The notes: generated by a model from the letters alone, not told the origin. 28,122 nt of DNA from Eremomyces bilateralis CBS 781.70 (GCA_010015585.1 ML975169.1); one strand, 5' to 3'; counted from the stretch's first letter, positions 1 to 28,122 are shown. Numbers and translations: made by a program.

Positions 1-1014
1 CCAAGGACAAGGACATACATGTAGATTTTGTTGACAATAGGTTGGCGGATGTTGTCCATACTGTGACTGTTGTTTAGCACAGGGAATATGTAACAGGGCT
101 ACCGGAAAGGTAGAAGGAAAAGATAATCACGAAGAGGACAAACATTCTGTTCTCAAGTGGACCGATCCCTGTCCCGTCAAGCCACGCTCGAGTCGAAACG
201 TTTTTATAGCGGCATTTCCCATCTTACTCTCTGGTTTGGAATATTGTATTGGCCTTGATTTTCAGCCAACAATCAGTCTCAATTTCATGGATTTGTTCTT
301 ACTTCAAGACGGGTATATATATGGAGAGGTGTTGAGGGGTTCAGATAATGCGATCCGGCCAATTCATGATGTGTACCGGAATGCCTCTCTTTCCATACTC
401 AAGAGATGCTAGTCTAACTAACTTTTCGAATCTCTTATCTGGCTGTTGGTCGTCTGATCTTCCGGTCTTCTACCAACAAAAAACTCTTCGCTCGGATTGA
501 GCTCTGGTGAAGAGATGGGAAGGTAACTAAGCTTGAGTCCTGATTCGAAGCACGTCACCGTAACAAGTGAGGCTAAAGGAAGGTTGTCCATGATAAAGAA
601 CTGGCTTCGGAGTTGCACTGTCGAAGGTTCAGAACCACGCTACAATCGAAGAGTTCGTTAGTCGCTTCGGGGAGGCACGCATGTAGTACGCGTACGTAGA
701 GAAGGAGTCGTTTATATAGCACGATGTTAGAGCTGAGCTCTTTTAGAAATGGTTCTACCACTAATTGAATCGACCAGGCTATCCCGTAAGTAGCGTCGGA
801 TGTTTCCTGGTCTCGAATGCGTCTATCTATACCAGTAAACGGAGCTGGTAGTTATTTGTAATCGTGCTATAAGGCGCTAATCTAAAACAGTAAGCCTCTT
901 TCCCTTTCAAGGTCAAGAAGCCGATAAAGCTGAAAGGCTCCAAAAGGAAATGAACGGTTAGTGTCAGCCTCTATTCAGATGTCCATCCGAACTTTGATTG
1001 TTAACGCGCCACAG

Positions 1015-3001
1015 CCTGTCTCGGCTCCCTGTGCTTTGGCGACATCCACGCTCGGCGGCAAGACATAGCCGCCGCCCATCCAAATACATGTGACTGGCTT
1101 TTTACTACGACTGAATACAAGAAATGGTGGGACCGTACCGACCTACAAAGTCATAACGGAGTTCTTTGGATCAAGGGCAAGCCGGGAGCGGGAAAGTCGA
1201 CGTTGATGAAGCACACTTTAGGCCATCTCGAAAAGACTTCCGTCAACAACTTGGTCATAGCGTATTTCTTCAACGCTCGAGGCGGTATTTTCGAGAAGAC
1301 TCCTCTCGGCATGCTTCGATCGATTGTCCACCAGCTCGTTGATAAAGAAGCTATGCTATACGAGAATTTCGCCTCTATCTTTCGCGAGAGGCAGAGAATA
1401 CACACAGGAGATTGGGAGTGGCGACAGTCAGAACTGAAGGAGTTTATACTCTCAGAAATCAGGCAGTGGAAGTCGAAGCCACTCGTGCTTCTCGTTGACG
1501 CGCTAGACGAGTGCAACGAGGTAGATGTGTGGGACGTAGTTGGTTTTCTGGAGTTGCTAAGCATCTATGCCGTTAGATTTGGTGCTCCTCTAAGGATTTG
1601 TCTCTCGAGTCGTCACTATCCTAGTGTTAGAGTGAAGAGGAGTCTTGAGTTGACGGTGGAGAAGAGTGAAAATCACCAAGAAGATATAGCGAGATATATC
1701 AAGGAAAGACTGACGAAAGAGGACGACGACGATATAGAGGATTTGGAAGATATCGAGGATGAGATCGGGAGAAGAGCAAACGGGATTTTCATGTGGGTTG
1801 CCATTGTAGTCTCTCTACTTAACAAGGCCTACTATGAGGGCCGCATGGAAGTCATGCGCAAGACATTAGAGGAAGTACCGAACGATCTCGAGGAGGTGTT
1901 CGACAACCTCTTGAGAAAAGATGGTGGAAACAAGGCCGAGACAATACTCATGCTTCAATGGGTGCTGCTCTGTCAGCGGCTGCTGAAGCCTGAAGAGCTC
2001 TTCATCGCTGTGATGACCGGAATACCTCCGAAGAGGATAGACAGATGGAACCGATCCAAGTTCAGCAGAGACATTATCCAGCGACGCATCACTTCATCAT
2101 CAAAGGGCCTGATCGAAGTTCGAAAATTGCGGGGGGCATCGGTGCAGTTCATTCATCTGTCGGTCAACGACTCTCTTCTTCGAAACCAGATGCTGCAGAA
2201 ACTAGACCAGACGCTGGGACCGGAATCTATCAGTGCCAGCCATGGCCGATTGTGGGCGTGCTGCTGGTCATATATTGAGCGAGTGGACACTACAGGTACA
2301 GGCGAGAAGAAAAGGTGAGAGCTGAACGACAAAAATCCTTTCCTGGAGTATGCGGCGAGCCATATTCTGTACCATGTCGACATGGCCCTATCAGAAGGTA
2401 CCATCGTAGAGACCATTGTACAGTGGGTTCAAAAGCATAAGGAGTGGTTTGAGTGGTTGAAAAATTTCTTAATGCGACTCGCGGTGAGAACGAGCCTTCA
2501 TATTCGGGCGATAATATAGATGCGGGAATGGTCTACATGTTATCACTTGGTGGCCATCAACATCTAGTCCTATATATCCTGGCCGATGACGCTAACGTCA
2601 ATGCGCAAGGCGGGTACTACGGCACCGCGCTCCAAGCAGCAATGTATGGAAGCAAGAAAGAGTTGGTCGAGCTGCTGCTGACCCAGGGCGCCGACGTCAA
2701 CGCGAAAGGCGGGAACTACGGCACTCAACTCCAAGCAGCAGCGTATGGAGGCAAGAAGGAGTTGGTCGAGCTGCTGCTTGGCCAGGGCGCCGGCGTCAAC
2801 GCGCAAGGGGGTCACTACGGTGCCGCGCTCCAAGCAGCAGCAGCAGCGTATAGAGTCAATAAGGAGTTGGTCGAGCTTCTGCTGGCCCAGGGCGCCGACA
2901 TCAACGCGCAAGGCGGGTATCACGGCACCGCGCTCCAAGAAGCAACGTATAGAATCAATACGAAGGGGGTCGAGCTGCTGCTAGCCCAGGGCGCTAAATG
3001 A
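1015..3001 (+). pseudogene. NACHT-ankyrin NLR-like gene, disrupted (premature stop plus frameshift); N-terminus not resolved
   Basis: The frame from the acceptor AG at 1013-1014 reads CLGSLCFGDIHARRQDIAAAHPNTCDWLF...VLWIKGKPGAGKSTLMK (Walker A), LLVDALDEC (Walker B), ICLSSRHYP and GIFMWV. An in-frame TGA at 2316-2318 is followed by the conserved NPFLEYAASHILYH. A 1-nt loss in the A-run at 2460-2464 shifts into the ankyrin frame (ORF 2453-3001). Probable intron 957-1014 (GTTAGT...GTTAAC...CAG), with a possible upstream exon at ~891-956. Confidence 0.88.
2588..2998 (+). repeat. Four ankyrin repeat units (~99-105 nt) with high internal nucleotide similarity
   Basis: Units of the form AxVNAxGGxYGTALQAAxYxxxKELVELLLxQG. 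Unit 3 has two extra GCA (Ala) codons. Confidence 0.9.
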
Positions 3002-3327
3002 AAATGCTGGCTGATGTTCGTTAATGGTGTATAGAGATTTTTCTTGATATTACGTTCTAGATCTCTATTTCATAGATGGTTAAAGGAGAAAAGGTGTATT
3101 TAAGGTGAAAAAGGTAGGTCTAGGTTAGTATATCTCGCACCATCTCGAAGCTTCGCATGATTTGGAATATGGGATTTGAGTGATCACTGTAATGGTCCCA
3201 CAGCAACCTAATCTCACAGCATTCCGATCTCACAAACTGTATTGGCTTTAGTTACCAAGTCCTTGGAAAGAATAGATACCCTCTAACTCACTGAACATGG
3301 CTCAAAGCATCCAATACTCTGAGAAAC

Positions 3328-3567
3328 GTGTGTGCAACATGTTTCGTCACTTACCACTGCGGCCACCATGGGCATACATACTCAATTCCTTGCCACCGCG
3401 CTGAAGCCCTAAGGAAGGAAACCATTCGGTGATGCGCTAATTGAGGCGACTGAGCTACATGGGAAAGCCGAGCGAAGATGGACTGCCCATCTTGTAGTAG
3501 GCCGCCTGTCACATACGATATCAGAAAGGAGCCTGAAGACGTTATGACTGAAGCACAGTGGGAATGA
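3328..3567 (+). pseudogene. Small Cys/His-motif protein, array copy 1 (GTG start, three internal TGA)
   Basis: Manual translation: VCATCFVTYHCGHHGHTYSIPCHRAEALRKETIR*CAN*GD*ATWESRAKMDCPSCSRPPVTYDIRKEPEDVMTEAQWE*. It has the same C2/C11/G12/H13/C22 spacing, CPxC and AxWE as the three intact copies. Stops at 3430, 3442 and 3451. Confidence 0.82.
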
Positions 3568-3877
3568 TGCCGACAATACAGGGTAAAGGTACGTTGCCAG
3601 AGCATAGGATCTAAGGCAAGCATCGGCCCCTATGGTGTTTGCAGGGTAGCGGTATGGTCCGCTTGGATTAACAACAATTGAGTGTCCAGAACGAATTTCT
3701 CGCTGGCGTGAATATGATAGTACCACATGACAACAATATTCCCCAGAACTTTAACCTTTCAAGGCATGTACGTGATACCACTCGAAAGTGACGCTATAAA
3801 TCATTCTTTCCATAACACGTGGCAAGGGAGACCGATAAGCGTATTCTAAATGACTGTTAGGAGCCCAAATCGACATG

Positions 3878-3884
3878 TATAAGA
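3878..3884 (+). promoter_or_regulatory. Putative TATA box of array copy 2
   Basis: TATAAGA 103 nt upstream of the ATG at 3981, followed by an A/C-rich leader; same geometry as copy 3. Confidence 0.45.
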
Positions 3885-3980
3885 GCGCACCCAGGGGCCG
3901 CTTCCAAATCAACTCTAGTATCAAAAACTTAAACCATTATCCCAGACCCATTACCACTTCCAAACCCCAGCCATCACAGC

Positions 3981-4238
3981 ATGTGTTCATACTCCCGAGT
4001 CATATATCGGTGCGGACATGGAGGTCGCGGGTACAGATACCTATGCGATCAAGCACTAGTCCGCGAGCCCTTCGTATGGTGCGCAGCAAGCGATTGTTTT
4101 TCATGGGACACACCACCGGTCCCCCAGCCTTGCCCGATGTGCGGTGGCCCTCCTGTACATTACAGCGACGGAACGGGACCGGGATACCTAGATCATCAGG
4201 CGGACTGGGAATGGCTGATAAATAATGTCTCCGACTAG
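3981..4238 (+). CDS. Small Cys/His-motif (putative Zn-binding) protein, array copy 2, 85 aa
   Basis: MC-x8-CGH-x8-C-x11-C-x16-CPMC...ADWE, aligning with copies 1, 3 and 4; upstream TATA-like box. Confidence 0.8.
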   Translation: MCSYSRVIYRCGHGGRGYRYLCDQALVREPFVWCAASDCFSWDTPPVPQPCPMCGGPPVHYSDGTGPGYLDHQADWEWLINNVSD

Positions 4239-5179
4239 TCTGGGAATATAACTAATATCAGAACGCGTCAACACTCTACATGATTGCCGTTTATTGTGTG
4301 AGTGAAGTAATAGATACATAGGAAGGTCATTGTTGACCCGTGCAACTTGAATAGAAATGCAATGAATGCTTTAGCATATCGTTTTGAAGATTATGGCAAA
4401 ATGAAACGAAAAGTTAAAATTAGTGTCTCGACTCGTTAGTTGCAACATTTTAAAACACTCAAATACTGTCTTTGAGTCGAAGTTTCGTTCTCTAGTGCCA
4501 TCGCTCTAGCCCAAGCTGCGAGAACATCCTCAGCACCATCAGGGCAGCTGATATGGTATATATGCGACTGTACTAAGCAGCTTTTGCGATTCTAGACATA
4601 TCTACACAGTAGTGGTGCTGCATGGACATTGCTCTGGCCAGAGAATGTCCTAAGCGGGTGACCGAAACGTGCTTCAGCATCCAGCGGAGCCGTTTGTTTT
4701 GTGATCTAGCGGAATAGGAGATTGAAGAAACTGATGAAAATATATAAGAGATGCATTCAAAGTACGGAAAGTGCAAGTACGGTCACCACGACGTTTTTAG
4801 GAAAGTCAATATCGTACTAAACTCGTCAGATGCTCCAAGTTTAAATCGCACCACACCTTTTGAACCCTGCTCAGATATACTAGTTCGAGCTGGGTGCTCT
4901 GATATTGAGCGTGAGCATCATTTGCCGGGAATTAATCCTCAGGCTGTGTACAGGCAGTAGTCCGGCACGATGAAATGACCCATGTTGGCAGACATCTTAT
5001 AAGTCCGGTAGACTGACCTGGGCGACCCAGCTCAATCAGAACAGAAAGTTCAATATTGGGGATAAAATCGAAGACGGAGATTGGATGAATGCGCCTAGAA
5101 TATCGAAAACTGGAAGGTTGAGCGAAACGACCCGTTGGTTGACCAAAACCGTTGAACCGCTCGATGCCAGACCAAGTCC

Positions 5180-5186
5180 TATAAAA
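5180..5186 (+). promoter_or_regulatory. Putative TATA box of array copy 3
   Basis: TATAAAA 111 nt upstream of the ATG at 5291. Confidence 0.5.
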
Positions 5187-5290
5187 ACCCCTCTGGAATG
5201 GCAGCACTCTCCGATGGGATCCAACTAACTTAAACTCGTGCTCAGCAAAAGTCAAAACCCTTACCTCTCCTCGAGCTCCAAAAAGACATA

Positions 5291-5578
5291 ATGTGCCACT
5301 ACTATCGACCTCATTACAAGTGCGGATGCAGAGGCCGAGGCCGGGTCTTCCATTGCATAACATCTTTTCAACGACTGTTCCGAACCTATTGTACGGACAT
5401 GGCAGTCTGGAGTTGGCATGAATATCCTCGAAAGCTGTACTGTCCCACACATGGAGGAGAAGTTTGTGACGATGAAATGGATGGGAACAAGGCTGGGGAT
5501 GTGCTTGTCCACGCAGACTGGGAACCGCCCTCGAACGATCACGATCCTCCCACAGGTGGTTATATGCAGTTAAATTAA
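5291..5578 (+). CDS. Small Cys/His-motif (putative Zn-binding) protein, array copy 3, 95 aa
   Basis: MC-x8-CGC-x8-C-x11-C-x16-CPTH...ADWE; Cys spacing identical to copy 2. Confidence 0.8.
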   Translation: MCHYYRPHYKCGCRGRGRVFHCITSFQRLFRTYCTDMAVWSWHEYPRKLYCPTHGGEVCDDEMDGNKAGDVLVHADWEPPSNDHDPPTGGYMQLN

Positions 5579-6019
5579 AACAGTGCGCCAATAACAGAAA
5601 CATAAGAAGACGTGGGAAACTTCCGGTATTGAAAACGAGGAAGAAGCGCTTGTTGGATTTGAATGCGCAGAACTGGGACAGCAAAAACGACATCAGCAGT
5701 TGTCTAGCAACATAGCATTAGAAAATCACCAAACTTAACAAACACGGCTTAAGAAGAAGGCGATAAACAAACGCAGTACACACCATTCTTTTCGTCTCTT
5801 CACACTCTAGCTCTGATAAAGTCTTTGTCGTTAATCTTAAGTGAACAAAAACTGCTTTCGCATAGGAATGAGTCGAGTCTCCAATACACTGAAAATCCTC
5901 AGCCTAAAACTCGTTTGATCAGTCCGGTAACCATGTGAGGTACATAAACCATGCCGACATCGCTAACATTGCAACAGCAGTCTCCCCACTCTGGCTTATC
6001 GAACGCCAACTCACTCGGA

Positions 6020-6640
6020 ATGTGCCTGTTCTGGCAGAGTCGTTTGGGCTGCGGTTGTCGAGGCCGGTTGCTAGGTTTCTTCTGCGACAATGTTCTGGAA
6101 AGGGACATCGAGGATCGGACGTTCTGTGATGCTCAAACCCTTACAGTCATCCAGAAAGAAGAGGCCTGCCCCTTCCACGACGGGCCAGGGGAGCTGCCAG
6201 GAGAGGTGGCCGAAGCTCGCGGAGAGATTATCGATTACGCTGACTGGGAGGGATCAGACAGCTCATGGATTGCGGAGGATGAGACTGCATATAGGACATC
6301 TGAGAGGATGGATCCCCCGGCAAGAGCAGAGGTGGCGACGCAACCTTCTTCCAGAGACAATGCTGCCAACAGAGCAGCCAACAGAGCAGCCAACAGAGCA
6401 GCCAACAGAGCAGCCAACAGAGCAGCCAACAGAGCAGCCAACGGAACAATCAACGGAGCAGCCAACAGAACAGCCAACAGAACAAATCATGGAGAATATC
6501 CCGGGGAGGAAGACTCCAACGACGAAGTAGGACAACATGCGGAAGCAAGGTCTGCACAAAGGGAACGAGAGATACGAAGAAGAGACTCAGGGAGCAGACT
6601 GAACGAGAGATACGAAGCAGAGGCTCAAGAAGCACATTGA
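6020..6640 (+). CDS. Cys/His-motif protein with acidic and repeat-rich tail, array copy 4, 206 aa (ORF extends upstream to 5951)
   Basis: The ATG at 6020 gives MCLFWQSRLGCGCRGR-x5-C-x13-C-x13-CPFH...ADWE. Paralogue alignment places the start here rather than at 5951. Confidence 0.78.
   Translation: MCLFWQSRLGCGCRGRLLGFFCDNVLERDIEDRTFCDAQTLTVIQKEEACPFHDGPGELPGEVAEARGEIIDYADWEGSDSSWIAEDETAYRTSERMDPPARAEVATQPSSRDNAANRAANRAANRAANRAANRAANRAANGTINGAANRTANRTNHGEYPGEEDSNDEVGQHAEARSAQREREIRRRDSGSRLNERYEAEAQEAH
6362..6481 (+). repeat. 12-bp coding minisatellite (GCAGCCAACAGA), 10 units, encoding AANR-type tetrapeptides
   Basis: AANR x6, AANG, TING, AANR, TANR, read directly from the sequence. Confidence 0.95.
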
Positions 6641-8338
6641 ACAATGTCTAAAGAAGGAATGCAGGGGACAAAGGAATCTAGAACTACACACATTGCTGTG
6701 AGAGATGCTAGTTTGTTCAAACCCGTCATTCGATCGCGTGAAGTAGGAAAGCGGTCAATGGTGTTAGGACCCCGCTTCAGAAAGGGAAATAGGAAGCAGA
6801 ACTTGGGCTTGCTACTGGATCAAAGTTGAGGGATGCTCCTCTGGGGTAACTGGAAGCCAGCGGTCAGCTATAGAAATCGTGAAATTGAATGATTCGTTTC
6901 CAATCCTAAGTCATGTTCTGTGCTGTGGGGAAATCAATCCAGTTACAGGTGTGTTCTCTCCTCCGAAGGAGATACACTGTTCTTGAGAGCATCCCTGAGA
7001 GCCTCATCTGAGAGAGAATGTGAAGGACGTCTTGATCTAATTGCCTTAGGGGAATAATGTCATTGTACTCCAGATTTGCCTATTTGCAGGGGTTAATGTA
7101 CGATATAAGCAAGGCGTAGACTGTAGCTGACCAGTGCCATTTTCGATATGCCGCGGTCAATGGAGCTTTGCCCATAGTTCTTTCAACAACCGGATTTCCC
7201 GCCGTCTTTTTTGGAGGACTGAGTGAGGTCTTTGATGCGAAATGGTGGAGAACAGGCCGGCCTTCTCATCTTTCTGGGATCACTAGTAGACGTTATCCTC
7301 AATTCGGCCACATTCTCAACTCACGATAGATGGAAATCATGTCTAATCTGATGTTATTATGCCCTAGGGTGTGCTGATATTACATTTGAGATAGACAAGT
7401 TGAAGCAAGAGTCGACGTTGAAAATCCCATGATGAATTGATGATACTACAGCCTCGCTTTGCTATGGAGGTATCAACGAGATAAGGCGATAAGGCGAATT
7501 TCAGGCACCAAGCCTCGATATCAACATGAGCCAACCAGATAAATCAACCTGATGGGACAAATCTGAGAAGTGACATCAGATCACAGCAGCAAGACAGTGC
7601 CAGATTAGATGTAGTTGGTTATTGGATAGCATTATCCGGTGCAAGAATGCCTGTACATCGGTATATTTCCTTTGGATAGTTACATAGGACAAATAAATCC
7701 TACAATCATTGTTCATTTCTTGGAACTCGGATATAAGGCTTGTTGTTAGTCACAGCACAAGGTGTACAACCGCCTCGAGACGACCTCGAAAGCTCCGCAA
7801 TTCAATGAGAATTGTCAAATTTGTTTCTAGTCTCAAGGATCATGGTGGAGTATGTACTCAACTCCATGGAGATGGCTTGGCATGAGTCATTTCTTCCCTT
7901 GGACAATCTAATATTGAGGAGCGGCAAGGACGAGATTCTCAACCTGCGGATTGGCCGCGGGAACGTAGGACAATGAACAGACAAGGTGAGGTGAAGGTCC
8001 TGTATTGAGCGAGTAATGAGTCTATCTTTTCCATCCAGTAGCGTCGCTAACAATCAAGTGTCATGAACACCCTCTCCTGTCTATAATCGGCACTAAGCTC
8101 GAGCATCTAAAACAGAGGCTGTACATAAATGGAAGAACCCTGTATCATATCCCATCGTTCGTAAATCAGAACGCCCTCCCCGTAGTGTAGGGTATCGCTG
8201 CAAACCCATGTCCCGTACTTTTTTGCCGTCTAAAATGCATGGTAGACCCAAACGCCCGCTTCAACGCTGAACAGAGAAAGACAAGAGTAGAGAGCGTCCG
8301 GATAGACGCGGGGAGCTCTCCCAACGGCCCGCATGAAT

Positions 8339-8920
8339 TTACGCGGCCATGGTCTGTTGTTGCGCCGCCTTCTCCCGCTCTTCCTGCCACACCTTGCGGC
8401 ACATCTCGAGCACCATCTCAAAGCCCTGGCGGCCATTCGCTGCGTTCTGCCGGAACTGCTCCACGGAGACGCTCTCGATGGAGTTTTTGATCTTCTGCCA
8501 CCCGCCGCAAAGGGCGGTGATCTCGGCGTACTGCTTGAACTGGGTGTGTTCGGCGCCGGTGTTCGTCCGGACCGGTTCGTAGCTGCAGGTTTCCCGAACG
8601 TTCAGGAAGTCAGACCAGGTGATGTTCATGGCGCACATGGTGAGCTTCCGGGTCTTCGGATCGATGTAGGAGGTCTCGTAGACGTGGGAGGTGCTCTGGC
8701 CCTTTAAGAAGGGTAGAATCCACTTCGGCGGCGATTGTTGGCAGGTGATCAATCGCTCAGTGCGGAGGATGCCCGTCGCCGGATCGACGGAGCGCTGGAG
8801 GGTGTCGACGGCGATGACGTGGGGGGTCATTTTGTTCCATGGCGAGTATTTCAACCAGTTCGCGCATGAGACTTCCTCCCATGAGTAGTCGAACTGGGTC
8901 TCGGATGAGAAAACCTTCAT
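8339..8920 (-). CDS. UPS2: PRELI/MSF1 family mitochondrial intermembrane-space lipid transfer protein (Ups2-like)
   Basis: 193 aa, single exon; MKVFS..FDYSWEEVS.ANW.KY..WN..TPHVIAVDTL and GILRTERLITC, with the C-terminal FRQNAANGRQGFEMVL. Confidence 0.92.
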   Translation of the reverse strand: MKVFSSETQFDYSWEEVSCANWLKYSPWNKMTPHVIAVDTLQRSVDPATGILRTERLITCQQSPPKWILPFLKGQSTSHVYETSYIDPKTRKLTMCAMNITWSDFLNVRETCSYEPVRTNTGAEHTQFKQYAEITALCGGWQKIKNSIESVSVEQFRQNAANGRQGFEMVLEMCRKVWQEEREKAAQQQTMAA

Positions 8921-9710
8921 TTTTTATACTGGCGTGTGAAGCCTCGGAGCGCGATTCGGTCGAAGGGCGTTTCTTCGGATCGCGTTTTGTATTCGGTACC
9001 GTCTCTGGAAATGGCTGGGGTGGATGTCACTGAAGACCCATTGTATTTGGAGAATGAGGCTGGAAAAGAGAAAGGGAAAGGGGGATATTAAATGGGATTT
9101 GTATCTCGGTTGATCGGCAGAGTATGATGAAATCCGAAGCACGAGGGCAAATTCCCTTCAGTTCAGGCAAAAGAAAACTCCAGAACCCACGCCAGCGGAG
9201 AAAGCTGAAGAGACAGGGGTGAGTGACTTGGTTCATGGACCGTTCCGAACCAACCAATGTTCATCCCGGCGATTCCCGGCTTGGAAGGGCTGACTAATGT
9301 CACATGATAACGGCATTACATACAGTCGTGCAGATAGCTCCTTCAACTCTTCGACCGCTAATTATCAATTATTGTTGGACATAACATTGATGATGCGTCT
9401 AGATTCCAGAATACATGCCTATGCGCTACGTTCATTCTATATGACAAGGACAACCGTTGCGAGGCTGTGAGTCTGAGAGGCACCAGAGCGAGTCGATGAT
9501 TCCACTTCAACCATCACACCAATCAATCACGACTTCTGCGTCGACGATACTACACAATCTCGACGTATCCATACGGGTAAACATTCAACATAGATGGATT
9601 CCAAAATGTACATTTTAAATGGAACATAACATCTTCAATCATGGCCTTATTTGACGACCAAACCAACTCCGGGAATTCCTATTCTGGCCAACTCGCTCGT
9701 CTCCACACAC

Positions 9711-11150
9711 TTAGAACCGAGACTCCACCTTCTGCTCGGTATCCTGCCTCGCCCACTCGCTGTCCGCCTTCTTCGACACAACCGACTTGACCTGCGCCTT
9801 GGTGAATCCCTTGGCCTGAGTAGCCGGGTTATATCCGACCAACGTGCGCTTCGCAACCTCCGCATCCGAGACGGTCGGGGCGGCCGCGCCATCGCCACGC
9901 TTGTACACCGTGCAGACGACGGCACCGCCAAGACCCAAGTTGTGTTGAAGGGCGACCTTGGTATCCGGGACGGCGCGGTTGTTGGCCCAGCCACGCATGT
10001 GCCAGACGAGCTCGGCGCACTGCGCCAGGCCGGTGGCGCCAAGCGGGTGACCCTTGCTGATGAGCCCACCAGACGGGTTGACGACGACCTTGAGGCCGGG
10101 GCCGTAGGTGATGCCACCGCTGCGGACGAGCTCGTGAGCCTTTCCGGGGGCACTGAGGCCGAGCGCGTCGATGGTGACCATCTCGTTGGCGGAGAAGCAG
10201 TCGTGCAGCTCGCAGACCTTGACGTCGGCGGGGGTGGCGCCGGCCTCGGCCAGGGCGCGGGCGGCAGCGGTCTTGGACATGCCGTAGCCGATGAGGTCGA
10301 TGCTGCTGCGGGAGAACAGGTCGGGGGAGTCGGTGGCGAGGCATTGGCCGGCGATGAGGACGGCTTGGGACTTGAGGTGGGGGCGGGCGTCGAGGAAGGA
10401 TTGGGAGACGAGGACGGCGGCGGCACTGCCGTCGGAGGTGGGGCAGCATTGGAGCTTGGTGAGGGGGGCGTGGATCATGGTGGAGTTGAGGACCTGGTCG
10501 AGGGTGTACTCGTCCTGGAACTGAGAGTAGGGGTTCTTGCCGCTGTGCAGATGGTTGATGCGGCCAATCTCGGCGAAGTCCTCGGCTGAGGCGCCGTACC
10601 TAAAGGATGGTCAGTCTCGACGGTACAAAAGGTGAGACAGCTGGGAAACGTACTTCTCCATGTATTCCCGACCAGCGTTACCGAACAGCTGAGCAGCGCC
10701 CGGAGCGTTCGTCACGCCACGGGTCTCCTTCATGATGAGGTTGGTCGTGGCGGTCGGGTTCGAGCGGTCCTGGAAGAAAGTCTGCAAGCTCCCGGGGAAC
10801 ATCTTCTCGAAGCCCACGACGAGCACGCAGTCGGCGGCGCCATGGCTGATCATGTTGCGACCCATAAACAGGCCGGTGGAGCCGGTGGAGCAGTTGTTGT
10901 TGACGTTGTAGATGGGGATCTGGGTCATGCCGAACTGGTAGAAGACGCGCTGACCGCAGGTGCTGTCGCCGTAGCAGTAGCAGGCGACGCCCTGGTCGAC
11001 TTCGTCGTAGTTGATTTGGGCGTCGAGCATCGCCTTGACACCGGCTTCGAAGCCGAGCTCATTGTAGTCGACCTTGCCGCGGGGCTTGATGAACTTGGTC
11101 ATGCCCACGCCCAGCACGTAGCATGGCTCGGTTGCTTTCCTGTTCACCAT
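9711..11150 (-). CDS. SCP2/SCPx-type thiolase (non-specific lipid-transfer protein-like)
   Basis: Exons 11150-10654 and 10599-9711; intron 10600-10653 (GTACGT...CTGAC...TAG). Motifs NVNNNCSTGST, ELHDCFSANE, NPSGGLISKGHPLGATG and QHNLGLGG; C-terminus SRF. Confidence 0.95.
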
Positions 11151-12246
11151 TTTGGCTGATTTCTGTAATTCCGGCTCTTACTGACTCTGAAAGACTGCGT
11201 GACGAAAAAGGACGGTGAGGGTGGCGAATAATATAATGTTTTGCGGGGAGTGCGGGGAAGAGAGAGGAAGTTGGATACAGGAGCCTGGGAAGGGCGGTAT
11301 ATAAATTCTTCTAACGAGGTAAGACTACAATGGCTCGGGTGGCGCTCGGGTTAGAATGTGTCGGATATCCGGTGTCGTTGAATGCCGCCAGCCGTGGGTA
11401 AGTTTAAGGGTGCACGGGGTGGTGTTCTCTCCACAGTCCACACATGTGGAAAGCTTTCGACTCGCGATTAGCGCCCTACGTTGAGGGGAGCCTCGGTAAC
11501 CAACTGCGGTCGCATATCTCCAACATCACTGTTTACTAATACTGTCCTGGCTATTGATGGTACTTTTAACCGTTCAGAAGATAATTACATCGCCTCTTGT
11601 ACTATTTGTTGGGGTTGAGGCAAGACTGTTTGGTATATTCGTTGGTGGAAGACAACTTTCTACAGACACCCCCCCATTCTAGCACGACCCCAGGAGGATC
11701 CGCATGCACTATCGCACGTGTCGGGATACCCATCCCATCTATCCAAAGTAGTACCGAAAATTACCGGCCGTGGTGTTCCCGCTTCCGTCTTTCCAGAACA
11801 TGCACATGAATCGCTCAAGACTCAACGCCTTGCCACGGCTTCGGCCTGGTTGCTCAACTCCGGCTTTCTGATCCGCCATGCTCCGTAGTTTCTGGTTGGA
11901 AGCATCAGCGCTGCGTAGCTCTTCTCTCTATGAAAGACGACCCGGGTAGGAGGGCGCCGGAAGCCGTGGCTGCGATCAGCCCCTCCGACAGGTTGGAATA
12001 ATAACTAATCCATCTGTTTTTGGGATTGTTATTCGTTGGTGAAATGTCCGACAGGATCTCGGTCTGTGGACTCGGGCCGAAGCGCGATCTCGGTAGTCCG
12101 GACACCGACTACTGTCCCAACATGGTCGCGCACCAAGTATCCTGATGTTTGAGCTTGTGACGTCGCCTTTGCCGATGCACAGGTCCTGCCAACAACGGCC
12201 CGTACGGCTAAATGGATACCTGCATACGCTCAATAGCACATGTCGT

Positions 12247-13308
12247 TTAACTCAGTATTTTCCGGCCCTTGGGGGGCGTCCTGTCTTCGTGATATGGCCA
12301 CTTGGGGCGCGGAACAACCTTCGTTTCCGGCATATACTTCTCGAGCAGCCGGTAGGAAGTTGCGGTAGTCAGCGTACTGCTGATCCAGTAAAGCTGCACG
12401 GCGGCTGGGAAGAGAGAAGAAACCGGAAAGTAAGCGAAGGAGAAAATGATCAGCATGCGCCGAATCACCTTCCGGCTGAGCAATCTCTGGCGCAAGGTGG
12501 GTTCTTGACCTAGTACGGGGGCCTCGGTCGGTTGTTTTGAGCGGAGGAAGACCTCAAGCAAGTTTACTATGGTGATGGTCGCTGGTAGAACGAGTAACGG
12601 GTCGGGGACACACAAATCCGTGAACCATAGTATGCCTTCAGTGTGGAACGATGGCTCCAACCATTGAGTTACCGAATTGATGCCCGCTGTGCTGGTGGCC
12701 TGTATCGTCGTGTCCGCAATTGTGCCGGAGCTCTGTGAAGGAACCGAGTCGAACAAGAATGACCCTCTTCCAGCCATTCGTCTCAAGCTCTCCGCCACGG
12801 CCAGGAAGATGGGAAACTGAACAAATGGCAAGACGGCCGTCCAAGGTTTCCAGCGGAACGTTTTGCTCAAACGTTTCCGGTTATTTGCATTGGTCGATCT
12901 GACCAAATTGGTCTTTGCCCTAGCCGTGAGGTCCCGGCGCTGCGAGACGATGCGCTCGGTGATCGCGAAATTGGAGTGTAGCATCGGTCGCATGAGCGAG
13001 AAGCGAAGGGCATGGCGTCGAGCGGGGATATTGAGCGCAGCGAAGGTTAAGCATCGTAGGGTTACCGCAGCCACGGGGATTGCGAATGCCCAAGACAGGT
13101 GTGCATCGTGGAAGAGGTGGAACCACTCGGTGAAGACGTCGACTACCTTCTCGACGGTGGGATTGGACGCGATATGCCGGCTGCCCGGGGAGCGAATAAA
13201 TTGTCGTGCATCGTTTTGGAGTCGGGGTGATGGATGTGTAAAGATTAGCTGCGGGGGACTAACACGATGCGTTGTCCCAAGGCGAAAAAGTGGCCTGCTC
13301 AAAGCCAT
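12247..13308 (-). CDS. COX18: Oxa1/YidC family mitochondrial insertase, Cox18-like
   Basis: 353 aa; Arg-rich presequence-like N-terminus; LSWAFAIPVAAVTLR, LPFVQFPIF, EGILWFTDLCVPDP and PAAVQLYWISS motifs; no long Oxa1-type basic C-tail. Confidence 0.85.
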   Translation of the reverse strand: MALSRPLFRLGTTHRVSPPQLIFTHPSPRLQNDARQFIRSPGSRHIASNPTVEKVVDVFTEWFHLFHDAHLSWAFAIPVAAVTLRCLTFAALNIPARRHALRFSLMRPMLHSNFAITERIVSQRRDLTARAKTNLVRSTNANNRKRLSKTFRWKPWTAVLPFVQFPIFLAVAESLRRMAGRGSFLFDSVPSQSSGTIADTTIQATSTAGINSVTQWLEPSFHTEGILWFTDLCVPDPLLVLPATITIVNLLEVFLRSKQPTEAPVLGQEPTLRQRLLSRKVIRRMLIIFSFAYFPVSSLFPAAVQLYWISSTLTTATSYRLLEKYMPETKVVPRPKWPYHEDRTPPKGRKILS

Positions 13309-13932
13309 GGATGAAGTAGCATAACAGGTAGAAGACTAGCCTTTGGTCCAATTGAAGAAGAACGAGCGGGAAACCACTTGACCGGCATGAAAGTCTAAGC
13401 AGAGAGATATATAAGGAAAGAGCGGGGGCGCAACGACCGGCATCCACCTACACGGACAGTTCAATTCATCAGAAGGGGAACGTTGTCTGATGTTTTACGA
13501 TTTGCTACCCAATTGAGCCTGGGGAAGTTGAATTCGAGATGTGGCTGAAGCATCGATTTCAGGGTCTCACTGACTCACTCGCCACAACTTGCACGTGAAA
13601 CTAGTTGTACCCCTGCAGTGTAGGAGCCTTACAGCCTTAGAGTCAACATCCCTCCATCCATTGAGAGAGTCAGGGAATAGCACGAGGGACACCGAGCCAT
13701 CAGCCAACGGCCCATTGACATCCAACTGAAAAGGATCAAACACGACATGCTGCCTGACGTTCGTCGTCATAAAAGACATGGATTCTGACGCGGAACCCGA
13801 AGCAGAACATTGCCAATAACTAACCAGAGTGAAATTGTCTCTGCATCTTCAGGACAGTACGGACAACTCCCTTCCGTCCTGACGCTCTATTGTCACGCTG
13901 TCTATTGTCCAGTCATTCTCTCCAGGGATAAT

Positions 13933-15767
13933 ATGGCGTCTACACTCGTTCTTCTCCTACTATCCTTTCTCGCCTCCGTGGCCCTTGCGCCTCTTGCGTT
14001 TCGGTATAGTGGAAAGGTCTTGGGGTTGTGTATTCGCGCCAGGAGCACCGATCGTCGCAACATCCTCCTCGAAGCCTCTCAGTCTACGGAGGGGCAGACT
14101 GCCATACATCTCGAGAAGCCTGCACTACGTGACGAAGACGAAGATGGGGATTGGGAACAGGTCGGCAGTATAGAGCTCCCAGCTGTCGAGAATGGGAAGC
14201 CCGCAGGAAAGGATTGGAGAGGCGTGATCGGATTCTTCCATCCGTTCTGGTATAGCATCCCGAACACTTGAGCAGACTGTAGAAGTGCGCTGACATGATT
14301 GACAGCAATGCTGGCGGAGGTGGAGAACGAGTCCTTTGGGCGGCGATCCGTGCAACCCGAATACGATACCCTTCGGCCGTCCTAGTTATATACACAGGCG
14401 ACCACGGTGCCACCAAATCCGCGATCCTATCCCGAGTTCAGGAGCGTTTCAACATCGACCTCGAACCTACGAACCTCCATTTCCTCTACCTCTCGACGCG
14501 GCACTATGTCCTGGCGAGCACATGGCCGCACTTCACGCTTCTCGGGCAGAGTATCGGCAGCCTCGTGCTTGCGCTGGACGCATTTTCTCTCCTGGTCCCG
14601 GACATCTTCGTGGACACAATGGGATATGCTTTCGCGGTCGCATTAAGCAAGTGGCTGTTCCCCGATGTTCCTACGGGCGCTTATGTGCACTATCCGACGA
14701 TATCGACGGATATGCTAGACAGCCTCACTCCGTCAAGTACCGCCCAAGACCATAGGGGCGTCAATGCCGGCGCCGGGACTGGCGCGAAGGGACTCGCGAA
14801 ACGAAAGTACTGGGAATTGTTCGCCAAGCTATACAGCAGAATGGGCGGGGAGGTGGACGCGGTAATGACCAACTCTAGCTGGACCCAGGCACACATTCAG
14901 ACCCTCTGGGGTTCTCGTCGGAAGAAGCTGCGACGAAACAATCCTATATCGGTCGTATACCCGCCCGTCGCTGTCGAGGAACTGGAGCAGGAGATCATCG
15001 TGTCCCGAGACACCGAATCGAACCGAAAACCCTATCTACTTTACATCGCGCAGTTCCGCCCAGAGAAGAACCATGAGCTGATCCTGGAAGCCTTTGCTTC
15101 GTTCTTGAAAGAGTGGAAGCAAAAAAAAGGGATCAGCATTTCTACTGCAACACCAACCGTTTCACCTACCCTCTCTGCGTCCAATAGACTTTTAACTCCG
15201 GAAAGAAAGACTCATTCCCGCAATAGATCTCAACCACCTCCGAACCCAACCGTCCCCCACCTTCTCCTGCTCGGCTCTGTCCGCTCAGACGCCGATAGCA
15301 CACGCGTGTACAACCTCCGGCTCCTCACCCACGAACTCCGCCTGACAGAACACGTCACATTCCTCTGCGACGCCTCCTGGCCAGAAGTCCTCCAGTATCT
15401 CGGCTCTAGCACAGTCGGCGTGAACGGCATGTGGAACGAGCATTTCGGCATCGGCGTCGTGGAATACCAAGCCGCCGGGCTAATTTCCGTGGTCAACGCT
15501 AGCGGCGGCCCGAAGAATGATATCGTCGTCGACGTGACAGGCGGGTCGACTGAGGACGGCGGCGCGGGCCGGACGGGATTTCATGCGAGCACGGCGGCGG
15601 AATACCAGGAGGCGTTCATGTCGGCGATGGAACTGCCGGACGGGGAGAAGGTAAAGATGCGGCTACGGGCGAGGAGGAATGCGAGGCGGTTTTCGGAGGC
15701 GGAGTTCAGCGGGAAGTGGCTGGACCATCTTGCGATGTTGGTTGATATGCGTAGGCGGAAGGGATGA
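13933..15767 (+). CDS. ALG11: GDP-Man:Man3GlcNAc2-PP-Dol alpha-1,2-mannosyltransferase
   Basis: Intron 14250-14305 joins GFFHPFC|NAGGGGERVLW. Also PDIFVDTMGYAF, AYVHYPTISTDML, AQFRPEKNH and MWNEHFGIGVVEY; N-terminal hydrophobic anchor. Confidence 0.96.
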
Positions 15768-16003
15768 CGAGATTTCCGGCGACTTGGCAATGATACCCCG
15801 ATTAAACGTTGAGTACAATGCACGGTATATCTTGGGTCCTTTGCAATGCTGGTTTCTTGTGGCCATATGATTTTTTGACCTTTCTACTCCATGGTGGACA
15901 TATGGTTTGCTATTCCCCTTGATGGTCGACGGACATTACAGTGCCCAACTCTCCTCAAATAAAATCACCACAATATTTGGGCACTGCCATCCCTCTCACT
16001 CCT

Positions 16004-16393
16004 ATGGCGTCCCAGTCGCTGGAAAGTGGTTCTGCTGCCCCTCTATCCCCGCTTGAGACTAGGGTCAAGACGGAAAGAGAAGATGTGCAACGAGGCATTT
16101 CGCAGCTTAGGCCAATATCAAGTTCAATATCGGCAGAGGAGTACCCGCGTGTAATCGAGAAGGATCAAATTTTTACATTTTCAGCGCCCGCTGATGGGTT
16201 CTCCCATCAACGCCTTCCGAGTTACGAGTCGTGGACACCGGATTTGGAACATTGGCTTGCTCGAGATCGAGCGGGGAGTCCTTTACATAGACTTTTCGAT
16301 ATTATTCCTTCCAGCAAGAAGGGTGAGCAAATGGGTCAAGATGTTGAGGATCAGAATATCATTGAGACACTTCTTGCGAAGTGGACGGACTAG
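16004..16393 (+). CDS. Hypothetical protein, 129 aa
   Basis: Non-overlapping ORF between ALG11 and the next gene's 3' end, with an ATG at 16004. It ends in IIETLLAKWTD, resembling the acidic LLxxWT C-terminus I recall from fungal hypothetical proteins. No family recognised. Confidence 0.45.
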   Translation: MASQSLESGSAAPLSPLETRVKTEREDVQRGISQLRPISSSISAEEYPRVIEKDQIFTFSAPADGFSHQRLPSYESWTPDLEHWLARDRAGSPLHRLFDIIPSSKKGEQMGQDVEDQNIIETLLAKWTD

Positions 16394-16650
16394 CAAAGCT
16401 TCTAACGCTGATCATATACACATCCAATCTTCCTTGGGTAGACTGATGTTGAGGAGACAACCTATTCGAAATCAATGGCAACTGTTATATACGCATTCAT
16501 AATGGTATCGCTGCTTCCCACCAAAATGAACCGGGCACCGACTGCACGCCAGTAATCTCTATATCCAGATACCCATACCGAAACCCCACACCAAAGCAAA
16601 ACATCCCAGAACTCCTAGTAATGCCGCGCAGATACCTATGCATGACCGAA

Positions 16651-19596
16651 TCAGAGCCTCACTTTGGCCCCGATCCCTTTCCCCTTATACCAAATCCACT
16701 CCTCCCACCGCCCCACCCGGACCCCCACCTCCGCCTCGGCATGCAACTTCAGCGATCCCCCCAACGCCTTCCGGACCGCATCGTACCCCACGCTTCCGGC
16801 ATCCCAGTCCACGGGAAGTCGCGGAGTTTCGGAGATACCAGGCGGAACGGCAAAGGGGAACTCGTACTGAAGGTGGCCGACGGGGTCGTGTTTGTAGAAA
16901 GCAGTGGCATTGATCTTGGTGATGAAAAGGGTTGTGGAGGTGAGGGGGGAGACGAGGAGGAAGGTGGCGGTGGAGGACCAGAGGTGCATCTGCGGGAAGG
17001 TGGTCAGCCAGCTGTAGACTCCATGATCGAGGTGTGATGGTGAGGAAAAACACGGTTTCAACCCTGGCGGGCAGCTACGCGCGGTTGACACTAACCGTAA
17101 ATGATAAAGCAGGCTACAATAACGTTTCATCCATAAATCATAAGCTTGGTGCAAAGTCTAAGAGAGTTCGTAGTACCGTTGCTCCTTGGATAAAATGTGG
17201 CTTGCCGTCCGAGCCATCCCCGTTTCCGGCGCCGGGGGCGGAACCGAAACTAGGGGTTGGAAATTCGATTTCGAGGGAAGAGAGGGCTTCGCCAATTTCA
17301 GGGTGGGAAGGGATGCTGTTTCGGTGGGTTCGAAGGGTGATGGTGGTGTTGTAACCTGAAAGTTTCAGCATCTAAAGGTCTCAGGGGGCTGGATAGACTT
17401 ACCAGAGAGGTACTGCGAAATCAATTCACGACCTATTGCTGCTCCGGTATTGCCACTCTCTGTAATCGGATCATATGTTGCCCGAACTACAATATTGGTG
17501 TTGTTCCCAGGATTGATTTCGATCGACTCGGTTGTGGCATGGCCGAGGACCGTGCCGTTCACGACAACTTTGATGTCAAAGTACGGAACAGTCGCAGAGT
17601 AGTTGGTAGGGTTGGTGAAATTGGCTAGGGCTAGAAACTGGATCGAATCCGGCGTCGTTTCAACAATGGTTACATTTCCGACTTGAGGTGCTAGTGATCC
17701 CCAGCCTGAGCCGAGTCCGATGGCTATAGTTTCGTTAGAATTTCCTCAAGCGGAGACGAAATAAGCGTACGTTTGATTGGGAATACACCAGACGCAGGAA
17801 GGTCACGGAGAGTGAGGGCTGTCAGGGTCGTCGCCATCTTCACGTCCACAGTAGCCTCGATCGTCAAGAACGCTGTTTGTTTCTTAAAGAGCAATGTCGC
17901 GACCAGCTGAGTGAACAAATCTTGATCGGTGATCTTCAAGGGGGCTCCGTCGACATGAGCCTGGACTAGGAGACCACCAAGCTCGTCCGGGTCCGTCAAC
18001 CTCCTCGAACTGGCTTCTTGCCATTTTTGCAAATTCAGCTCCCCAAGTTTCTTCTCCTTCCAGTGCACATCGGCTAGAGCTCGTACATGGCTGACGTTCA
18101 CGGTGAAATCCAGCTGATCAGGAAGATTGACGATCGCTTCGATGTCAGCAGAGATCTCGGGGTCGTTGTCGGTCTCTGATTCTGGGTCGGGAAGCTTGAA
18201 ATGGACGTCGGTGAGGGAAAAATTGCGAATTAGGTGGTCGATTGCGGGGCCTTTAAAAGGAACCGGAATGGTTATTGAGGACAATAGGTTGGTGATCCAC
18301 TTGGGCGTCTCCACATCGGGGGAATCGGAGCCACGGATATATACGGTCGTCTCTGCTCCATGGATGTAGTCCTTGACAATCATATCAAGAGGGGACTTTT
18401 GTGAGCCAGGGCACACATCCATCAGCGACTCAGGTATTCGTCTGACGAACCCTGTCCCATTAGCGACGATATCCGCGTTCGGGGAGATATGAAGGGGTTC
18501 GCAAAACGCATCCGCAACCATGATTTGAGGGTCATTGGGGGAGCAGCCATCCACAAGGATTCCGAATCCAAGTGGTGGAATCGTCAGATCTAAAGGATAT
18601 GGATTAGGCACTTTCATTGACACATCCGCCTGCAGTCCCTGGTTGCCGTCCGGAAGGTCGGCGTCGTGTACTACAAGATGGGTGATGTTATATTTTGGAA
18701 TTGCCGGAATATCCGTTGCTTCGCAGCGGCGGATGCTCTCATGTTAGCCGTATTGTTCTGAATCCGACTATGGTTTTACACAACTAACCTGAAACGGTCC
18801 TGGAGTAGATGATGGTTCGATTTCCGAGATCGATAATCCCAGAACGAACAGGAATATGTGCTATTCCCCGTATATTGACCGTCGTTAGTTGGCCTCTGAA
18901 ATATGCTCCTGCGGCCGACCGAATAGGTTCCACCGCTGCTGGAATGAGATTCGCCACTTCTTTGATCTTATTAACCCGTTTATCACGGACATCTGCTTTC
19001 ACGGGCGGAAGCACCGCAATCCCAACCACCGCATCGCCGAAATCCGGTAGAAAGACGTTGACTCTCGACTCTCCACTTTGGATTTCGCGAGCAATCCACG
19101 TCCCTATTCGTCCTAGGTTCCGGATGGCGAAACGCTCCACGCGGGAAGAATCGAACTGGACCATGAATTCCACGTTGGCGTGGACTCCATCCGGCGTGAC
19201 CGAGTCGAAAGTGAGGGTCGTGGGCTCGAAAACGACGGCTTGCGACGCGTATTCTTCTATGATGACGGGGACCACGAAGCGGAATACCAGGATCGCGGCG
19301 GCGACGAGACAGAGGAGGAGAAGAGCAACCGCGCTTGGCCATCGCTTTCCTGGGTGCGTTGTTTCGTCCCGCGTGCTAGAGGAGAGTAGTGAGTGGGTTT
19401 CTGCCAAGCCACTGGCAGCGACTTCGCCATCTTCGTCGTCTTCATGGTTGCCAACCTGGACATCTTCGTTACGGGATAGAAGGGGCGTTCGCTCCGTTGC
19501 GTTCTTGTCGCCTTGCGAATCTCTCGAACGTAACGACCTGCTTGAGGGAGATCTAGAGGTGGAAGCTCCGGTGGTATCCGGCGCTGGGTCTGCCAT
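16651..19596 (-). CDS. Tag1/DUF3712-like single-pass membrane protein (LEA-2-like beta domains)
   Basis: Five exons with introns 18719-18788, 17724-17770, 17356-17402 and 16990-17176, all GT-AG and frame-restoring. N-terminal ERTPLL dileucine-type sorting motif, one TM helix, NFTNPTNYSATVPY, ELISQYLSGYNTTITL and C-terminal YKGKGIGAKVRL. Confidence 0.85.
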
Positions 19597-20185
19597 TACG
19601 GGAAGCAGAGTGGAGGCTTCAATGGTAACGACTCGGTGGCATGGTGATTAGGAATCAGCGAGAGAGATGGACGACCCGGTCACCTAGAGATCAAGAAGAA
19701 GGGGCGAAGGGATTTATGAGCGTTACGAAGCAGCTTTCGGTGACATGTGAGCTTGAAACATGGATAGAGCTATGGTCAATGGAGCTGGCGCAGAGGGGGT
19801 TTGAGTTCCACCAGCCATCTGCCCATGGGGTCTGGGGAATATGCAGGCTTGGGGGAGGGGGAAGGGGAGGACAAGGTTGGCCTAGCGGATGACGATGATT
19901 GTCGCGGAGTGGGACTAATGCGGTTAGTCCAGGGTAGCGCAAATCTCACGTGACACCGAAACTCCTAGCAGGTGTCCCTTTTTTATTATTTTACACCTGC
20001 TCTGGGGGCAATATATTGATTGTTTTGAAATGATTGGATTATATGGTACGCAGTAGTAAATATGATAGGCTGAAACAGCAAAGTATGTGACGCTACGCTT
20101 CTTGCTAAGACATACCACAGTACCACTACCCCAAGTGATCTCCGCAATAGTGCGAAACGCTCGACCTTCCTTATCTCAGCTTGGG

Positions 20186-20298
20186 CTCAGACGTTACTCA
20201 AGCCATGACACTGGTTAAGCTAAACCGTAACCAGATTAAACCCATGTTTAGCGTTAAAACTAGTCACGTGAGTGCAACTGTCTTGTGTAACGTCTGAG
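20186..20298. repeat. Left subterminal inverted repeat (20-bp arms)
   Basis: CTCAGACGTTACTCAAGCCA (20186-20205) versus reverse complement of 20279-20298, CTCAGACGTTACACAAGACA: 18/20. Confidence 0.85.
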
Positions 20299-20541
20299 AA
20301 ACTGTTGCGAATTTCCTGTGGAGTCGACGTGATGAGAATTGCTAGAATTGACGAGATATTCGAATAACATCATATGGAGAAGTTGAGTGGGCTCCAAAAG
20401 TTGATGAAATATAGATAAGGGTTTGTTAAACCGTCCTATGGCTTTTAAATATCAAACTGCTAACTGTACATTCTGTAACTAGAGTTTTAAAACTGCTTGT
20501 TGCGTCATCACTTGACGGGATCAATCTCCAGGTCACCCTCC

Positions 20542-21910
20542 ATGCGAGTGAAGCGGCGGCGAGGCCGCGCCCATCAGCATGAAATCCCCTCATACCAGAA
20601 TCCGGCCTCTTTACAATCAGCTTCTATCCAGAAAACGATTGAAGAACGGATATCCACCATTGCAACGACGCCAGAGAAAGAGTTATGTTCGGTACTGCAA
20701 GAGTTAGTCAAGGCCTGTCTGATACGAAAGAATGCCACATACCAGCATGATCTTATCTTCCACGGTTTACAGCGACTCCTGGGTGGTCGGCTCCCACGTA
20801 TCAACCAGGTTCGGGCTCTTCGACGAATTGTTTTTCGCCATGGGGATACTATTGTCTCTGCTAAGACTGGTTTTGGGAAGAGCATCATCTTCCATGCTAT
20901 CCCAATCTTTATTAGAAGAATTGTCATCCAGTTGATTCCTTTAAGCAAGCTTGGAGAGGAGCAGAAGCGGTCGATTGAACAGTTACCAGAGGCCAGGCCT
21001 TGCCTTGTTACAGCGGAGACCAAGCACACGAATCCGAACCTGTACAAGGAGATTGCAGCTGGGTTATATACCCATATCTTGATGGGTCCTGAGCAAGCAG
21101 TTAGCGATGAGTTTCGTGATTTGCTGTTAAATCCTGATGTAAAGAATAAGATTGGCGTGGTTGCAATTGACGAGCTCCATGTTATGGAGCAATGTGGAAT
21201 CGATCTTCCCACGAGCGCAGCAAAGGATTCCAATTCCAGCTGGGGTGATCATTCCTCAAGAAGCGCAGTGGGCTATTGCTCGTATGTATACCTGTGTGAA
21301 GAACTCAACGATACCTATACCAAATCAGGAGGCATTGTCAGCCCTCTTTGATATCGAAAACTGGGAATATCAGAATACCCTCCTCGATCCTTTCCTGGTA
21401 TTCCTTGTCCAGATTGTTCCAGACGTATACTCGAAGCACGACGCGATACTAGAGGAACGAAAGTACAAGAGGAACATTAAGGCATTGGCCGGAAAGGCTA
21501 CAGAGGCTGCTGCTCAAGACTTGAGGAGTAATCGTCAAGACTCGAGTATTGTACCTAATCCCACTTTATCTAAAGAGGAAAAGGTTGCTCAACATGTCCG
21601 CAGTCGTCAGCTGGCAGATGATAGGGATGGGCTCCGGGTTACCATGCATAACGAGCTACTTGCGCAGCAGCTTAATGAGTATCGGGAAACATTCAAACCC
21701 TGCCATTGGCCCTCGTTTTCATCACAGTCGGAGGCATCGGAAGGGTCGCAGGAATTAGGAAGCTCGTTTGTCGTGGGAGAGGAGTTATCGTTCGTATCAC
21801 AAATTAGCGTTAAGTTAGATTCTGGTACAGATGATTCGACTATAATCCCCTCAGATATTAAAACTCCTATACCTGTTAACATTTGGCCGCGCAGCCAAAC
21901 GGCCAAATGA
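20542..21910 (+). pseudogene. RecQ-like superfamily 2 helicase, internally deleted
   Basis: NQVRAL (Q-motif-like), DTIVSAKTGFGKS (motif I), IPLSKLGEEQ (Ia), ILMGPEQ (Ib) and VAIDELH (II). Homology stops at ~21194; motifs III-VI are absent. The downstream part is in another frame (ORF 21152-21910). Confidence 0.8.
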
Positions 21911-21948
21911 GCTGCTCAAGATTCTTCTTCAGGTATGCGCACAAGAAG

Positions 21949-22213
21949 NNNNNNNNNNNNNNNNNNNNNNNNNNNNNNNNNNNNNNNNNNNNNNNNNNNN
22001 NNNNNNNNNNNNNNNNNNNNNNNNNNNNNNNNNNNNNNNNNNNNNNNNNNNNNNNNNNNNNNNNNNNNNNNNNNNNNNNNNNNNNNNNNNNNNNNNNNNN
22101 NNNNNNNNNNNNNNNNNNNNNNNNNNNNNNNNNNNNNNNNNNNNNNNNNNNNNNNNNNNNNNNNNNNNNNNNNNNNNNNNNNNNNNNNNNNNNNNNNNNN
22201 NNNNNNNNNNNNN
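21949..22213. other. Assembly gap (265 N)
   Basis: Run of N inside the transposon. Confidence 1.
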
Positions 22214-22365
22214 CTTGATGAAATGTAGAAGTCAACGCGTACGATCAATTTCTGAAAACAGATTAGCGATAGCCTTTCCGGATCAAGCACACTTAGCGAT
22301 GGGAGTTCCCTCACCTATATCATGATTTGATACTCGACACATCCACACAAACTATGCAGGAGTCT

Positions 22366-22502
22366 CTCAGACGGCAGTGGTGCCCTCTGCCTTCAAGGCG
22401 CATGATTGGTCAATATTTAGTGGCGTGTGCTAAAGAAGAGGCTGGGCTTCATTGGGTATAGCGGAGCCCCATAATGGCCAGGGGGCACCATTGCCGCCTG
22501 AG
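22366..22502. repeat. Right subterminal inverted repeat (24-bp arms)
   Basis: CTCAGACGGCAGTGGTGCCCTCTG (22366-22389) versus reverse complement of 22479-22502, CTCAGGCGGCAATGGTGCCCCCTG: 21/24, all differences transitions. Confidence 0.88.
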
Positions 22503-22539
22503 TCCCAACTGAGATAAGACCTTCCCTGAATCAGTGACG

Positions 22540-22591
22540 CAAGGCACCAAGGCATCAAGGTATCAAGGCATCAGGGTATCAAGGCATCAAG
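22540..22591 (+). repeat. 8-bp tandem repeat CAAGGYAT x6.5
   Basis: CAAGGCAC CAAGGCAT CAAGGTAT CAAGGCAT CAGGGTAT CAAGGCAT CAAG. Confidence 0.9.
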
Positions 22592-22866
22592 CTAGCTGTC
22601 CAGGAAATTAGCCAAAGTTCAGCCTTACTGCCTGAGGCGGTAGCTGACCAAATGCTTAACGTTCATTGATTGGAGACGAAGTGACGACTGACTACAGCGA
22701 AATCCAAATAACAGTCACAAAATTCCCACACTCATAGTCATTGAAATGAGTTAATTCGACTGATCTCTATATATCTGGATGGAACACTTCCATTGAATGC
22801 ACCCGTAGAAGCTGCAAGTGGTCCATTGGATTTCCTTCTTTCCTTGTGCACCTCCAATTGCTCAAT

Positions 22867-24047
22867 ATGGCGTCTCTCCGATTCTGTGCTCCTGTCATTC
22901 GAAGCGTTGCTCGTGTATCACACCGTAGATTCGCTTCTGCTACCGCGCCACTCACTTCCCCCAGACACCTACTATCAATCGCAGATCTAACTCCGGCGGA
23001 GTTAACCACCTTGGTCCTCAATGCCGCGAGTCATAAGAAGACTATCAAGTCGGGAACCACCCCCAAGAACATCGCGGGTGCGTTGACCGGGAAGCTGGTA
23101 GGTATGACGTTCAACAAACGAAGTACGCGGACAAGAATTTCAACCGAGGGAGCCGTGGTAGCGATGGGTGGCCATCCGATGTTCCTAGGAAAAGACGACA
23201 TACAATTGGGCGTACGTGGACATCCTTCCCAGAGCACTCTATCCACTCTAACAGTGAAGGGTAGGTCAATGAGAGCTTATACGACACGTCGGTGGTCATG
23301 TCCAGCATGATGTCGTGCATAGTCGCTCGCGTGGGGCCCCATAGCGACGTCGCCGATCTCGCGAAGCATTCCAGCGTCCCCGTCATCAATGCGTTGAGCG
23401 ACTGGTATCATCCTCTCCAAACCATCGCCGACTTCCTCACCCTCCACGAAGCATTTCCTTCCGACAGAACCTTCCCCGTCGGCCTCGACCTGGCCGGACG
23501 GAAGATCGCATGGGTCGGGGACGCGAACAATGTGTTGTTCGACCTGGCGCTTGGGGCGGTGAAATTGGGCGTCGACGTCGCCGTGGCCACGCCGAAAGGA
23601 TACGGCATACCCAAGAGCATGCGCGACCTCATTGCCGCTGCTTCAGAACCCACCCCGACGCCTGGCAAGATCACCGAGCACGACGACCCCTTGGAGGCGG
23701 TGTACAATGCGAATATCTTGGCGACGGACACGTGGATTAGCATGGGCCAGGAGTCGGAGAAGCAGAAGCGCCTCAGGGATTTCGCTGGCTTCCAGATTAC
23801 CGAAGAGATGGGCAAGCGAGGCGGTGCCAAGCCGGACTGGAAATTTATGCATTGCTTGCCGAGACATCAAGAGGAGGTGGCGGATGAGGTCTTCTACGGG
23901 AGTAGGAGTTTGGTCTTCCAAGAGGCGGAGAATCGGCTCTGGGCTGCAATCGGTACGTTCTGGTGGATTCGAACCCAAAATCTCTATGCTAACAATGATT
24001 TAGCGGCCATTGAAGCGTTTGTTGTGAACAAGGGGGAGATTCGATGA
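22867..24047 (+). CDS. argB: Ornithine carbamoyltransferase, mitochondrial precursor
   Basis: Introns 23212-23264 and 23953-24003; motifs KRSTRT, INALSDWYHPLQ, WVGDANN, TDTWISMGQE and FMHCLPR; N-terminal presequence. Confidence 0.97.
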
Positions 24048-24194
24048 GTTTGAGTGAGCGGTCGGTTGAATAGCAAGCGTTTGCCTTGCACGGATCATGG
24101 GAATAAGCGATTCATTTTTTCAGAAAAGCGTACTTAGACACAAGCCTGTTTACAAAGATATCCCATTGCACTAGTTGCCGAACAAGAGAAAATT

Positions 24195-25238
24195 TTAACC
24201 TGGGGGTAGGGTGCTCTGGTCCACCACATCTTCCGCCTCCTTCTCTTCCACCTCCGGAGCGTACAGGGGTGATCTGGGAAGAGCCATAAGTCCTAGCAAA
24301 ATGCGTTAGCAGAGTTCAGGGAATATAGCATAGCAAAGAGAGGAACCAGACTTACCAGTCCTCGAGCTTTCTAAAATGCCGAACGGCTGGATCAGCTTCA
24401 TGAAGCTGTTGATTCTGCTTGGCTTCGCGCTCAATTCCACAATACAGTTATTCGTCGAGATATCCACGACCTTCCCACCGAACTGGTGAGCGAGATGGGT
24501 GATCGCCTGCAGATGCTCATGTTTATGCCTCAACGCCTGACTGGTCGCCAGCTTGCTGGGATGATAATCCTGCCGAAGCGACTCTATTGCCCGTATGGAA
24601 GCTTCTTCATTTACCGCTGCCTCGCTCCCATCAAGGCCGCTCCCCTCATCTTCGGTCGCCTCCATCGCCATTTCCCGATGGTGAGCCAACAGTTCTTCGA
24701 AGAACTCCGGGCCCAGAATGCTGAGCTTCGCGAGCAGCAGCTCACGCTGGACCAGCGGTGCTTCCGTGTAGTCCAGAACCGCCCACACCGGCACGAGGTC
24801 CTCGAGCTGCCGTCGCGCCTGCTCGACCACGCCGTCCTGGCCTTGCAGCACGATGGTCATGCGGGACAGGTCTTCGACCTCGGTGTTGCAGACCACGAGG
24901 CTGTCAATGTTGAAGCCCCGCGCGGCCAGGATTCCCGACACGCGGGAGAGGACGCCCGGCTCGTTTTGCACGAGGCAGTTGAGAACATGGCGTTGGCGGG
25001 GCGCTTGGGAGGGGAGGGGGGTTTCGTAGAGAATCGAGGAGACGGCCGCAGGGGCGGACCATGCTGGAGGGCTGTCGGCAGTGGGGAGGGGAGAGATGCG
25101 TCGGTGCAGGGCTTTGTAGGCCAATGCTGAGGTGGAAGACGAGCTTTCCCGAGCCTGGTTGAAGAGGATGGTAGTTTGCGGTGAGCGAGATGAGAGGACT
25201 CGGCCGCTGAGGCGTTGGATCGCCCGCCGAGCAGCCAT
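24195..25238 (-). CDS. ILV6: Acetolactate synthase small (regulatory) subunit
   Basis: ATG at 25238 (MAARRAIQ...); ACT domain HVLNCLVQNEPGVLSRVSGILAARGFNIDSLVV; intron 24293-24355; final exon GLMALPRSPL...TLPPG*. Confidence 0.96.
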
Positions 25239-25382
25239 TGGGGCTACTGCGGCTCCTCTAGAGAGCAATTGTATAGAGTATGGGGAATGTAGCGGTCGAA
25301 TAAGAATATTGAAGAGGAAAGACTCTGGTTCGTGAAAGAGGAGCAATAAATAAATTATGAGTCGTTGAGTTCGAATTAGATC

Positions 25383-25388
25383 GAGTCA
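25383..25388 (-). promoter_or_regulatory. Possible CpcA/Gcn4 core site (TGACTC) upstream of ILV6
   Basis: GAGTCA on the + strand ~145 nt upstream of the ILV6 ATG, with a related ATGAGTC nearby. A short motif, so weak evidence. Confidence 0.35.
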
Positions 25389-25640
25389 CAAGTCGTTAAA
25401 CAACGACGCTTGTGATTGGCTGAAAGCAACCAGGGACCTCCGGCTGCGGAGTGTCCAAAAAATCCATCCCTCACCAGCTTAGTACGCCCGAACTCTATCT
25501 TCATCGCGAACTTCCCATCTACCTTTACCCTCCTCATTCATAGTTTACCGATCGCCTCGTTTGCTACTTTAGATGGTCTCAACGCTCCCATACTGACCTA
25601 CTCAGTACTTCAGCCCGCTCCGGCACAACCAAACATCAAT

Positions 25641-27692
25641 ATGGCTGACGAACCCCGTAAACGATCGCGATTCGACCAGACCGAGGCCGAACCAAAGCGC
25701 TCCCGTTTTGATCGCCGCTCGCGTTCACCTCCCTCCCGAACCTCCACCCGGGATGTCCGAAGCCGTAGTCCCCTTCAGTCAGGAGCTCGAGATATTGGTA
25801 GCGCTAGTCCCGCTGCAAAGAAAGACCCTGGTGCCGCCGCCGCAGCTGCAGCTGCTCGAATTAACGCACAGATTCAGGCGCGCAAGGCTACAGAGATACA
25901 TAACACAGGCGACGTATGTCCTGATTCGTTGATCAGATATGCTAACGGCATACCCCCTTTCTTGTCTATCAGTCGCTAACTTGACCTCAACAGTCTGCGA
26001 CCCCACCCTCCGAGCAATCCGCCGTAGTAAAAGCGCCAGTGAACAAGGCTAGCGCGAGCGTCCCCGGAGATATCTACACGCAAGATGGCGATTACATCAA
26101 GGATATCGAGATCAACGATCTCCGTAATAAATACACGCTGACCAAGGGAGCTACTCAGAAGATGGTAAATACTTTTGCTGTTATAACCAGCTGATCGTCC
26201 AGGACGGTTTCTGACTCGCCAAAAACCCGAAGCACACTTCCAACTGCTGTCGCGACGTTTTGACTGTCGCTCAGCAAGTATTTTCTTTTCTGTATTTCAC
26301 GTGTGTTCGGAGAAATGCTCACCAACCATCTGTTCTAGCTATATTTCCCACCCGTTTGGCTGATGCTGACCTCACCTGTGTGACATCTAGATCAAAGAAG
26401 AAACTGGCGCCGGTACGCACATTCACTGTCTAACCGTTTAGTGAGCTATGCTTATGCAAGTGTGAAGATGTCACAACCCGCGGGGAATACTATCCCGACA
26501 AGAGCTTGGCTACTGCTGCTGTAAGTTTGTCAGCCTGATATATTTGAGTACTAAGCTAACCACCGCTCTAGAGCCCCCCACTCTACCTACACATCACGAG
26601 CCTTAGCAAAGAAGGGCTAGAGAAAGCCATTGGGAAGATCGATGAGTTAATGAAGCAGGAGTTGCCCAACTTGGTGGACGAGCGACGTCTCCGCCGCCGC
26701 GAGCCCGACCCGGTTGAGCGTGACGAGCTTGGAAGGGTATCCATTATCTGTTTAATATTTGTCGACGAGCTTGCTAATTTGTATAGCGTAAATGGCCGGA
26801 AGAGCGTATCCCAATTGATCTTGAACCCATCCCTGGATTCAATCTCCGAGCCCAGGTCGTCGGACATGGTGGAGCTTACGTCAAGCACATTCAAGGCGAG
26901 ACGCGGTGCCGTGTGCAAATCAAGGGCCGAGGATCGGGGTTCATCGAGCACAACACCGGCCGAGAAAGTGACGAACCGATGTACTTGCATGTTGCGTAAG
27001 TATCAAGCCCCCACCAAACCATAACTGCGGTCCTGTTAACATCCTATAGAGGGCCTGATGCAAACGAAGTTCAGCGCGCGAAAGAGCTCTGTGAAGATCT
27101 TCTCGACAACGTCAAAAAGCAGTACGAATCTTTCAAGGAGCGTGGCGGTTCCCAATCTCACGGCAACTATAACGGCCAGCGTAGCTACGGCAGCTATGGC
27201 AGTCAGGGTGGACAAGGCGGACAAGGCGGACAAGGCGGCCATGGTGGACACGGCGGCCACAGAGATGCCCAGTCGCCTCCCCAAGCTGCCGCCGCTATGT
27301 CACCTCCTGGAGCTGCAGCTAGCACCTCGAGTGCCGACTACGCCGCGCAATATGCCCAGTACTACGGCGGGCAAGACCCTTATGCTCAGTACGGCGGCTA
27401 TCAGAACTACATGACCATGTGGTATCAGTACTACGGCCAGGGCCAACCGGCACCGGATGGCACACAGCCAGCTGTCGGGGCAGGGTCTGTCGCACCTGGA
27501 ACCGGTGCTCCTCCCCCGCCGGTTGAGCAACCGCCTCCTCCGCCTCCTGGAGCACCGGGAATGTCAGCACAGCCTCCACCGCCGAGTGGGAACCCGCCGG
27601 GTGGATATAGTGCGGTTAGTGGAACGATACACATTTGCTGAGGTGAAATACTGACAAGCCGTTACAAGGTTCCACCGCCGCCCGGAATGTAG
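25641..27692 (+). CDS. KH-domain RNA-binding protein (KHDC4/Blom7-like)
   Basis: Eight exons: 25641-25913, 25994-26164, 26391-26412, 26468-26520, 26572-26736, 26787-26995, 27050-27614 and 27669-27692. Motifs KDIEINDLRNKYTLTKGATQ, TGADVTTRG, PPLYLHI and VVGHGGAYVKHIQ...VQIKGRGSG; RS-rich N-terminus and Pro-rich tail. Confidence 0.9.
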
Positions 27693-27961
27693 ATCAGGTG
27701 ACTTGAGACGAGCTATCAAGGGGCCGACTTCATCAGGTAATATCGATGCGACAGACGCAGATGGTATACCATTCACATTGCACCCCTTTTCCACCGTGAA
27801 TGTTTCTGGTCTAGGAGCAACGCTGGAAAAGCGTGCGTTGGGTTTCAGTATTTGTGGTATTCACGCGCACGGGCCGACAATGAGTCTAATTAGTTTATTC
27901 TCTGTATTGTATAAGTGGCCTATATTGGCTTGTTTAGTATCTTCCCATGATGCCATCATCA

Positions 27962-28122
27962 CTAAACCCTTTCAGCGCTTTGCGTACTTTCTGAACCTTC
28001 ACCATGCTTCTCCCCTTCCACGTGCACAGCGCCAGGTTTCTCATCGTGATGGTCTTCAATGATGTTCCCATGAATGTCAATTTCGCGCCGATATACCGCG
28101 ACATCGTCTGTGTCGCCAAAGA
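27962..28122 (-). CDS. 3' end of a probable MFS sugar transporter (partial, runs off the window)
   Basis: A frame not in the ORF track reads FGDTDDVAVYRREIDIHGNIIEDHHDEKPGAVHVEGEKHGEGSESTQSAERV*. FGD.D.VAVY resembles fungal sugar-porter C-tails. Confidence 0.55.
   Translation of the reverse strand, partial: FGDTDDVAVYRREIDIHGNIIEDHHDEKPGAVHVEGEKHGEGSESTQSAERV

Follow-up and report, generated by a model that had tools for sequence, protein, structure and literature searches.

The 28,122-nt stretch of Eremomyces bilateralis DNA analysed here (the window) contains four plus-strand units that share a Cys/His scaffold followed by an A[DEQ]WE motif; three of them are intact open reading frames (ORFs) and one is a pseudogene. 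The array itself is confirmed as an observation. In the reading that we favour, to which we give about even chances, it is an old tandem array of three live genes and one pseudogene that would encode zinc-scaffolded adaptor or regulator microproteins. The original prediction had placed four same-strand units at 3328, 3981, 5291 and 6020, and all four were found at these sites on the plus strand. The features of the locus are as follows.

1005..3001, plus strand: NLR-type gene with NACHT (NPHP3_N) and ankyrin repeats, a neighbour only, with no link to the array shown
3328..3567, plus strand: copy 1, a pseudogene, from translation, full-pattern match, profile match and alignment
3351-3623, minus strand: antisense ORF of 90 aa, annotated (NCBI/UniRef), overlapping copy 1
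3878..3883, plus strand: putative TATA-like box TATAAG, read from the sequence, 103 nt upstream of copy 2
3981..4238, plus strand: copy 2, intact ORF of 85 aa, MC...CGH...CPMC...ADWE
4932-5693, minus strand: antisense ORF of 253 aa within a 261-codon open frame (4932-5717), overlapping copy 3
5180..5186, plus strand: putative TATA-like box TATAAAA, read from the sequence, 111 nt upstream of copy 3
5291..5578, plus strand: copy 3, intact ORF of 95 aa, MC...CGC...CPTH...ADWE
5951..6019, plus strand: putative in-frame upstream extension of copy 4 from an alternative ATG at 5951
6020-6640, plus strand: copy 4, whole ORF, 206 aa counted from the MC start
6020..6250, plus strand: conserved part of copy 4 (Cys/His module and acidic spacer to ADWE), from the pattern and the alignment with an outside relative, P0001
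6251..6640, plus strand: low-complexity tail of copy 4, with codon usage that shows no frame preference

The shared scaffold can be written as C-x8-C-G-[HC]-x8-C-x11-13-C-x13-16-C-P-x-[CH]-x15-30-A[DEQ]WE. When this full pattern, of which a version ending in A[DQ]WE had been proposed, was sought in six frames across the whole window, it matched four times, at the four units, and never in 100 block shuffles. Its parts are also far more frequent than in shuffled windows: Cx8CG[HC] occurs four times (0.17 expected per window), A[DEQ]WE five times (0.19 expected) and CPx[CH]-x18-26-WE five times (0.05 expected). The fifth A[DEQ]WE is an AEWE at 27581, outside the array, and the fifth match to CPx[CH]-x18-26-WE is on the minus strand at 27149, where it is interrupted by stops. 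Among the four window copies the invariant columns are M1, C2, C11, G12, G15, C22, C34, C51, P52, A74, W76 and E77, and when P0001 replaces copy 1, which has H at position 16, there are 16 such columns, the new ones being R16, R28, G56 and G68. A spacer of constant length, 23-24 residues, separates CPx[CH] from xWE in all five sequences (copies 1 to 4 and P0001). The residues between the anchors had been described as almost entirely different, which goes too far: the units share 28-37% identity in pairwise comparison, and several positions other than the ligands do not vary.

That the units are paralogues, as had been proposed, is borne out by their alignment. The +1-frame alignments of three unit pairs gave z values of 13.7, 7.8 and 15.8, with none of 200 shuffles as high, while the other frames mostly remained below z 4.1; the exception is an in-register antisense echo between copies 2 and 3 (z 8.1), and the +1 frame still ranks top in all three pairs. 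At the nucleotide level, blastn with a word size of 7 found no similarity between units. Synonymous sites are saturated (pS 0.76-0.87, with pN 0.42-0.57), and repeat-induced point mutation (RIP) was rejected as the source of this divergence, the RIP indices being negative. Because the similarity is at the protein level only, synonymous sites are saturated and there is no RIP signature, the units, as far as their sequences tell, are a genuine paralogous family of old duplicates with purifying selection on the scaffold. Saturation together with negative RIP indices thus means that the anchors have been preserved by selection over a long time, an argument that covers the window copies and one outside relative, P0001. 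In copies 2 and 3, codon usage hardly favours any frame.

The single copies differ in their state. Copy 1 is the one dead copy that the original prediction had recognised: it has GTG where ATG is expected, and its translation contains three in-frame TGA codons within 3430-3453. A single frame of it retains C2, C11-G-H13, C22, CPSC and AQWE, a profile built without it matches both of its halves (E 0.0028 and 0.052 among 692 six-frame ORFs), and its alignment with copy 2 has a z of 17.6, a score reached by 0 of 500 shuffles. An intron from GT at 3429 to AG at 3454 that would rescue copy 1 was rejected, since at 26 nt it is too short and would delete a conserved Cys. For copy 4, the extension at 5951..6019 is probably a 5′ leader rather than coding sequence because all other members begin at MC; P0001 starts at the same MC. 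The tail of copy 4 contains a 12-nt repeat (9.8 copies, 6365-6481) and from 6413 onward is overlain by a minus-strand spliced transcript. TATA-like boxes had been predicted before two copies, and they are indeed found 103 nt upstream of copy 2 and 111 nt upstream of copy 3. A promoter motif common to the units was discarded as a candidate, one 7-mer being found in three upstream regions where 0.7 were expected.

A profile search of 1.84 billion representative proteins recovered one true relative, the copy-4-like P0001, which was matched at E 3e-13 by a profile that had excluded it and comes from a separate data set. The search gave three matches at E <= 0.001, and the other two, P0002 and P0003, were set aside as spurious; both are long, repetitive proteins in which 8 and 4 stretches, respectively, matched the acidic part only. 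P0001 is identical to copy 4 at 36 of 53 positions of the module (68%), 10 of 24 of the spacer and 3 of 10 beyond it, and such retention in the module points to ordinary purifying selection and not to fast diversification. A word-index search for homologues of copy 2 alone found none, and the same kind of search with the unit alignment returned P0001 only, among 743 candidates. Two metagenome scans, with two alignments, gave 391 pattern matches each, with 0 confirmed.

Searches for a characterised family were similarly negative, and the original prediction too had been unable to name one. In Pfam, copy 3 and both forms of copy 4 matched 0 families at E <= 10, and the best match of copy 2, to PF14354 (Lar_restr_allev) through its CPMCGG knuckle, is sub-threshold (E 0.071, 13.8 bits, cut-off 28.6). 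Curated Pfam zinc-finger families, including Zn2Cys6, were matched neither by copies 2 to 4 at E <= 10 nor by P0001 at E <= 1, and the units matched no DNA- or RNA-binding Pfam family. Among PDB sequences, the profile matched only angiogenin-2, at chance level (E 0.18). In the ESM Atlas, the 30 nearest language-model clusters counted are all unnamed, and a search with copy 3 limited to named clusters gave no usable match; the three look-alike clusters listed contain hypothetical proteins from Ascomycota, 79-92 aa long (score 0.92, 202-209 of 256 features shared). No description of the family or of the ADWE motif was found in a literature whose coverage mostly excluded subscription journals. 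An exact look-up showed copies 2 and 3 and both forms of copy 4 to be absent from public annotation, in agreement with the suggestion that gene callers would overlook these ORFs, and two other products of the same 396,544-nt contig to be present, namely a neighbouring protein and the ORF antisense to copy 1. On these searches, the family is best read as lineage-restricted, unannotated and almost orphan.

The N-terminal module would span about 54 residues from the initiator Met-Cys. As had been noted, it has seven fixed Cys/His positions with C/H interchange at two of them (C2, C11, H/C13, C22, C34-36, C50-51 and C/H53-54), which include a C-G-[H/C] turn and the C-P-x-[C/H] knuckle. It would be a small beta-rich metal-binding domain, with zinc the likeliest metal. 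Zinc binding is plausible because of the Cys/His pattern, the two C/H interchanges, the CPxC-type knuckle and a low-confidence all-beta model; structural zinc sites typically show Cys/His interchange. With seven ligand positions instead of eight, the module is a poor fit to two classical Zn(Cys/His)4 sites, and the seven could make up either a single tetrahedral site accompanied by a partial one or a cluster of two metals with shared ligands. Mean pLDDT in the AlphaFold models is low (35.1 for copy 2 and 45.3 for copy 4). In the structural check that had been suggested, the low-confidence copy 4 model is all-beta, with five strands between residues 2 and 48 and disorder in the tail, and Foldseek with a low-confidence model gave 0 PDB matches at E <= 0.001, the weaker rows being meaningless.

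In the arrangement that we propose, this module would be joined to the Trp motif by a disordered spacer that is acidic and always 23-24 residues long. The spacer has a net charge of -3 to -7 in five of five sequences, and the module one of +1 to +7 in four of five (copy 3 being the most basic at +7, and copy 4 the exception at -2); over the first 30 residues it is +1 to +6 in all five. The A-[D/E/Q]-W-E sequence, preceded by two hydrophobic residues, would be a short docking motif for a conserved partner or, alternatively, would fold back onto the basic module; its docking role is pure inference. By inspection, the N-termini are polar or basic, without a hydrophobic stretch like that of a signal peptide, as had been claimed, and these small fungal proteins may be intracellular.

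Several known systems resemble the family in part. In zinc ribbons, two beta-hairpins each bear a CxxC/CxxH knuckle at the tip, and together these give one Zn its four ligands. Like the zinc-ribbon or rubredoxin-knuckle family PF14354, the units are small, with a predicted beta-hairpin architecture, and copy 2 has a zinc-ribbon-like C-P-x-C-G knuckle and copy 1 a CPSC. Unlike a zinc ribbon, however, the family has a single CxxC-type knuckle (CPx[C/H] in five of five sequences, and CPxH in copies 3 and 4 and P0001), its other turn is C-G-[H/C], the other candidate knuckle being C-x-[H/C] and not CxxC, and the fixed ligand positions number seven rather than four or eight; the all-beta model has a mean pLDDT of only 45. 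By score, membership in the clan Zn_Beta_Ribbon was rejected, with 13.8 bits for copy 2 where 28.6 are needed and no clan match for P0001. Metallothioneins have very high Cys contents in CxC/CxxC clusters and few or no aromatic residues. Those of fungi are likewise small, intracellular, Cys-containing and possibly metal-binding, but Cys makes up only about 7-8% of our sequences (7 of 85 residues in copy 2, 7 of 95 in copy 3), aromatic and charged residues are many, and the defined spacing and long acidic tail are not those of a thiolate-cluster peptide; membership was rejected on the 7 Cys of the 85-aa copy 2 and its frequent aromatics. Twin Cx9C (CHCH) proteins of the mitochondrial intermembrane space, in which an antiparallel helix hairpin bears two C-x9-C pairs, were rejected because the spacings here are C-x8-C, C-x8-C, C-x11-13-C and C-x13-16-C and the model has strands, not helices.

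The tail recalls the W-acidic motifs that bind kinesin light chains, in which, as in the family, an acidic residue comes directly after a Trp and the surroundings, close to the protein end, are acidic and disordered. W-acidic motifs are known from animal systems and have Leu or Met two residues before the Trp, whereas the family has an invariant Ala there; no fungal counterpart was found in the part of the literature that was accessible. The Ascomycota look-alike clusters agree with the units in length and phylum, a comparison made by language-model features and not by sequences or E-values, and profile HMM and word searches found no connection to them, so kinship is a lead only. They may correspond to a wider class of "MC...CGH" micro-proteins, of which the original prediction had also spoken; that all 30 clusters counted are unnamed is the one hint of it.

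The NACHT-ankyrin gene ends about 330 nt before the array on the same strand. Its open frame begins directly at the NACHT-N region, is interrupted by a TGA in frame at 2316-2318 and changes frame near 2450-2520; the gene looks broken, like a pseudogene. The locus adjoins conserved housekeeping genes and is itself not conserved in databases. Among the 692 six-frame ORFs of the window, the micro-protein profiles matched the four units only (others E > 1). In the HET-S/NWD2 type of NLR system, the N-terminus of the NLR shares a motif with the C-terminus of the neighbouring gene product, according to the accessible part of PMC9815663; that part describes NLR neighbours with shared C-terminal amyloid motifs, contains the word "zinc" 0 times, and both of its matches to "cysteine" belong to a bacterial species name. 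An NLR-amyloid signalling pair was rejected here, since the micro-protein profiles have no match in the NLR region. Regarding transcription, no RNA data set is listed for 3200-6700. One run (X1), labelled "RNA?", contains 0.44 of the sampled words, and its contigs include RNA-derived sequence, with seven spliced joints in neighbouring genes. Its depth is present in 30 of 30 bins and is 0.5-5.9 over the five bins of 3336-6003, a signal that is not assigned to unit or strand and that may include DNA carry-over.

Other explanations of the array deserve consideration. The units might be mini zinc fingers that bind nucleic acids through a basic, Arg/Gly-rich start (CG[HC]xGR...), with an acidic, hydrophobic-Trp end that would activate transcription or mask the basic face, as an activation or auto-inhibitory tail. 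The charge dipole between start (+1 to +6) and spacer (-3 to -7) in five of five sequences, the invariance of G15, R16 and R28 in copies 2 to 4 and P0001 (copy 1 has H16), the disordered tail of the model and the A[DEQ]WE tail, which we take to resemble acidic activation motifs, would all suit this reading. We nevertheless consider it rather unlikely, as the copy 4 module has a net charge of -2, no nuclear localisation signal is evident by eye, and there is no Pfam DNA- or RNA-binding match (units E <= 10, P0001 E <= 1). It is also unlikely, in our view, that the family was once functional but that all copies here are decaying relics, neutral ORFs with little or no translation. Copy 1 is already dead and the adjacent NLR, with its in-frame stop and frame change, looks broken; decay could thus extend to the locus as a whole. 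The codon-usage signal of copies 2 and 3 is weak, annotation calls none of the units, and long wrong-frame ORFs are open too (for example 3854-4225 on the plus and 4932-5717 on the minus strand), which makes ORF openness weak evidence. But 12-16 columns are invariant and the spacer length is fixed despite synonymous saturation, copies 2 to 4 begin exactly at Met-Cys and are open through A[DEQ]WE, and P0001 keeps 68% of the copy 4 module, whereas neutral drift of comparable length would erase the pattern, and in copy 1 this erosion is under way.

The original prediction saw in the array a recognition or conflict family, which could mean that the micro-proteins act as baits for the neighbouring NACHT-ankyrin protein or other NLRs, or as their guardees or ligands. 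Position downstream of that gene, tandem multiplication with one dead copy, and an unconserved locus beside conserved housekeeping genes speak for it, but the claim is not supported, and we judge it quite improbable: the copies are old (pS 0.76-0.87), copy 4 and P0001 look conserved and not diversifying, and the link to the NLR, itself pseudogene-like, is positional only. Moreover, the lack of a profile match in the NLR region means that no shared motif of the amyloid-signalling type is present, and the NLR neighbours described in the accessible part of PMC9815663 share amyloid motifs, with zinc unmentioned. Could the plus-strand pattern instead be a by-product of real genes on the opposite strand (3351-3623 and 4932-5693)? 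The 90-aa ORF is present in NCBI/UniRef, a 261-codon frame is open antisense to copy 3, and there is the antisense echo of copies 2 and 3. However, the +1 frame is best in every pair, P0001 agrees with it, the 90-aa ORF has no Pfam match and is alone in its cluster, and the 253-aa ORF has neither a Pfam match nor a homologue at E <= 0.01 (314 candidates). The array is A-rich on the plus strand (AT skew 0.18), which by itself would lower the frequency of minus-strand stops, and we regard this explanation as very improbable. Hardly credible at all is that the units are secreted, disulfide-bonded effectors or toxins. They are small, Cys-containing and tandem in a variable region, but secreted small cysteine-rich effectors have a signal peptide at the N-terminus, and their disulfide-forming Cys come in even numbers. 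Here, inspection shows no hydrophobic signal at the N-terminus, where residue 2 already belongs to the conserved domain; the number of fixed Cys is odd, and the acidic tail is disordered. The Cys/His interchange at two positions further argues against disulfides, which do not allow it.

As it stands, the array is an interesting orphan family and not a surprise for specialists. It illustrates that standard fungal annotation can overlook a conserved, selected micro-protein family and yet call a spurious-looking ORF antisense to its dead copy 1. What the family contributes is a small Cys/His scaffold that is new, combined with an invariant Trp motif and an unusual acidic spacer of fixed length. 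More speculatively, and improbably in our own estimate, these could be bait micro-proteins in which a zinc-held variable scaffold presents the A[D/E]WE tail to NLRs of the ankyrin or TPR type; in that case, the array and the NACHT-ankyrin gene would be what is left of a receptor-ligand or guard-guardee cassette, and the family maybe the tip of a large "MC...CGH" class in Ascomycota. If such a wider class is real, a six-frame profile search could reveal many more genes.

The array belongs to a genuine family of small, presumably intracellular proteins that is restricted to one lineage. All four same-strand units of the original prediction were found, as follows (the last two lines are repeats within the c4 tail):

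3328-3567, + strand: unit c1, a pseudogene by translation
3981-4238, + strand: unit c2, an uninterrupted ORF of 85 aa
5291-5578, + strand: unit c3, an uninterrupted ORF of 95 aa
6020-6640, + strand: unit c4, an uninterrupted ORF of 206 aa counted from Met-Cys, with a further in-frame ATG at 5951
6365-6481, + strand: 12-nt tandem repeat, 9.8 copies, which reads as ANRA in the c4 frame
6563-6642, + strand: 38-nt repeat, 2.1 copies

When the full pattern, C-x8-C-G-[HC]-x8-C-x11-13-C-x13-16-C-P-x-[CH]-x15-30-A[DEQ]WE, was sought in six frames of the window, it gave four matches, all of them at c1-c4, versus none in 100 shuffles, and its sub-patterns were each 25- to 100-fold above expectation. In local alignments, c2-c3 (z 12.1), c2-c4 (7.2), c3-c4 (14.9) and c1-c2 (17.6) outscored every one of 500 shuffles; aligned to c3 (z 1.5) or c4 (z 1.7), c1 was not significant alone. 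A profile built without c1 recovered both c1 halves among 692 six-frame ORFs (E 0.0028 and 0.052) and matched nothing else in the window, where the remaining ORFs all had E > 1. Twelve columns are invariant across c1-c4, and 16 across c2, c3, c4 and P0001, the single true relative from the profile search described below, including the non-ligand residues G12, G15, R16, R28 and P52. The units exceed chance, and the diverged paralogues proposed originally hold up. So does the one dead copy: c1 starts with GTG rather than the ATG of the others and carries three in-frame TGA codons inside nine codons, its reading frame being otherwise kept. A 26-nt GT..AG intron spanning these stops is too short and would remove a conserved Cys, and we therefore read c1 as a pseudogene. 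TATA-like boxes are indeed present before two copies, 103 nt upstream of c2 and 111 nt upstream of c3; the upstream regions have no common motif above chance.

Less likely rival readings are that the micro-genes are decaying relics or that the true genes lie antisense to the units. The +1 frame scores best for every pair of intact units (z 13.7, 7.8 and 15.8), and the other frames mostly fall below 4.1, with the exception of an in-register antisense echo in c2-c3 (z 8.1). Codon usage backs the frame for the c4 module (the N-terminal Cys/His part) and gives next to no signal in c2, in c3 or over the tail of c4. No nucleotide similarity between units was found by blastn with 7-nt words. With codons aligned on the protein sequences, the proportion of synonymous differences is 0.76-0.87, which is saturation, so that no dN/dS-type ratio is computable for the copies; the non-synonymous proportion is 0.42-0.57. 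RIP indices are negative throughout the region, which rules out repeat-induced point mutation as the source of divergence. Together, these comparisons show old duplicates whose protein scaffold has been held by selection.

The module runs from Met1-Cys2 through CPx[C/H] over about 53-56 residues and has seven fixed Cys/His positions, two of which, 13 and 53/54, show His/Cys swaps. Each of the five sequences (c1-c4 and P0001) has 23 or 24 residues from this knuckle through A[DEQ]WE, although the spacer residues themselves differ, and the two residues preceding the motif are always hydrophobic (YL, VL, II, LL, VM). Beyond it, c2 and c3 stop within 8-17 residues, while c4 and P0001 have long low-complexity tails. 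The module probably binds metal, most likely zinc, given that Cys and His interchange, that the knuckle is of CPxC type, that the fixed Cys are odd in number and that a signal peptide is not visible. The fixed-length acidic spacer would present A[D/E/Q]WE as a putative docking motif, for a partner or for the protein's own basic face. Two less likely rival readings are miniature nucleic-acid-binding proteins whose tail is acidic, and secreted effectors. Net charge is -3 to -7 in the spacer and +1 to +6 in the first 30 residues, and the N-termini have no visible signal peptide, as had been predicted. AlphaFold2 models from four-row alignments had mean pLDDT values of 35.1 (c2) and 45.3 (c4), the latter having five short strands between residues 2 and 48 and disorder elsewhere, a weak indication that the module may be beta-rich.

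The original prediction suggested a recognition or conflict family; for a recognition family linked to NLRs, no positive evidence was found. An NLR-type gene and an antisense transcript flank or overlap the array:

1005-3001, + strand: NACHT (NPHP3_N) and ankyrin NLR-type gene, which appears broken
6413-7078 joined to 7131-8224, - strand: spliced transcript contig, intron 7079-7130

The NACHT-ankyrin gene ends about 330 nt before the array on the same strand. It looks broken: a TGA interrupts the frame at 2316-2318, clearly NLR-like sequence continues beyond it in the same frame, and a single change of frame near 2450-2520 comes ahead of the ankyrin repeats, of which there are four (99-nt period, 80% matches). 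Its open frame has no N-terminal effector domain, and a profile search of six-frame ORFs found no micro-protein motif in the region. Passages of PMC9815663 describe NLR neighbours with amyloid motifs in common; in contrast to those pairs, the array and this NLR have no motif in common.

The gene content marks the window as fungal: besides the NACHT-ankyrin gene it has PRELI, ALG11, Tag1, OTCase and AHAS small-subunit genes, and spliced joints show introns of 47-106 nt. The sole run covering the stretch, labelled "RNA?", has contigs with seven spliced joints in neighbouring genes and therefore contains RNA-derived sequence; all its bins show some depth, a reading for the stretch as a whole rather than for a given unit or strand of the array. 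The 6413-8224 transcript is on the - strand, since its intron has CT..AC ends on the + strand. It overlaps the c4 tail in antisense, ends within the 12-nt repeat and has no ORF above 60 codons, so that it represents a non-coding RNA or else an extended 3′ UTR belonging to the PRELI-like gene (8342-8920, - strand). A 261-codon frame at 4932-5717 (- strand), opposite c3 and the sequence upstream of it, has no Pfam match and no homologue; the low A content of the - strand there probably keeps it open. In the Tag1-like gene, an RNA joint skips 56 nt (18733-18788; AT..AC on the + strand, GT..AT on the - strand); the junction position is unambiguous and the 3′ splice site non-canonical. The region 9630-11160, within a highly covered spliced - strand contig (8777-13473), is GC-rich (0.65 over 10001-11000); both of its strands carry long open frames, and it has no match in Pfam.

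The original prediction could name no characterised family, and neither can we: Pfam gave no match above threshold (the best, a zinc-ribbon family on the c2 CPMCGG knuckle, reached 13.8 bits versus a cut-off of 28.6), Foldseek with the low-confidence model returned none at E <= 0.001, and PDB sequences gave one chance-level match. When 1.84 billion representative proteins were searched with a profile, three matched at E <= 0.001, two of which are long repeat proteins and were set aside. The real one, the unnamed P0001 (171 aa, E 3e-13), comes from one 1,428-nt assembled contig only, starts at Met-Cys as the array members do and is identical to c4 at 36 of 53 positions in the module, 10 of 24 in the spacer and 3 of 10 after it. 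No further relatives came from word-index searches or from two metagenome scans, and the portion of the published literature open to searching held no description of the family. In a language-model atlas, all 30 look-alike clusters counted for c2 are unnamed, the three listed, which score 0.92, being hypothetical proteins from Ascomycota with lengths of 79-92 aa, and c3 has no named cluster; we take these as pointing to a possible wider class and not as a finding.

Among the products of a single 396,544-nt contig, NCBI/UniRef has the PRELI-like neighbour as well as a 90-aa ORF antisense to c1, while exact look-up found c2, c3, both c4 forms and seven other region ORFs absent. The genome is therefore annotated, yet three live micro-genes are uncalled, as was expected of gene callers. 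The 90-aa ORF itself (3351-3623, - strand), the sole member of its cluster and with no Pfam match, is probably a spurious gene call opposite a pseudogene. As a small Cys/His scaffold the family is new, its general type being familiar, and its significance would be greater if a six-frame search brought to light a large class so far unseen or an association with NLRs.
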